DNA of 64,000 nt from a virus (IMGVR_UViG_3300022871_000011:1-64000); one strand, 5' to 3'; shown: positions 1 to 64,000, counted from the stretch's first letter. The notes: generated by a model from the sequence alone, not told the origin. Translations and numbers: made by a program.

Positions 1-127
1 TACTATGCGGTTTGTAATAATCTACTATAAAGGAATAAAATATGAGTAGAATTCAGCCAGACAGACCGGGTTATAATGGCTACGTATGCGAAGGCATAAC
101 GTATGACATTATAGACCCTATAGACTG
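1..127. repeat. 127-bp direct repeat, copy 1 (tail of upstream gene, RBS and first ~28 codons of Ser-rich gene); copy 2 at 868-994
   Basis: 1-127 is identical to 868-994 (offset 867, matching ORF starts 42 and 909); the copies diverge after ...ATAGACTG. Confidence 0.95.
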
Positions 128-884
128 CGAGGGCAATGAGTATGAGCAGCTACCGCCTCTCATCAAAGGGTCAGTTGCTGTGGTGCCTTGGTATAAAATG
201 CAGAAAATAGACGTAGACCCCCGACTAACGGCGATAGACCAGACCTGTAACATTAATTTTGATCCGTTCACAGGGACCTTTGTTGACTTATACACAGCTG
301 TTGAGGATAACGGGTATGAGGGCATCATATCCCAGGATTGCTATGATTCAGATGAGCGGTTTGCTGATGGTTTTATGTCCCCTAATCCTTTCTTTCTTAC
401 GTGCATGTGTGGTAATGCAAGGGAAGCAGAAGGAGGTACGAGTAGCAGTAGCAGCTCCAGTAGCAGTAGCAGTAGCTCAAGTAGCTCAAGCTCCAGCAGT
501 AGCAGTTCAACCAGCTCCAGTTCAAGTAGTTCAAGTAGTTCAAATAGTTCCAGCTCAAGTAGCTCCAGCTCAAGTAGCTCAAGCTCCAGCAGTAGCAGTT
601 CAACCAGCTCCAGTTCAAGTAGTAGTAGTAGTAGTTCAAGTAGTTCAAGTAGTTCTGAACCTCCGTTTGTATCTGGGTGGTATCTCACGGAGGACAACTG
701 GTATTATGATTCAAATTGTACAAATTTTGATTATACGTATTTGGTGTGTGGGTATTTTACCTCTGATGTATGGTGGGATGTTTGTCGGGGAGACCCTGGA
801 GACCCTTTTTTCGGTTCATCTTGGCACGTACTATCAGGCCCCCATAGTGAGGCGGTTTGTAATAATCTACTATGCGGTTTGTAA
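42..884 (+). CDS. Ser-rich repeat protein, probable virion/tail-associated; paralog of 909-2354
   Basis: Cys-containing N-domain, ~70-residue poly-Ser tract, Trp/Cys-rich C-domain; AAGGA upstream; lies next to the tail fibre. Confidence 0.75.
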   Translation: MSRIQPDRPGYNGYVCEGITYDIIDPIDCEGNEYEQLPPLIKGSVAVVPWYKMQKIDVDPRLTAIDQTCNINFDPFTGTFVDLYTAVEDNGYEGIISQDCYDSDERFADGFMSPNPFFLTCMCGNAREAEGGTSSSSSSSSSSSSSSSSSSSSSSSTSSSSSSSSSSNSSSSSSSSSSSSSSSSSSSTSSSSSSSSSSSSSSSSSEPPFVSGWYLTEDNWYYDSNCTNFDYTYLVCGYFTSDVWWDVCRGDPGDPFFGSSWHVLSGPHSEAVCNNLLCGL

Positions 885-895
885 TAATCTACTAT
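852..895. repeat. 22-bp tandem duplication GCGGTTTGTAATAATCTACTAT spanning the stop codon
   Basis: 852-873 equals 874-895; the same junction is seen at window positions 1-28. Confidence 0.9.
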
Positions 896-994
896 AAAGG
901 AATAAAATATGAGTAGAATTCAGCCAGACAGACCGGGTTATAATGGCTACGTATGCGAAGGCATAACGTATGACATTATAGACCCTATAGACTG
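868..994. repeat. 127-bp direct repeat, copy 2
   Basis: identical to 1-127. Confidence 0.95.
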
Positions 995-2354
995 TACCGT
1001 TAACTTCTATGAGTTGTTGCCCCCAAACATAACAGGGAGCCAGACTAATGCCTCATACGAAGATCTGTCTGCTTTGGAGACCGATCCTACTCTGGAAGCT
1101 ATACATGAAGCCTGCGATCTAAGCTTCAATCCCTTCACAGGTACCTTCATAGATATGTATCAGCGCTTTATTGATAACACACTGGATCATTATATAGCTG
1201 ATGATTGTTATGAAACCACAACCTCAGTATATGGCCAGGGCTTCTTAGGGCCTAAACCTATGACAGGTGTAACAGGTGATTGTGGTTGTGGTAATACAGT
1301 AGCACCGCCAGTAGCGCCTCCGAAACCATGGGGTGACAGTAGCAGTAGTAGTGAAGATGCTGATTATAGCACAAGCTCCAGCCTAGGTTTCACAAGCTCA
1401 AGTAGTAGCCTTGGTTTAACAAGTTCAAGTAGTAGCTCAAGTAGTAGTCTAGGGTTAACAAGCAGTTCAAGTAGTAGTAGCCTCGGTTTCACAAGCTCAA
1501 GTAGTAGCCTCGGTTTCACAAGTTCAAGCAGCAGCCTAGGTTTAACCAGTAGTAGCAGTTCAAGCAGCAGCTTAGGTTTAACAAGTTCAAGTAGTAGTTC
1601 AAGCAGCAGCCTAGGTTTAACAAGTAGCAGCAGCAGCCTAGGTTTAACCAGTTCAAGTAGTAGTTCAAGTAGCAGTTCAAGCAGCAGTAGTTCAAGCAGC
1701 AGCCTAGGTTTAACCAGTAGCAGCAGCAGCTTAGGTTTAACAAGTTCAAGTAGTAGTTCAAGTAGCAGTTCAAGCAGCAGTAGTTCAAGCAGCAGCCTAG
1801 GTTTAACCAGTAGCAGCAGCAGCCTAGGTTTAACCAGTAGCAGCAGCAGCTTAGGTTTAACAAGTTCAAGTAGTAGTTCAAGCAGCAGCCTAGGTTTAAC
1901 AAGCTCAAGTAGCAGTTCAAGCAGCAGTAGTTCAAGCAGTAGTAGTTCAAGCAGTAGTCTTGGTCTAACGAGTAGCAGTAGTAGCTCAAGCAGCAGCTTA
2001 GGTTTAACAAGTTCAAGTAGTAGTTCAAGCAGTAGTCTTGGTCTAACGAGTAGCAGTAGTAGCTCAAGCAGCAGCTTAGGTTTAACAAGTTCAAGTAGTA
2101 GTTCAAGCAGCAGCTTAGGTTTAACAAGTTCAAGTTCAAGTAGTAGTTCAAGCAGCAGCTTAGGTTTAACAAGTAGCAGTAGTTCAAGCAGCTCAAGCAG
2201 TAGTCTTGGTCTAACCAGTTCAAGTAGCAGTTCAAGCAGCCTCGGGTTAACAAGCAGCAGTAGCAGTAGCAGTGTGCTTGATACTTATGGGGTCGTTGCG
2301 AGCACTATCCCGGTCGTTATGGGTGGAAATTACGTAGTGCACAGTGTACCTTAA
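909..2354 (+). CDS. Ser-rich repeat protein with (S)n-LG[L/F]T repeats, probable virion-associated
   Basis: N-terminal 29 aa identical to ORF 42-884; more than 20 LGLT/LGFT units separated by Ser runs. Confidence 0.8.
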   Translation: MSRIQPDRPGYNGYVCEGITYDIIDPIDCTVNFYELLPPNITGSQTNASYEDLSALETDPTLEAIHEACDLSFNPFTGTFIDMYQRFIDNTLDHYIADDCYETTTSVYGQGFLGPKPMTGVTGDCGCGNTVAPPVAPPKPWGDSSSSSEDADYSTSSSLGFTSSSSSLGLTSSSSSSSSSLGLTSSSSSSSLGFTSSSSSLGFTSSSSSLGLTSSSSSSSSLGLTSSSSSSSSSLGLTSSSSSLGLTSSSSSSSSSSSSSSSSSSLGLTSSSSSLGLTSSSSSSSSSSSSSSSSSSLGLTSSSSSLGLTSSSSSLGLTSSSSSSSSSLGLTSSSSSSSSSSSSSSSSSSSLGLTSSSSSSSSSLGLTSSSSSSSSSLGLTSSSSSSSSSLGLTSSSSSSSSSLGLTSSSSSSSSSSSLGLTSSSSSSSSSSSLGLTSSSSSSSSLGLTSSSSSSSVLDTYGVVASTIPVVMGGNYVVHSVP

Positions 2355-2371
2355 TAAATAACGGAGATACA

Positions 2372-3766
2372 ATGACAGTTGAATTAAATACACTAGCTCC
2401 TTTAAAATGGGTCGCAGATTATAGCGGTGCAGCTCCTACAATAGATAGTACCGACGATGCACTTGTAGGGGACTTTGCAGTAGATACCTCTAACGATGCA
2501 ATATGGTATTGCAGAGACAACACAGCAGCAGCCGCTGTATGGTCTGGACTGAAACCTATATGGATTGAATCAGGCTCAGACATAAACTTTAATACAGGAA
2601 ACGTTAGTATAGGTACTGCGTTTGGTTCACCGTATGCTCAAGCTGATGATTTTGTAGTTTATGGTGCAGGAGACTGTGGTATTACTCTTATGGGTGGTAA
2701 AACCTCAGCTGATACATCTCATTTATTTTTTGGGGATATTGACGGTGCAGGGGTAGGCAGTATTACTTATACCCATTTTGCAGATGAAATGACATTTAGA
2801 GTTAATGGGTCTGAAAGCATGCGCATCGACTCAAGCGGGGATGTGGGGATTGGATACACAACTCCAAGTAATTTTTCAGCCAGTGGCGCAACTCAACTAG
2901 TAGTGGGTGGTGGTTCGGGGAATGAAGGAATTACCATCTTCAGTGGAACCACGGGGACCGGTTCTATTGCTTTTGCAGATGGAACAACAACGACCCAAGG
3001 ATATGAGGGGCTGATTACCTATAATCATAATACAAATTACATGGGCTTGTGGACTAATCATGTTGAAAGAATGAGAATCGACTCAAGCGGGGATGTGGGG
3101 ATTGGCGGGACTCCTGGCCACGCTTTAGACATTTGGGATGGTGCAATAGGATTAGTTATCGGTGCTCAAAATGCCACAAAGAACAGGACTAATTCTACAT
3201 CTAAAGTTTCGCGCATAGGGATGCCTCATTATACACTTGCAGAAGAACCCGTTGCTGTATTAAGTTGCATCTCAGGGTCGGCATCTAACATAATTAATAT
3301 AGGTGGTGCGTCTGTTTTAATGAACACTGCAACCGATATTAAATTCTATACTAGTGCTACAAATACAACGGTAACTGGAACACAAAGAATGGCCATCGCC
3401 TCAAACGGCGCAGTTAATATAGTAGGCGCATTAACTGCCGCATCCTACTCAGATAACACCCCTTTCTTTTCAGGTGATGCAATAACTGAGATTATGAAAG
3501 TCAAAGGTAAAGACGGGGAACTTGACCATAAAACTCTACCAACTTTTGCAAGGATCACCAAAACAGAAAAGGTAAAAGACAAAGACGGAAAAATTGAAAA
3601 GGATGTAGACGGAAAAGACAAGGTAAAAATCACAGAACACAGAGATTTAGGTGCTATGATTTCAATTTTAACTAAAGGTATGCAAGAGCAACAGACTTTA
3701 ATTACGGCTCAGGCGCAGACAATAAATAACCAGGACGATAGAATAAAAGCACTAGAAAGTGTATAA
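2372..3766 (+). CDS. Tail fibre protein with C-terminal intramolecular-chaperone-like (S74-type) region
   Basis: repeated MRIDSSGDVGIG beta motifs; C-terminal LTKGMQEQQ...RIKALE coiled coil. Confidence 0.8.
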   Translation: MTVELNTLAPLKWVADYSGAAPTIDSTDDALVGDFAVDTSNDAIWYCRDNTAAAAVWSGLKPIWIESGSDINFNTGNVSIGTAFGSPYAQADDFVVYGAGDCGITLMGGKTSADTSHLFFGDIDGAGVGSITYTHFADEMTFRVNGSESMRIDSSGDVGIGYTTPSNFSASGATQLVVGGGSGNEGITIFSGTTGTGSIAFADGTTTTQGYEGLITYNHNTNYMGLWTNHVERMRIDSSGDVGIGGTPGHALDIWDGAIGLVIGAQNATKNRTNSTSKVSRIGMPHYTLAEEPVAVLSCISGSASNIINIGGASVLMNTATDIKFYTSATNTTVTGTQRMAIASNGAVNIVGALTAASYSDNTPFFSGDAITEIMKVKGKDGELDHKTLPTFARITKTEKVKDKDGKIEKDVDGKDKVKITEHRDLGAMISILTKGMQEQQTLITAQAQTINNQDDRIKALESV

Positions 3767-3779
3767 CCAAAAGGAGAGC

Positions 3780-3953
3780 ATGATGGGAAAGGAAGTTAAG
3801 AGGATGTCAATCGCAACAGAGGTACTACAGGCAACGCTGAACTACATTAGCGCACAACCCTATAACCAAGTTGCTAATTTACTTAATGAGATTCAAAAGG
3901 ATGCTAAACCGATTGAAGAAGTAAAGAATAACAAGGAGAAATCAAATGAGTGA
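3780..3953 (+). CDS. Small protein, paralog of 3946-4128 (possible fibre-associated chaperone)
   Basis: RMSI...LQ...QPYNQVANLLNEIQKD aligns with RMSV...LQ...LPFSQVADVLLALQKD; AAGGAG RBS. Confidence 0.65.
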   Translation: MMGKEVKRMSIATEVLQATLNYISAQPYNQVANLLNEIQKDAKPIEEVKNNKEKSNE

Positions 3954-4128
3954 CGACAAGAAGGAAACCCCGGCCGTAGAGAAAAAACAACAACCTGTAA
4001 GAATGTCCGTGTCTCAGCCCCTATTGCAAGGCGCAATAGACATCCTTCAAACACTACCTTTTAGTCAAGTTGCTGATGTATTGTTAGCCCTTCAAAAAGA
4101 TATCAAGGTATCAACAGGGGACAAGTAG
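3946..4128 (+). CDS. Small protein, paralog of 3780-3953
   Basis: AAGGAG RBS; similarity to the upstream gene. Confidence 0.65.
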   Translation: MSDDKKETPAVEKKQQPVRMSVSQPLLQGAIDILQTLPFSQVADVLLALQKDIKVSTGDK

Positions 4129-4157
4129 AGCTATAGTGTATAAAAATAGGAGGAACT

Positions 4158-6353
4158 ATGCCTTACAAAGACATACCTAAGAAACAACCTCATTTATTTG
4201 AGGTTGAACCAGCTATCTATCAATTAGATGATGACCGTGTACAAGGGCTCCGTACAGGCGAAATTACCCAAACAGAATTCATGCGCCTAATGAAACAAGA
4301 AGACCCTTGGGAACTTAGGCAGGGTAAACTGCACCTTGTTACCGAAAAGGAGAATGAGGACCGCAAAGTAATGTTTACGAACCAGCGTAGGATGGCCCTC
4401 AAGAAAACTGGAGGGCTAACAGGCTCAGCTATCAGTGACGACCCTGCAAACTTTAAGAGGGCCTATCCAGAAGTAGCCATTGAGATCGACCGCGTAATGA
4501 GGGAGATCAAAGCTGAAGCGTGCGTAGGGTGTGCAGCCAATCAGAAGATGATACCAATCCTTGAACAGATACTTAAAGCAGAGACTCAAGGTAGAGACCT
4601 TACTATGCTTAAGAATCTAACCCCCCTTACACTCAAGAAACTGAGGGGTGGAGACATCGATGCAGAGGTAGATGTTGCACCAATAGAATATCCTCCTATG
4701 TTTACTAAGACTGTTATCCCTAAGCTACAGGAGCCTGTGGACGTGCCGGTCAAGCCCGACATTAAGAATTTTAAAAAGATCTCGAAGCTCTCCGTTACCC
4801 CGGAAGATTTCTGGGCAGCAGGACCACAGATCCTGGCAGTATATCCTGAACTGACCGAGTACTGGGAGCAGGTAATGACCAAGGCCAATAAAGCCAGCTG
4901 CAGTAGCTGTGTCCGTAAGCGGTATAAGAAACGAATACTAGATAGAATTAAAGCACTTGACCCAGAGGGTAGAGAGGTAGCTCCTCTGACAGCTGTTCTG
5001 GGTACCCGTTTTGTACGACTACTGACTAAGAGCGAAAAGAAAGGCACCGAGGCAATGGCGGCACCCATGCCACCATCTGATACGGGTAATGGCCCCCGCC
5101 CAAGCTGTGTTGATTGTGCTCGTAAGCATGTAGCCCAGGCTATTGTACTCCTAGGAGAGGCCCAGCTAGGCTACCCCGATCATAAGTGGTTGGCAGTAGG
5201 GCACTTAGCCGAAGCATCCGAAGAGATGCTCGGGGACTACCCTGAGATAGCAGCCGACATACGTACAGCTAGGCTCCTTGTAATGGAAGAAGACGTATCC
5301 ACCCCTGATTTGATGGATTTATTCCCCTTATTAGGCGCTGAAGTGTCCCTCTTCGCTCCCGGGGGCTCGCGTGCGCCTCAAAAAAAACTCATTTTAAAGA
5401 ACCACCAAAGCCCTGGCGACATAGTTATGATGACAGCGGCGGTCCGGGACTTTAAAAAGGCCTTTCCTGCCTACGATATAGATGTCAGAACCTCAGCGGA
5501 CCCTTTGTGGGAGAATAACCCCTATTTAACACCTCTTGACGAGTCTGATCCTGATGTGGAGAGCATTGTTATGAATTATCCGCTCATACACAGAAGCAAT
5601 GAAGGCCCACATCACTTCATAAACGGGTTTCGTATGTTCCTTGAAGACCATTTAGGGCTTAAAATACCCGCCGGACCCCTCAAAGGCGATATACACATCT
5701 CAGATGAGGAGAAAGGTTGGATATCACAAATAGAACAGGAAACAGGAAAGGATCAGCCTTACTGGGTTATTGCGGCCGGTGGCAAAACAGATTATACATG
5801 CAAGTTATGGGATCCCTCACGCTATCAGGCCGTCGTTGATGCTATGAACAAGATGGGCATACTATGTGTACAGATAGGTGAAGATGACGAGGGGCATATA
5901 CAACAACCCCTTGAAAATGTAGTTAATTTAATAGGCAAGACCGACCTTAGAGAGTTTATAAGGGTTATATATCATTCTTCAGGGGTCATATGCCCTGTAA
6001 CGTTCCCTATGGTAGCAGCTATAGCGGTGGAGGCTAGACCCGACAGATGCCTCAAACACCGCCCGTGTGTCGTTATTGCAGGAGGTAGAGAACCGGCACA
6101 ATGGCAGGCCTATCCTGGCCATGCATTCCTACACACTCAGGGAAAGCTATCATGTTGTGACCAGGGTGGGTGCTGGAGAAGTCGTATTATACCCCTCGGC
6201 GACGGTGACTCCAAGGATAGTGATCTTTGTGAGAATCCTGTGAAGCTTCGTAATGGTAATACTATACCTAAATGTCTCGATATGATCACACCGAAGGAGG
6301 TACTCCGACATGTCAAAGAATACACAGCCGGTTTTAAGGCCAGTCAAGGTTGA
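4158..6353 (+). CDS. Glycosyltransferase family 9 (ADP-heptose:LPS heptosyltransferase-like) with ~400-aa N-terminal CxxC-containing extension
   Basis: SPGDIVMMTAAVRDFK, LWENNPY, KLWDPSRYQAVVD, NLIGKTDLREFIRVI are GT9-type motifs. Confidence 0.8.
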   Translation: MPYKDIPKKQPHLFEVEPAIYQLDDDRVQGLRTGEITQTEFMRLMKQEDPWELRQGKLHLVTEKENEDRKVMFTNQRRMALKKTGGLTGSAISDDPANFKRAYPEVAIEIDRVMREIKAEACVGCAANQKMIPILEQILKAETQGRDLTMLKNLTPLTLKKLRGGDIDAEVDVAPIEYPPMFTKTVIPKLQEPVDVPVKPDIKNFKKISKLSVTPEDFWAAGPQILAVYPELTEYWEQVMTKANKASCSSCVRKRYKKRILDRIKALDPEGREVAPLTAVLGTRFVRLLTKSEKKGTEAMAAPMPPSDTGNGPRPSCVDCARKHVAQAIVLLGEAQLGYPDHKWLAVGHLAEASEEMLGDYPEIAADIRTARLLVMEEDVSTPDLMDLFPLLGAEVSLFAPGGSRAPQKKLILKNHQSPGDIVMMTAAVRDFKKAFPAYDIDVRTSADPLWENNPYLTPLDESDPDVESIVMNYPLIHRSNEGPHHFINGFRMFLEDHLGLKIPAGPLKGDIHISDEEKGWISQIEQETGKDQPYWVIAAGGKTDYTCKLWDPSRYQAVVDAMNKMGILCVQIGEDDEGHIQQPLENVVNLIGKTDLREFIRVIYHSSGVICPVTFPMVAAIAVEARPDRCLKHRPCVVIAGGREPAQWQAYPGHAFLHTQGKLSCCDQGGCWRSRIIPLGDGDSKDSDLCENPVKLRNGNTIPKCLDMITPKEVLRHVKEYTAGFKASQG

Positions 6354-6996
6354 GCACTACACGGATGAGTTTGGCATAATACACCAGAAAGACCCGATAA
6401 TCATGCAGTATACCCCGGGCTACATTGAGCAGCTCTACAGTGATGATGCGCGCCAGATGGATATGCAGCGTATACGTATGGAGTATGTGCAGGACGTGCT
6501 TGGAGTTACGTATACCCACCAAGCAGATTGTTTAGAGATAGGGCCTGGTAGGGGTTACTTTATGCAATTTGCCAAAGGATCTCTAGGGAGTTTAGAGGGT
6601 TATGATATAGTTGATAGCCTTTATAGCACTGTGACTCAGCAGGAAGCTCTTAGTAGGCAGTGGGACATCCTTTTCATGTATGATGTTATCGAGCACCTAC
6701 CCTCCCTCACTGACCTTTTTAAATATAAGTTTAAATACGCAGTGCTCTCGGTGCCTGGGTTACCTCCTTTGCACTACAAAGGCCCTGACCCTACAGCAGA
6801 ACTAGAAAGGCTGGGGTGGCACCACTATAAACCGAACGAACATCTTCATTATTTTGACCCTTGTAGTTTTAAAAGGTTCTCGGACGCTAATAAGTTCCGC
6901 CTTCTTCGAAGTTCTAACCCAGAGGATGCGTTAAGATCCCACGAGGGAGTCCATCCTAATATAATAACATATACTATTGAGAATTTAAATGACTAA
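6310..6996 (+). CDS. Class I SAM-dependent methyltransferase
   Basis: LEIGPGRG motif I, YDVIEHL, KPNEHLHYF. Confidence 0.75.
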   Translation: MSKNTQPVLRPVKVEHYTDEFGIIHQKDPIIMQYTPGYIEQLYSDDARQMDMQRIRMEYVQDVLGVTYTHQADCLEIGPGRGYFMQFAKGSLGSLEGYDIVDSLYSTVTQQEALSRQWDILFMYDVIEHLPSLTDLFKYKFKYAVLSVPGLPPLHYKGPDPTAELERLGWHHYKPNEHLHYFDPCSFKRFSDANKFRLLRSSNPEDALRSHEGVHPNIITYTIENLND

Positions 6997-7750
6997 ACTA
7001 GTAACCATGGATTGCAAATCATCATACAGGTTATCCAGTATGAAGCGGGCGGGGCATCACGCGATTATACGCTGGTTGATGGGGAACTTTAATCCTGCTG
7101 ATATAGTTGTGCATAAGAATGGCGTTGAAGAAACCCTAGATGATCATAATCCCTATATACTACCAATAAATACACGTTTTAATAACAATGGTAACCAGGT
7201 TCGTAGGTTAAGAGGCAAGTTTTTGGCTGATTCTTATATCTATAATTATGAAGAAAAGTCTCCGAAACGAATATTAAATATAGAAAGCTACTCTAAAAAC
7301 GATAGTGAACTCTGTGACATAGTAGTGATTAGAGATCCATATAATATGATAGCTAGCCGGCTGGAATGTAATTTTATAGATAACCAAGAAGCTAACTTAC
7401 CTAAAACCGTAGCTTTGTGGTTAGAATATGCTGATGTTTACCTAAACCATAAGCAGGAAAATCTTATTTGTATTAATTTTAATGCCTGGTTTAGGGATAA
7501 AACATACAGACAGACTATATGTGCTCAAATGGGGTTATCCTTTTTAGATAGGTCGAGGGCTGAGGTGGCCCGGGCGGGTGGTGGTAGTTCCTTTGACGGG
7601 TTAACTTACGACGGTAAGGCACATCAGATGGATGTATTAAACCGTTATAAACATTACATGACTAATGCTCTTTATAAAAAATATGTATTAACTAATCCTG
7701 ATATTAAGGAGCTCTCCCACAGGATATTTGGAGAAATAATTAATGCTTGA
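6989..7750 (+). CDS. Sulfotransferase-like protein
   Basis: MKRAGHHAIIRWL (5'-PSB-like loop) and VVIRDPYNMIASR (3'-PB-like). Confidence 0.6.
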   Translation: MTKLVTMDCKSSYRLSSMKRAGHHAIIRWLMGNFNPADIVVHKNGVEETLDDHNPYILPINTRFNNNGNQVRRLRGKFLADSYIYNYEEKSPKRILNIESYSKNDSELCDIVVIRDPYNMIASRLECNFIDNQEANLPKTVALWLEYADVYLNHKQENLICINFNAWFRDKTYRQTICAQMGLSFLDRSRAEVARAGGGSSFDGLTYDGKAHQMDVLNRYKHYMTNALYKKYVLTNPDIKELSHRIFGEIINA

Positions 7751-8603
7751 CACTATCTCATTTATAACACTTGCTGATGATGGGTACCTCCCGGGGGTCT
7801 TTACATTGTGTCATAGTATTCGTCGCTGGTATCGTGACATCCCTATCCATGTATGGTATCTCATAAAGGATCCAGCCAACTTAGCTAGGCTGAAGGAGTT
7901 CCAGCAGGTGCACAATAATATAATACTACATGATGCTAACCCTTATAAACAGGGCCGTAAGGAGTGGTACCTTAAGCCTGACATAATAGAGGCAACAGAT
8001 ACGGAGTCGTTCATATTTATGGACGCGGACGTATTGTTAACCTATAAGATTCCATCAGTATTTGATACTATAGAAGAGGGTTTTTTGTGGGGCTGCCGCT
8101 CGGGCAACCGGATACCCGCAAAGAATCAAGGGTTAACTAGCGTGCTACGGAGGGTAAAGCCTACTTCGCTAAATAGAGAACACTCACTACTAACCTCAGG
8201 TATTTTTGGTTGTAATAAGGAATTACACAAGAACATCTTAGATAAATTTAGAGCCGGTTGCGCAGATGAGGCGTTCAGGAAAACTGTTTTTGGTGATATG
8301 CATATTCTTAATTACCATATAGCAGTAAACAATTGGTGGCCCAAAGTACACTATTGTTCAGATAATTCTATCTATGGGACCATATTATGTGATATGGAGG
8401 CTACACGCTTTAAAGATGGACTATTTATAGTGTGTAAAGCTCATTCTAAGGGTATAATACGTATTACACATTACAACGGATCCAAGCCTTGGACCGAATC
8501 TGGACGATTAATGCCTAAGCGGAAGCTTAATACCAACTCCATCCAATTATGGGATAATGTCAACGCAAGTGTCCAGGCAGGGAACTCTTTTTGGGTGCCT
8601 TAA
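7743..8603 (+). CDS. Glycosyltransferase family 8
   Basis: ADDGYLPG..LCHSI, FMDAD (DxD), TSGIF, GDMHILN, HYNGSKPW. Confidence 0.8.
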   Translation: MLDTISFITLADDGYLPGVFTLCHSIRRWYRDIPIHVWYLIKDPANLARLKEFQQVHNNIILHDANPYKQGRKEWYLKPDIIEATDTESFIFMDADVLLTYKIPSVFDTIEEGFLWGCRSGNRIPAKNQGLTSVLRRVKPTSLNREHSLLTSGIFGCNKELHKNILDKFRAGCADEAFRKTVFGDMHILNYHIAVNNWWPKVHYCSDNSIYGTILCDMEATRFKDGLFIVCKAHSKGIIRITHYNGSKPWTESGRLMPKRKLNTNSIQLWDNVNASVQAGNSFWVP

Positions 8604-8631
8604 GGCCTTAAATAGGGGTATTTTAGCCTTG

Positions 8632-8674
8632 TTAAACCCCTTTAAACCCCTTTAAAACCCCTTAAAACCCCTTA
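8632..8674. repeat. Four ~10-bp tandem repeats TTAAA(A)CCCC(T)
   Basis: ttaaacccc tttaaacccc tttaaaaccc cttaaaaccc ctta, in the intergenic region between convergent genes. Confidence 0.85.
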
Positions 8675-8712
8675 TTTTACCCCCAAAAACACCGAAAATA
8701 GGCCTTTTTTCT

Positions 8713-8730
8713 TGGCATTATATACTAGAA
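8713..8730 (+). promoter_or_regulatory. 18-bp motif TGGCATTATATACTAGAA (candidate phage promoter/operator), copy 1
   Basis: exact second copy at 56360-56377; both intergenic, both preceded by AAAATAGGC, both contain TATACT. Confidence 0.5.
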
Positions 8731-8904
8731 CAATAGAGTCTATAACTACGTTGTTCGGGGTTACTTTTTTTTCGCTATGAGCTGACCTAAATGGTGATAA
8801 GGATCTGTTTAGGTGGAATATTAAACACGTCAAAATGCGTATCGAAGACTGACATAATGTCGTCTCTTGAAGAAGTCGATTAATACAAGGCTCGTAGTGA
8901 ATTT

Positions 8905-9861
8905 TTAAGTACTGCTACTGCTCTCTGAGCTACTCTCGCTGCTATTAGAGCTACTGCTACTTTCGCTAGTATAACTGCTACTGCTATCACTGCTCTGACT
9001 TGTGCTACTGCTGCTATAAGCCCCGGCTGCTGTGCTACTGGAACTTTCGTTCTCAACCCACCCGCCGCTGCTCTCGCTACCGCTGCTATCAGTCTTGGTA
9101 CTCTCACTAGAGAAGCTACTGGAGCTTGTTAGGCTTGTGCTACTGCTGGAGTTACTACTAAGTGTGCTGCTACTATCACTGCTCTCACTACTGGAGAGAG
9201 AACTTCTGCGACTGCTCTCACTGGCACTACTATCAGATCTACTGGTCGGTGTGCTTTCTGAGCTGCTTAAGGATGTTGCACTACTTGTGCTGTCACTACT
9301 GGAGCTTAAGCTACTTGAGCTTGAACTACTAAGTGAGCTACTGCTGCTGCTAGATGCTAGGCTTCTAAGAGCTTCACTGCTGCTACTATTACTGGAGCTA
9401 CTGTCTGAGCTACTGGAACTATCATATACTGTGTAGTTGAAGTTAACAGTTTCGTCTTCATATAACTCGTCAAGCTTATCTTTATTATTAAGGAGGTATT
9501 GTATGTCCTGTTTGATTATATCCCATGTGGTGTCCATGACATCTACACTGCGGAATACCAGGTCGATATATGTTAGACGGAAGAATGGGATATCCCCTAC
9601 AGGCTCATTTTTTGGATAGTCTGCCATGTCGCTCGTCGAAGCAATATTGCAGAACTTATCATCCGGCACTATTTCTCCTGGTAAACTTGGGAATCTTTGG
9701 TAAACCATCACCTCGGGTTCCATTCCGACATGTTCAGATATCCATGCCCTCAACCGGTGTGTTCCCTCGGGCTGTAGTCGAGTTATTTTTGATTTAAGTT
9801 GTAAGCCGTATGATGACATATTTTTTAACCTCTCTATAGTGTTATCCTTAATATACGTCAT
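8905..9861 (-). CDS. Protein with globular N-domain and ~170-aa Ser-rich C-terminal tail
   Basis: ORF composition; third Ser-rich protein flanking the glycosyltransferase cluster. Confidence 0.75.
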   Translation of the reverse strand: MTYIKDNTIERLKNMSSYGLQLKSKITRLQPEGTHRLRAWISEHVGMEPEVMVYQRFPSLPGEIVPDDKFCNIASTSDMADYPKNEPVGDIPFFRLTYIDLVFRSVDVMDTTWDIIKQDIQYLLNNKDKLDELYEDETVNFNYTVYDSSSSSDSSSSNSSSSEALRSLASSSSSSSLSSSSSSSLSSSSDSTSSATSLSSSESTPTSRSDSSASESSRRSSLSSSESSDSSSTLSSNSSSSTSLTSSSSFSSESTKTDSSGSESSGGWVENESSSSTAAGAYSSSSTSQSSDSSSSYTSESSSSSNSSESSSESSSST

Positions 9862-9908
9862 ATGTGAGGACTTGTAAAGCGTACCACATGATTATATATT
9901 AACTTATC

Positions 9909-9983
9909 ATGGGACGCAGACCTTATACAACTGAATATTTTATTAAACAAGCCACACAGATTCATGGCTTAAAGTTCAATTAG
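9909..9983 (+). pseudogene. Remnant of a DUF723-type homing-endonuclease N-terminus
   Basis: MGRRPYTTEYFIKQATQIHGLKFN* resembles the TTEEFIEKAKKVHGDKYDY repeat; stops after 24 codons. Confidence 0.45.
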
Positions 9984-9997
9984 ACTCAATAATTGAA

Positions 9998-10315
9998 TCA
10001 CTTAAGCTTTGACTTACACGGTCCAATATTAAGTTGTATAGGGCCTGTTATACTATAGTGCTTGCTCAATGCTTCATATACAAGATCTGACTTACCGTTA
10101 CGTATAGCCCTCAGAAGACCAGCCCCTATAGAGGGCGCCAGGTAACCGGGCTTGAGTTTCTGCTTCCTGCACTTGGAGCAACCACGTTTACCCATGGATC
10201 TTTTATATAGGTCACGTACCCCGCTCATTTCAGGCAACTGGTAGATAGCTGGAATCTGAAGTATATTAATAGAGTCAGAATCTGTTATGGTATTTGAGGG
10301 TTGTATTGTTGACAT
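9998..10315 (-). CDS. Hypothetical protein with GCSKC motif
   Basis: ORF with GGAG upstream. Confidence 0.6.
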   Translation of the reverse strand: MSTIQPSNTITDSDSINILQIPAIYQLPEMSGVRDLYKRSMGKRGCSKCRKQKLKPGYLAPSIGAGLLRAIRNGKSDLVYEALSKHYSITGPIQLNIGPCKSKLK

Positions 10316-10379
10316 TGCGCTTCATCTCCATTATAGTATTTAATAATATACCCTTTACAAACATAGGATACAAAAAATT

Positions 10380-11414
10380 ATGAACACACTAGCTGATGTT
10401 TACGGGGATGCTTCATACAAAGGTTTTATGAAGATTGCCCAAGAAGTAGAGATTCCAGCCTTTGTCAAAGAAGGATCTCTTGACTCGGACGCTTTCAACA
10501 CGTACAGCCCTGACGCTTTCGGGGACCCTTCTCAGCGCAAGTACCCAATCGATAATAAATCGAATACGTGGGTCTCCAGAGAATTTTTCGAAAGAGAAAA
10601 GGTTATGTATGACCCTCAGATGCGCGATGTGATTGAACAGCGCATACAGAAAGCAGCCTCCTTCTGGAAACTGCCTGAGTCCGTAAAGATCGCTGCACCA
10701 GATGAAGAGTATCATCCAGTGTCTGCTATGCATGGCAATAAGAAGATCTTCGAGACTAAGATCAGCCGCCCACAACATTATAAAGAAGCAGCCGAACATC
10801 TGATCAATAACAAGAGCAAGATGACATATGAGATGAGGCGCACGTTTGCACGTGACCTACTCAACACACCTGAAGAGCTGCGTATGGACTTAGACAAAGA
10901 AGCATCCGAATACTTAGAGAAGGCGGCCGGTTATGGCATGGCCACTAATGTAACACTCATGGAAGGTATCATGAGCCGCGTTGCTCACTTATATAGAACT
11001 TACCCTGAGCTCTCTGACAAACTCGTCAAAGCAGCAAAGGAACTCAAAGACATGGACTATACACCAGCCACCCTTGATAGGGTTGCGGGTATGCTTGATG
11101 TCGTTGATAGAGCCGTTGAACTGCATCGTTACTATGATAACGGACATAAGACTCCTGAGGAATCTGTGTTTACTATCACTGAGAAGACTGCACGTGACTT
11201 CACTGAAGAAGCCGTCAGACTCTCTACAGGTAACGTTATCAGCAAGACAGCCCTACTGAACAAGAAATCAATGGTAGATGAATTCTTTGAAAACTACATG
11301 GGCGAAATGCCTTATGAGTCTGACCAAGAAATGATCGAGATTGTAGCATCCCTGCCTCGTGATGATGCAGAAGCACTTGAGAGTTCAGTATCACTTAAAG
11401 GAATAAAGATATAA
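10380..11414 (+). CDS. Hypothetical phage protein, possibly head-associated
   Basis: 344-aa ORF; FGDPSQRKYPID motif recalls the F.DP..RKYPID motif of phage head-region proteins. Confidence 0.65.
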   Translation: MNTLADVYGDASYKGFMKIAQEVEIPAFVKEGSLDSDAFNTYSPDAFGDPSQRKYPIDNKSNTWVSREFFEREKVMYDPQMRDVIEQRIQKAASFWKLPESVKIAAPDEEYHPVSAMHGNKKIFETKISRPQHYKEAAEHLINNKSKMTYEMRRTFARDLLNTPEELRMDLDKEASEYLEKAAGYGMATNVTLMEGIMSRVAHLYRTYPELSDKLVKAAKELKDMDYTPATLDRVAGMLDVVDRAVELHRYYDNGHKTPEESVFTITEKTARDFTEEAVRLSTGNVISKTALLNKKSMVDEFFENYMGEMPYESDQEMIEIVASLPRDDAEALESSVSLKGIKI

Positions 11415-12074
11415 ATGTATCCCGAATCAGTAGCAGAGAAGCTACGGGATCCTGCACTGTTCTGTTCCTCTGTTCTGATTTTGCTTATAGATAACTTCGG
11501 CACGGAGGTACTGGACTGGGAACCGGAAGCTATATACCTTGAGTTGGAAGACACCTTCAAGGTAAAGGTCACCAGATTGCTGGCTGATAAGATTAACGCA
11601 GCCTGCGCATTAATGTCGACCGATTTATACCACAAGTCACTAGAGGGCTTCTGTACTATTAACTCCGCCTTCAACTTCAAGACAGTATCCGATTCAGACT
11701 TTAACTTCTGCACCCTTGAGGATATCATGTGGGGTTTAACAGAAGCACGTATGCTAGAAGGCCCGGCAATGTTCGACGAGGCAGAGTTCTCCCATGACAT
11801 TGCACGCTACACAGCAGAGCTTCTATCTGTAGAGGGTATAACCAAACCTCCGGAACTAATGAAGTATGCAGAGTATGAACCCGGTGAACTAGATCAGCGC
11901 AGCCTTACGTTGGCTGGTGATGCTATGGCAGCAGAGGCATACTGGGGCAGACAAGAAGAAGAACGCGTTAAGCTAGAAGAATTGGCTACTAAAAACTTAG
12001 AGGCGCTGTTAGAAGAAGTTACAACACTTCCCCTTAAAAATGGTAAAGCATCTCTTCCTGAGAATTTTAAATAA
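11415..12074 (+). CDS. Hypothetical protein
   Basis: 219-aa ORF abutting the upstream stop and followed by a terminator. Confidence 0.7.
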   Translation: MYPESVAEKLRDPALFCSSVLILLIDNFGTEVLDWEPEAIYLELEDTFKVKVTRLLADKINAACALMSTDLYHKSLEGFCTINSAFNFKTVSDSDFNFCTLEDIMWGLTEARMLEGPAMFDEAEFSHDIARYTAELLSVEGITKPPELMKYAEYEPGELDQRSLTLAGDAMAAEAYWGRQEEERVKLEELATKNLEALLEEVTTLPLKNGKASLPENFK

Positions 12075-12088
12075 ACAACAGCTACCTT

Positions 12089-12126
12089 AAACCCTCCTCT
12101 GCTTCGGCGTTGGAGGGTTTTTTATT
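12089..12126 (+). terminator. Rho-independent terminator
   Basis: AAACCCTCC...GGAGGGTTT stem with TTCG loop, followed by a T-run. Confidence 0.8.
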
Positions 12127-12135
12127 AGGAGTAGT

Positions 12136-12369
12136 ATGGACGATATACAAAAACATGGTTCGATCTATTTAAAAAGAGTAAGAAAGGAGGATGCTACTTG
12201 CATTGGCTGTTACTTCCATCAAAATAGAGACGTAGAGGAATGCCCAGTGCCTAGGCACATGTCATGTTACAATGCCGCCAATTACGCGTGTATCTGGGTG
12301 GAGATGGATAACCTATATGGGGACCTATTAACAGTAAAGGAGTTAACAGATGGTAATAAAAAAGGATAA
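12136..12369 (+). CDS. Small Cys-rich protein, family with C-terminal DLLxVKELTD motif
   Basis: CIGC..C..C..C plus MDNLYGDLLTVKELTD. Confidence 0.7.
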   Translation: MDDIQKHGSIYLKRVRKEDATCIGCYFHQNRDVEECPVPRHMSCYNAANYACIWVEMDNLYGDLLTVKELTDGNKKG

Positions 12370-12619
12370 GAAGGGGAGGCGCTATAAGCTTGTAACAGGT
12401 CCTATAACAGGAGTACCTACTTGTGTTAAATGTGCCTGGGGCGGTACCCTAACCTGCGCCCGTGATTCAAAGGAGTGGCTGCATATGTGTACGGACAGCG
12501 ACCTCCAACAACAACATGCCCTTCCCGGAGCATATACGCTTTTCTGGGAACGGATGGATGACTTATATGATGATCTACTTAAAGTAAAGGAGCTTACAGA
12601 TGAAAGTAACAAACATTGA
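12350..12619 (+). CDS. Small Cys-rich protein, DLLKVKELTD family
   Basis: CVKC..C..C plus MDDLYDDLLKVKELTD. Confidence 0.7.
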   Translation: MVIKKDKKGRRYKLVTGPITGVPTCVKCAWGGTLTCARDSKEWLHMCTDSDLQQQHALPGAYTLFWERMDDLYDDLLKVKELTDESNKH

Positions 12620-13562
12620 GGAGATCAAACCTCCCACAATAGCCTGCCACGCGGCAGCCATAGAATATAACGGAGACGAACCCATCTATGCATGGTTCGG
12701 AGGCTCGCGCGAAGGTGCGGGAGATGTTAGAATCTATATACAGTATAAAGGTAAGGTACATCCTCTGCGCATGAGCCTGGATTGTGCACTACCGGCATGG
12801 AACCCTGTATTCATGAGAATGCATGACCAGCTTTATATGTTTTTTAAAGTAGGAACATTCTGTGACAGTTGGCAGACCTTCCTATTAGAGATTAGCTTTG
12901 CTGACGATAGTATCTGTTTAGGTAAAACTATAATGATGCCTGCTGGGTTTAATGGCCCTGTTAAGACTGCCCCTGTAGTAATGGGTAATATAGCATATAT
13001 GGGATCATCTGTAGAGACCCATTTTAAATGGACATCCTATACAGAGACCGCTATCCTTAATGATGGTAAGTGGTTCTTTCACCGGGGCGACCCTATTGGA
13101 GTATTCAGTACACACCCATTCAAAGGTTTAATACAACCTGCACTGTGGATGGAGGGTACCGTACTGCACGCAATGTTCCGTAGTAGTAAGGAGTCAGGAT
13201 ACATATGGCACGCTATGCAGGATGATGATGGTAACTGGCGCCCCGCTATGGCTACACATATACCTAATCCTAATAGCGGTATAGATGTTGTACAGCATAG
13301 TAATGGTAAGCGTTACCTTATATATAATCCATCAGCCGAGGCAAGGACACCGCTGAACATAGCGGAGTTCGAATTGAATAAGGCTGGTAACCCTGAACTT
13401 TTGAAAGTTGTGGAGATAGAAGCAGTGTCGAATGCACAAGCGTGGAACATTGGCACACCAGAGGTTTCTTATCCATATGGAATAGAAGCACCTAACGGCG
13501 ATATAACAGTGGTCTATACCCATAGGCGTAAAACTATTAAATGTGCTACTGTGGTACCTTAA
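12600..13562 (+). CDS. BNR-repeat exo-alpha-sialidase-like protein (BNR_2)
   Basis: AWFGGSREG, WNPVF, GPVKTAP, IQPALW, IPNPNSGIDVV, RTPLNIA, EVSYPY, VYTHRRKTIK. Confidence 0.8.
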   Translation: MKVTNIEEIKPPTIACHAAAIEYNGDEPIYAWFGGSREGAGDVRIYIQYKGKVHPLRMSLDCALPAWNPVFMRMHDQLYMFFKVGTFCDSWQTFLLEISFADDSICLGKTIMMPAGFNGPVKTAPVVMGNIAYMGSSVETHFKWTSYTETAILNDGKWFFHRGDPIGVFSTHPFKGLIQPALWMEGTVLHAMFRSSKESGYIWHAMQDDDGNWRPAMATHIPNPNSGIDVVQHSNGKRYLIYNPSAEARTPLNIAEFELNKAGNPELLKVVEIEAVSNAQAWNIGTPEVSYPYGIEAPNGDITVVYTHRRKTIKCATVVP

Positions 13563-13591
13563 AACGTCCACACGGGCATTCTAGGAGGATG

Positions 13592-13846
13592 ATGAAGATA
13601 CTAAAGAAAACACTTGTAGAAATAAGAGGAATAACAGTATATGCAGTATACTTTGAGATGGGGACAAGGGAGACTTATCCTTGTGACATATGTTGCTTTG
13701 AGCCAGACGCCCCTCCCCCTGCCGGTAGTGATCAGAGTAGACGCTGCCCTCATTCGGATGGTGAGTGTCCTACTCAAACATACTTCGAAGCACTGGACCC
13801 TCTACACGCAGATTTATTAAAAGTAAAGGAGATAACAGATGGCTGA
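13592..13846 (+). CDS. Small Cys-rich protein, DLLKVKEITD family
   Basis: AGGAGG RBS; CDICC..C..C plus LDPLHADLLKVKEITD. Confidence 0.65.
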   Translation: MKILKKTLVEIRGITVYAVYFEMGTRETYPCDICCFEPDAPPPAGSDQSRRCPHSDGECPTQTYFEALDPLHADLLKVKEITDG

Positions 13847-14183
13847 CAAAGAACAAGCAGAGGCGAAGCAGTTATATACGGCTCGCAAAAGTCACTTAGA
13901 TGTTCCTGTTGGTTCTTTTAATCTATTAACACACCAATGGGAGCCTTCAAGAACACATAAAGAATGGCAGCCGTGTTGTACGGCTATCCAAGGGTCGGAG
14001 AGTCAGGAGGGGTATATGTTTACCCACTGCATGTCTTCCCGACATATAGGCCACAAGTGTGGTTTAGAAGGCAAGGAACTATTAGAGTTCGTTGATTACA
14101 CCGAATGCCAAGCATTTGATGATGAACTAGCAAAAGGAGATATCTATGACGACGAAGAGATCGAAAAGTGCTGCGATGCTTAG
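13839..14183 (+). CDS. Hypothetical protein
   Basis: coupled ORF with AAGGAG RBS. Confidence 0.6.
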   Translation: MADKEQAEAKQLYTARKSHLDVPVGSFNLLTHQWEPSRTHKEWQPCCTAIQGSESQEGYMFTHCMSSRHIGHKCGLEGKELLEFVDYTECQAFDDELAKGDIYDDEEIEKCCDA

Positions 14184-14661
14184 GCATGTTTATCATGTCG
14201 GGTGGTGCAGGCTATACAGATTGAAGAGAAACTTGTCCAAGCTTTCTAGAAAAGAGTTTGATCCTGTTTTTCTAAAATACCTTGCTGACCGGTGGTGGGT
14301 TAATGAAACAGCACTGCAGGAGCATATAGAGCTGGAGCATGTGTCTCAAAAGCTCAGCTATGGTTACGACGATGAGGAGGAGGGCATCCACTATTCCAAG
14401 AAGTTGTTCCCTATGCCCTCATGGGCAGTGGACCGATGTAATAGGTTCGATAGGGGTGGCCTGATAGAGGACACTTGCGAGCACGGAGTGGGACACCCTA
14501 ACGCCTTTTGGCTGGAGTTTAATGCCTTGGTAAATGAGTGGAACGGCACACCAGAGCGTAGTAGGCATGATGGCACACACGGCTGCGATGGCTGCTGTAG
14601 GCATGAGGATACCCGTAAAAGAAAAGGAGACCCGCCATGGAGGCCTACCCAGACCCCTTAA
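14146..14661 (+). CDS. Conserved phage hypothetical protein (CEHGVGHP...HGCDGCC metal-binding motif)
   Basis: motif pattern; AAGGAG RBS. Confidence 0.65.
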   Translation: MTTKRSKSAAMLRHVYHVGWCRLYRLKRNLSKLSRKEFDPVFLKYLADRWWVNETALQEHIELEHVSQKLSYGYDDEEEGIHYSKKLFPMPSWAVDRCNRFDRGGLIEDTCEHGVGHPNAFWLEFNALVNEWNGTPERSRHDGTHGCDGCCRHEDTRKRKGDPPWRPTQTP

Positions 14662-14873
14662 AAGATGATGCATACACCAATGCACATATGATGCTGGATG
14701 AGCTGGTGAGTATTCGAAGGAAGCACACCATTATAAGAATAGCCCTGGAGCAGGCCTCATCTAAAGGTGATTCAATGCCTGTTCAGGGTTGGAACACGGA
14801 GGCCCTCATAACAGGGGCCATGGGCAGGGGTGAGCCTTGTCTACCAGCTGGGCTCCTAGATGAGCTTACTTAA
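14637..14873 (+). CDS. Hypothetical protein
   Basis: AAGGAG RBS; overlapping gene chain. Confidence 0.55.
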   Translation: MEAYPDPLKDDAYTNAHMMLDELVSIRRKHTIIRIALEQASSKGDSMPVQGWNTEALITGAMGRGEPCLPAGLLDELT

Positions 14874-15181
14874 AGCTCGCGCTTGTCAGGGTCTTCGTTC
14901 TTTTTAAGACGTTGTTCCTTGGCCTCGCCGACGCGCTCAATAATGTCCTTAACGATGTCCATCATGACTTTGGCATCTTTTACCTTTTCTAGCTTGGAAG
15001 CTATTACAACAAGCACCTCTGCTCGTTCGATGGCTTCCTCGATAGAAAGGATCTTGGTTTCGACTGGGTTACCAATCTCTTTAATACCGTCTTTACGTTT
15101 GCCTGTGTCATAGACCTCCAGGACAACATTACCGTTCTTGGCTGTTACGCCCTTAATGTTCGACATGTGTTGGGATTCCAT
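14870..15181 (-). CDS. Hypothetical protein downstream of terminase
   Basis: GGAGG RBS; directly follows terL. Confidence 0.7.
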   Translation of the reverse strand: MESQHMSNIKGVTAKNGNVVLEVYDTGKRKDGIKEIGNPVETKILSIEEAIERAEVLVVIASKLEKVKDAKVMMDIVKDIIERVGEAKEQRLKKNEDPDKREL

Positions 15182-15193
15182 AATATCCTCCGG

Positions 15194-18100
15194 TTACCAA
15201 ACTACTTTCTCTGGATCAGTCGGGGCCGCTAAGGCCAGCTGCTGTTCCGTTATTGTAAACTTATCCTTGACAGTGTTCATGTCAGGGTACGATTGACGTG
15301 TGTGCCATATGGCCGAACACGCATAATTTAAAGCATGGGCAAAGTCATCACTCTTTTTGGGAGCTTTGCCTATAAGATACATAATACCGCCTCTGGGTAA
15401 TTCCCGGGGCATCTCTACAAGGTTAAGTAGATCATCCAGTACTATCTTGGATTCGTCATCATAGAACGGCAGTGAGATCTTATGTGCCCTTAACATAGCG
15501 CACATAACAGCCAAGCTCCGTGCTTTATCGATGCTGTAAGAGAACCGGGTACCGTTACCTGTAGGTGGGTTATAGGTTATAACATCTTTGTTGGTGCTGC
15601 TAACGTATGTGTAAGGTATGATCTGATGATCGGGCAAACCTGCCTGTCTCATCAAGGATTCCCTAACATAACCTGCGCCACCATAATCATGTGCCATATA
15701 GACACACTGAAACTTGCGGAACTGATCCATGATATACATGGACTCTTCTTCAGGGCTCATACCCATGGGGAGCCTCTCAGAGTATAAGTTATCTACTACA
15801 TCTGTACCGTTACGGAAACCCACGACGGCTAATGCAGTGTAGCTCTCTGATAAGTCTCCGCCACCACTCCAGTCAACACCCATAACATAACCGGAATACT
15901 GGTTGCGCAACTTAATTGTAGCAGCCATATCATTCTTATGTTTACCGGCCGCTGAGATTAAGTCGGCTTGTGATAATAGTTTAACGTTTTCATCGCAAGG
16001 CACCCCCAGTACCTCGTTATAGAATTTAGCCTTAGAGTAGGACCCGGGACCTTCCATTTTACCGAGTAGGGCCTGCCACTTAGCTTTAATCCCATAATGA
16101 AGAGGATGTGTTACCTGGCAGAAATGATAACCAGCATGCGTGGCAGCCAAGTCAGGCCGTGCATGTACATAGTAACCCCGGCGCCCATCTAAGGTGCCCC
16201 CGCATTTGGCACATATAATAGTTTTCTTACCCAGCATCTTAATCAGGTCCTGCTCAATCGATGCTATATTCTTTTTACGACAGTGACTACAAGGGATACA
16301 CCACTCCGCCATACTACTGTCGTTCCACACCACTGCAAGTGTTCCATCCGACGTCTTAGGCGTACCGGTATATTGCTGGAAACCGAAGTACCTATTTGCA
16401 CTTGTTGTTTCGAATAAAATTGGGAGGAAATCGTAGTCAATGTCTTGGCAATTAAGGCTTTGCACATTATTTGCAAGAATATAATTATGCGTTCCGACCA
16501 CCTCTATATCGTAAACAGGCTGCACAGCTGTAACCTCTATTTTAGATATTCTGCTAAGGGTTACGCCTGCTCCAGCTTCCTTGCACGGTAACGCCGCTGG
16601 TTGTCCCTCAACTTTAACTTCTGACACACCTCGGCCTGGCAGACGGTGCTTGTCTTCTTGTAGAGGGGTTCCCCGCAGTACCTGCAATGGCCTGTTGGCC
16701 CTTTCGCCAGTATTTTGCGCTTGTGCCGGGCATTCGTTATAAGGCGCTGTCTTTCTTTCTCTGCAGGGTCGTTGGCAAGCCTCTCTTTCCTGCGTTGGTC
16801 CGACCGGGCATTCTGTTCTTTTACTTTGTCGGGGTTGTTCTTGCGCCACTCTTTTGTGTGCACTGCCTCTGCTTTGTGGTCCCTGCGTGCGTTGGCCTTG
16901 TCCAGCCGATCTCTGTAGCGTCCCTGGTCCTTCTTTAATTTTGCATAATACCGTTTGCGCTCCGACTGTAGACTTGCTTCGTATGCCGGGTCTCCCTTTA
17001 GCGATGTCCGCTTGTCGCGTTTGCGTTCGTTTACAAGGTCCCTGTTGCGTTCCAGGTAGGCTGCTGCATGCTTTCTTCCCATTGCCCTGCTGTACACTAG
17101 GTCCTTGTAGTAACAGCGCCTGGCTATTATCCTGGATTGTTCCGGGTTGGCACGGCGCCACTCCGCGGACTTCTCCATTATGTATTCTTTGTTTTCTTCG
17201 TAATATTCGTGTTTGACTATGTGATCGTACTCCTCTTTGCATGCACCCTCGCATACCCATGCTCCCTTGGTTAGCTCTGCCCCGCACATTAAGCAACGGT
17301 GTTCTATACGGTTTATCTTGTAAGCCATCGGTGCAGGCATGTAAGGTGCTATCAACGGTATCAGGGTTATTGTGCCCTTCGCAGTTATGTATAGCAGAGG
17401 GTACGTGAAGACTTCCCCGTCCCTCGTTTTGTTCACCATATACACTTTGCTCTCCACACCATACTTGGCCATTAGCCATGTAGATAGCAGGTCCACTTCC
17501 TCCGGGCTGAACCCGTGAGTCGATATGCTCACAGTCCTGCGTCCGCTGTCCAGACATCCGTCGTCCCCTATCCACCACGCTATCCCCTCGGGGGTCAGCT
17601 GTGAGAGCCACTCCGTGTTCACTAGCTTGTGATGCCCGTCCGGGCATGTTAGGGTGAAGATATAGTGAAACACTGAGAGGGCCTGCGTCCTCCAGACACT
17701 CGACCATTCTCCGTAACCCCCGTTCTTGATCTTGTAAGGTGCTCTGGTGGCGTACTCTGCTAACAGGGCGTACTTCTCCAGGTTGTATTGGTGCTGGCAC
17801 CACCCGTGATTTGAGCGGTAACATACAGTCTGCTTGGCTGCGCTGCTTACCTGCATTGAGCCATCCCCTAGCATCGTACCCAGTAACAGCTGCTTCTGTG
17901 ATGCCGTCAAAGTCTCCGGTTTGTTTTGCATACTCATAATTTATTACCTCCGATAATCGTACAGGGCCTATAGATGTGGGGAATGAATGATCACCCGTAC
18001 ACTCTATTGTTTCACCTGTCTCTAGTGTAACTTTAAAACACAGCCGCTCCCCGTGATAGGAAGCATCCTTTGCTGCGATACTATTTAACACTGTACCATC

Positions 18101-18700
18101 ATTGTTGAAAGAATGCAAGTACTCACCTGCTTTAACTTCACAGACCTTTTTGGATGAAAAAGTCACTCCGTCATAACTCGTTGATATTAAAGTATTTGCG
18201 CTGAGGCTCTCGTCAATTGCGACACATGAGATTGAGGATATGCCCCTCACACGATCGGGATTTAGGTAGCAATATTCTAGGAATATCATAGACCCAGAAT
18301 GGAACTCTTTCGTGTAGAATTTACCCACCTCCTGGTCCGACATCATATCGCTCTTTATGAGAGAGTGTTTAAGAAGAGGCCTCAGGATGGTAGCATTATA
18401 GCGGGCCAACTGGTCAGCACGGGGCTCGATTATAAGTGTATGGAAGCCTTTGTAGTAGTGGGCCCTTAAAATAGCCTGTGCACTTAGGCTCAGACTTTTT
18501 CCTACTTGCCGTGAGCAGCAATATACAACAGATCTAGGTTGTTCAAATTCGAAGAATGGTGCCATCTGATAATGGAGGTCAGTTGACATATGTTCTTCAC
18601 CTATTTTGAACACAGGTAAGAGAGGTGCAAAGGATGTAACCCACCCCTCATCTACAGCGCGGAAGTATTCCGCAATGAATTGATTCGTATTAAGACCCAA
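15194..18700 (-). CDS. terL: Terminase large subunit (gpA-like) with a 586-aa intein; mature protein ~582 aa
   Basis: Walker A SRQVGKS, Walker B VAIDE|CQD split by the intein, TGTPK, CxxC/CxxC, FYNEVLG, nuclease MGVDWSGG and DDFAHALNY; TTG start with GGAGG. Confidence 0.9.
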   Translation of the reverse strand: MGLNTNQFIAEYFRAVDEGWVTSFAPLLPVFKIGEEHMSTDLHYQMAPFFEFEQPRSVVYCCSRQVGKSLSLSAQAILRAHYYKGFHTLIIEPRADQLARYNATILRPLLKHSLIKSDMMSDQEVGKFYTKEFHSGSMIFLEYCYLNPDRVRGISSISCVAIDESLSANTLISTSYDGVTFSSKKVCEVKAGEYLHSFNNDGTVLNSIAAKDASYHGERLCFKVTLETGETIECTGDHSFPTSIGPVRLSEVINYEYAKQTGDFDGITEAAVTGYDARGWLNAGKQRSQADCMLPLKSRVVPAPIQPGEVRPVSRVRHQSTLQDQERGLRRMVECLEDAGPLSVSLYLHPNMPGRASQASEHGVALTADPRGDSVVDRGRRMSGQRTQDCEHIDSRVQPGGSGPAIYMANGQVWCGEQSVYGEQNEGRGSLHVPSAIHNCEGHNNPDTVDSTLHACTDGLQDKPYRTPLLNVRGRANQGSMGMRGCMQRGVRSHSQTRILRRKQRIHNGEVRGVAPCQPGTIQDNSQALLLQGPSVQQGNGKKACSSLPGTQQGPCKRTQTRQADIAKGRPGIRSKSTVGAQTVLCKIKEGPGTLQRSAGQGQRTQGPQSRGSAHKRVAQEQPRQSKRTECPVGPTQEREACQRPCRERKTAPYNECPAQAQNTGERANRPLQVLRGTPLQEDKHRLPGRGVSEVKVEGQPAALPCKEAGAGVTLSRISKIEVTAVQPVYDIEVVGTHNYILANNVQSLNCQDIDYDFLPILFETTSANRYFGFQQYTGTPKTSDGTLAVVWNDSSMAEWCIPCSHCRKKNIASIEQDLIKMLGKKTIICAKCGGTLDGRRGYYVHARPDLAATHAGYHFCQVTHPLHYGIKAKWQALLGKMEGPGSYSKAKFYNEVLGVPCDENVKLLSQADLISAAGKHKNDMAATIKLRNQYSGYVMGVDWSGGGDLSESYTALAVVGFRNGTDVVDNLYSERLPMGMSPEEESMYIMDQFRKFQCVYMAHDYGGAGYVRESLMRQAGLPDHQIIPYTYVSSTNKDVITYNPPTGNGTRFSYSIDKARSLAVMCAMLRAHKISLPFYDDESKIVLDDLLNLVEMPRELPRGGIMYLIGKAPKKSDDFAHALNYACSAIWHTRQSYPDMNTVKDKFTITEQQLALAAPTDPEKVVW
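16451..18208 (-). mobile_element. Intein in terL, inserted directly after Walker B
   Basis: starts SLSANTLI (block A), IECTGDHSF (block B TxxH), VYDIEVVGTHNYILANNVQSLN/C (blocks F/G); removal restores AIDECQD. Confidence 0.9.
16561..17937 (-). CDS. LAGLIDADG homing endonuclease nested out-of-frame inside the terL intein
   Basis: LLLGTMLGDGSM and GIAWWIGDDG motifs, ISTHGFS; C-terminal Cys4 fingers and basic helices; own SD (GGAGGTAATAAATT-ATG). Confidence 0.9.
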   Translation of the reverse strand: MSMQNKPETLTASQKQLLLGTMLGDGSMQVSSAAKQTVCYRSNHGWCQHQYNLEKYALLAEYATRAPYKIKNGGYGEWSSVWRTQALSVFHYIFTLTCPDGHHKLVNTEWLSQLTPEGIAWWIGDDGCLDSGRRTVSISTHGFSPEEVDLLSTWLMAKYGVESKVYMVNKTRDGEVFTYPLLYITAKGTITLIPLIAPYMPAPMAYKINRIEHRCLMCGAELTKGAWVCEGACKEEYDHIVKHEYYEENKEYIMEKSAEWRRANPEQSRIIARRCYYKDLVYSRAMGRKHAAAYLERNRDLVNERKRDKRTSLKGDPAYEASLQSERKRYYAKLKKDQGRYRDRLDKANARRDHKAEAVHTKEWRKNNPDKVKEQNARSDQRRKERLANDPAEKERQRLITNARHKRKILAKGPTGHCRYCGEPLYKKTSTVCQAEVCQKLKLRDNQRRYRARKLEQA

Positions 18701-18796
18701 ACGTTCCTCCTAAGTGCTTCGACAGCACACAAACTTATTATTTAATTTATTCGCATAAAGATGTTTTGTAAAGTATATTAGCATAAAATACAGGAA

Positions 18797-19024
18797 TTGC
18801 AAATGCCGAGTCAGAGCTCAAGAGAAGCACTCAAGCGTAAAAAGCTTGATTTTAATGAATTGAATAATGATTCTGCCGGTCCTTATAAGACCCGCGGACT
18901 CATTTCCCATGACCGACCGTTTGAGGAGACGGTAGCACTACGACCTATTGACACAGTCAAGGATCGTGGGGCGACTTTACCTCTGGACGATGGCGAGTGG
19001 AACGATTCATCTTCCAGCTCATGA
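18797..19024 (+). CDS. Hypothetical protein, divergent from terL
   Basis: ORF with AGGA upstream; probable start ATG at 18803. Confidence 0.45.
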   Translation: MQMPSQSSREALKRKKLDFNELNNDSAGPYKTRGLISHDRPFEETVALRPIDTVKDRGATLPLDDGEWNDSSSSS

Positions 19025-19074
19025 CACCCTCTTCAACATACACGGAGGTGTAAGTGTGAAATCGAAGAAGGATT

Positions 19075-19386
19075 ATGAAGGCTGAAAAGTATCTCTCAGA
19101 GGGCGGAGGTTTAGCCCTTATGGTTATTAGTGGCTTATTGCTGCTATTCTTGTTATGGGTAAGCCCTATAGCTGCAAGTTGTGCTGGCTTCGCCACCATG
19201 ATATTAATACTACTCCCCCGCCTCTCCGCTAACCCGGAAACAGGTTCAGGTGTAGGTATTATAGCAGGGCTACCGGTTATCGTAGGGTTATGCGTACACC
19301 CGGTGGTGTTCTGTGTAGCTGTATTGGCAACTTGGTGGTTAATCGTAGGACTTTCTCAGAGCCTAACCGACTCAGATTCCCCGTAA
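19075..19386 (+). CDS. Small membrane protein
   Basis: several hydrophobic segments. Confidence 0.6.
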   Translation: MKAEKYLSEGGGLALMVISGLLLLFLLWVSPIAASCAGFATMILILLPRLSANPETGSGVGIIAGLPVIVGLCVHPVVFCVAVLATWWLIVGLSQSLTDSDSP

Positions 19387-19443
19387 CAAACACGCTGTCG
19401 AGCACCGTGGAGGATTTCTTTAATTTATTAAACCGGAGATAGA

Positions 19444-19656
19444 ATGACTAATTTATTAATTTTAAGTTCGAAAGATGAGGCTGACACTGTCAGTTCTAAG
19501 GTAATGGCTAACCATGACATCGTCATACAGGCCATCGAAGACACAGGGATGTATACAATCCTGAAGAGCAGAGGCAAGACCAGGCGAGCAAAGATGAACT
19601 GGCCTGATGTATGTAAACTGCGAGTAAAGCTTGAGACAGAAATTGCAGAGGCCTAA
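19444..19656 (+). CDS. Hypothetical protein
   Basis: GGAG RBS. Confidence 0.55.
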   Translation: MTNLLILSSKDEADTVSSKVMANHDIVIQAIEDTGMYTILKSRGKTRRAKMNWPDVCKLRVKLETEIAEA

Positions 19657-19819
19657 AAACCTGCATCTCCTTCTCATACTCTTCCTCTTAACCTAATATT
19701 ACAAAAGAATTGAATATTTATTCTAAATATCCCCTTCTTCTGTAGAGATTGAAACAGACGCACCAGCTTTTCGGCTGGTGCGTTGAGCTACACATTTGTA
19801 TTACTGAAAAGGAGGTTTA

Positions 19820-20104
19820 ATGTCTATACAAAAGTATAACGCTACACTCAACAGAGTATCAGCATCGTTTGCAAAAATATCAAAGCTTATTGACAACCAC
19901 GTTGATAAGTACACCATGCACAAGAAATGGGATTGCTGGTTTAGACTCCATGATGCATTCAGGAAGAAGTATCATATCAGAGCCTACAGCAGATCAAAAC
20001 GCGATAACATGGATATCATGTTCGCAATAGCCTTAGCCCCTGAAGGCAACGGTAAAGGTATGTTAAATGAACTCGAACAGCTCGCAACGGAGATGTTCAC
20101 CTAA
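19820..20104 (+). CDS. Hypothetical protein
   Basis: AAGGAGGT RBS. Confidence 0.7.
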   Translation: MSIQKYNATLNRVSASFAKISKLIDNHVDKYTMHKKWDCWFRLHDAFRKKYHIRAYSRSKRDNMDIMFAIALAPEGNGKGMLNELEQLATEMFT

Positions 20105-20119
20105 CCAACAAGGAGTATT

Positions 20120-20404
20120 ATGTCAGAACTAATGTACACACAGTTAATCGGAGTCACAGCAGGCATGGGCCCAGGAATCATAATTGGTTTCATACTGTGT
20201 GCTATCCTGCTTCAGCGGGCTATCATACACAGTACCATGCATGCATTGATGCTTTCGCAGAAGGGCGGGCCGGCACCAGGAGGAGGCCCTACAGAGGACG
20301 GAGAGCAATTAAAAGTTAAAAGCCTGCATGAGATCCACGTAGAGGGTAAACGTAAACAGGAGGCTACTAAGAATGACGCACAGGACAAACCACAAGAAGG
20401 CTAA
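20120..20404 (+). CDS. Membrane-anchored hypothetical protein
   Basis: AAGGAG RBS; N-terminal TM helix. Confidence 0.65.
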   Translation: MSELMYTQLIGVTAGMGPGIIIGFILCAILLQRAIIHSTMHALMLSQKGGPAPGGGPTEDGEQLKVKSLHEIHVEGKRKQEATKNDAQDKPQEG

Positions 20405-20771
20405 ACCAATCAGATCGATTGTTATACCTACTGACTTGGATAGAGGGAAGTTAGTACCAGTGACGTGGTACCCTGATGCAGAGATCTATGAGTGTGGTGG
20501 TGACTTCTATCGTAGGAACTATGATTTTAGATCAATCGACGAGTACGCAGGCAGATGTGAGACCTGTGATATGTGCGAGGAAAATACAGGGCTCACAAAC
20601 ACACTCTGTAAAACCGCGCCTCGTAACAAGACTGATTTAGGTATAAAGGACTGCTCGAAGCAGCCACTCTTCAATATGAAGCTGATGGATGAAATTCACG
20701 CAGAACTGTTAAAGGTATCAACAATACCAGAAAAGGATAATAAAGATGAGAACAATAACAAAGATCCATGA
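20373..20771 (+). CDS. Cys-rich protein, divergent member of the LLKV family
   Basis: CETCDMC..C..C plus MDEIHAELLKV. Confidence 0.6.
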   Translation: MTHRTNHKKAKPIRSIVIPTDLDRGKLVPVTWYPDAEIYECGGDFYRRNYDFRSIDEYAGRCETCDMCEENTGLTNTLCKTAPRNKTDLGIKDCSKQPLFNMKLMDEIHAELLKVSTIPEKDNKDENNNKDP

Positions 20772-21531
20772 TTACTACGATGGTTTGATGCGAAGCGATG
20801 AAGACGATAAAATAGTTTTCATGCGAAACACCAGTGAGGTTCCCTTTGCGGAACTGGATATAGATACGAAGAGAACGCAGCATTATAAGCACTGGCATGG
20901 AAGCGCGGCTCGTTTTGACTACTTCCTTACAGCCAATGATGATGAAGTCCGTAGATGGGATGGTAAGGTACACTCCTCTGAGAGCTTCGTAGTGGGCTTT
21001 TGCGGTAAGATCTATACCGGACTACGCGTTAAGAGGACTAATGGTCTCTGCGTTACCGCACAAGGCTATAAGAAAACAAATGAGATCCTGTACGGAGACG
21101 ATATGATTGAGTACCTGGAACATATCAGTGCTGATGACTGTGAGAACCATAGTAAATCGCACTGGCCCTGGCAGTTCACGCATTACGCAGGAACTGCGGC
21201 TAAGATACGAGACGCAATGACGCTTATGGAGAATGGACCACTTAAGGAGCTATTTATCAGATACCGGGTGCCTTACTTTGTGATGGAGGATTATGTGAAG
21301 TGTACTCTATTGCCGGTATTGAAGGACTACCAGTTCTACAGGGTATTTGACGCTTATCAGACTTATCAGGAGGTCCGGATGTTTGTAGAGGGCAACCTTG
21401 CACAGGATACTCAAGTCGTAGTACCTGTAGGCGGAGATTTAATAGTCCGCGATAGTAAGGGCTTCGACAAACACAGCTTCCGTAAGGACAAGCAGGATAA
21501 GAAACAAAAAAGGAGAAAACATAGAACATGA
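20746..21531 (+). CDS. Conserved phage hypothetical protein
   Basis: HDYYD N-terminus, VGFCGKIY, DAYQTYQE, KGFDKHSFRK. Confidence 0.7.
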   Translation: MRTITKIHDYYDGLMRSDEDDKIVFMRNTSEVPFAELDIDTKRTQHYKHWHGSAARFDYFLTANDDEVRRWDGKVHSSESFVVGFCGKIYTGLRVKRTNGLCVTAQGYKKTNEILYGDDMIEYLEHISADDCENHSKSHWPWQFTHYAGTAAKIRDAMTLMENGPLKELFIRYRVPYFVMEDYVKCTLLPVLKDYQFYRVFDAYQTYQEVRMFVEGNLAQDTQVVVPVGGDLIVRDSKGFDKHSFRKDKQDKKQKRRKHRT

Positions 21532-21833
21532 GTAATATGCAGAAAGACTGGGAAGCTGACCTTATGACTGAGTCCAAAGAGGATCTCATAGAAATGGTCA
21601 AGCATTTCCAGGAAATAGCGCTGGGTACATATGACCCAGACAAAGAGGAAGAGAACTATATGCTGGGGGTGGCTGTTAACATGTTCACCACACTAGCAAG
21701 TTGTATTCACAGGGGCGGTACCATTGAGTACCACGACGAGACAGCTAAATGGAACTGTGTCGAACTTGCCGATGTTATAACTAACTGGGAAGTTAAGTAC
21801 ACCCGTGATAACATAAGGATGAAAGAGAAGTAA
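21528..21833 (+). CDS. Hypothetical protein
   Basis: ATGA overlap with the upstream stop. Confidence 0.65.
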   Translation: MSNMQKDWEADLMTESKEDLIEMVKHFQEIALGTYDPDKEEENYMLGVAVNMFTTLASCIHRGGTIEYHDETAKWNCVELADVITNWEVKYTRDNIRMKEK

Positions 21834-21839
21834 TATCAT

Positions 21840-21988
21840 ACGTTGGTAGCTAATAGGGTTAAGCGCTCGCATTTCAAGCGAGGTCAGAATAGACCGTACA
21901 CCTGGTTAGGTTTATTCCCAAAATTAGGAACGGTATGCGCATACCGGTTCTATGGGTGATGGTAGTTCGAATCTATCCCAACGTGCCA
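21840..21988 (+). tRNA. tRNA-like RNA, anticodon UUC (Glu), with ~75-nt branched variable region
   Basis: acceptor ACGTTGG/CCAACGT+G+CCA; D arm GCT..AGC; anticodon arm CTCGC-ATTTCAA-GCGAG; T arm GGTAG-TTCGAAT-CTATC. Confidence 0.7.
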
Positions 21989-21998
21989 TTTTATTTAA

Positions 21999-22194
21999 GG
22001 TCCTGTAGCTGATATTGGGTTAGCGGCTGGGTGTTGCCTTTGTCATAAGGCACCAGTGTCAGATCGGCAAGAAACATAGCCAACCGGTTGGTTATACGAA
22101 AAGCCTATCGGCCAAAATTTATGCAGGAAGCGCAGGAACAGTGCGGAATGTGTAATGGGCGTATAAGGAGGTTCGATTCCTTCTGGGATCACCA
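21999..22194 (+). ncRNA. 196-nt tRNA-like RNA with extended anticodon arm and ~110-nt variable region
   Basis: acceptor GGTCCTG/TGGGATC+A+CCA; D arm similar to the neighbour; T arm GGAGG-TTCGATT-CCTTC; no canonical 7-nt anticodon loop. Confidence 0.6.
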
Positions 22195-22199
22195 GTTTT

Positions 22200-22456
22200 T
22201 GAGTAGAGCGGGTGACATCCGCGAGTCGTGGTTACTACAGCCCCCTACATCCCGATTGAGCGGCCCAAAAAAATATCGGAAGACGGCCGAGGCGCTCAGG
22301 GGTGATAAATAAAGGAAGAAGGTGGAGGGATCTATGGCCTATGTAACGGGTTTAATAGCGTTTGCATAGATCGTCATGAAGCCAAGGCCTATGGAGGGGT
22401 TACAAACCTCCGGCCGCTGCCGTAGTTCGAGAAGCCACTTTAACCCGCTCTGCTCA
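22200..22456 (+). ncRNA. ~257-nt structured RNA of unknown class
   Basis: 14-bp terminal stem TGAGTAGAGCGGGT/ACCCGCTCTGCTCA; nested GTGGTT/AGCCAC and ACTAC/GTAGT; internal stems TGAGCG/CGCTCA, GATCTATG/CATAGATC, GGAGG/CCTCC. Confidence 0.55.
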
Positions 22457-22475
22457 TTTTTAACAAAGGAGATAC

Positions 22476-22835
22476 ATGTACAAAGTAATGCATTATAAAC
22501 ACCCAGACGAAGCCAAACTCATACAGCGTATGTTTGTTTGGAAGGGGTATGGGTGCCCTATGAACGAAGACGGGGTAATGGTCCGCCGCGATACAAACGG
22601 CAAGGATGCAGCACTCCTCTACAAGCACAGAACAGTTGTGGCTGTAGGCTTCTTCGAGTCAGTTGAATATTTAAAGAAGATCGAAGGACTGAGTGATGAG
22701 GTACAAAGTATACCGGTGAGACCTGCAAGGGTACCACCTAAACCTCGGCCAAAGCCAGAGGTCAGTCCCATTACAAAGGTCGACAAGCCCGCCGATCCTT
22801 TTGATGTTAACAAACTAAACGGGCCAGGATTTTAA
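22476..22835 (+). CDS. Hypothetical protein
   Basis: AAGGAG RBS. Confidence 0.7.
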   Translation: MYKVMHYKHPDEAKLIQRMFVWKGYGCPMNEDGVMVRRDTNGKDAALLYKHRTVVAVGFFESVEYLKKIEGLSDEVQSIPVRPARVPPKPRPKPEVSPITKVDKPADPFDVNKLNGPGF

Positions 22836-22844
22836 GGAGGATGT

Positions 22845-23099
22845 ATACCAGAATCAAAATCAACGGACAAATTAAGAATACTCACAGGTTATACAGAAGA
22901 ATTAACCGACGCCATAATAGCGACAGGTCTTGAGAGCATTAACAGGGTGATTGAATCAATTGAAATCACCTGGGAGTCTGTCACTATCTGTGGTGCTGAC
23001 AGTATGCCCTGCCCGGGTCTTAAGATTGTATTTAGAGACGGCAATGTAACAGAGAAAACCGTAAGAGACGAAAAGGAGAACTTTGCAGAAATAACATGA
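22845..23099 (+). CDS. Hypothetical 84-aa protein, apparent ATA start (not in ORF track)
   Basis: TAAGGAGG-ATGT-ATA CCA GAA..., open to a TGA that overlaps the sbcD ATG. Confidence 0.45.
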   Translation: MPESKSTDKLRILTGYTEELTDAIIATGLESINRVIESIEITWESVTICGADSMPCPGLKIVFRDGNVTEKTVRDEKENFAEIT

Positions 23100-24148
23100 T
23101 AATATTTGCAGCAGACATACACCTGACACCTAGAGCCTGGACTAACCGCTGGTCTATAGAGGGCGATGCCTTCTATGCACTCCAGCAGATCCAGGACTAT
23201 GTGAAAGGTAAGAAATGCTCAGGCATAGTACTGGGCGGAGACACAACAGACAGCAACACACCGGATGCAGCAACACTGTACCACCTGTCTGAGTTTATGC
23301 ACAAGATGACGGTCATGGGTATACCTGTGTACTTCATCAACGGGCAGCATGACAGAGGCGCTTATGGTCACTCCATTCTGGAAACCTATGGCGCCAAACA
23401 TATTGACCAGGAGATTATTCAACTGGAAGGTAAAACATATTATGGCCTGTCATACAGGTCTCGTTCAGATCTACTTACTGCACTTGCTGATGTCCCGGAA
23501 TGTGATTTCCTGGTAATGCACTGTGCGTTTAAACACCTGTTAAGCTTCGAAGGAGCATGGCAGCTGGAGCCTTCAGACATCCCTGAATACGTATCAAATG
23601 TATTGGTTGGAGACATCCATGTACAGGACGTATCAGCGTTTGATAAGCTCAAGATATACAGCCCTGGTTCTACTTATGCCTGCAACTCGGCAGAGATAAA
23701 ACAGAAGCATGGGTTTTACACTATCGATAAGACAGATATTAAACATCATCTATTAAAGACTCGGACGTTTACTACACTCTCTGTGGAGGACACATCTCGA
23801 GACGAAGTCATGAAAGAACTGGAAGCTATTAATAAGAAAGCTGTTAAGGCAGCATTGCCTCCTGTAGTCTTTGTGAAAATGACGAAAGATGACACTTTAG
23901 CGTTTGACAAATTCGATAAGATCGTTATTGTAAGAATAGACGCAGCATTGGAACTTGTTGATGTGTCAGATCTACAGATAGACGCTGTCAAAAGCCTCAA
24001 TCTGAAAGCTTCCTTACCTGCTGCAGTGGACCGCAAGAAAGATCCAGAACTTTATGATTTCTTAGAAGGGCTACTCGACTCTGCTTCGGCGGGGGAGTAT
24101 ATCTCTGACTGGGTTACTAAAGAGGGTGTTAAGCTTGTGGAGAAATAG
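23096..24148 (+). CDS. sbcD: SbcD/Mre11-like recombination nuclease
   Basis: ADIHL, LGGD..D, INGQHD, VMH, GDIH, YSPGS metallophosphoesterase motifs; SbcC nearby. Confidence 0.85.
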   Translation: MIIFAADIHLTPRAWTNRWSIEGDAFYALQQIQDYVKGKKCSGIVLGGDTTDSNTPDAATLYHLSEFMHKMTVMGIPVYFINGQHDRGAYGHSILETYGAKHIDQEIIQLEGKTYYGLSYRSRSDLLTALADVPECDFLVMHCAFKHLLSFEGAWQLEPSDIPEYVSNVLVGDIHVQDVSAFDKLKIYSPGSTYACNSAEIKQKHGFYTIDKTDIKHHLLKTRTFTTLSVEDTSRDEVMKELEAINKKAVKAALPPVVFVKMTKDDTLAFDKFDKIVIVRIDAALELVDVSDLQIDAVKSLNLKASLPAAVDRKKDPELYDFLEGLLDSASAGEYISDWVTKEGVKLVEK

Positions 24149-24163
24149 TCTAACGCGTTAGAC
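24148..24163. promoter_or_regulatory. 16-bp perfect palindrome GTCTAACGCGTTAGAC, candidate operator
   Basis: 15 bp of it recur at 55201-55215; both sit at gene junctions. Confidence 0.45.
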
Positions 24164-24187
24164 AAAATAAATAAAAGGAGATATAAG

Positions 24188-24778
24188 ATGATAAACACAC
24201 CCATACCGATGGTCGTAGAGAACTCAGAACAGGGTCCTAGAGGGTGGGATATCTTTTCCCGTCTGATGAAAGACAGAGTTATAATGCTTTCAACACCCAT
24301 CGACGATATGGTATCGAATGTCATAGTAGCACAATTACTGTACTTGCAATCTGAGGACCCTTCTGCGGATATCGATATGTATATCAATAGTCCGGGCGGA
24401 ACAGTCTCAGCAGGTATGGCCATTTATGATACTATGCAGATCCTTGGTTGTGATATTAAGACATACGGTATAGGCCAGGCCGCGAGCATGGGAGCACTGC
24501 TCCTAGCAGCTGGTGCACCCGGTAAACGTTTTGTCATGCCTAATGCACGTGTTATGATTCATCAGCCCCTCGGCGGAGCTGCAGGACAAGCCACTGATAT
24601 TGAAATCCATACGAAGGAAATTCTTAGAATTAAGGATGACCTGAATAAGATTATGGTGAAGCATACCGGCCAGACTATGAAGAAGGTAAAGCATGATTCG
24701 GATCGTGACTTCTTTATGTCCGCGGAGGAAGCCAAGAAGTATGGCATTGTGGATGAGGTCCTAACTAATCTAAAATAG
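24188..24778 (+). CDS. clpP: ATP-dependent Clp protease proteolytic subunit
   Basis: [24 protein letters not shown] (Ser), MIHQPLGG (His), [11 protein letters not shown] (Asp). Confidence 0.97.
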
Positions 24779-24786
24779 GAGGAGCT

Positions 24787-25503
24787 ATGTTGCTCAATTC
24801 AAAAAGAGAAACTGTATCGTCTTGCACTAACTACGGAGATTCTAACTGTCCTCTATGCGATGACAAGTTATCCGCTAAGGTATGCAAGGACAGGGTTAGT
24901 CACTGGGCTCACTATCCATGTGCACATGATAAGAACCCTGATGGGCAGATAGAGAAGCCTAAGTGCATGCACTTTGAATCAGAATGGCATCTGCGTATGA
25001 AGCTTGCTTACATGACGTTTAATGGATGGGACATTGAAGTGCCTATCAAGATGAACGGCGTGAAGTATCTAGTAGACGCAGTGAACCTTAAGACTAAGGT
25101 AGCACGTGAGTTTGTACATACGTTAAACCCACAGCTGATAGAGAAGCATAAAACGCTTAAAGAGAAACGTCCGGACAATGTGATGTGGATATACGATGGC
25201 GAGATGTTTGCCAGTGCATACCGCAGACGGAAGTTCTCTGATAAAGGTACATACTTTCAGAAGATGTTAAAACCAACAGCACGACGTCTCTATGCCGTAA
25301 CAGGCGGCCTTATCCATTTTGATGGCAAGATGTATAAGAAGGGTTCGTTTGGTGATTGCTGGTTTGAACAGACTGGTAGGGCTACACGGGAGATCCTTAA
25401 AAGGTATGAAGCTATCGACTTTACTAATGTCGAGAACAACCCGGAAGTAATACGTGACTTGGTATCCGACGAGGCTATCAAGCAATTTGTTAAAAAACTA
25501 TGA
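24787..25503 (+). CDS. CoiA-like nuclease domain protein
   Basis: CPLC..HWAH..C, ESEWHLRMK, YLVDAV, REFVHT. Confidence 0.6.
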   Translation: MLLNSKRETVSSCTNYGDSNCPLCDDKLSAKVCKDRVSHWAHYPCAHDKNPDGQIEKPKCMHFESEWHLRMKLAYMTFNGWDIEVPIKMNGVKYLVDAVNLKTKVAREFVHTLNPQLIEKHKTLKEKRPDNVMWIYDGEMFASAYRRRKFSDKGTYFQKMLKPTARRLYAVTGGLIHFDGKMYKKGSFGDCWFEQTGRATREILKRYEAIDFTNVENNPEVIRDLVSDEAIKQFVKKL

Positions 25504-25510
25504 GGTAAAG

Positions 25511-25891
25511 ATGGAAAAGAGATTAACACACTTGAAGCTCAGGAGAGCAATCAAGAACAATAAGAAACTTATTATGACTGGTATATACCAGCCGGGTACA
25601 CTCCATAAGAATATGAGTGACGAGGCTTATCATGAATCCAGGGCTGCCATGTATGACATGTACCCGGAGGCTAAGTCTATCTTCAAGTTTGTGGCAGATA
25701 TGACGGAGCGTAAGACATATAATCCTACGTATCCTTTGAGTGTTCTTAAGCACTTGATCGAAGAGAAATGCGGTGAGGAACTGGTAGACGGAGTTGTGAT
25801 TGCTACTATGCTAGCGCGTGGTTTCAAATGCAACCTTGACATCAGGGACCCACTGTTCAACGTAAGCAGCGCATCACCAGCCCTACAATAG
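25511..25891 (+). CDS. Hypothetical protein
   Basis: GAGGT RBS before ATG 25511. Confidence 0.6.
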   Translation: MEKRLTHLKLRRAIKNNKKLIMTGIYQPGTLHKNMSDEAYHESRAAMYDMYPEAKSIFKFVADMTERKTYNPTYPLSVLKHLIEEKCGEELVDGVVIATMLARGFKCNLDIRDPLFNVSSASPALQ

Positions 25892-25924
25892 GGTTGGCGC
25901 TTTGCGTCTTAACAGGAGGCTTGA

Positions 25925-27967
25925 ATGCTGAAAATAAATCGTATTGTTATTGAGAACTTTTGCCAACATGAGAAGGTTGACTTATCTTTAAATGCTGGTA
26001 TAGTATCATTAACAGGTGTGAATGGCGCCGGTAAGAGCAATCTTATCCGAGCACTATTCTACGGACTCACAGGCGAGGTCCTGGGGTCTGACAAGCGCGA
26101 GGATCTATTGCGCTGGGGCTCTTGTGAAGGGTCCGTTACACTATACGTCACCGATGGTGAACACGATTTTAATATCATCAGAACTATACACAATGGAAAA
26201 CATAAACTAAATTCAACTAAATACGGCAAGCTCAGTAAGAAATCAGAAGTAAATGAGTTAATTTCTTCCCTCATCGGACTCGATGTTAAGCTTCTCGGAC
26301 AGGTAGTATTCGTACCACAAGGTAAACTTGATGATCTGCTCAAAACAGAACATAGTGATCGCGTACGTACCTTCAATAGATTGTTTGGATTAGATGCTGC
26401 AGAGAAACACCGCGATGTATTGCAGGCGTTTAAAGGCAAGATCATCAACTATCCAGACAGAGAAGCAGAGGTCAAAGAAGATGTGGAGAAAGTAGCTGAA
26501 TGCAAAGAACTACTAGATCACGTGAAAAAAGAACAAACAGAGATTAGTGAGATCATGGAAGGTCTCGAGACACAGCGCCCGCTCTTCGAGAGTGCATTGC
26601 TTGCACCCTCCTATGAAGAAGTCCATAAACTCTTGGACGAGAAGACGGAAGCACACAGGCTATTGGATGTACAGTTAGGTGAAAAACAAATCGAACTGGA
26701 AACCATGCCTGAACAAGCTGTCCAAATCTCTGAAGAAGAGACTCGCAGAGCCCATGCGGCTACTAACCTTAATATCCTGCACGAACAATGTGTAGCTGTA
26801 CATGATTCCCTCGAAGCCTTCGACAGACAGGTTCCAAAGTTGGAGCCTCGCGTACACACGGAAGACCAGATAAAACAGACCCAGGACAGGCTGACTGATT
26901 TTCAGAAGAAGTACGACTTAGCGAAGGAAGGCAAGTGCCAGGAATGTGAACAGCCCTACATAATGACTCCGGAGGATATCCAGACTCTTACAGGCCTACT
27001 GAATAACACTAAGGATGAGTATAGGAAACTCACTGATGTAGAATCACAGTACAAGGCTACAGAGGCTAGGTATACCCTAGAGTATGAGGCATGGGCAGAA
27101 GGACAGCGTCATGTGATGGCTGAGAAGGAGGCCCTTGAGAAGCAGTACGAGGATGCACAGGAATTGGCTAAGGGCTTTGATCTAGAAGCATATAATGAGA
27201 AACGCAACCAACTTGATGAATATCATAAATTCGCTATGGTCAGACAACAGCTCCAAGCTGATATAATGGCTATTAAACCAGCGATGGGCAAGGTGGTTGC
27301 AGAAATAGAGATGGCAGCACAGCAGCAGGAGGCTGCAGTTACTGTTGAGATTAAGAAGCGAGCTGAGGACGTGCTCACTAAGATGAACGTCTTCTCAGAG
27401 CGCAGGACAGCACTCGAGTTGCAGGAAGCATCACTGAACACAGCCCTTATTATGAGTCAGGATCGTCTGACTAAGGCTCAAGCAGAGAATGCAGCACACG
27501 AGAGTAACACGAAGGCTACAATACTATTCGAAAGGGCTAGAGAAGTACTACACCCTGACATGCTGCCTAAGATGACAGCTAGACAGGCTATCGGGTGCTT
27601 TAATAAGCTTATCGGTAAGTATCTTGCCTTATTCCATACACCGTTCACACTTAAGTTGAACAATGATATGGACTTTAGATGTGGGTTCTCCGGTAAGGAA
27701 GACGCATCTATCACAGCCTTGTCAGGGGGTCAGCGAGTAGTCGCAGCACTGACAACACGTTTCGCACTTATGGAGATGTTAACATATGGTTGTGGCTTAC
27801 TTGTACTAGATGAACCTACCGCATATCTGGACACTGATAATATCCGTGCCCTCTTAGATGTGCTTAAAGAAGCGAGCGCACATGTAGAGTCACATGGAAT
27901 AACTGTGATTGTACCTACCCACGAAGAGGTAGTAGCGACAGCTTGTACGGAGGCGATTACTGTATGA
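25925..27967 (+). CDS. sbcC: SbcC/Rad50-like SMC ATPase
   Basis: GVNGAGKS, PQG Q-loop, CQEC zinc hook, LSGGQR signature, LVLDEPT, H-loop. Confidence 0.92.
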   Translation: MLKINRIVIENFCQHEKVDLSLNAGIVSLTGVNGAGKSNLIRALFYGLTGEVLGSDKREDLLRWGSCEGSVTLYVTDGEHDFNIIRTIHNGKHKLNSTKYGKLSKKSEVNELISSLIGLDVKLLGQVVFVPQGKLDDLLKTEHSDRVRTFNRLFGLDAAEKHRDVLQAFKGKIINYPDREAEVKEDVEKVAECKELLDHVKKEQTEISEIMEGLETQRPLFESALLAPSYEEVHKLLDEKTEAHRLLDVQLGEKQIELETMPEQAVQISEEETRRAHAATNLNILHEQCVAVHDSLEAFDRQVPKLEPRVHTEDQIKQTQDRLTDFQKKYDLAKEGKCQECEQPYIMTPEDIQTLTGLLNNTKDEYRKLTDVESQYKATEARYTLEYEAWAEGQRHVMAEKEALEKQYEDAQELAKGFDLEAYNEKRNQLDEYHKFAMVRQQLQADIMAIKPAMGKVVAEIEMAAQQQEAAVTVEIKKRAEDVLTKMNVFSERRTALELQEASLNTALIMSQDRLTKAQAENAAHESNTKATILFERAREVLHPDMLPKMTARQAIGCFNKLIGKYLALFHTPFTLKLNNDMDFRCGFSGKEDASITALSGGQRVVAALTTRFALMEMLTYGCGLLVLDEPTAYLDTDNIRALLDVLKEASAHVESHGITVIVPTHEEVVATACTEAITV

Positions 27968-30471
27968 GTCACTACACATTAAAACGTAACGGAGCACTTT
28001 ACTCAATATCACCATGGGATCCTTTGCTGGGTCCATTGATGACCTATACGCTCCGTGAATTTGAATTCGCTGCACACAAGGCGAAACCAACATTCACTGA
28101 AGAAGAATTATATAGCGTACAACCAGATGGACAGACAGCAGTCTTCCCCTCAGGCCTCTATCAGCGGGTAGTTAAAAACCTAAAGAAGAGAGGACATACG
28201 TATGAAGTAGAAGATTACAGGGACTTGGCAGCTCTTATGCCGGCTCCTGATTTCACAAAAGTAGACGAACTACGCAGAGGGCAGGATAAGATCCTCCTTG
28301 CAGTGGCCGGACAAGATGGTGGTCTTTTGGTAGGCGGTACAGGACTTGGTAAATCATTTTTGATAGTCCAGATCTGTAAAATGTATCCCGATCTGAAGAT
28401 CGTTGTAGTGTCCCCACGTAAACCTGTCGTAGAAACGCTTTACGAGGGCCTTACAGAAGCTTTAGGCTTCGTAGCGGTCGGACAGGTAGGTGGAGGCAAG
28501 GTGCAGACAGACAGGCGCGTAACGGTCTCTACGGTGAAATCTATATTAAAGGCCCCTATACAGGATTGTGACCTACTCTTATTTGATGAGGTACATGCTG
28601 TAGGGCGAAACCAAATAGGCGACAAACTGGCCTATGTAGCGAAGGGTAGAAAGTTTGGATTTACTGCAACCCCGGAAGGACGTGGTGACAACGCAGAGCT
28701 GGTCATTGAAGCTTTATTCGGACCAATACTCGTTGACATACCGTATGAGGATGCTATAAAGGATGGACTGGTAACACCTATTGAGGTGCATAAGTATCCA
28801 GTAAGGTCCTCGGCTGCCTTTAATACCGACGGTGCAATTGTAACTAAAAAACGTCATGGATATTGGCGCAATACATCTAGAAATGAGACGATGGCTGCTG
28901 TAGCTCGCATGTACCCTGAAGATGAACAGGTACTTATTATGGTCGAGACACTAGAGCATGCTATCTATTTACATAAGTTATTACCCGAGTTCTCAGTTGT
29001 ACACTGTGGCGGGGCTAATAAAAAGACAACTATAGGAGGAGTATCCACTGGTAAATATCGTATGGACGATAAACGCCTTGGGTACTTACGACGACAGTTC
29101 TCTAAAGGAGAGCTAAAAAAGGTGATTTCGACAACCACCTGGCGGGAAGGGGTAATTTTGAATTTGCTCCGTATATTGGAAACAATATATGATAATGCTT
29201 TTAATTGCTGGAAACTCTTGCTCAGCACAGGGTGCACCAAGACAATCAGCAGCGAAGTTTTAGTTTGATAGATTGACAAGAACCACAACATGGAGTATGT
29301 TATTAATAACGACAAGAAATAACAACCATGGAGATAGTATGAAATTTACACATGAGATCGGAGATATTATAAGAGACCACGAGATACTCGCAGTAGTGCC
29401 TAATAAGCGTTATGCTTATTCAAAACAAAAAGGCAAAACGGTAGGTATAAATGACCCGAGAGTCTCTCTAAGGTGCAGCTGCTGCGGATATGAAAAAACC
29501 GTACACGGCACAAGACTTAAATATATCAGCTGTGATCATGGGCCCTGCCACCCACGTTTTGTGGACATAGCAGGCCACCGCTTTGGTAAGTTAGTTGCCC
29601 TCGAGTATGTAAATACAGAGGAGGACAAGAACCGGCAGTGGAAGTGGCTTTGTAAGTGTGACTGCGGTGCTACTGAGATAATCTCCAGAGGATCCCTTAT
29701 GGCAACTAAGAAGAGTTGCAGGAACTGTATGTATGGCAGAGTAGGGGACCATAATAGATTACCAAAGGAGCAGGCAGCATGGAATAGATTAGAAAGAGAG
29801 TATATAAGAAATGCAGGCAATAGAGGATATGCTTGGGAATTAACGACAACTCACTTTCGTATTTTATGCGAAGCGTCATGCTATTACTGTGGAACCCCTC
29901 CTCTTCTGAGAGAGCATAGAAATATGATTTGTAACGGAATAGATCGATTGGATAATACCAAAGGGTATACCATTGATAATTCTGTGCCTTGTTGTAAGAT
30001 ATGTAACCTGATGAAGAGGGACTATACTAAGGATGGTTTTATTAGCCACCTCTTTAAAATAGTGCAATATCAAACTAAAGAACGTTCATCGACTATCCCG
30101 GAAGGGAGTACACCTAAGCAGGTGGAAATGGAGCAAACCCTAGCAGGTAATGCTGAGGGTTAAGATATAGTCAGATCTCATGGGTGACCATGAGCAGCAC
30201 CTAGAGGTGCGGATTAAGCCTAGCGAGCTTGGTTGAACATAAATGAGATTTCCCGAATTTAGCCGTTTTAATAAGGGCCGACGGTATGACCAGCCCAATC
30301 GCCAGCAATCAGATCCCGGGTAGACTGTCGCGTTTAGCAGATGGTAAAACCTGTGGGATACTAGTTGACATGGGAGATGAGTTCTCTACGTGGTCCGAAC
30401 GAAGGGCTAAGGAGAGACACGCCATCTATCGTAAGACAGGCTGGAGAGTTGTTAACAAGGAGCTAACTTGA
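27964..30471 (+). CDS. Superfamily 2 (UvsW-like) helicase; exons 27964-29153 and 30246-30471
   Basis: GTGLGKS, DEVH, TATPE; splicing restores WREGV-DFPNL (motif V) and QIPGRLSR (motif VI). Confidence 0.88.
29154..30245 (+). mobile_element. Group I intron in the helicase gene
   Basis: exon ends in U (GGGGT pairs with GCTCC); P AATTGCTGGAAA, Q AATCAGCAG, R GTTCATCGACTA, S AAGATATAGTC; terminal G. Confidence 0.9.
29339..30163 (+). CDS. Intron-encoded HNH-type homing endonuclease
   Basis: GHRFGKL..WLCKCDCG, CYYCG, NGIDRLDNTKGYTIDNSVPCCKICNLMK. Confidence 0.88.
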   Translation: MKFTHEIGDIIRDHEILAVVPNKRYAYSKQKGKTVGINDPRVSLRCSCCGYEKTVHGTRLKYISCDHGPCHPRFVDIAGHRFGKLVALEYVNTEEDKNRQWKWLCKCDCGATEIISRGSLMATKKSCRNCMYGRVGDHNRLPKEQAAWNRLEREYIRNAGNRGYAWELTTTHFRILCEASCYYCGTPPLLREHRNMICNGIDRLDNTKGYTIDNSVPCCKICNLMKRDYTKDGFISHLFKIVQYQTKERSSTIPEGSTPKQVEMEQTLAGNAEG

Positions 30472-30989
30472 ACATAGAAGTAAGAGAAACAATAAGAGAT
30501 GTGGCCAGGTTCTACTTCGGTAACGAAGCGCTGGGCTGGGATAAATCCCTTGAGGCACTAGGCAAACGTCTGGATGCTATTCAGGTCTCTTATTATGAAT
30601 ACTTTGCTTATTTGATTAACAAGTATGCTGATACGGCGCGGTATAGAAACACGCGCACTAGTGAACGAATATTTGATAGATTCGCAGACTACAAGAAAGA
30701 CCTGATCCGACACGCAGAACTGAATGCGTACTTGGACATAGAGAACTTTGAGGCCCACATCAATTTGAAGGAGGAACCGAAAGATATCCTCTTAGATGAG
30801 ACTGTGGAACTCACACCTCTATTTAAGTACGTTATGGCTTTAACACTGGGACTCTACGGTATAGCACCGCAGTTCCAGGATAAGGCTGTGCTTCAGCTAA
30901 AGGAGAACACGGAGTACTTCCGGACGTTCGCCAAGTTTCGACATGTATTTCCTGTAAAACAGGAGGAAATCATAAGTGACAAGACATGA
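30468..30989 (+). CDS. Hypothetical protein in the replication operon
   Basis: TTG start, AAGGAG RBS, coupled to neighbours. Confidence 0.7.
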   Translation: MNIEVRETIRDVARFYFGNEALGWDKSLEALGKRLDAIQVSYYEYFAYLINKYADTARYRNTRTSERIFDRFADYKKDLIRHAELNAYLDIENFEAHINLKEEPKDILLDETVELTPLFKYVMALTLGLYGIAPQFQDKAVLQLKENTEYFRTFAKFRHVFPVKQEEIISDKT

Positions 30990-32418
30990 GAATACGTTAC
31001 TACTGATGTGTCTGGCCCATCATGATAAGCTTCTCCAGGAGGCTATCACTAAGACTGGGACACACCCTCTGTTTGATAATCTTGTGGATCCTTGCTCTAC
31101 TTTCATATGGACAGTATTGAGAGACTGTAGGATGGACACCAACAGTTACCCAACTAGACCATTGATAGAACTTGAAGTTAATGGCAGGCTTGACATGATG
31201 TTAGGCTTCGAAGACAGCTTTAAGGAGCAGGTACGAGATACGGTCAACAACATATATTCTATAGGCAAGGAGAATACATCCGTGGAAATCGGACGTACGT
31301 TCCTTGAAGCAGCACTGCAGGAATTATTGACAAGTGACTGGGCGGATAAGATCCACCAGTTGGGTACCATCGACGAGATGCGTAAGTACGTCAATGAAGT
31401 TACAGCCGATATGGCATCTCTGGCATGCGACGGACAGGCTTTGTCTAAGCCGTTGCAGAACCCGGAAGCCTATCTAGTTAGGAAAGTACGCTCTATCTTC
31501 GGAGTGCGTGTACTGGACTTAGCGACAGGTGGAGGCCTAGCACCGGGAGAAGTCCTGGGATTGCTTGGACCCACAGGTGGTGGTAAGACTGTGTTAGCTG
31601 TAGGAATGTTATGCGAGCGAGCCTTAAGAGGTAAGCACGTAATGTTGGCATCGTATGAGCAGAAGACCGAAGGTGATGTCATGGAAAGGATTTGTACTTA
31701 CATGACTAAAGAGAATATTGATAACTTCAGAGACAAAGCCTATGCGGAACTAGACCAGGACCTAAAGGATAAGGTTGAGGAACAGAAGTCCAAGTATGGC
31801 CAGTTCGTAACAGTTCTAGACCTGGCTCAGGGTAACCGAGGTACAGGCGGAGCAGAAGAAGTGACACAATATATCGAAGAACAGATAGAGGCTGGAGAGA
31901 AACCTACGTTGGTCATTATTGACTGGCTTGGGTCCATGATCCAGAGATATCTCGCCGAGAACGGCCTAGCAAGTGATCAATACAGACACGTTGGACATCA
32001 GTTCATTGATAAATTAAGCGGCCACGCCCGCCAACACGGCTACAGTGTGGTTATAAATCATCAGCTGCGTACGGATGCAGCCAGAAGCAGTGCTTATAGC
32101 AAACCTAAGGTTACTGATGCTTTCGAGTTCAGGGCCTTCTCATTCTTTATGGATGGGTGCTTATGCCTCGGTACTCTGGATACAGATACTAAGGTAGGGT
32201 GGCTGTGTATGGATAAGTTCCGTCGTGGTGCAACTAATGACTTAATGGTTAGGCTGGACGGAGAGCATGTGCGCTTCGAACCCGCTACAGGATATGTAAC
32301 AGACCACAGAGGTAAGTTCATTGAGGCAGAGGCAGCACCGCCTGATGTTGATGAGGAAATACAGAATAGTAAAACAACAATAAATGAGGAGTTGCAGCAA
32401 GCATATAAAACAACATGA
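30976..32418 (+). CDS. DnaB-like (SF4) replicative helicase
   Basis: GPTGGGKT, SYEQ, LVIIDW, NHQL, KFRRG; next to primase. Confidence 0.85.
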   Translation: MTRHENTLLLMCLAHHDKLLQEAITKTGTHPLFDNLVDPCSTFIWTVLRDCRMDTNSYPTRPLIELEVNGRLDMMLGFEDSFKEQVRDTVNNIYSIGKENTSVEIGRTFLEAALQELLTSDWADKIHQLGTIDEMRKYVNEVTADMASLACDGQALSKPLQNPEAYLVRKVRSIFGVRVLDLATGGGLAPGEVLGLLGPTGGGKTVLAVGMLCERALRGKHVMLASYEQKTEGDVMERICTYMTKENIDNFRDKAYAELDQDLKDKVEEQKSKYGQFVTVLDLAQGNRGTGGAEEVTQYIEEQIEAGEKPTLVIIDWLGSMIQRYLAENGLASDQYRHVGHQFIDKLSGHARQHGYSVVINHQLRTDAARSSAYSKPKVTDAFEFRAFSFFMDGCLCLGTLDTDTKVGWLCMDKFRRGATNDLMVRLDGEHVRFEPATGYVTDHRGKFIEAEAAPPDVDEEIQNSKTTINEELQQAYKTT

Positions 32419-33521
32419 GAAATGTGCAACTATACAATGCGTTAGTTCGCGTCTTCAAAGAAGTAAGAATCGCGAACGAGGACGAAGCAGCAGTGTTCAG
32501 AGCCCCGAGGCTTTCAGCAGTGCAGAATCGTTTGAAGAACAAGTATAAGGATCGTAAAGACCTTATGCCTGAACGTGTCTTTGGTGGCGAACAATACCAA
32601 GTATGCTGCCCTTATTGTGGTGATAACAGGTATAGGCTATATATAAGTCATGCCTGGGATCGTCATATGAAAGATGAGGATGGTAAGATGATCTATGCCG
32701 GCAAGAGAGCTATGTGTCATAATGAGCAGTGTCTGGATAACTTGGATAACTTCCGTAATTTGGATGCCAAGCTACTACAGAACACTAACTCACAAGACTA
32801 TGTTCCCTTGGCCTGCTCTACTAATGTAGAAGCATTCAGGCATAGAACGGTACAGCTACCACCGGTGACACCTTTAAATGACCCGAGCGTCCCAGAGGAC
32901 ATTCAGGCATACGTAACAAATAGAGGCTACGACTTAGATGAGTTGACTAATGGATGGGGAGTAGGTGTCGGTGACATCTGGTTCTATCCTAAGCCTTCAT
33001 TAATATTTCCTATTGTACAGAATGGCGTGCGTAAATGTTGGCAGGCTAGGTACACAGGAGAAGACTTTAAAGCTTTGGGTAAACCAAAGTACTATTGGCC
33101 TACAGGCGTCAAGAAGTCCTGGTTACTCTACAACATGGATATGGCTAAGCTGTATCCGGGTGTAGTACTGACCGAGGGGGTCCTAGACGCGATCAAAATT
33201 GGCCCTGTGGGGACGTGCATGTTCGGAAAAATTCCGTCGGCTCACCAAGAGCAGCTATTAGCTACGCACTGGAAAAACAGTACGTTAGTATGGATTCCGG
33301 ATGAAGATGATCCGCAAAGTATTAAGACTGCGGAGGAATATACAGAGAAGTGGAACAGAAAAGGACTCTTCAGGGAAGGTGCACACGTCGTACGTCTTCC
33401 TAGCGGAGACCCGGGTGACCACTCTAGGAGGGATTTGTGGAATTTGATTGTGGACAAAGCGCCATCACTGTCCAGGTTCGCGGACGGACGTACCCAGTCA
33501 GAATCTGGAATGGTAGGGTAG
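32415..33521 (+). CDS. DNA primase (Zn finger + TOPRIM)
   Basis: CPYC...CHNEQC, WQARY, PKYY, LTEGVLDA, IPDEDD, GDPGD. Confidence 0.85.
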   Translation: MRNVQLYNALVRVFKEVRIANEDEAAVFRAPRLSAVQNRLKNKYKDRKDLMPERVFGGEQYQVCCPYCGDNRYRLYISHAWDRHMKDEDGKMIYAGKRAMCHNEQCLDNLDNFRNLDAKLLQNTNSQDYVPLACSTNVEAFRHRTVQLPPVTPLNDPSVPEDIQAYVTNRGYDLDELTNGWGVGVGDIWFYPKPSLIFPIVQNGVRKCWQARYTGEDFKALGKPKYYWPTGVKKSWLLYNMDMAKLYPGVVLTEGVLDAIKIGPVGTCMFGKIPSAHQEQLLATHWKNSTLVWIPDEDDPQSIKTAEEYTEKWNRKGLFREGAHVVRLPSGDPGDHSRRDLWNLIVDKAPSLSRFADGRTQSESGMVG

Positions 33522-36500
33522 ATACCCCGCTTGATGGAACTGAATTTGGAGTTGACACGGAGACGCTCTTAATTGAGGGTCCTGTCAAGCTACCGGATAT
33601 GGTAATCATGCAGGTGTTTAATGGTATATCGGTTGACATTGTAACGTGGGATAAGGTTGATCTTTATCTCAGGCTACTGGAGAAGCACAACAAGGAGAAG
33701 ATCCTATTGTACTTCCTTAATGCACCATTTGATATACGTGTGATCAATAGCACGACTCTACACAGAATGTTGGCTAACGATCAAGTAATAGATGTAGGCT
33801 CACGCCATCGTCTTTATAAGTTAGCAACGCAGGGGTACTTCGAAGAACCTGTATCACTGGCTAACCTGTGTCGTCTGTACTTGCACCAGGAGCTAGATAA
33901 GCCTGAGGATATCAGGATGGGCTTCACACGTGATATGGTACTAACAGCAGCGGATGTAAGATATGCAGCATTGGATGCTGTAGTGACACTGCTGATAGCG
34001 AGAGAGATGCCCGAGCAACCAACTGAAGCCTTACAGGCTAAAGCCGACCTTGTACTGGACCTAATAAAAGCAGCCGGTATTAAGGTAGACAAACCAGCTT
34101 GGGATGCTCATAAGCAGAGTATGCAGGACCGTTATGTAGTAGCAGCAGATGTCTTGAGAACCCACGGGTTCGAACCAGACTCCAATGCTAATAAGCCTGG
34201 TACATTACTAGGTAAGTTCTGTAGTGCCATGGGTATCGATGCCCCACCCAAGGTATGGTCAGTGACTAAGCTCAAAGGTATACTATATGTAATGTATGCA
34301 GAGAGCGGAGGCACATTAGAGCATGCCTGTAGTGAACTGAAGATAGCAATGCCAGCCATTGTGGATAAGAAGTTCAAGATGACTAAGAAGAACACCCAGG
34401 ACTTGACTGCTTGTTTAGCCAAGCATGACATGGTGGATCTTATAAGCACACGCAAGAGTAGGCCCTTTACTAAGGTGCTCCTACTCATGGCGGAGCTCAT
34501 GAAAGAAGGCAATACCTATAAGGCTGTAATGGCTGAGACAAGTAAGCAGTACAATGCTGCAGGTGGGTGGGAGGATGACTCCGCTTTTAAAGGCCCCACT
34601 GCATTTGTACAAGACCATCTTAAGAAGCTGCAAGCTGTGCATGGTATAACATTCGCAGAGACACCCGGCGGTAAGATCAAGATGAGCAAGGATGAAGCCT
34701 GGCGTCTTGAGTCAAAGGGTATCAAGGACGAGTTCCTAGAAGCCTACATAGACTATAAGCATATCGAGAAGATCCTCGGTACATATCTTAATGATGAGTT
34801 TATTTATACGGACGGCCGAGTTCATGCCAGATTTAATATCATGGTAAAAACGGGCCGCACGAGTTGTTCAAAACCCAATCTTCAAAACCTGCCTAAGGCA
34901 GACGGCATCCGGGAACTGTTTACAGTTGAGGATGGTAAAGTCATGGTTAGTATTGATTATAATCAGCTGGAACTATGTTCTCTAGCACAACACTGCCATA
35001 AGGAGTATGGTGTAAGTCGTATGAGAGAACTAATAAATGCTGAGATTGATTTACATAGTTGGTTCGCGGGGAGGAAGCTTAGGCATATCACCCCAGAGAA
35101 TGACTATGATGGAACCGAGGTGTCCAGAGTAGGCCTCCTACCTATCCTTAAGAATATAAAGGATACAGAGGATGGAGAACGAAGTAAGGCAAAAGCAGCG
35201 AACTTCGGTCAAAACTGCTTGCTTTTGCCTAAGGAACGTAGTATAGTAGCATAAACTATAGGAGTTATGCTATGAAGAAATGTTTATTTTGTGGGAAAGG
35301 GCCGGTAGCAATAAAATACTGTTCTACGTTATGTAAGAGCAGATACCGGTCGAAACATGTGAGGTATGATAAAGTGTGTGAGTTTTGTGAAAAAGAGTTT
35401 GACACAACAACTAAAGCAACTAGATTCTGTTCCACGAGTTGTGCAGGGAAAGGAACCCCTGTGCCTCTTAAGACATTAATCTGTGTTGATTGTGGTGAAG
35501 AGTTCGAATTCAAAGGCCGCACTAAAAAGCTACGCTGTGGCACTTGCTGGTCCGCCAAGAGATCAGAGCAATCCATGACATATAGATGCCAGAAGGACGC
35601 CTCCATTAAAAGGGGCGCAGGCAGTGGAGGGGCTCAGTTTGCTGAGGCCAATCACATGTGGAACTCCACAGCTAAGTATCATAGGCATGATGGCTATCAC
35701 TACGACTACAGAGCCCGGTGCTTTAAACACTGGATCAAAGCGTGTGTTGTATGTGATAAAGAGGAAGGGCTCATAGATGTTCACCATGTAAACGGTGATA
35801 GGGAGGATGTCTCTTTTGGGAATCTTGTCCCACTATGCCGCAAGTGCCACTCACAGGTACACAAGATAAATAAAGAGCTGGGCTACGATAAGTATGAAGA
35901 AGCCCTATTTGACCACCTATGGAAGGAAGGCCGAAGTAAAATCGCGGAATTAAGCGGGAACCCTACGTCCGATGATAAGGGAATCCGAACCGAAGGCTAA
36001 ACTAAGTTTAGTCAGGGGCAGAGCATAGAAGATGAAATAATTCTTCCACGAGGCCGCGACACAGTAATGTGAAAAGATATGCCGAGCTGCGGTGAAAGCC
36101 GTAGAAGTAGAGGATAAAAAGCCTTTACGATAACAATTGTTTCCAGGTGGTATGGGCGTAAATAGATTCTTAAATGAATCATGGAAGAACGGGATGTATG
36201 ATATGACATACGAGGAAGCACAGGAGCTACGCTCTGCGTGGTTTGATGCCTTCCCCGAAATGGAATTTCATATGAATCCATCGACGTGCTCGGCACCTAA
36301 TGGAGGGGCTGACACAAACATTTATGTGGGACATTCCTTAGCAGGAACATCACGTAAGTATTGCTCGTATAATAGTGCGTGCAATTATCCGTTAAATTGT
36401 AGCGGATAAAAAATGAGGTGAATTCATGGGAAGCCAACTTGACAAATTAGCTTGTAACACGTATTGTAGTTACAAGCTGAAGGTGATCATGAGCCAAGCT

Positions 36501-37625
36501 GCACAGGGATGTGTGGAAGGTGCAACGACTAGTCTGTACAATCTAGACCAGATGATGGGAGACCACGAGCGCCTCACCCGGGTAAAGTATACCCGGTGAT
36601 GATATAGTCTGAACTATTACAAATGTCAAGGAGTTAATTAGCATGAAATGTCAGAAAAGGAACGAGAAGTAAGTCGCGAACGAGGTAGAAAGTATAGAGA
36701 AAACATGTCTGAAGAGCAGAGGACACGTAAAAGCGATCGCGACAAACAAAACCGAAGAGCTGCTAAGAAGGAAAGACTTACACTGAACAAGACTTTGTTT
36801 AAGAAGGGTAAGAGAATCTGTAGCAGATGTTATGACAAGAAAGTACTCTCGGCATACTCGACCAAAGGGAACAGCCCCTCCAATTATAATAAGATATGTG
36901 ATAGTTGTTTAATAAAGCTCTATCAAACTATCTCTTATTCTCCGGAGGTCTTGACCCCTAAATTCTGGCGTAAAAAAGCATATAGCTGTAATGGAGGGTT
37001 TATATCCCGTCAAAAGCGACGGGGAATCGACACAGCTATACAGACATTAGGCACCCAAAAGATAACAGGAGAAGAACTCCTAAAATTATTTGAGTGCCAG
37101 AATAGGCTTTGCTTATACTGCCATACAGATTTATCTGACGGGCAGTTTCAACTAGACCATAGAACTCCGATTAACGGAGGAGGAAAACATGGTATAGAAA
37201 ATATAGACATAGTTTGTGCTGACTGTAATATGCTTAAATTTGATAAAGACCCTGAGTATTTCAAGGGCTTCATCGGATCATATGCTAAACGTATACTCCA
37301 AGTAATAGAATTACAGGATAAAGAGCCTGTAAGATAACACAATGTTCAATCACTCGCCGCCACAGGAGCAAAGGTTGCACTTTGGGATCTGATGCGGAAC
37401 GGGTACAAAATCGTTAACTTTATTCATGATGAAGTATTGCTTGAAGTAGATCGGGAGGGTCTGCACGAGAATGTTCTACGTGCACAGCAAATCATGGTAG
37501 ACGCGATGAAGTTCATACTACCGGACGTCCGTATTGGAACGGAAGCGGCAGCTATGACACACTGGTATAAGGGCGCTAAACCCTTATTCGATGAACACGG
37601 CAAACTCACTTTGTGGGTGCCATAA
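33437..37625 (+). CDS. polA: Family A DNA polymerase; exons 33437-35209, 36140-36392, 37345-37625 (~768 aa)
   Basis: DTET (ExoI), YAALD (ExoIII), TGRTSCSKPNLQN, motif A DYNQLE; spliced AANFG-FPGG and NYP-F-QSLAA; motif C IHDEV. Confidence 0.92.
35210..36139 (+). mobile_element. Group I intron 1 in polA (endonuclease ORF in the P1 loop)
   Basis: exon ACTTCGGT pairs with GCCGAAGT at ~35930; core AATTAAGCGGGAA, AATCCGAAC, GCAGAGCATA, AAGATATGCC; terminal G. Confidence 0.85.
35272..36000 (+). CDS. Intron-encoded HNH endonuclease
   Basis: repeated CxxC..FCSxxC fingers; CVVC..DVHHVNGDREDVSFGNLVPLCRKCH. Confidence 0.9.
   Translation: MKKCLFCGKGPVAIKYCSTLCKSRYRSKHVRYDKVCEFCEKEFDTTTKATRFCSTSCAGKGTPVPLKTLICVDCGEEFEFKGRTKKLRCGTCWSAKRSEQSMTYRCQKDASIKRGAGSGGAQFAEANHMWNSTAKYHRHDGYHYDYRARCFKHWIKACVVCDKEEGLIDVHHVNGDREDVSFGNLVPLCRKCHSQVHKINKELGYDKYEEALFDHLWKEGRSKIAELSGNPTSDDKGIRTEG
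36393..37344 (+). mobile_element. Group I intron 2 in polA (endonuclease ORF 3' of the S element, P9 region)
   Basis: P1 TATCCGT/GCGGATA; AATTCATGGGAA, GATCATGAG, GTGCAACGACTA, ATGATATAGTC; terminal G. Confidence 0.9.
36648..37337 (+). CDS. Intron-encoded HNH endonuclease
   Basis: CLYC..QLDHRTPINGGGKHGIENIDIVCADCNMLK. Confidence 0.9.
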   Translation: MSEKEREVSRERGRKYRENMSEEQRTRKSDRDKQNRRAAKKERLTLNKTLFKKGKRICSRCYDKKVLSAYSTKGNSPSNYNKICDSCLIKLYQTISYSPEVLTPKFWRKKAYSCNGGFISRQKRRGIDTAIQTLGTQKITGEELLKLFECQNRLCLYCHTDLSDGQFQLDHRTPINGGGKHGIENIDIVCADCNMLKFDKDPEYFKGFIGSYAKRILQVIELQDKEPVR

Positions 37626-37660
37626 CAACTAGATCATAGAGATCAGGAGCAAATACCAAT

Positions 37661-38953
37661 ATGGTAATGCGAAAAACACACAATGCAGGACGTCTGTCCC
37701 GCATGATCAACCCAGCCCTCGACGCAGAAGGGAAATACTTGTACGCTAAATGGGCCGTAAGAAGCCCCAACAGCAAGGGTCCTGTCGAATTCAGGATCTT
37801 CCCCCAAGTTATCGATGGCGAAATTATCCCTCAATATATAGACACTGACGTCTATAAGGACAATGGCGAAGAGTATATCTCTGACGCTGCCTTAGTCACA
37901 GAAGCCTGTGTATGTTGGGGAGAGAACTACCACACATTTCTTAGCCCAGAACCGAGTGTACTCAGAGCGGCAGGCCTCCCGTCTACCCCTGCGTATACAA
38001 TGTACTGGCAGCTATACAACCTTAAAGAAGACAGACCTACGGAATGTCCTGCTGCTATCCATGCACTCTTCAAATATGAAAGAGGCAAGGGATCACAGCT
38101 GCAGAGACCCAATGAGATCCTGCTCTTCCAAGGTGTATTACTAGAACATGGTGGTAAGAAAACTACTGATAAAGATGGTAATGAGAAACCTTGGTTTCCA
38201 GTACTGTTACAGATTAACCAAGCCACAGCTCGTAAGAGTCTGTTGGAAGGTTTAGCCACACCTAAGGATTCATCTAAAGCGTTGTCCGTAACGAACAACA
38301 ACATGGGTAATCTCCTAGGATTGGATGGATGCAGTCTCCGTATTGAGCCTAGAATGGTCAAGACGCAGACAGGCGATCAAACACACTACTTCACTTCCGC
38401 TGGGCCACAAATGGTACTTGCCGACGAACAGGTTAAAAATAACTTTGTTCCTTGGGAAGACTTACTCCATTTCCCGGAAATTGGGCAGAATATTACTTAT
38501 ATAGCAGATGCGATTGGAGCAGAAGCTACCGTATTGGGCTTGGAGAATACTCCATACAAACCCTACGTTCCAGAGGATGTCAAAGCACGAGCAGCTAGAC
38601 TGTCAGCACCTACACAAGTAGCAGTGCCTGCAGCCATACCAGCAGTAGCTCCGGCCCCCGCAGTGCAAGCTGTACCGGGACCGATAACTGCACCTGCAAC
38701 TTTGCCACCTGCCGCTCCAGCACCTGCGCCGGTAGCAGCTGCCCCAGCCCCTACTCCAGCTCCTGCACCAGCAGCAGCACCGGTTGTAGCCGCTCCGGCA
38801 CCAGCACCTGCGAACACATTATCCCTTGACGAAGCCGTGTCACCGGACGAACCTGCACTGGAGCCTTTCGCTCCGGACAAGGACATCGTTCCAGATCAGA
38901 AAGCCCTCATGGACTCTCTGAATAGTGCACAAGGCAAGTTAGAAGGTAAATAA
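37661..38953 (+). CDS. Hypothetical protein with Pro/Ala-rich linker (possible ssDNA-binding protein)
   Basis: 430-aa ORF between polA and recA; function inferred from position only. Confidence 0.6.
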   Translation: MVMRKTHNAGRLSRMINPALDAEGKYLYAKWAVRSPNSKGPVEFRIFPQVIDGEIIPQYIDTDVYKDNGEEYISDAALVTEACVCWGENYHTFLSPEPSVLRAAGLPSTPAYTMYWQLYNLKEDRPTECPAAIHALFKYERGKGSQLQRPNEILLFQGVLLEHGGKKTTDKDGNEKPWFPVLLQINQATARKSLLEGLATPKDSSKALSVTNNNMGNLLGLDGCSLRIEPRMVKTQTGDQTHYFTSAGPQMVLADEQVKNNFVPWEDLLHFPEIGQNITYIADAIGAEATVLGLENTPYKPYVPEDVKARAARLSAPTQVAVPAAIPAVAPAPAVQAVPGPITAPATLPPAAPAPAPVAAAPAPTPAPAPAAAPVVAAPAPAPANTLSLDEAVSPDEPALEPFAPDKDIVPDQKALMDSLNSAQGKLEGK

Positions 38954-38993
38954 TACGGAGGCCGGGTCCTACGGGGCCCGGTTATTTTAACGT

Positions 38994-40142
38994 ATGAGCA
39001 AATCAGATGTAATGGAGCGAATGCTCCTAGAAGCGCAGAAGAAGTTCGGTAAGGAAGGATGTTATGTAGCACCCGACCATGCCCAGACACACTATGGTAT
39101 ACCCTTAGGTAATATGGCATTGGAGTATCTCCTATGCAGTACAATCTTACCCATGGAACGTATCATAGAATTATCAGGACCATTCGGTTCTGGTAAATCG
39201 TCATTGGGATATGACTTCTTGCGCCTCATTGCCGAGAACGGTGGACTCGGTAGTGTTGTAGAAACAGAGAACAAATCCGCTGCAGCCCTAATGGGCTCCA
39301 TACTAGGCGAACGAAACGCCGAATGTGTACGACTACACAGAGCCAAGTCTATGGACGATGGCCAAGCTCGTATCACACATGAACTGCTCACTTATCAGCA
39401 GGCCGTACCGGATAAGGATATACCTATGGGAGTCTTACTTGACTCGCTAGTAGGTAACAAGACAGAAGAAACTCAGAACAAGATCAACAAGGAAGGCTTC
39501 GCTGACAGAACGTTCAGTAAAGAGTCCCTTGTCATATCTTCTTACTTTGGGGCCTTGAGTGACAAGCTCATTGGTTACCCTATTGTGTTCATGTTCACTA
39601 ATCACGAGAAAGAGAAGATTAGTGATGGACCAATTTATGGATCTAAGATTAGAAACCCAGGAGGCTCAGCCCCTGACTTTCATAATACTTACCATATACG
39701 CTGTACTAAGATCGGGACCTTTAAGTCCAAGATCGACAATGGCTTTACGATGAAACTGAATACCAAGAAGAACTCTATGGGATCAGACAAGCGTAGCATT
39801 GAAGTAGATATGCGTTGGAAGTATGTAGAGAAAGACGATGAGTCAATGCACCAGGAAACCTGGTTTGACTGGGATAAAGCAACTGCAGAACTGCTAGCAG
39901 GAGATGAAGTACCACGTAGCGTAATAAAGGAAATTGTGCAGGTGACTAAGGTTACCAATGCTAAATTCAATTGCCCGACACTTAAGCTCAGTGGTGTAAC
40001 ACCTCAGGTAGTAGGCGCAGCTATAAACGCGGACCTTGACATATGCAAGAAGCTCAGAACAGCTCTGGGTATCTTCACATGGAGATCCATCGGTGTCTGT
40101 GAGGACCTGACGGCTAAACTAGAGAAGGCAGATGGCAAGTAA
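38994..40142 (+). CDS. recA: RecA/UvsX-like recombinase
   Basis: IIELSGPFGSGKSS, LLDSL, MFTNH, NPGGSAPDFH, KKNSMG. Confidence 0.85.
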   Translation: MSKSDVMERMLLEAQKKFGKEGCYVAPDHAQTHYGIPLGNMALEYLLCSTILPMERIIELSGPFGSGKSSLGYDFLRLIAENGGLGSVVETENKSAAALMGSILGERNAECVRLHRAKSMDDGQARITHELLTYQQAVPDKDIPMGVLLDSLVGNKTEETQNKINKEGFADRTFSKESLVISSYFGALSDKLIGYPIVFMFTNHEKEKISDGPIYGSKIRNPGGSAPDFHNTYHIRCTKIGTFKSKIDNGFTMKLNTKKNSMGSDKRSIEVDMRWKYVEKDDESMHQETWFDWDKATAELLAGDEVPRSVIKEIVQVTKVTNAKFNCPTLKLSGVTPQVVGAAINADLDICKKLRTALGIFTWRSIGVCEDLTAKLEKADGK

Positions 40143-40641
40143 TCCACGCAACGTATTAAAATCATTTGACCGGCTAGACCAGCAGAAGAAGGAAGACGAT
40201 AGGGTTAAGTACCAATTAAAGGTAGTTAAGATCATCGCCAAATCCCTTAAGCTGGATCTCCGGCCTATTATGCATGAGTACAACTCCCTTAGGGATGACC
40301 GCCCCGAGCTCTTTATACAAGCTATAAAGGAAGCAACAGGTAGCGGATTCCCTGATGAGTTGTTTATCGAGAACGCTCATAAGACCAAGTTTGATGCTCT
40401 AGCCTTAAGGGGGCATGAGACATATTGGTTCACGAGGTTCTTGACTCTAGCGTCCGAGAATAATTTACCAGCGGCGGGATTGATCTTCCCCGTTATGGGT
40501 CGCAAAGACTGGATCATACACAACTTACCAGTAAGTCCCAAAGCGGGCAAAGTACGGCTGTTCATCCCATCGGATGTAAACAGCATCGATAATGTTCACA
40601 TAACCTCGTTAATTCAATTTTTAGAGGAGTACAGAAGATGA
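40132..40641 (+). CDS. Hypothetical protein
   Basis: coupled ORF. Confidence 0.65.
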   Translation: MASNPRNVLKSFDRLDQQKKEDDRVKYQLKVVKIIAKSLKLDLRPIMHEYNSLRDDRPELFIQAIKEATGSGFPDELFIENAHKTKFDALALRGHETYWFTRFLTLASENNLPAAGLIFPVMGRKDWIIHNLPVSPKAGKVRLFIPSDVNSIDNVHITSLIQFLEEYRR

Positions 40642-41414
40642 CAGAAGAAAAAACAACAGTAGTAGATGCAGAGATTGTAGAAGAAGTTGCAACTATAGAT
40701 GTCTACGAAGAGAACGGAATCAAATTATATGGTTCATATGATGAGTTTATTGAGCGTGCCAAAGGACGCTTTCTTCAGGAAGGCCAGGCCATGGTTTGGT
40801 CACGCTGGACACTAGGAGCACATGTTAAAGTTGTGCTGGAAGACTCTAGTTACGGTTCCCATAAGATGGCAGACTTAGAGGCTGACCTGGGTATGAAGAG
40901 TAAGACTCTCTACGCATGTAAGACTCTCTTCGAAACCTATGACAGAGACACCATGGAAGAGAAGGTTATGCCTAAGAACCTATCCTTTCGTGCACTTAAC
41001 TACATTGCCCGTGTGGATGATGAAGATAAGCGTGACGACTACATGGACCAGGTAGCCGCCGGCGAGATTAAGGCCGAGGATATACCACAGCTTGAGGCAG
41101 GGTTAACCGACGCTGAGTTAGAAGGTGGAGATGATACCACACCTGTAGCAGGTGAAGAGAAGAGTTCTGATGAGAAGGCTGCAACGGCTATCCGTAAAGC
41201 GGTAGGTGCTGTAGATGGACCATTGGATCTGATACTCAGTAACATCAACGCAGCAGAGACATGCCTGGGTGACTTGAATCTCCTGGCAGCTAATGATGAA
41301 CTGTATGATGCAGTGAGTGAAGAGCTCGAAGAGTTCCGTACCAAACTGTCTGACTTACAGCCAAAGATCGTGGCTCTCATTGACCGTTTAGACAAGACGA
41401 GCAATGTAGCATGA
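40638..41414 (+). CDS. Hypothetical acidic protein
   Basis: GAGGAG RBS; ATGA overlap. Confidence 0.7.
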   Translation: MTEEKTTVVDAEIVEEVATIDVYEENGIKLYGSYDEFIERAKGRFLQEGQAMVWSRWTLGAHVKVVLEDSSYGSHKMADLEADLGMKSKTLYACKTLFETYDRDTMEEKVMPKNLSFRALNYIARVDDEDKRDDYMDQVAAGEIKAEDIPQLEAGLTDAELEGGDDTTPVAGEEKSSDEKAATAIRKAVGAVDGPLDLILSNINAAETCLGDLNLLAANDELYDAVSEELEEFRTKLSDLQPKIVALIDRLDKTSNVA

Positions 41415-42202
41415 AATGTGGCGATATAACACCAGCTGGGGACGACCCGCCTAAGGGCGTCCCTCTTAAAAACCTCCTTAAGAAGGTTCAGAAGATGTAT
41501 GTACACTTCAGCGATTTCCTCGGTGAGAATTTTAAAGGCACGGTGGTACCCGCTCTATGTGATGAAATACGAGCGCGACTTGATTTAACATTCAATGACC
41601 TACCAGCTCTACGCTGCTCTTTGGAGGCAATGCTAGAGCCACAACAGGTATTGACAAAGTCCGTTCTGAAGATGATATTACTAAAGATGCTGCAGAATAA
41701 ACATTACTTTCTGCAGAACGAAACCATACCCAGATGGGCAGGTCAACCTCCTGTATGGACTGTAATTAAAGTGGAGAACGCTGATTACTTGACCATTAAG
41801 GAGATATCCTTCCTGAAGGTAGAGGCACATGCTTTAACAGGTAACCTGGCCGGAGAGATGCACCATGTAGTGCTACCTATTCGATATGTCAGATGGCTTG
41901 TAAAAGAGATGGGCTATCCTAGGTATGAACGTGCACACGAGAAAGAGATTGTAGGTATGGTATCCTGGGTACGCATGGAGACGACTAACCATGGCCGTAC
42001 AACATTCGGTAAGGCAAAGCCATCGAGTAGCCAGGAAGCATATAACAGAAAGCTTGCTCGCGCACGTATTGAGAAAGATTGTCCGTATAAGACTATGTCA
42101 TGCTATAACTGTCCTTTTGGATTAGAGCGGTGTGGCTTGGCTACACGGCAGAAGACAAAGGAGGATTCACATGAATTCAACAGTTCTAGCATTGGACCCT
42201 AG
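41411..42202 (+). CDS. Hypothetical protein with C-terminal Cys4 cluster
   Basis: CP..SCYNCP..C; ATGA overlap. Confidence 0.7.
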   Translation: MKCGDITPAGDDPPKGVPLKNLLKKVQKMYVHFSDFLGENFKGTVVPALCDEIRARLDLTFNDLPALRCSLEAMLEPQQVLTKSVLKMILLKMLQNKHYFLQNETIPRWAGQPPVWTVIKVENADYLTIKEISFLKVEAHALTGNLAGEMHHVVLPIRYVRWLVKEMGYPRYERAHEKEIVGMVSWVRMETTNHGRTTFGKAKPSSSQEAYNRKLARARIEKDCPYKTMSCYNCPFGLERCGLATRQKTKEDSHEFNSSSIGP

Positions 42203-42740
42203 TTTCAGAAATACTGGTTATGCTATTATCGAGCTTACAGCGAACGCTGAGAAGGTTATTGAGACAGGCGTGATCAAGACCGAAAAGAACGATAAGACGC
42301 GTAAGGTGCGTGCTGCTGATCAAAGACTGGAACAAATCCAGGTATTGGTCACTGGTTTACGTACTCTTATTGCGAAACATAAACCCGCTATGATGGTGGC
42401 CGAGCTGCCGTCGTCAGGAGCAAAGAGCGCTAATGCAGCTGCAGCTATGGCTATAGCACAGGCAGTATGTGGCGCAGTAGTTGTATACGAAAACCTACCC
42501 TATGAATGGGTAACACCCACAGAGAACAAAAAGGCTCTCGCGGGCAAGAAGAACGCTTCCAAAGAAGAGATGATGGAAGCAGCCGTAAGATTATATCCAG
42601 CTCTACGTGCCAAGTACACCCATCAAAAGGGTCAGTACAAAGGTAGGCTAGTAGGGGAATTCGAACATATAGCTGATGCACTAGGTACCTTAGAGGTTAT
42701 CAAAAGCAACAGCCCTTTAATTAGAATGATTCGACCATAA
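42171..42740 (+). CDS. ruvC: RuvC-like Holliday junction resolvase
   Basis: LALDPSFRNTGYAII, VAELP, TPTENKK..GKKNASKEEM, HIADAL; AGGAGG RBS. Confidence 0.85.
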   Translation: MNSTVLALDPSFRNTGYAIIELTANAEKVIETGVIKTEKNDKTRKVRAADQRLEQIQVLVTGLRTLIAKHKPAMMVAELPSSGAKSANAAAAMAIAQAVCGAVVVYENLPYEWVTPTENKKALAGKKNASKEEMMEAAVRLYPALRAKYTHQKGQYKGRLVGEFEHIADALGTLEVIKSNSPLIRMIRP

Positions 42741-42749
42741 GGAGTTAAC

Positions 42750-43223
42750 ATGGAAGAGAACAAAATGATTCAGAGCATGCAGACACAGATCAAACTGTTA
42801 CTAATGGTAACTGGTGATAAGATATCGGAAGGTATGCTAGAGCAGGCTTTTGATGACGACGCTGACTTTCCTAAGTTGGAGTATCAATGGAAGGAATTCT
42901 ATGATGATATCATGGAAGGTGGTGTTGATGGGTTCTCTAAGCATTATGACGTAAGTGCAGTGACCACTTCTAAGTCAGAAGGGCCTATAATGGGAGCAAT
43001 GCAGCTGAAGCCGCTTAACCCGTTATCACTGGCTGTCATGGTAGGCGTACAAAGCCTAAGAGAGCAGATGGCAGATGAGCTTGGTACTACTGGTGGTCTT
43101 GAGATCATATCTAATCCTGTCAGGGATACTAAACCTGTAGTCGAGGAAGGCTATGTAACACTAACACCCGAAAGATGTCGGGAGATCGAATTTAATGTAG
43201 GAGACTACGATGGCAAAGAGTAA
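42750..43223 (+). CDS. Hypothetical protein
   Basis: AAGGAG RBS. Confidence 0.7.
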   Translation: MEENKMIQSMQTQIKLLLMVTGDKISEGMLEQAFDDDADFPKLEYQWKEFYDDIMEGGVDGFSKHYDVSAVTTSKSEGPIMGAMQLKPLNPLSLAVMVGVQSLREQMADELGTTGGLEIISNPVRDTKPVVEEGYVTLTPERCREIEFNVGDYDGKE

Positions 43224-43776
43224 AAAGGAGAACGCAAGTGTCAGAATCAGAAAAGCAGAATTCAGCGGGGCCGAAGACAAGTTCTACGCACCCGGTGATG
43301 ACATACGCAACTGCTGTATATCGCTTATACGTGGCGGGCTCGAAGCCGCTACTGCCCGCTTTCCTGAGCTTCAAGAAGAGCTTGGTAAGTGCGCTATTGT
43401 ACTTGCGAGATACTATCAGGAAGCCTTCTTAGCCGAGGATAAGATCCCGGCTCTTATGCACAAGCTGAATGAAGACCTTAAGGCTATCAGCCCTACAGCG
43501 TCTGAAGCATGCTTGGCGGAGGTAGCAAGATCTATGCTTACCTATTACGGTATAGCACAACGTGAGACAAGCGGCCACAAGGATCTAACGAAGCCGCAGG
43601 TAGAGAAAATAGCTGCCGTGGGTACATTGATGGGGCACTTCGACGAAGAGGACAGAAGGTCGTTCACTAAACTATTAGCGAACAACCGTATCTACCCAGA
43701 AGAGCTTGATCGGGAACCCATGGAAGGAGTGATCATTGAAAACGAGGATAGAAAAGATACAGAAGAAGCTAAATGA
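43210..43776 (+). CDS. Hypothetical protein
   Basis: AGGAG RBS. Confidence 0.7.
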   Translation: MAKSKKENASVRIRKAEFSGAEDKFYAPGDDIRNCCISLIRGGLEAATARFPELQEELGKCAIVLARYYQEAFLAEDKIPALMHKLNEDLKAISPTASEACLAEVARSMLTYYGIAQRETSGHKDLTKPQVEKIAAVGTLMGHFDEEDRRSFTKLLANNRIYPEELDREPMEGVIIENEDRKDTEEAK

Positions 43777-44527
43777 GTTCAGTGGACAGTGTTTCCTAGC
43801 GTGGCATAGCCCGTTCTTTAAACACGATCCATTTGTTAACTTAGAGAGTTCCTTTCTGGTTGTAGTAACGAAGAATCGCTTCGGAGACTATGTAGCCTGT
43901 CGATTCACAGGCACCCTAGAACAGAATGAGATAAAACACCAGCGGGTGCTGTTCGAGGGTGAAACCCTGGTACGTATTCGAAATGGCCCTCGGACCAATC
44001 TGGTCGTTAAACCATACCACTTACGTTATGAAGAAACTGCTGTAGTTGCCGGCCTTACCAAACAGGTAGAGTACGGCAAGGATCCAGCTAAGCTATTTCA
44101 TAACAGGGACGGTGATATCGACTTCTTAAAACAAATAGAGACTATGCTGTTCACTAACGCACTGGTACCTGTACAGACGCCTCCATATCCTGACCCTTAT
44201 AAGAAGGTAAGGGATCCGAAGCAAGTACAGCCACGTATCACAGGTGAGATGGTAACCAGGCTCCGAGAGCTGGGCACCGTGGACCCTGAGGACTCAGTAA
44301 CGGACAGCTTCTACAAAAACATCGAACACTTTTGTGAAAAGAAAGGAGGAAGTTTATTGTTCCCCATGAAACAGGTCAATGGAAGAGGCCTCACTGTATT
44401 AGACATGAGTTCCGTGGCAAATGAGACATTTCTCTTGCCCACAGAGCAGTTGGACTATAAGTCAGAGACCTTCCGAATGGACCTTGAACGGACGATCGAT
44501 AAAGAACAAGTCGAATGGAATTCTTAG
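43736..44527 (+). CDS. Hypothetical protein
   Basis: AAGGAG + TTG start, 263 aa. Confidence 0.65.
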   Translation: MKTRIEKIQKKLNEFSGQCFLAWHSPFFKHDPFVNLESSFLVVVTKNRFGDYVACRFTGTLEQNEIKHQRVLFEGETLVRIRNGPRTNLVVKPYHLRYEETAVVAGLTKQVEYGKDPAKLFHNRDGDIDFLKQIETMLFTNALVPVQTPPYPDPYKKVRDPKQVQPRITGEMVTRLRELGTVDPEDSVTDSFYKNIEHFCEKKGGSLLFPMKQVNGRGLTVLDMSSVANETFLLPTEQLDYKSETFRMDLERTIDKEQVEWNS

Positions 44528-45135
44528 AATTACTTGATAACTATGGTTACTCTGTCGAAGACTGTGCAGTAGTAACATTAGGGACAGACGGCTTAGATCC
44601 TAATTTCAGCAACTTAGTATGTGTCAGTATATTACCTGTAATGGGTGATGCAGCCCCTCAGACTATCTATGTCGAAGGGGCAGACATATACTCAAGTGCA
44701 CCTTACACGAGGGTAAACGAAACAACCTACCAGATTGAGTCTATATCCAGGAAGCTCGCAAGAGAACGCCTGTATGATATACTCAAGGACTACAAGATCT
44801 TAATAGGACACAATGCAGCAGGATTTACACAGGATTTCTTGTGTACATTCGATAAGCGTTATCGCGAGCATATCCTACTAGATACTTGGATACTTGCCCG
44901 TTACTATTACCAGCAGTGCCCGGATATTGTAGGGAAGTCACCGACTCTCCCAAGGTATCAAAAAGCCATTGCTAGATTAGATTTTGATGGACATAGAAGA
45001 TGGAGGTTGGAGGATCTTTGCCAGTTTGATCCTGGCGATTATTATAATATACCAGAACGAAATGCAGTACGCACTAAGACACTTTTCATATATCTGTTGG
45101 GTAGGGAAGCCCCCATTCCCCGTGATCTATGTTAG
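44515..45135 (+). CDS. DnaQ/DEDD exonuclease-like fold, degenerate active site
   Basis: VTLGTDGLDP (cf. DxETTGLDP), LIGHNAAGFTQDFL (cf. GHN..FD..FL), LLDTWILAR. Confidence 0.55.
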   Translation: MEFLELLDNYGYSVEDCAVVTLGTDGLDPNFSNLVCVSILPVMGDAAPQTIYVEGADIYSSAPYTRVNETTYQIESISRKLARERLYDILKDYKILIGHNAAGFTQDFLCTFDKRYREHILLDTWILARYYYQQCPDIVGKSPTLPRYQKAIARLDFDGHRRWRLEDLCQFDPGDYYNIPERNAVRTKTLFIYLLGREAPIPRDLC

Positions 45136-45415
45136 GCTTAGGTTTTGGTTTGAATATTGGTGGTTTTGTGGTATCCGACTTAAAAGTCGTAGTGGAGATT
45201 CGAGGTTTGTCGTAGTATCGATTGTATATGGTTGAGGAGAGGTGTGACGGCATAGCTGTCATATCTAAAGCTTCGAAGGCTCCGCTTAGTTTCTTGCGCT
45301 TCTTCTTGCACACCTTGCAGAAGCGATTAGAAGCTGATGAACTTCGGAACATCTTTCTACAACCTAAACATTGTCGCTGCTTCTCTGACAAAATATATCT
45401 CCTGGTTAATATCAC
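45086..45415 (-). CDS. Small zinc-finger protein
   Basis: RQCLGCRKMFRSSSASNRFCKVCK; true start probably TTG near 45391 after AGGAG. Confidence 0.55.
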   Translation of the reverse strand: MILTRRYILSEKQRQCLGCRKMFRSSSASNRFCKVCKKKRKKLSGAFEALDMTAMPSHLSSTIYNRYYDKPRISTTTFKSDTTKPPIFKPKPKPNIDHGEWGLPYPTDI

Positions 45416-45459
45416 AATATATAGTGTTAAATGTAAATGTCAAGCGAGGTTTCAATTAA

Positions 45460-45963
45460 ATGACAAAAGAAGGAACAATCGAAGAAGTAATGAAGAAGGC
45501 TACAGTGGGTTATAACCCCGAGACCAGTCCACAACCAGCCCCTCCGGTAGAGTACACTGAACCGTCACCCCCTATGCCCGCAACATCCCTTACAGACTTC
45601 ACTGAGGCCCTCAAAGAGCTTCAGTATGCTACCACAGCTATGGAAAAGACTTCTGCTCTTAAGAAGTTATCCCATACTGCTGAAAGTAAGATGACTGATA
45701 TAGTGGGACAGACGAATAGAGAGTTCAGAAGCCTGCAGGCAGGTAATCCCGATAAGAAGCAGTTCGCGGTAAACGGCTGTATCTTTAGAGGGTATACACG
45801 ACCTGCTACATATAAGTACTCGGAAGAGATCCAGGCTAAGGATGCCGAGGTCAAGCTTATGAAAGCGGCGGCTAAGAAAGACGGATCAGCGGTAATAACA
45901 AAGGTAGCTGCAGACATAGATAAGGATAAAACCTTTGGACTGTCTGTAGTACCTGTTACCTAG
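45460..45963 (+). CDS. Hypothetical protein
   Basis: GAGGT RBS. Confidence 0.7.
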   Translation: MTKEGTIEEVMKKATVGYNPETSPQPAPPVEYTEPSPPMPATSLTDFTEALKELQYATTAMEKTSALKKLSHTAESKMTDIVGQTNREFRSLQAGNPDKKQFAVNGCIFRGYTRPATYKYSEEIQAKDAEVKLMKAAAKKDGSAVITKVAADIDKDKTFGLSVVPVT

Positions 45964-46514
45964 TCCATGATATAATCGAGGAGCACGTTGTTACGTTTGA
46001 CTGACTCAATTGTTGTTTGACGGTCATACGTAGCGCGTAGCTCGTCGTATCTATCACCAGGTACTTTGGTGAGTATACCCTTTACATTGGTGAATATGTC
46101 ACCAGAGGTTCTATTGCGTATATAGGTGTGATCCGGCTCACAACCATACAAAGCATAGGTTCCTTTCCATGTAAGCAGGGTACTCAAGTCGCCAAGGTTG
46201 GCATCAGGCCAGTAATCAACCCAGTCAACAGCTACTAGTAGTTTATTGCCTGGTTTTTTATTCTTTGGCATACGTAGCCATACCTCACCGAACTGAAAGC
46301 AGTTAGTATTACATTCAAGGAGTTCAGCGTGAAATATCTTCACGTCTATTTCCTTGGGTATAATTAGAGAAACTGCCGCCTCTTCGACGAGGTCCTTTTT
46401 GACTTTAGCATTCTCAATAGGGAATGCAGACGCCGGAAAGCCCTTTAAGGCTTTATCTTTTTCCAGTCTGTAACAGTGCATGTATAAACATAACCTGATT
46501 ATTAAGGATTGCAA
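45960..46514 (-). CDS. Hypothetical protein
   Basis: 184-aa ORF filling the gap; start uncertain. Confidence 0.6.
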   Translation of the reverse strand: MQSLIIRLCLYMHCYRLEKDKALKGFPASAFPIENAKVKKDLVEEAAVSLIIPKEIDVKIFHAELLECNTNCFQFGEVWLRMPKNKKPGNKLLVAVDWVDYWPDANLGDLSTLLTWKGTYALYGCEPDHTYIRNRTSGDIFTNVKGILTKVPGDRYDELRATYDRQTTIESVKRNNVLLDYIMD

Positions 46515-46569
46515 GTGTGTATCATTAATATACTATAACAATATGTTGTAGTCAACAAAGGAGACAAAC

Positions 46570-47142
46570 ATGGATGAAGTTAAAATGCCAGGGCTAGTAG
46601 GTCTTGGAGACATCCTTGGAGACGTCATCTTAGACCTTTATAAAGAGGGTCCTAAGGGTGTAGTCGAAAAGGTAACGAAAGCCCAGTATTCTGCGTATGT
46701 GTGTATCACATATACAAAGACACCCGGCGGATTTACAATTCAGGGACAGCTGCAGATGATTGAAAAGCTGCTATGCCCTATCTATCAATCCAGAGGGAGT
46801 TCAGGGTCGTACGTAGACGGAATCGTACTCAGAGCCCTTACCACACACGCTCAATATGACCGTGCAGGTAAGTCGCTTAAACGAAAAACAGAGCAATTCT
46901 ATCATACTGATGGAGATGCCCTGGAATTTATGAAGTTTGTTAAGGTAAGGGACTACAAGCCTCCTTGCCTGGTGTATGCAAAGTTGGACGACGAGAGTCG
47001 TGACAAGCTGCTCGATAGAGATGCGGGCTTATGGGAGGACTACACTCTAATGGCCGAGCGAGAGTTAAGACAACGCTGCAGGTCGTGGAAACAGTCCAGT
47101 AAACCTAAAAAGAGGACTATTAATGGGAGCGAAAGCGCCTGA
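46570..47142 (+). CDS. Hypothetical protein
   Basis: AAGGAG RBS. Confidence 0.7.
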   Translation: MDEVKMPGLVGLGDILGDVILDLYKEGPKGVVEKVTKAQYSAYVCITYTKTPGGFTIQGQLQMIEKLLCPIYQSRGSSGSYVDGIVLRALTTHAQYDRAGKSLKRKTEQFYHTDGDALEFMKFVKVRDYKPPCLVYAKLDDESRDKLLDRDAGLWEDYTLMAERELRQRCRSWKQSSKPKKRTINGSESA

Positions 47143-47272
47143 TGATTTCATGGTGTGGGGCATTGCCCTTGCCATAGGCTGTGTTTTCTTATATTGTCTT
47201 CCAAAGATTATTCTAGTGATAGCCATTGCCGGTCTGGTAATGGGCTTTGCTACAATAGGGAGCGGAAAATGA
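47123..47272 (+). CDS. 49-aa membrane protein (below ORF-track cutoff)
   Basis: MGAKAPDDFMVWGIALAIGCVFLYCLPKIILVIAIAGLVMGFATIGSGK; GAGG RBS; TGA overlaps the next ATG. Confidence 0.5.
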   Translation: MGAKAPDDFMVWGIALAIGCVFLYCLPKIILVIAIAGLVMGFATIGSGK

Positions 47273-47976
47273 GTAATAAGTTAAAACCATCAGCTGACAG
47301 AAAGGTATGGGCCTATAACAATCAAAAGAACACTTTTGGTTTATTGCCCGGACCGGAAGGTACTTGCCCTGGAGCCACAATGGGTCCCGGCGGATGCCGT
47401 ACAGTAGTAGGGAAGAATAGACCCGACTGCTACGTTTATAGACTTATGTCGATCTTTAAAGGTGTAAGAAATGTACTGGAACATAATACGAAACTTCTTA
47501 GAGAGGCAACTCCCGAGGAACAGATTGAGCTATTGAACGCTGAGATAGAAAGGTTCAAAAATGTACACAAGAACGGAGTACTTGCTGCTGATAAATACCG
47601 CTTGCATTGGGCAGGTGATATATTTAACAGACAGTATGCTGAGTCCTTGCGTGCAATGATGCTTACCCATTCGGATATACAGTTCTGGACATACACCCGT
47701 ACGTTCGATGTAATCGATGTATTTAAAGATGTAGATAACCTTAAATTGTATCTATCACTAGACGACTGCAATGCGCAGGAAGGTCTGGATATATACAACA
47801 AGCAGAAGTGGAGTAACCTCCATCTATGTTACCTAGGCGATGATAAACCCCCTGAAGAGGTAGGCTCTTTTATAGCCTGTCCTGTAGATGAGGGTACTAT
47901 AGCGCTTGAGGGAGCTTGCCAAAAGTGTAAGCTATGTTTAAGGGGTCACAACATCTGGTTTAAAACAAAAAGATAA
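47269..47976 (+). CDS. Phage gp88-like Cys-rich protein
   Basis: FGLLPGPEGTCPG..C..CY, RLHWAGDIF, FWTYTR, NLKLYLSLD, ACQKCKLC. Confidence 0.7.
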   Translation: MSNKLKPSADRKVWAYNNQKNTFGLLPGPEGTCPGATMGPGGCRTVVGKNRPDCYVYRLMSIFKGVRNVLEHNTKLLREATPEEQIELLNAEIERFKNVHKNGVLAADKYRLHWAGDIFNRQYAESLRAMMLTHSDIQFWTYTRTFDVIDVFKDVDNLKLYLSLDDCNAQEGLDIYNKQKWSNLHLCYLGDDKPPEEVGSFIACPVDEGTIALEGACQKCKLCLRGHNIWFKTKR

Positions 47977-47994
47977 ATAGTATTAATTAAAAAG

Positions 47995-48020
47995 AATCCT
48001 GCACACGGCGGGGTTTTTGT
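47995..48020 (+). terminator. Probable intrinsic terminator
   Basis: CCTGC-loop-GCGGG followed by TTTTTGTT. Confidence 0.5.
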
Positions 48021-48038
48021 TATCCAAACAAGGAGACG

Positions 48039-49412
48039 ATGACAATGGCTAGTAGTAAAATGCAAAGTAGTTTCGACGTACTTGAAGTAAACCATGAACG
48101 CTTAACTGAAGAACTGATTGATTCCATGGACAGCCGTGTGCCTCTGTATATTTGGGGACCTCCAGGAATTGGTAAATCAGTTGTATGTAATGAGGTTGCT
48201 AAAAATGCAGCCAAGAAGAAGGGTAAATTCTATATTGACTGGAACCGTGCTCCTCGCGCCATTAAACACGCTTTGCGTGACGGTGAATTGGGTTCGGAAC
48301 TTCTCCAGCTGATGATTAAACCCGAGCCTCCGAAGACTAAAACCACCAAACCCGGTGAAAAACCTGCGAAGGTTGAACATAGTCACAACCCTGCGGATGA
48401 TATCCCGTCTGCTCTCGTAAGCGGCCTTATGGTTGCTAGCAACGAAAGAATGGCCAAAGATTTCATTGCAAAGAAGAAGTCCGCTACTGTAGCAGACTGT
48501 TTCATCTTTGCTGATTACAGGCTCTCACAGAGAGATCCTTCTGATATCAATGGTCTTCCCTCCATCAACAGCCGCGACTACGTCGAATGGCGTCCGACCC
48601 TGTTGTTCTCTGTGCTCTCTATGCCAGAGGCTGATGGTATGTTATTCTTTGATGAAATTCCTCAGGCCATGCCGGTTGTACAGAATGCAGCGTATCAGCT
48701 CATTCAGGACCGTTGCTGTGGTGAGATTTCCTTCTCAGATAAGATCGTTGTAATCGCGGCCGGTAACCGTCTCACTGACGGTGGTAACCAGTTCCAGATC
48801 CCTCCAGCACTTGCTAACAGGTTCACACATGTGGAACTGATGGCTCCGACCATTGAGAAATGGGCTGACTGGGGTATTGATCACAATGTTGACTCCCGTA
48901 TTATTGCGTTCTTGCGCTTCAAGCCCTCTTACCTGATGGACTCTATGGATGACGTCCGGAAGAAAAGAGCTATGGCTTGGTGTTCACCTCGCTCTTGGGA
49001 GAAAGCATCTGATAAGATCAAAGGGTTCTCTGGTGCCGGTGAGAAGTCATTCGACCGTATCTATGGTAAGGTTGCAATGGCTTGTGGTAAAGCTAGAGCT
49101 ACGGAATTTCGTGGCTTTATCAAAACCACTGTGTCTTTGAATATCAAAGATATCCTCGCGCACCCGGAAAAAGCAAAGAGCTTCGAGATCGGTATCAAAT
49201 GGGCCCTTATCTCTGCGGTTAGTGAATACTACCGTGAAGACAAGAAGTTCCTGGATGATATCCTCGGGCTCTGTCGCCACCTCTCTGCCGACTTCAGTGT
49301 GTCTATGCTGCGTATGATGCGTCGCTATGACCGTACTCAGTTCGCTACCCGTCTTGCTAAATGTAAGAACAAGGAAGTTGTACTGGACTACATGAAGTAC
49401 TTCGAGGATTAA
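48039..49412 (+). CDS. MoxR-like AAA+ ATPase
   Basis: GPPGIGKS, LFFDEI, IAAGN, ALANRF, SPRSWE; ~90-aa insertion after Walker A. Confidence 0.88.
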   Translation: MTMASSKMQSSFDVLEVNHERLTEELIDSMDSRVPLYIWGPPGIGKSVVCNEVAKNAAKKKGKFYIDWNRAPRAIKHALRDGELGSELLQLMIKPEPPKTKTTKPGEKPAKVEHSHNPADDIPSALVSGLMVASNERMAKDFIAKKKSATVADCFIFADYRLSQRDPSDINGLPSINSRDYVEWRPTLLFSVLSMPEADGMLFFDEIPQAMPVVQNAAYQLIQDRCCGEISFSDKIVVIAAGNRLTDGGNQFQIPPALANRFTHVELMAPTIEKWADWGIDHNVDSRIIAFLRFKPSYLMDSMDDVRKKRAMAWCSPRSWEKASDKIKGFSGAGEKSFDRIYGKVAMACGKARATEFRGFIKTTVSLNIKDILAHPEKAKSFEIGIKWALISAVSEYYREDKKFLDDILGLCRHLSADFSVSMLRMMRRYDRTQFATRLAKCKNKEVVLDYMKYFED

Positions 49413-49413
49413 G

Positions 49414-49683
49414 TTGAGTTTTCAAGGAATAATTGAGTGCGAACATTGCCGCGTCCACGACATAGCTCTGGACCGCGGTGATGGCGTGCCCTTCCCTTGG
49501 TATACCCTTGGGTATCCTGATGGCCCCTTATTAAGGGGTCCTCTACATTTTTGTAGTGCGGAGTGTCTTATGCTATTTCTTTATAGAAAGGAAAAGAATG
49601 CAAACACCGCAAATACTGCGATGCGAGATGCTTTAATAAAACTCAGTGCCGAAATAATAACAGAAGGAGGCAATAATGCCTAG
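49414..49683 (+). CDS. Small zinc-binding hypothetical protein
   Basis: CEHC...HFCSAEC. Confidence 0.55.
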   Translation: MSFQGIIECEHCRVHDIALDRGDGVPFPWYTLGYPDGPLLRGPLHFCSAECLMLFLYRKEKNANTANTAMRDALIKLSAEIITEGGNNA

Positions 49684-51061
49684 AACAGTAATGACAGCTG
49701 AAGAGAAGCTGCACAAAGCTAAGATTAAGCTGCAGGAACTACATCCATTCTTTGCATATTTAATTATGCATATGGGTGCTACCGTTGATGAAGACTGCCC
49801 AACGATGGGTGTCGACAAAAAGGGTAACCTGTGGTACAATCCGGCGTATGTAGAATCTTTATCAGATTCCCTATTAAGAAGTTGTTTAGCACATGAGATC
49901 TCTCATGTTATCCTTGCTCATCTGGCTCGCTATCATAAAGATTGGCAGCCTGACATTGGTAACATTGCAGCAGATATCGTAGCTAATGACTTGCTTGATA
50001 CAGAGGGCTTTGAATTGGATTCCAATTGGATTGTCCCGCGTAACCATGAATATGCCTTCCAGGGTAAGAAAGGTGCCGTCGTAATTGATGACATCGATAA
50101 CAAGTCCATGGAAGAGATCTATGGTATCCTGGAAGCTAACGTCGATATGAAACCTCAGCCTAAATGTGGTACATGCAACGGAACAGGTCAGGTATCTCAG
50201 GATCCCGGAGACTCCGATGGCGAGGGTGATGGAGACGGAGACGGACAGGGTCAAGGTAACAAGCCTTGCCCACAATGTAATGGCTCAGGTAACAGTGCCC
50301 AAGGTCAAGTACCTGGTATGAAAGGTAAATCCCAGGACCAGCATAGGTTCGGAGAAGATAAGGATGAACAGTCAGACTCATTGGATAAAGATAGTGAACT
50401 ACCTGATGAGTGGAAGTTCAAAATTGCTGAAGCTGCTGCGTTCGCGAAGCAACGTGGTCGCCTATCTGGTAATCTGAGTGGCATGGTCGGTGAAATGATC
50501 GAATCAAAGGTTGATTGGCGCTCACAGCTACTGAAGTACATAAGTGCTATGCTGCCATATGATTTTACCTGGTCCAGGCCTTCTCGTAAGTCGGCTTCAC
50601 TTGGTATATATCTGCCTGCGGTTCTGAAGGAGTACCTGGAAGTCGTTGTACATATCGACACATCCGGATCTATCTGTGGTGAGACTCTTAAGGAGTTCCT
50701 AGGAGAGGTCAAGGGTATTCTGACACAGTTCGAAGCAGTTAGGATGACATTGATCATCTGTGACTGTGAGATCCACCAGGTCTATGACCTGACACCGGAC
50801 AATGTACCTGAACTCGAAGAGATGCCTATAGGAGGCCGTGGCGGTACAGCTCACAGGCCTGTCGTAGATTGGATTAATGAAAACAAACAAACAGCACGTA
50901 TCTTTATATCCCTTACGGATGGTTACAGTGACATCGAAAGTTGTTACGATGACCTCCCATTTGGCTGCGACCGTCTTATCTTATTAGATAGAGACAGCGG
51001 TGACATGGAAGCACGTATGGAGCCTTATGGAGAGGTGATCTGTTTAGGAGATCAGAGCTAA
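49676..51061 (+). CDS. Metallopeptidase-like (HExxH) + VWA-like protein (DUF2201 type), MoxR partner
   Basis: AHEISH; MIDAS DTSGS, GRGGT, LTDG; inserted CxxCxGxG pair. Confidence 0.85.
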   Translation: MPRTVMTAEEKLHKAKIKLQELHPFFAYLIMHMGATVDEDCPTMGVDKKGNLWYNPAYVESLSDSLLRSCLAHEISHVILAHLARYHKDWQPDIGNIAADIVANDLLDTEGFELDSNWIVPRNHEYAFQGKKGAVVIDDIDNKSMEEIYGILEANVDMKPQPKCGTCNGTGQVSQDPGDSDGEGDGDGDGQGQGNKPCPQCNGSGNSAQGQVPGMKGKSQDQHRFGEDKDEQSDSLDKDSELPDEWKFKIAEAAAFAKQRGRLSGNLSGMVGEMIESKVDWRSQLLKYISAMLPYDFTWSRPSRKSASLGIYLPAVLKEYLEVVVHIDTSGSICGETLKEFLGEVKGILTQFEAVRMTLIICDCEIHQVYDLTPDNVPELEEMPIGGRGGTAHRPVVDWINENKQTARIFISLTDGYSDIESCYDDLPFGCDRLILLDRDSGDMEARMEPYGEVICLGDQS

Positions 51062-51062
51062 G

Positions 51063-51389
51063 TTGACCACGGAACCCAAAGTTCCAGTTGAAGTGGTCGG
51101 AGAGCACGAACCCGAAGGAGTCCAGGTGGCGTATTACCGTCACCCGGATGACTTCGAGGTTTTCTTCGGCGAGGAAAAAGACACAGAAGATTTATACTGT
51201 GTGGTAATTATACCTTCTAAGAATAGGAGGATATATCAAGGCAAGAAGGCTACTTACGGCTTCTATAAGTCTATGCAGACGATAGAGAAGATGATAGCAG
51301 TGCAACCATTAGTAGGGGACAAAGTAGACCGGCTTAGAGTATTTGAATTTGATAAGAAGCTGGCTGAGTCCGAACCCGGAGGTGAATAA
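51063..51389 (+). CDS. Hypothetical protein
   Basis: ORF in a coupled chain. Confidence 0.55.
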   Translation: MTTEPKVPVEVVGEHEPEGVQVAYYRHPDDFEVFFGEEKDTEDLYCVVIIPSKNRRIYQGKKATYGFYKSMQTIEKMIAVQPLVGDKVDRLRVFEFDKKLAESEPGGE

Positions 51390-51949
51390 TGGGGTGTGAC
51401 ATCCATATTTTTATAGAAAGAGAGGTAGGGGACACATGGATACCCTTACGTAAGTATGATGCGTTCTATGCAAAGCATCCAGAGTGGGGATATGAGATAT
51501 TCTCATTGGATGGGTGGTATAGCGGTCGCAATTATGAGCTTTTCGGGATATTAGCCGCTGTAAGGCGTGAACCCGAGAACATAATAGATGTCCCAAGAGG
51601 GTTACCTGCTGATTGCTCGGAGGGGGTAAAGGAAAGGAGCGATGAATGGGGCACTGATGCCCATAGTCACTCACACTTTACACTGGCAGAGCTGGTAGCG
51701 TTCGATTGGACTAGCAATAAGATTCAAATGGAGGGAGTAGTAAGCTCTAAAGCTGCTAAAGCCTATAAGAATAAAGGTATACCGCCGACGAGGTGGTCTG
51801 CTTGGTCGGCTGACGTAAACGATGAGGAGCGGCTTGAGTGGGAGATAACCGCCGAGTCTTATTGCGCTGAGTTTATGAGTTTAATAGAGGATTTAAAAAC
51901 ACTGGGTAACCCAGATAAAGTTCGAATCGTGTTTTGGTTCGATAATTAG
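51389..51949 (+). CDS. Conserved phage protein (MGCDIH...RIVFWFDN family)
   Basis: MGCDIH, RNYELFGILA.VR, PRGLP, HSHS, RIVFWFDN. Confidence 0.8.
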   Translation: MGCDIHIFIEREVGDTWIPLRKYDAFYAKHPEWGYEIFSLDGWYSGRNYELFGILAAVRREPENIIDVPRGLPADCSEGVKERSDEWGTDAHSHSHFTLAELVAFDWTSNKIQMEGVVSSKAAKAYKNKGIPPTRWSAWSADVNDEERLEWEITAESYCAEFMSLIEDLKTLGNPDKVRIVFWFDN

Positions 51950-51965
51950 GAGGTATGAGTACTTA

Positions 51966-53126
51966 ATGGCTCGTTATTTTGGTAATTTTATAAGTAGGAT
52001 ACCCTTTCTGCGTGAAGCAGAGAGTGATTTGCGCCTACTAGTGTCCAAAGGAAATCTAGTAGCTGGATTAATTTATCCGTTGCTGGGCTGGGCATATAAT
52101 AAGGAACATTTTATAGGAGTATTCGAGACTGACCTAGGGGTCAACTGTTTCGAGATCACTTCGAAGGACAGCGAGAAGAAAAAGAATCTTAATAAATATG
52201 ATCTTGTACAGACTGCTGTAGAACTAGGTCAAGTAGCCACTACAGGCTATAATGGACCAACATCATTTTGTCAACTTAATATACAACAGGTACCATATGA
52301 TTTATTCCTTGATGCCGAGGCAACGGCTGACTTCGACGGCTACTTTATAAATAAGAAGCGCGTAGAGAAGATTGTAGCCAGGAATAAAAAGAGATGTGAT
52401 ACAATAGTCAAGGACTTTAATATACTTGCACAGACAGGCACACAGTGCTTTGATCTGGATAAGAGCCGTAACGGTTATGGGAGCCACGGTATGACAATAT
52501 TATCGCCTTTTCATATACTGTTACAACACAAGGAATACCCACACGTACTGTATAATATCGCATCACCGGATATGCTGTATAAGCAACCGCAGCTTGAACT
52601 GCTGCAGGCTTTTACTAAGGATAAGTCACCCTCCTCCAAGTTTATGGCAATGGTTGAGGACAAGCGTTTAATGCTTCAGTATGATGATCCTATAACATCA
52701 GGTGATGATGGTTACTATCATTCGTCAGACCTGAATGGTACGACTACATATGGTATACCACTAGATGCGGCTGCTATACATGATATAGTTAAGCCTATAT
52801 ACAGGACTATGTTTTCAAATATAACTCCTTCTCGGAAGCCCGTGGTGGCATTGCCATCATATTGGAGGCGCTTATCGTTTCTGTCCCGATTTAAGAATGA
52901 ACGGCTCGCGGGGTCCCAGATACAACTGGATAGTAACCGCATGTTCCGAACTTCTACATCAGGCGAAGAGGCATCTACTGTTGCCACAGAATTCCTTAAA
53001 AGGGTAGACGAAGGTAAGCTTGGAACACCTGACTGCGTCGTCCTAGACGATAGCATCAACGTGGATGAGCTAATAGACGAGTGTCGCATCTATGAATTAA
53101 CAGGTGCACTTGGAGGTATAGGATGA
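51966..53126 (+). CDS. Hypothetical protein
   Basis: 386-aa ORF. Confidence 0.7.
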   Translation: MARYFGNFISRIPFLREAESDLRLLVSKGNLVAGLIYPLLGWAYNKEHFIGVFETDLGVNCFEITSKDSEKKKNLNKYDLVQTAVELGQVATTGYNGPTSFCQLNIQQVPYDLFLDAEATADFDGYFINKKRVEKIVARNKKRCDTIVKDFNILAQTGTQCFDLDKSRNGYGSHGMTILSPFHILLQHKEYPHVLYNIASPDMLYKQPQLELLQAFTKDKSPSSKFMAMVEDKRLMLQYDDPITSGDDGYYHSSDLNGTTTYGIPLDAAAIHDIVKPIYRTMFSNITPSRKPVVALPSYWRRLSFLSRFKNERLAGSQIQLDSNRMFRTSTSGEEASTVATEFLKRVDEGKLGTPDCVVLDDSINVDELIDECRIYELTGALGGIG

Positions 53127-54040
53127 AACTAGACGATGTATTAAAAGTATTGAACATTGACCTGAATAATCATTATTTAGGCAATAAGTGTTCAGTTATG
53201 ACAACCTACTATGATAAGATCGATGTGCTGGCATACTGTCAGACTTACACCGATGCTATGATCATATTCGTTAGAGGCTCAAGAGCATGTGCTTTCCTTT
53301 TACGAATGATACCCACACCGGGTAGCATGCATGATGGCTTTCAGCCAATCACAGCTGGCGTATCATCCAGTTGGTGTATAGACATAGGTAGGATGACTAT
53401 TAAAAAGAAAGAAGACATAGAGGCTATCTTGACGCATATGAGACGGGTTGGAGATCATCCACTCGGTACGTGCTTTGAAGAAGACTATGCAGAAGAGAAG
53501 CTATATGCAGAGGGTAAGATTATGCCTAAGAAGAAATTCCTAGGTGAGGTCGTACTTAAGAGGTGGTCAAAAGCTCACCCGAGGAAATCAGGAAATTTAT
53601 ATGAACCACTGACACCTGTTAGACATACCGGTGACCCTTTCCCTTTTGATAGGGCAAGCAACTCAAGAGGTGGAAACAGAGAAAACACCCAGTTGTATGG
53701 ATTCTTTCTATGTAAGAACGGTAACGTAATCGTATATGAGAGGTATGGTAGCTACGGCGGCAATACTTATACAAAGGCGGTTACTGGTGATGAGTTTCCA
53801 CAAGGCCCGGGCACTATGGTTAATCTGCATAATGCATTGATAGCCTATGAACGAGCAGCAGAAGGACAGCTATTCTGCAATATTGACAGATGGCATGAGA
53901 ATATATACGAAGCCACTAAGAGCTTCGAACTACCGGATGAGGCATATGATAAATTCCGTACCCAGGTTCTATGCAAAGAACTTGATGGTGCACACAGCAC
54001 ATATATGCCTAAAGAAACATATTGGATACCTAAGCAATAA
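53123..54040 (+). CDS. Hypothetical protein
   Basis: GGAGGT RBS; 305 aa. Confidence 0.7.
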   Translation: MKLDDVLKVLNIDLNNHYLGNKCSVMTTYYDKIDVLAYCQTYTDAMIIFVRGSRACAFLLRMIPTPGSMHDGFQPITAGVSSSWCIDIGRMTIKKKEDIEAILTHMRRVGDHPLGTCFEEDYAEEKLYAEGKIMPKKKFLGEVVLKRWSKAHPRKSGNLYEPLTPVRHTGDPFPFDRASNSRGGNRENTQLYGFFLCKNGNVIVYERYGSYGGNTYTKAVTGDEFPQGPGTMVNLHNALIAYERAAEGQLFCNIDRWHENIYEATKSFELPDEAYDKFRTQVLCKELDGAHSTYMPKETYWIPKQ

Positions 54041-54705
54041 TGAAAAGAGTCTTAAAAGACTCTCTCAGCAAAGCGTTCGACTCAATACAGGACGACAGGT
54101 ATCAAGAATATCTCCAACACTTCATGGCCATAGCGCCACAGGACAGTGAAGAGGTATTCAAGCGATTTTTGTTCAGCTTCCTTAGTGTCCAGATCAACTG
54201 GGAACTAAATGTTAAGCTGTACCAGGAACTAGAGAATTACGATTGGTCACGTGGTGAGGAACCCATTAAACAGCTCTTCATAAAAGAGGGTGTAGGCTTC
54301 CAGAATACCAGGCCGCGATTTATACATGACTTCGCAACGAAGTTCCATGAGGACTCTAAGCCCCTTCTAAGAGGTGAAGAGACCTGGCAGGCGTATAGAG
54401 CACGCCTCAATAGGACAGTATGCGGCCTCGCAATAGCGAAGCTTAGCTTTACTGCCGAGATGTACTCGCCTGACCAATCCAGCATCGTATGCCTTGATAG
54501 GCATATGCTGAGGGAAGTCTTTCTCATAGAGAAGACTAAGTATGGGATCAGTTGCAACGTTACGAACTATAAGAAATATGAGCAGATGTGGGTAAAGGAA
54601 AGCCAGGCACGGGGCATGGCACCTGCAATTGCTAGGTTACTATACTGGGATCAGTACATGGGTTATGAAGATAGCTTGTTCTGGTCCAAGGTGTTTGTTG
54701 AATGA
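54040..54705 (+). CDS. HhH-GPD/Ogg-like DNA glycosylase-like protein
   Basis: FSFLSVQ, GLAIAKLSF (HhH with Lys), VCLDRHML (catalytic Asp). Confidence 0.6.
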   Translation: MKRVLKDSLSKAFDSIQDDRYQEYLQHFMAIAPQDSEEVFKRFLFSFLSVQINWELNVKLYQELENYDWSRGEEPIKQLFIKEGVGFQNTRPRFIHDFATKFHEDSKPLLRGEETWQAYRARLNRTVCGLAIAKLSFTAEMYSPDQSSIVCLDRHMLREVFLIEKTKYGISCNVTNYKKYEQMWVKESQARGMAPAIARLLYWDQYMGYEDSLFWSKVFVE

Positions 54706-55205
54706 GTAGAGAGAACTATCTCGAAACAAGCGGCACCTATAGGGCAATGCCTTATTGGGTTGTCGTTTCTCCCACTATGGGATATAGATGTGGCTACGTC
54801 GGTATACCCGACTGCATACATACTAAGTGGAATGAACTAGCCACTATCGAGGAAGATGGTGAGGAGTTAGCAGGTACAGATCATATATACGAAGCAGGCA
54901 TAAACTGCCATGGTGGTGTCACATTCGAAACACAAATGAAAGGTGATGCAGATTGGTACGAATGCTTTGAGGGTATGATGATAGGCTTTGACTGCGCACA
55001 TGCGTGGGATGGCACTGACCCTGAACTGTTAAGTGACAACGGTCTGGAACTAGGACACAGAATGAAGGGTGAAGTACGTACCAAGGACTTCTGTATAGCA
55101 GAATGTGAGAGCATCATTGACCAGCTATGGAGCGGGCCAAGTGGAGATGAGATGAAAGGTGTACTCACAGAACTTGAGTATCAATTAAAAAAGGAGAATA
55201 TCTAA
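54702..55205 (+). CDS. Conserved phage protein (CGYV...HGGVTF...GFDCAH)
   Basis: motif pattern common in phage hypothetical proteins. Confidence 0.75.
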   Translation: MSRENYLETSGTYRAMPYWVVVSPTMGYRCGYVGIPDCIHTKWNELATIEEDGEELAGTDHIYEAGINCHGGVTFETQMKGDADWYECFEGMMIGFDCAHAWDGTDPELLSDNGLELGHRMKGEVRTKDFCIAECESIIDQLWSGPSGDEMKGVLTELEYQLKKENI

Positions 55206-55215
55206 CGCGTTAGAC
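55201..55215. promoter_or_regulatory. Second copy of palindrome TCTAACGCGTTAGA(C)
   Basis: matches 24149-24163. Confidence 0.45.
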
Positions 55216-55222
55216 TATTTAA

Positions 55223-55756
55223 ATGAGTAGAGAACTATTAAATGATAAGTACTGCGTAAGATGCGGTAAAACGAGTGCCACACCATACCTGCAGAAATAC
55301 ACCTATCTCTTTACAGAGAAGGAGGGCTGGCAGGGACAGAAAATAGTGGACATTGGGTGTGGTAACGGACGTAATAGCGAGCACATGAAAGCAGTAGGGT
55401 TCACAGATGTAAACCCGTTGGACATGAAGCCCGACTACGGCGTTGCCATGACACTGGGTGAGGATAAGATGCCCATAGCAGACGGGTCAGCTGATATTAT
55501 ATTAGCCAACTACGTCCTTATGTTCCTGAATCATCGGGAATTTAATCAGGTAATAGATGAAATCAAACGAATAGCAGCCCCGGGTGCATACTTAATGTAT
55601 GAGCTCTACGCTGCTAAAGATAGCCACTGTCCAACCAAACATGAGCTCATCCAATGCAGAGACGGCGTAGCCGCCAAGCTAGGATGGACTAAGGTACGGT
55701 ATGCACAGGAACATTGTATCCTAAAGAATAACAATCGGGTAGACGCCTGGTCCTAG
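55223..55756 (+). CDS. Class I SAM-dependent methyltransferase
   Basis: VDIGCGNGRN, ADIILANYVLMFL, EIKRIAAPG. Confidence 0.85.
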   Translation: MSRELLNDKYCVRCGKTSATPYLQKYTYLFTEKEGWQGQKIVDIGCGNGRNSEHMKAVGFTDVNPLDMKPDYGVAMTLGEDKMPIADGSADIILANYVLMFLNHREFNQVIDEIKRIAAPGAYLMYELYAAKDSHCPTKHELIQCRDGVAAKLGWTKVRYAQEHCILKNNNRVDAWS

Positions 55757-55821
55757 GAGGACAACGAATGAAAATGCTTGTATATTATATATGGAGTCAA
55801 GCACCTTAACACAGGATTAGT

Positions 55822-56172
55822 ATGATCTTCGAAGACATCGATAAAGCCGGCGCCGCATTCACTATGGCATTTGATTACATGGAATGGATATGGACCGACG
55901 ATGACGGGCATTCTTTTAGGCCCCGCTTAGATGACGTAATACATACGCTTGTTAATATGAGAGACTCCCTACTGGACGACGATGGTAAGCATGACTTCAT
56001 CAAGTCACAGGGTCTTATGGTAGATGTAACAGACAGTGGTACCATAGTGTACAGGCTTGAGCCTGATTTAGAGCATGCATATAGATTACTGCACTCTAAC
56101 AACACCGGTGCTAAGTTTGAATGGTTCGGAGAACGCGAAGATGATGTAGATGATTTCCCTTGGGAGAAATAA
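55822..56172 (+). CDS. Hypothetical protein
   Basis: AGGA RBS; followed by hairpin AAGCCCC..GGGGCTT. Confidence 0.65.
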   Translation: MIFEDIDKAGAAFTMAFDYMEWIWTDDDGHSFRPRLDDVIHTLVNMRDSLLDDDGKHDFIKSQGLMVDVTDSGTIVYRLEPDLEHAYRLLHSNNTGAKFEWFGEREDDVDDFPWEK

Positions 56173-56359
56173 GAAAGCCCCGGTGTGGACGACCAGGGGC
56201 TTAAAGAGAGAGGAGTAACGTGTAATGAAACACGTACTTGTTGAGTGTCTCCCATACATTACCACCATATGTTGTGGTTATCAAACTACTATACGTAGTA
56301 TAGTTCAATTTTTATGCTCTAAATATCTTCAAAATAGGCTGGAAATGACCACTTTATTG

Positions 56360-56377
56360 TGGCATTATATACTAGAA
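56360..56377 (+). promoter_or_regulatory. 18-bp motif TGGCATTATATACTAGAA, copy 2
   Basis: identical to 8713-8730; upstream of the small ORF at 56427. Confidence 0.5.
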
Positions 56378-56426
56378 AGAAGTACTAGCTGCTATTTTTT
56401 TAACCCTTAACACAAAGGAGACGATT

Positions 56427-56576
56427 GTGAGCAATGACAAATTGAGGAAACATGCCGAAAGGCTACGGTCCAAACTGGAGAGACCTAAGGATCTATCCAG
56501 CTCAGACTATTATTACACACTTCACGAAGCGAAATGTGTAGCAAGACAAATTAAGAGAAGTAATCGAAGGGGGTGA
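56427..56576 (+). CDS. 49-aa basic protein (GTG start)
   Basis: AAGGAG RBS; open frame to TGA. Confidence 0.45.
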   Translation: MSNDKLRKHAERLRSKLERPKDLSSSDYYYTLHEAKCVARQIKRSNRRG

Positions 56577-56967
56577 AAAACTCATCCTCCATTTGAGCAC
56601 GAAGACCTAGTTGCTGTTTAGAATACTTACCATTACGGGGAGTACTTTTTAAATAGTATTTTAAAATGATAGACATCCTGTGTTTTTTACTTCTCTCTTT
56701 GATATAAGGGAAGAGAAGTACACAGGCATTATAAGCTCGCCTGTGGGAGATAGACCACACAAAGGCAGGCTTATGGTGTGCTTGATATGTTTTTTGTGTT
56801 CTTATGCAGCCCCCAAAGTGCTCTGCAAGGAATTCTAAAAGACCTCTATCTGTGTTAGTCATGGATATTATTACTGTCTTGTTGCTCTCGGCACTGCGGC
56901 GCATGAATGTTATTGTTCCCTCGCCGTCAAAAAGACCAGCAGCATATGCTAGTTCTATCTTTTTCAT
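56551..56967 (-). CDS. Free-standing single-motif LAGLIDADG endonuclease
   Basis: LAYAAGLFDGEGTI, ISMTNTD, HFGG; AAGGAG RBS. Confidence 0.88.
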   Translation of the reverse strand: MKKIELAYAAGLFDGEGTITFMRRSAESNKTVIISMTNTDRGLLEFLAEHFGGCIRTQKTYQAHHKPAFVWSISHRRAYNACVLLFPYIKERSKKHRMSIILKYYLKSTPRNGKYSKQQLGLRAQMEDEFFTPFDYFS

Positions 56968-57023
56968 AACTTATATTCTCCTTTATATTATTGGACCATG
57001 GTATAATACAAAGGATTACTTGA

Positions 57024-57158
57024 GGGGGCGAAGCGAATCGATTGCTTAGCGAGCAAGTTATCCGGCGTGGTAGCCCACACGGACAAATGCTTTAGACGTA
57101 ACCGTGGATGACCCAAGCGTTAATCAAGACCAGGGCTCGCAGCCCTGCGCCTCCACCA
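57024..57158 (+). ncRNA. Miniature tmRNA-like RNA (135 nt): tRNA-Ala-like domain, no evident tag region
   Basis: GGGGGCG/CGCCTCC+ACCA with G3-U70; stemless D-loop ending TCGA; P2 GATTG..GCTT/AAGC..TAATC; GAC linker then T arm CAGGG/CCCTG; TGGTATAAT promoter at 56999-57007. Confidence 0.7.
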
Positions 57159-57177
57159 ACACCTCCAACCACTAACT

Positions 57178-58557
57178 ATGAAAGGATATATTATGAACGA
57201 TCTAGTATTAAAGCTCGTCGAACAAGCCGAGCTCAAACATTGGCAAGTCCTACTCGTAGGAGGCGCCGTAAGGGATCAGTTCTTTGAAAAAGCTGAAGAA
57301 GTAAAGGACTATGATCTAGAATTCTACGGCCCAACAGCTGAAGAGCTAGAAGAGTTCCTAAGTAAAATAGGAAACGTCAAAGCAGTTGGCAAAAGCTTTG
57401 GTGTTTATAAGTTAACAGTAGATGATATTGATCTTGATGTGTCCTTACCTAGAAGGGAGAACAAAGTAGGTGTAGGGCACAAGGGTTTTGTAATTGAAGC
57501 GGACGGGAGCATGACTCCTGAGGAAGCCGCTACTCGAAGAGACTTCACTATGAATGCCATCGCAATGAACGTGCGAAGTGGTGAGGTCCTGGATTACTTT
57601 AAAGGCTTGAATGACATCAAGGACAGGATACTTAAGCACACATCGGATCGGTTCATTGAGGACCCACTGAGAGTGCTACGTGGTTTCCAGTTCTGTGGTC
57701 GTTTTGGTCTGTCCGCGGATAAGTCAACGTTAGAGCTGTGCGAACAGCTACTCCCACAATACACCGAGCTACCAAAGGAACGTGTATGGATGGAGTGGGA
57801 GAAATGGGCCGATAGATCTACCAAGCCCTCTTTTGGGTTAAAGTTCCTTAAGAAGACAGGTTGGCTAGAGCTCTACCCTGAGCTATATGACCTGGTAGGA
57901 CTGGAACAAGACGCGTTGTGGCATCCTGAAGGGGATGTATTTACACATTCGTGTCAATCCTGCGATGCTATGGTTAAGCTATGTGATGAGGGTGGTAAGA
58001 AGGGTAGGGACCGTCAGGTTCTTATGTTTGCCATACTCTGTCATGACTTAGGCAAGGTTGTAACGTCAGAGATCAATGATCAAGGCCGTATAATTTCCAG
58101 AGGCCACCCTGAAGCGGGTGAGGAGTACACCAGGCTATTTCTTAATAGTATAGGTGCACCCCAGGAAGTTATCGAGAGGGTTATACCTCTGGTCGTTAAT
58201 CATATGATGCACTTATCAGAACACTCGACCAAGTCGGTCAGGCGTTTGTCCATTAGATTAGGGAAAGCCAATATCGATGAGCTTGCTTATGTGATAACGG
58301 CGGACTCACGTGGACGTGGAAGTTTATCAAAGAATGAAGTACCCGGATTAGCTGAACTGATTAGACTGGCCAAAGAGGTAAAGGTTCAGACCTTTGCCCC
58401 TAAGCCTATCTTAAAGGGTAGACACCTTATGGACCTCGGTCAAGCGGCCGGACCTGATATGGGTAAACACCTTGAGAGAGCCTACCAAGCACAGCTAGAT
58501 GGATTCTTCTCCACAGAGACCACAGCAATACAGTGGTTTGTGGATCACACAAAATAA
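57178..58557 (+). CDS. cca: CCA-adding tRNA nucleotidyltransferase with HD domain
   Basis: VGGAVRD, DYD, RRDFTMNA, EDPLRVLR, HPEGDVFTH, CHDLGK. Confidence 0.92.
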   Translation: MKGYIMNDLVLKLVEQAELKHWQVLLVGGAVRDQFFEKAEEVKDYDLEFYGPTAEELEEFLSKIGNVKAVGKSFGVYKLTVDDIDLDVSLPRRENKVGVGHKGFVIEADGSMTPEEAATRRDFTMNAIAMNVRSGEVLDYFKGLNDIKDRILKHTSDRFIEDPLRVLRGFQFCGRFGLSADKSTLELCEQLLPQYTELPKERVWMEWEKWADRSTKPSFGLKFLKKTGWLELYPELYDLVGLEQDALWHPEGDVFTHSCQSCDAMVKLCDEGGKKGRDRQVLMFAILCHDLGKVVTSEINDQGRIISRGHPEAGEEYTRLFLNSIGAPQEVIERVIPLVVNHMMHLSEHSTKSVRRLSIRLGKANIDELAYVITADSRGRGSLSKNEVPGLAELIRLAKEVKVQTFAPKPILKGRHLMDLGQAAGPDMGKHLERAYQAQLDGFFSTETTAIQWFVDHTK

Positions 58558-58578
58558 AAACTAAATAAGGAAATCAGA

Positions 58579-58935
58579 ATGATCTACCAACTGAATAAGG
58601 ATCAGACTCTTGAAGGGTCTGCAGAAGAAATCATTGAAGCTTTGTTGACAGACCACAGGGAGCACCTGTATCGTCATAACAAAGTTACACTGGTGAACCC
58701 CCAAAATGATGCAAAAGTGTACTACTACAAAGCTAAAACCAACTACTGCCCCACTTGTGGGATGGTACACGGTAGTCGCATACAATTGATTCCCAAAAAC
58801 CTGCCAAACTTCGAATCTTATTTCAATCCCGCCGTATGCACAATGTGCAGGCAGGGTGTGGGAACCGAAGTAGAGGATTGGATGAGGGAGTTCTTGGAGG
58901 ATGACCATGAAACACTGGCCGCCGCCAAAGGATGA
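58579..58935 (+). CDS. Hypothetical protein with two CxxC
   Basis: AAGGA RBS. Confidence 0.6.
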   Translation: MIYQLNKDQTLEGSAEEIIEALLTDHREHLYRHNKVTLVNPQNDAKVYYYKAKTNYCPTCGMVHGSRIQLIPKNLPNFESYFNPAVCTMCRQGVGTEVEDWMREFLEDDHETLAAAKG

Positions 58936-59125
58936 GTATATGAAGGACCTCTTCACACTAGCGTTGCACAATAAACAGCATGAAGATGCTTTTGTACATC
59001 GTAGGGGGCGCACTATGCGTCCCTTGTGTGATGCGGCCGTACCGTTAGAATGGCAGACGTTGGAAGACGACGATGTTACTTGCCCCGTCTGCATAGCTAG
59101 ATTAAAGGAGTTTAAATACAAATAA
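58901..59125 (+). CDS. Small zinc-binding protein
   Basis: H..PLC..VTCPVC. Confidence 0.55.
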   Translation: MTMKHWPPPKDEYMKDLFTLALHNKQHEDAFVHRRGRTMRPLCDAAVPLEWQTLEDDDVTCPVCIARLKEFKYK

Positions 59126-59203
59126 ATGGACAGCGGATTTGCACGGTTAGTTGATAATGTGTCCTACATGGTGTATCTTAGGTAAACAACTAAGAGGTAT
59201 ACT

Positions 59204-60166
59204 ATGAAATGTGCAGATGTAGGTTCGTTGCTAGAGGAAACACCTCAAGCATATTATTGGATGGGTTTTTTGATGGCTGATGGTTATTTGTCCGCTAAGC
59301 GGGTTACGTTAACACTCGCTCTAGAGGATGAAGAGCATCTACGTAGGTTTGGTAATTTTATCAGGTACTCAGGCAGGCGTAAAGCGGAGGGTAATAGCCA
59401 GAGCATATCTGCTATGGATACGTGTCTAATTCCTAGATTAAAACGTAAGTTTGATCTAGATAAACAGAAAACGTATAAACCACCTGCTCAACTACCTGAT
59501 GTGCCGGATGACCTGTTGTTATCCCTTATTATAGGGTTTATTGATGGGGACGGATGCATCAGAGCCCAGACAGGACGAATAGACCCCGCGTTGACAGTTA
59601 AAGTACACGACTCGTGGCTCGATATAATGGAGGATATGAGTTGTTTTTTACACGAGAGAGCCGGATGCTCTACGGTACATGCCCGTATAAATAATGCTGG
59701 TTATGCGTTTTTTACTGTAACCAACTCTATCGTCTTAAAATATATTAAGAAGGGAGCACTAAGATTACAGCTACCGGTTTTGGCCCGTAAATGGGACAAG
59801 GTAGACTTGGCTCATGTGAGCAGGGCAGAGTTGGGCCTTACACGAGTGGGGCAGGTAAAAGAGGCCTCTGCTAGGGGTTTAAGCCTTCAGGAGATGGCTG
59901 ATACGTTGAATCTTAAGTATAACACAGTCTACATGATTTGTAGACGTAACGCTATCGCTATGAATAAAGATAAAGAAGTAAGGCAGGTGGAAACACTAGC
60001 CCACGAGGGTTTAACCATCAAACAAATCGCCGCGGAATTAAAACTAAACTACAAGGCTGTTTATCTGCGTTGTAAAAGACATTCAATCGCGGTTACAAGA
60101 GAGAGGAGAGATAAAAAAGCTAATGTCAAATCAGTACTGGAGCGCGGATCTTCACATCTCGCATAA
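59204..60166 (+). CDS. Free-standing double-motif LAGLIDADG endonuclease with two C-terminal HTH repeats
   Basis: YWMGFLMADGY, LIIGFIDGDGCI; GLSLQEMADTL and GLTIKQIAAEL; promoter TTGATA-N17-TATCTT at 59151-59179. Confidence 0.88.
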   Translation: MKCADVGSLLEETPQAYYWMGFLMADGYLSAKRVTLTLALEDEEHLRRFGNFIRYSGRRKAEGNSQSISAMDTCLIPRLKRKFDLDKQKTYKPPAQLPDVPDDLLLSLIIGFIDGDGCIRAQTGRIDPALTVKVHDSWLDIMEDMSCFLHERAGCSTVHARINNAGYAFFTVTNSIVLKYIKKGALRLQLPVLARKWDKVDLAHVSRAELGLTRVGQVKEASARGLSLQEMADTLNLKYNTVYMICRRNAIAMNKDKEVRQVETLAHEGLTIKQIAAELKLNYKAVYLRCKRHSIAVTRERRDKKANVKSVLERGSSHLA

Positions 60167-60728
60167 GAATGTGATAGGTCATAACAATCGACCTTTTTCA
60201 TGCATAGAGGAGCATGATCAGGCTATGATTGATAATATAAATAATACCTGCACACGTAAGGATACCCTTAATATTATAGGGGACTTCGCATGGAACGATC
60301 ACGGTAAATGGCTTGCTGCTATCAAATGTAAGAAGGTTCTCATCAGCGGGAGCCACGACAGGATGGCGCAGAAGTACCTGGATTGCTTCACTGCAGTGTA
60401 CGATATGAGAATAATGAAACATCAACATGAAATATTGGTGATGGCTCATTGCCCCTTCCGTACATGGGAACGTTCCCATTATGGTAGTGTACTCCTACAT
60501 GGCCACTGCCATGGTAGACTGGAGACCTGGAACCTGTCGTTTGATGTAGGCGTGGACACCCATGACTACAAGCCGTATGCATGGGATGAGCTCAAGCCTA
60601 TGATAGACAAACGCAGAGATGAGATGAGAGCAGCAGGTAGAGTCGTGACAGAGGATAGAACAGGTAAAGTCCTGTGGAGACAAGATGATGTCAGGTTCTG
60701 GAAAGATAAGTACGATAAGAAAGAATAG
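60123..60728 (+). CDS. Calcineurin-like metallophosphoesterase
   Basis: ADLHISH, IGDF, GSHD, AHCP, LHGHCH, DVGVD. Confidence 0.88.
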   Translation: MSNQYWSADLHISHKNVIGHNNRPFSCIEEHDQAMIDNINNTCTRKDTLNIIGDFAWNDHGKWLAAIKCKKVLISGSHDRMAQKYLDCFTAVYDMRIMKHQHEILVMAHCPFRTWERSHYGSVLLHGHCHGRLETWNLSFDVGVDTHDYKPYAWDELKPMIDKRRDEMRAAGRVVTEDRTGKVLWRQDDVRFWKDKYDKKE

Positions 60729-60781
60729 CTCGCCCTGAGCTTAGCAGGGTATAAGTAATATTTTTCACTAATAACAAAGGA

Positions 60782-61060
60782 GTGACCATGTATCATTGCG
60801 ACAATTGTGGAGCACAAACACCATCAGGACAACGTGCTCTGAAGCATGCAGTTTCCAGGAAGAAAGAGTACCGCAACCATACCAAGAATGAAGCTAAGAA
60901 GCATACAGTCGGGTATGAGACAGAACGTGAGATGAAACTTTGCAGTAAGTGTAAGGACGATGTGGCAGCGGCTGATAAAGCGCATGAGGCCTTGGCCAGA
61001 GCGACGGAGCCCACACCACGTGAGATGACGGACTTTATAAATACACTTAACGAAATTTAG
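60782..61060 (+). CDS. Small zinc-ribbon protein
   Basis: CDNCG...LCSKC; AAGGAG RBS. Confidence 0.65.
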   Translation: MTMYHCDNCGAQTPSGQRALKHAVSRKKEYRNHTKNEAKKHTVGYETEREMKLCSKCKDDVAAADKAHEALARATEPTPREMTDFINTLNEI

Positions 61061-61071
61061 GGGGTGTAGGG

Positions 61072-61395
61072 ATGAAACCTCATATAGTAGACTTTCTAAG
61101 GAAGACCCTCAACAATGAGGCTGTTCCCGAAGAAGTACATAAAGACATCGTCGACCTCATGCTTGAAGAGCTGGGGTATGACGGCGTTGCAACAGGTGAA
61201 CGTTTCAGCTGCGTCCAACTGGTATCCGGAGATTGGATACCTGTTACGGCCTATGCTGAGATTAGCAGTCACATACTCGATGATAGTAAAATCGCAGCAA
61301 TCAAAGCATTGAGGGCCGCAACATCGTGGGGTCTTAAGGACTCTAAGGACTTTATCGAACGTTATTGGAATGAATTTAAAAAATCAGGAGATTAA
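61072..61395 (+). CDS. Protein with ribosomal protein bL12 (L7/L12) C-terminal-like domain
   Basis: KIAAIKALRAATSWGLKDSKDFIE matches the KIxxIKxVRxxTGLGLKEAKDLVE consensus. Confidence 0.75.
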   Translation: MKPHIVDFLRKTLNNEAVPEEVHKDIVDLMLEELGYDGVATGERFSCVQLVSGDWIPVTAYAEISSHILDDSKIAAIKALRAATSWGLKDSKDFIERYWNEFKKSGD

Positions 61396-61396
61396 A

Positions 61397-62716
61397 ATGA
61401 AAATGTTTTTTACAAAGAAGTTCTCGAAGAAGGAATTGGCAGCTGAGATCTATGATGCTATCCATGATACAGCGGAGATCAAGGACAACATCGACAGTGA
61501 CACGAACCTCAAGCTGCTGAAGACTCAAGAAGATATGGGTATGTATGTCTGGAACGCCCTCGTTGAAGTAGGGATCTGGGATGGTTATAAGAATAGCTTT
61601 GAGGTTGACTTCGAAAACGTCAGCATGACTCATCGTGATTTCGGTGAAAAGGATTTCCTGGGCTTTCATACCCTGGAGAATGACTTGACCTACCTTGGTG
61701 TATGCTTCGGTGGTGATTGGGAGACTCCTGTATATGCGGCTATCTTCCACGGTGGAGGGGAGCTACATGTGGCTGTACCTATTGATGGTAATACGTATAA
61801 CACCAAGACTGGTGGTGCGTATGGTAACGATGCCCTTGCAGATGCCTCCAACATGACTCTAAGAGTTATGCAGGAGCAGTTCAAGGACATGACATGTGAT
61901 CACATTCCGGATGCAGCAGATGATACAGAGGATGCCCTTATTGATGTAGGGGAGCAGCTCTCTACTATGATTCATCCCCGTTGTGACCTGATGATTGCCG
62001 AGCTAAACCGTGACTTACTCTATTATGATGTTAAGGCGGAAGAAGGCCAGCAGGTTGAACTACCAGAGCTGGCTGATATCACTACCATGATCCACGGGTC
62101 TAAGCTTGCTGATAATCTATCAGAAGCCATCAATGAAGCAGCAGACGCCCGCTTCCACGAGGATGACGGTAACTATGCTTGTGATGGTGCACTGGAGTGC
62201 TCAACAGAGGCTGTGGAGGCCTGGGTAGAAGCAGAAGGTCTCCGTAAATGTGACGATAAGGCTACAGAAGACGAGAAGAAGGAAGAAGCAAAAGAGGTAG
62301 CAGCGGCTGTGCGTAAGCATTTCCGTGATAACCTACCTAATGCTTTTCCTCTGCCCATTATCACAGAAGACCGTGAGATTCTATTCAAGCCTGGTGCACA
62401 CCAGGACGACGATGCGGAAGGCGAGGCTCTGGAAGATACTACTATGCGTCAGCAGGTAGATAAGTTCAAGGAAGCCAATGATGTACAGCGCCGTTTAGCG
62501 TTGCACAGGCTAACTGCACAGATCGCACAGGAAACTAAAATGCTTGCTCAATTGAGTGAAGCCGACCTCGAGCTCCTTATGAAAGAAGCCACCGAGAAGG
62601 AAGACGCAGCAAAGGAGGCAGCAGATGATAAGGACGATGCAGCCGGACCCGATGCTGATTCGGACGAACCGGAAGCTACGAGTGGTAGTGAGGGCGGAGA
62701 CAAAGAGGCTGGGTGA
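61397..62716 (+). CDS. Acidic hypothetical protein
   Basis: AGGAG RBS; GGDWETPV motif. Confidence 0.7.
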   Translation: MKMFFTKKFSKKELAAEIYDAIHDTAEIKDNIDSDTNLKLLKTQEDMGMYVWNALVEVGIWDGYKNSFEVDFENVSMTHRDFGEKDFLGFHTLENDLTYLGVCFGGDWETPVYAAIFHGGGELHVAVPIDGNTYNTKTGGAYGNDALADASNMTLRVMQEQFKDMTCDHIPDAADDTEDALIDVGEQLSTMIHPRCDLMIAELNRDLLYYDVKAEEGQQVELPELADITTMIHGSKLADNLSEAINEAADARFHEDDGNYACDGALECSTEAVEAWVEAEGLRKCDDKATEDEKKEEAKEVAAAVRKHFRDNLPNAFPLPIITEDREILFKPGAHQDDDAEGEALEDTTMRQQVDKFKEANDVQRRLALHRLTAQIAQETKMLAQLSEADLELLMKEATEKEDAAKEAADDKDDAAGPDADSDEPEATSGSEGGDKEAG

Positions 62717-63341
62717 TACAACTTACTCAACCTTGTACGGACCGTCAGGCGCAATATTTATTTCGCCTGTTCGGTTTACTTCATATGAAAGCCTTGATGT
62801 GTATACCAAGGAAGTTTTCGGACTAAGTGCAAGTATACGTATGAGAAGTTTCGACGAAACAAAAAGGAGGTATGATATCAAAGACCTAAAGTATAAGAAT
62901 CCTCCGGACAAGTTGCCGGATGGCTCGCCCCGCCCAATGGGTGCACACGAATACTCCGAGCGAGAGCTTAGAGAGTTTGCCCTGCACCTAGCGGATAACA
63001 AGATCTTCAGTAGCAGGCACATAAGACCCGGTGAAGAGGATATGTTGAGTACTATCTTCATGCCCCTGATATTTCAAGGGCAACACTTTCGTGCTTACAT
63101 GATACGTGCGGAGATAACCACACTCTTTGAGTACATAGACAAGGCAGGACCACAGGGTATCAACGGATATCCTATGTTCACGTCGTTTCGATGTCTAACA
63201 GAAGAACAAAGCAAAAGGATGTTTAACTATTATGACGAAGCAGAAAAAGTCAGAGAAGCCTTCCTATCCGCTGGTGGATCAGGACAAGTGGTTAAAGAAG
63301 ATCCGGCTGAACAAAAAGTCAGTGCAGGAAAACCATCTTAA
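62625..63341 (+). CDS. Hypothetical protein (start uncertain)
   Basis: ORF; C-terminal IFMPL..INGYPMF region. Confidence 0.55.
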   Translation: MIRTMQPDPMLIRTNRKLRVVVRAETKRLGDTTYSTLYGPSGAIFISPVRFTSYESLDVYTKEVFGLSASIRMRSFDETKRRYDIKDLKYKNPPDKLPDGSPRPMGAHEYSERELREFALHLADNKIFSSRHIRPGEEDMLSTIFMPLIFQGQHFRAYMIRAEITTLFEYIDKAGPQGINGYPMFTSFRCLTEEQSKRMFNYYDEAEKVREAFLSAGGSGQVVKEDPAEQKVSAGKPS

Positions 63342-63579
63342 GATATGTATCATGTGTACCGAGCATGGCTTGAACTATGCATGGACACAGAACCAGCTGG
63401 CGGATATGATGGATAAATTGGAGGGTTGCCGGCGCGATTCCGCTTCTAAGGAGTGGGACTTCGACTTCGGCAAAGAGGGTGAGCAATGTAAAGGTTGTGG
63501 GTTTGTAGCAGCACATGTTGCTTTGAACTTCTCAGATAAACTAGCAAAAGGAGATGACGATGGCGGCAATAATGAGTAA
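63232..63579 (+). CDS. Hypothetical protein with two CxxC (start uncertain)
   Basis: CIMC...CKGC. Confidence 0.5.
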   Translation: MTKQKKSEKPSYPLVDQDKWLKKIRLNKKSVQENHLKICIMCTEHGLNYAWTQNQLADMMDKLEGCRRDSASKEWDFDFGKEGEQCKGCGFVAAHVALNFSDKLAKGDDDGGNNE

Positions 63580-64000
63580 AGCCAGAAGAATGGCCATATT
63601 AGGCCGCATTGGTGTCTATAATGACTTGGAGATGCACTTCAAGACAGGCTTGGCTGGGAAGGGCTATATACCCGCTAAGTTCATACCCAAAGACGCAGAA
63701 CGCTTTGCATGTGTAAGCCTTGATTATACAGTCAAGGAATCAGGTGCTAAAAGGCATTCACATTATGTTTTATTTAGATGGGTAGTAACCGAAGACGCAG
63801 AGGAGGCGAGGGAGCATTGGGTGGCACTAACACTCAAGCAGTGCCCGGATGAACCAGGCAGACCTGGACAGACTTGGCGTATGAAGGAAACTACACTCTC
63901 GGGCTGGTATTATGGTGTTTATAATGAACGCCTGAATAAAGAGCCCATTAAAGGAATAGAGGTCACAAAGCTACATATGAGGAAACGGGTACCTACCGAA
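63560..64000 (+). CDS. Partial hypothetical protein running off the window
   Basis: AAGGAG RBS then ATG GCG GCA ATA...; appears open to the window end. Confidence 0.55.
   Translation, partial: MAAIMSKARRMAILGRIGVYNDLEMHFKTGLAGKGYIPAKFIPKDAERFACVSLDYTVKESGAKRHSHYVLFRWVVTEDAEEAREHWVALTLKQCPDEPGRPGQTWRMKETTLSGWYYGVYNERLNKEPIKGIEVTKLHMRKRVPTE

Follow-up and report, generated by a model that had tools for sequence, protein, structure and literature searches.

The window, by which we mean the whole 64,000-nucleotide stretch of viral DNA analysed here, carries on its minus strand the large terminase gene (terL) of an uncultured phage. The gene is a single uninterrupted open reading frame (ORF), not the two ORFs with one intein half each that define a fractured gene, and a second, complete gene lies inside it in a different frame. 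The features of the locus are as follows.

15194 to 18700, minus strand: terL precursor ORF of 1168 codons with a TTG start, from the ORF list; a gpA-like large terminase with one intein
18209 to 18700, minus strand: N-extein, TerL aa 1-164, with Walker A GKS at aa 67-69, ending in the Walker B sequence CVAIDE (aa 159-164)
16451 to 18208, minus strand: intein, TerL aa 165-750 (586 aa), directly after the Walker B Asp-Glu; limits from six intein-less alleles
17909 to 18208, minus strand: N-terminal splicing region, intein aa 1-100; beta-rich and part of the HINT fold in the AlphaFold2 (AF2) model (pLDDT 78-93)
17946 to 17951, minus strand: Shine-Dalgarno-like GGAGGT, read from the sequence, 8 nt 5' of the endonuclease ATG (17937)
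16561 to 17937, minus strand: homing endonuclease gene of the LAGLIDADG_2 type, 458 codons and a TAA stop, lying +1 relative to terL and starting 763 nt past the TerL start
16562 to 17908, minus strand: passenger, the endonuclease gene as read in the terL frame, about 450-460 aa, stop-free and rich in G, R, Q, P and S
16451 to 16561, minus strand: C-terminal splicing region, intein aa 550-586, VYDIEVVGTHNY...NVQSLN, whose strands complete the HINT fold in the AF2 model (pLDDT 78-91)
15194 to 16450, minus strand: C-extein, TerL aa 751-1168 and the stop codon, starting CQDIDYDF; the nuclease/translocase part

The host protein belongs to the gpA-like TerL family. It matches phrog_675 in a profile search (E 1.8e-41) and Pfam GpA_ATPase weakly, many of its homologues carry PF05876, and the GKS and hhhhDE motifs are invariant, with G67, K68, D163 and E164 unchanged throughout an alignment (A2) in which the protein shares 54-76% identity with TerL proteins of 579-584 aa that lack the intein. 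This alignment also fixes the limits of the insert: six intein-less alleles (54-76% identical) align without gaps on either side of aa 165-750, and they run from DE straight into A, C, S or L followed by QD, which places the junction at DE|CQD (intein-less alleles 76% identical overall). The C-extein is 81% identical over 416 aa to that of an intein-less relative, P0012. Removal of the insert is predicted to leave a TerL of 582 aa, and intein-less alleles measure 574-598 aa. An earlier note, made from the sequence alone, had described an open TerL frame of 1168 codons, an intein with exactly these limits and a spliced product of about 582 aa, and the ORF list and the alignment agree with all three, together with its division of the insert into an N-domain of about 90 aa, a middle of about 460 aa and a C-domain of 37 aa.

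Both ends of the insert have the hallmarks of a splicing domain. Sequence and alignments give Ser1 (Ser165) as the Cys/Ser nucleophile, a TxxH block B in TGDH (T71-x-x-H74, that is T235-G-D-H238), and a C-terminal Asn (Asn750, ending ...SLN) followed by Cys+1 (C751), in the place where Cys, Ser or Thr is called for. The penultimate residue, usually His in inteins, is Leu here, and this position is variable among relatives too. The C-terminal region begins on the final base of the endonuclease stop codon, and its blocks F and G align with those of TerL-class relatives. The Pfam Intein_splicing profile matches the window intein (E 6e-5, 23.3 bits) below its gathering score of 35.8 bits and matches the relatives strongly. 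In the AF2 model, the two ends come together over a disordered loop as a complete predicted HINT domain: structural comparison with VIA-align returned the NpuDnaB intein (4o1r; Z 17.3, with 132 aa superposed at rmsd 1.7 A), gp41-1 (6riz; Z 16.1) and the Spirulina DnaX mini-intein (Z 14.4), with 1dq3 and 1jva also among the matches. The loop itself, described in the earlier note as non-globular, has nearly no secondary structure and a pLDDT mostly of about 31-45 (one block reaches 89); its composition is skewed towards G (11.5%), R (10.2%) and Q (9.8%), with F at 0.2% and W at 0.4%. The insert is a non-canonical contiguous class-1-type intein in a phage large terminase gene, seated between the Walker B Asp-Glu and Cys.

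In the +1 frame, between intein aa ~91 and 550, lies a complete nuclease ORF, the same-strand LAGLIDADG gene with its own ribosome-binding site, start and stop that had been reported earlier at an offset of 763 nt. The encoded protein matches Pfam LAGLIDADG_2 with an E of 1.9e-21 (77.1 bits against a cut-off of 25) and has an I-SceI/I-WcaI-like double-motif core (aa 8-210), followed over aa 211-458 by a CxxC...CxxxC zinc ribbon and then a long, basic tail of helices that contains another zinc ribbon. The two LAGLIDADG motifs, LLLGTMLGDG (D25) and AWWIGDDG (D125/D126), are carried in one chain and are invariant in alignment A1, and D25, D125, D126 and four Cys are invariant across 11 homologues. 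Sequence comparison by phmmer gives E values of 2.5e-7 to 3e-6 against 6x1j and I-SceI. The frame is predicted with confidence to fold as a nuclease of this kind: the AF2 model has a mean pLDDT of 84.3, and Foldseek matches it to I-WcaI (6x1j; E 2.2e-14, TM 0.74) and to I-SceI (5a0m; E 7e-14, TM 0.75). No near relative of this particular copy was found, the best identity being 41-45%. The tcggaggt context of its Shine-Dalgarno sequence recurs in one relative (L005), and tagaggaaat or taggagaaat is present in two others (L002 and L023); no sigma-70-like promoter was seen immediately 5' of the internal start.

Could the stop-free terL frame across this gene be a product of chance? Across the 460 codons of the overlap there are 0 stops in the TerL frame, against 35 in the third frame. 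Within-gene synonymous permutation of the endonuclease codons predicts 14.4±2.9 TerL-frame stops (minimum 3; none of 20,000 permutations gave 0 or 1), and resampling with the codon usage of the window predicts 42.0±4.9 (minimum 26); chance is therefore excluded. The means are visible at the codon level. At this offset an endonuclease codon ending in T before a codon starting AA, AG or GA would stop TerL, and T occupies the third position in 0 of 143 such cases compared with 47 of 315 elsewhere in the gene (Fisher p 1.4e-9, on codons having a T-ending synonym). In the other ORFs of the window, T precedes AA, AG or GA in 35% of cases. General avoidance of TpA is not the cause, since T is used before AC or AT codons in 7 of 52 cases. 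The segment is also richer in GC (0.50-0.57) than its flanks (0.42-0.47). These results uphold the earlier note on every one of its points here, namely the missing T-ending codons, the raised GC content, the many stops to be expected from a codon shuffle and the conclusion that selection keeps both frames open; the profile searches it proposed for both frames likewise returned a terminase, a sub-threshold intein-splicing match and a LAGLIDADG nuclease. The overlap is real, and both frames are held open by selection. Within it, conservation as protein and the ability to fold lie with the endonuclease frame, which scores 80-257 bits against relatives to which the terL frame scores a weak 20-63 bits, and whose model reaches a pLDDT of 84 against about 33 for the terL frame. 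What keeps stops out of the terL frame is a strict rule of codon choice in the endonuclease gene.

These observations bear directly on three other accounts of the locus. The contig is a metagenome assembly, so one might suppose that two compensating indel errors displaced an endonuclease domain that was really in frame. An arbitrary alternative frame would, however, hold 14-42 stops where the observed frame holds none, the third-position rule is an evolved signature, and the same +1 offset recurs in 26 other TerL loci from independent assemblies; the artefact is effectively refuted. Alternatively, ribosomes might be programmed to shift into the +1 frame and back out of it, so that the protein produced is a canonical bifunctional intein, as the shared strand and the overlap of both frames at the splicing-domain boundaries would allow. 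Yet frameshifting would leave nothing to select 460 stop-free codons in the terL frame. In addition, the endonuclease frame has a TAA at both ends, one two codons ahead of its ATG and one at the C-terminal splicing domain, and the ATG is preceded by a Shine-Dalgarno sequence. Relatives fused in frame were not found among longer proteins, which is weak evidence in the same direction. We consider frameshifting very improbable. Lastly, the insert might be removed as RNA, as a group I or group II intron with its homing endonuclease gene. I-SceI-like LAGLIDADG_2 enzymes are typically intron-encoded, and one relative (L085) is a candidate for such a setting, points that speak for an intron; against it stand a host frame that is open and selected, boundaries that consist of intein blocks (A/B and F/G) predicted to take a HINT fold, and the lack of any Rfam family match at E<=1 within 15000 to 19000. 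We regard an intron as implausible in the extreme.

By far the most probable reading, in our judgement, is that terL holds a contiguous intein whose homing endonuclease is a separate, fully overlapping +1-frame gene instead of an in-frame domain, such that the precursor splices and the nuclease is made apart and homes. Splicing, separate translation and homing are what we infer from the sequence, and the steps might run as follows. Ribosomes would translate terL straight through into a 1168-aa precursor, in which the HINT domain would assemble around an unstructured passenger of about 450 aa and excise itself through Ser165, Asn750 and Cys751, leaving the 582-aa TerL with a DE-CQD junction. 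Other ribosomes would start at the internal Shine-Dalgarno sequence and ATG (17937) and produce the nuclease as a free I-SceI-like enzyme of 458 aa, extended by zinc ribbons and basic DNA-binding segments. In a co-infection this enzyme may cut an intein-less terL at the site encoding Walker B, and repair would then copy the intein together with the nested gene. Because TerL is essential, endonuclease codon changes that create a terL-frame stop would be purged by selection. Several points count against the overlapping-gene reading: the Leu in place of the penultimate His, the sub-threshold Intein_splicing match, the failure to find a near relative of this copy or a promoter-like sequence immediately 5' of the internal start, and the difficulty of accounting for how a 1.4-kb gene came by a second frame free of stops.

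The layout extends well beyond the window. The earlier note had proposed a search for homologues with two open frames, and among 97 loci encoding relatives of the window endonuclease, 87 (73 distinct sequences) have the endonuclease out of frame inside a stop-free host ORF, with 1-27 host-frame stops expected in each nested relative under synonymous permutation. The host genes are TerL (27 loci, +1), DnaX (25, +2; recovered directly with the window endonuclease as query) and an SF2 helicase (33, +2), all interrupted at Walker B DE|C. Natural controls behave differently: in a split relative (L012) and two free-standing ones (L031 and L085), each of the other two frames contains 23-42 stops. L012 is a true split intein, with an IntN ORF of a helicase at 2746 to 3678, the endonuclease at 3731 to 4603 and an IntC ORF at 4604 to 5416, and as a relative of the same nuclease between true split halves it backs the connection to split inteins that the note had drawn. 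L085, for its part, looks intron-borne or free-standing. In the terL tree, alleles with the intein are interspersed with those lacking it, a pattern that calls for a minimum of 10 gains or losses among 14 alleles, and the window TerL is sister to the intein-less P0012.

Some of these relatives lend a measure of support to the idea that the nested endonuclease is an inactive relic, with only the terL frame under selection and the element reduced to a mini-intein with a large loop that no longer homes: in L066 and L032 the endonuclease has decayed to ORFs of 127 and 160 aa while the host frame is open. In the window, by contrast, all 458 codons are intact behind a Shine-Dalgarno sequence and an ATG, the gene retains both LAGLIDADG motifs along with the invariant Asp and Cys, the fold is predicted confidently, and an unselected relic would be expected to gather stops in its own frame. 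That the closest TerL relative has no intein suggests, moreover, a recent gain or loss. A relic is thus unlikely, although it is a more serious contender than frameshifting.

The distribution of these loci also allows a broader proposal, which we put forward tentatively and would not yet call the probable one. There may be an old clade of I-SceI-like endonucleases that is nearly always overprinted in DE|C inteins of TerL, DnaX and SF2 helicases, with a fixed offset and a subclade for each host class; the overprinted contiguous state would be ancestral and stable, and would have given rise to split copies such as L012 and to free-standing ones, through one stop mutation or through escape. If this is true, the overprinted layout is common and not rare, and the origin of split inteins gains a direction.

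The novelty that the earlier note had hoped for does not stand. Out-of-frame endonucleases in contiguous inteins have been published since 1998, starting with the Synechocystis DnaX intein (Gorbalenya 1998, as related in preprints that cite it), and the window is a new example, not a new kind. A close counterpart is cyanobacterial dnaX, with an out-of-frame homologous I-WcaI-like LAGLIDADG enzyme (Phillips, DeSimone & Gogarten 2026, bioRxiv 10.64898/2026.09.14.751524). Both inteins are contiguous and interrupt a P-loop NTPase at DE|C in Walker B; in both, the I-WcaI/I-SceI-like endonuclease (~30% identity between the two) occupies a different frame of the same strand and has a Shine-Dalgarno sequence of its own, the in-frame reading is disordered, and 6X1J is the best structural match for the nuclease. 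The window differs in that its host is a phage terminase instead of bacterial dnaX, its intein starts with Ser instead of Cys and is without the penultimate His, and its endonuclease has a tail of ~250 aa with zinc ribbons and basic helices and lies at +1 instead of +2, so that a different set of codon pairs is forbidden.

Actinophage inteins, including TerL inteins, with out-of-frame nuclease genes have also been described (Gosselin, Arsenault & Gogarten 2025, bioRxiv 10.1101/2025.01.02.630785), and their proposed origin is a free-standing endonuclease gene that invaded an intein. They share with the window phage hosts, many TerL genes, a nuclease outside the extein frame and an open intein frame. 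That paper reports three types, antisense LAGLIDADG, antisense Vsr-like and same-strand frame-3 endonuclease VII-like, and does not list a same-strand out-of-frame LAGLIDADG in TerL; its hosts are cultured actinophages, whereas the window's TerL class is known only from metagenomic and viral contigs. Fractured genes (Dassa et al. 2009, as described in a citing paper) likewise place a separately translated endonuclease gene between N- and C-splicing domains, as we read the window from its sequence; as far as that description goes, they differ from the window, where the host ORF is unsplit and the halves are joined by a stop-free translated passenger, so that splicing would be in cis. In ShiLan-type insertions, hidden out-of-frame HNH genes in phage methylase genes (Arsenault, Gosselin & Gogarten 2025, PMC11855218), the host frame is also stop-free over a nuclease in another frame, but these are without splicing domains and are thought to remain in the host protein as a loop, unlike the window overlap with its flanking intein blocks and predicted HINT fold. 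Finally, canonical bifunctional LAGLIDADG inteins such as PI-SceI and PI-PfuI have a HINT domain interrupted by a LAGLIDADG nuclease at the same loop, in keeping with 1dq3 and 1jva among the fold matches of the window intein; theirs is an in-frame domain of the Pfam LAGLIDADG_3 or Hom_end type, whereas the nuclease of the window is of the I-SceI type (LAGLIDADG_2) and is a separate gene.

Two ORFs share one strand at the terL locus. The parent IMG/VR virus contig is 77,273 bp long (CheckV completeness 41%), and the window covers its first 64 kb. When the ORFs, their offset, the SD motif, the protein families and the GC content were re-derived, every item in the earlier note's description of the locus proved correct.

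15194..18700, minus strand: outer ORF (terL), 1168 codons, enclosing the ORF at 16561..17937
16561..17937, minus strand: inner ORF (nuclease), 458 codons, beginning 763 nt into the outer ORF, which places it in the +1 frame

HMM searches of both frames, as the earlier note had proposed, matched the outer protein to phrog_675 (E 1.8e-41), making it a gpA-like large terminase, and the inner protein to Pfam LAGLIDADG_2 (E 1.9e-21, with 77 bits where the cut-off is 25), making it an endonuclease. Read from the sequence, GGAGGT lies 8 nt ahead of the inner ATG, and the inner frame is closed by a TAA two codons upstream of that ATG. GC content is 0.50-0.57 within the overlap vs 0.42-0.47 in the flanks. 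A megablast of terL against GenBank phages gave no match.

What interrupts the terminase is well delimited. A search limited to shorter proteins returned 107 TerL homologues, most of 540-630 aa; the closest, the intein-less allele P0012 (583 aa), has a C-extein 81% identical to that of the window. Aligned with six homologues, the window's TerL carries a single insertion, aa 165-750, placed after the invariant Walker B residues D163-E164 and before C751-Q-D, a site at which intein-less alleles read DE-[A/C/S/L]QD; the intein therefore has the following limits.

16451..18208, minus strand: intein, 586 aa, delimited by alignment with six intein-less homologues

The same alignment predicts a spliced TerL of 582 aa, the size that the earlier note had estimated. 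The splicing residues are Ser1, block B TGDH, blocks F/G VYDIEVVGTHNY...NVQSLN and Cys+1, with Leu in place of the penultimate His.

The two frames differ in predicted fold. In an AlphaFold2 model of the intein built on a 12-sequence alignment, pLDDT is 78-93 for aa 1-100 and 550-586 and mostly about 31-45 between aa 100 and 550, where there is nearly no secondary structure. Together, the confident parts match the NpuDnaB intein (Z 17.3, rmsd 1.7 Å, 132 aa), as well as gp41-1 (Z 16.1) and the Spirulina DnaX mini-intein (Z 14.4). The +1-frame product of the same DNA is modelled with a mean pLDDT of 84.3; the first 210 aa match I-WcaI (6x1j; E 2.2e-14, TM 0.74) and also I-SceI, in structure and by phmmer (E 2.5e-7), and 11 homologues all retain the catalytic Asp residues of the two LAGLIDADG motifs as well as a four-Cys zinc ribbon. 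The C-terminal 250 aa are modelled as long basic helices and a second zinc ribbon. Opposite this basic tail, the plus strand (window 16687..17216) has three antisense ORFs (67-120 aa), in a stretch where the nuclease coding strand is very rich in A and poor in T (AT skew as low as -0.63); we take them to be a by-product of composition, not genes.

How is the terL frame kept open across the nuclease gene? None of its 460 codons across the overlap is a stop, compared with 35 stops in the third same-strand frame, which rejects the idea that an A-rich coding strand simply contains few stops. The earlier note had proposed a synonymous-codon shuffle, and many stops were indeed expected where none is observed: permutation within the endonuclease gene gave 14.4 ± 2.9 terL-frame stops (minimum 3), with 0 of 20,000 permutations yielding 0 or 1, and codons resampled from the remaining long ORFs of the window gave 42.0 ± 4.9 (minimum 26). 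The underlying rule is simple. A T at the third position of a nuclease codon (T3) occurs before codons starting AA, AG or GA in 0 of 143 cases and elsewhere in 47 of 315 (Fisher p 1.4e-9, computed on codons having a T-ending synonym); other window genes have T3 before AA/AG/GA at 35%. Since T3 is present before AC/AT codons (7 of 52) and before GC/GT/GG codons, dinucleotide avoidance, specifically of TpA, is not the cause. That an in-frame domain was displaced by two assembly indels is likewise ruled out by this evolved codon signature. The locus is a very clean natural same-strand overlap of 1.4 kb held by one simple codon rule, and as such lends itself to studies of what dual coding costs.

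The layout is not confined to this virus. Pattern scans derived from the endonuclease alignment found 97 loci with endonuclease relatives (17 viral, 80 metagenomic, including some contigs present in both collections); a scan of viral contigs with a single protein as query found no relative, whereas the alignment-based scans succeeded. The earlier note had called for homologues with the same dual-open layout, and 87 of the 97 loci have it: the endonuclease ORF lies wholly within a longer same-strand ORF in another frame, with zero host stops, and the remaining same-strand frame has 2-42. These 87 loci represent 73 distinct endonuclease sequences, for each of which permutation leads one to expect 1-27 stops. 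The hosts are TerL (27 loci, endonuclease at +1, C-extein 24-47% identical to the window's), DnaX (25 loci, +2) and an SF2 ResIII/Helicase_C helicase (33 loci, +2), and Walker B/motif II is the insertion site of the intein in each of these groups. The junctions read DE|S...[N/Q]|CQD in the TerL group, with one subgroup 4 residues upstream, IDE|CLTGDS...VHN|CHML in the DnaX group, and DE|C...VHN|C[H/Q] in the helicase group. The endonuclease tree groups by host class (SH-aLRT 99 for the DnaX clade, 97 for the helicase clade). Across the overlap, the window and its TerL-class relatives align with 80-257 bits in the endonuclease frame vs 20-63 bits in the terL frame. In-frame fusions sought among longer proteins were not found, which is weak evidence; the ending of the relative P0002, ...EKVTLS, may point to an in-frame C-junction there.

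Individual loci vary. Three helicase host ORFs (L042, L050 and L077; 1330-1406 aa) have two inteins each, one at motif II holding an out-of-frame LAGLIDADG_2 gene and the other, elsewhere in the protein, canonical with an in-frame LAGLIDADG_3/Hom_end domain. In L023 (837..5357), a TerL-class host ORF of 1506 aa, 682 aa precede the nuclease gene vs about 250 elsewhere and the N-extein aligns to the window in two separated pieces; these features point to a further upstream insertion, which may be another intein. Some TerL-class inteins have unusual splice-junction residues: those of L010 (LQ|C), L030 (GQ|C) and L034 (PQ|C) end in Gln in place of Asn, and Thr is aligned as the first residue in L021. 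The nuclease ORFs of L066 and L032 are shortened (127 and 160 aa) with the host frame still open, and look like endonucleases decaying towards a mini-intein. L033, a 1.6-kb contig with a copy of TerL-type appearance, has host-frame stops, but its C-intein and extein frames are also broken, and the locus was set aside for that reason.

The 10 loci without the nested layout include natural controls. One of them, L012 (IMGVR_UViG_3300027896_004357, 2746..5416), is a true fractured gene, an SF2 helicase split at DE|CH, whose LAGLIDADG nuclease has an N-terminal zinc-ribbon region and is kin to the window's.

ends at 3678: L012 helicase N-extein and IntN ORF
3731..4603: L012 free-standing endonuclease gene, between the intein halves
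starts at 4604: L012 IntC and C-extein ORF, MKIV...NVFDIEVEKNHNFF...LVHN|CHH

Free-standing copies are found at L031 and L085. In the endonuclease genes of L012, L031 and L085, each of the two alternative frames contains 23-42 stops, and therefore an open second frame is not intrinsic to the gene family; it occurs only where an essential host frame traverses the nuclease gene. Because split and free-standing relatives belong to the same nuclease family, the proposed link between contiguous and split inteins is testable. At L085 (3848..5416) there are two different LAGLIDADG genes in tandem, of 256 aa (I-SceI-like) and 155 aa, with few other ORFs around, and the region could be rich in introns or hold a non-coding RNA gene.

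These data support the earlier note's structural interpretation of an overprinted terminase intein. We propose that terL would be read through its whole length into a 1168-aa precursor, whose HINT domain would assemble around a ~450-aa unstructured loop and then splice in cis. The nuclease would be translated on its own from the internal SD/ATG and would cut alleles that lack the intein where Walker B is encoded, while purifying selection on TerL would bar nuclease codon choices that produce a terL-frame stop. Rfam detected no intron at the locus, and a promoter scan upstream of the internal start found nothing convincing nearby, site counts being not clearly above those of shuffles. In a C-extein tree of 14 intein-bearing and 86 intein-less TerL alleles, a sampling biased by retrieval of the two sets with different queries, at least 10 gains or losses are needed to account for the intein-bearing alleles (shuffled mean 13.3), and the window's TerL has P0012, an intein-less allele, as its sister (support 99%); this pattern fits homing or frequent loss. 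More speculatively, the stop-free second frame could possibly date from an invasion that took place where GC content was high, a setting in which alternative frames are often open, and the raised GC of the overlap is consistent with this idea.

Gene callers will report either a 1168-aa 'terminase' whose low-complexity middle has no explanation or a nuclease and a broken terminase; recognizing the two-frame layout mends both faults. A tblastn of the nuclease against GenBank phages found only Xanthomonas phage FoX3 and one uncultured phage, and that collection yielded no cultured-phage TerL with a nested nuclease. FoX3 (MT161383.1 27492..28097), its sole cultured phage with a nuclease relative, is helicase-class; the match underlies a gene that carries the annotation 'putative DNA helicase' ('head morphogenesis' in the RefSeq copy), and thus the nested gene seems to have gone unannotated. 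Additionally, I-SceI-like enzymes targeting the terminase and inteins tolerant of large loops may interest tool builders.

The earlier note had left the novelty of such an intein to a search; the layout, a contiguous intein with an out-of-frame endonuclease, is already published. Gosselin et al. 2025 (bioRxiv 10.1101/2025.01.02.630785) described 63 non-canonical actinophage inteins, with TerL among the hosts, of antisense LAGLIDADG, antisense Vsr-like and same-strand frame-3 endonuclease VII-like types, and proposed that free-standing endonuclease genes had invaded. Arsenault et al. 2025 (PMC11855218) reported hidden out-of-frame HNH genes within methylase insertions. Phillips et al. 2026 (bioRxiv 10.64898/2026.09.14.751524) showed that the cyanobacterial dnaX intein holds a LAGLIDADG enzyme similar to 6X1J in its +2 frame and that its in-frame reading is disordered, and they also reported SD motifs and a frame-specific dN/dS. 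Both Gogarten-lab preprints (10.1101/2025.01.02.630785; 10.64898/2026.09.14.751524) cite Gorbalenya 1998 on the Synechocystis DnaX intein. In these three studies (Gosselin, Phillips and Arsenault) we found no same-strand out-of-frame LAGLIDADG gene in TerL, no +1 offset, and no single nuclease clade with the layout in three host genes together with split and free-standing members. The dnaX system of Phillips et al., who term the layout 'a rarity', corresponds to the DnaX loci recovered here, its nuclease being about 30% identical to the window's. Because 87 of 97 relatives share the overprinted-intein architecture, in three host genes and at the same catalytic motif, our results suggest that it is a regular lifestyle of one nuclease clade.
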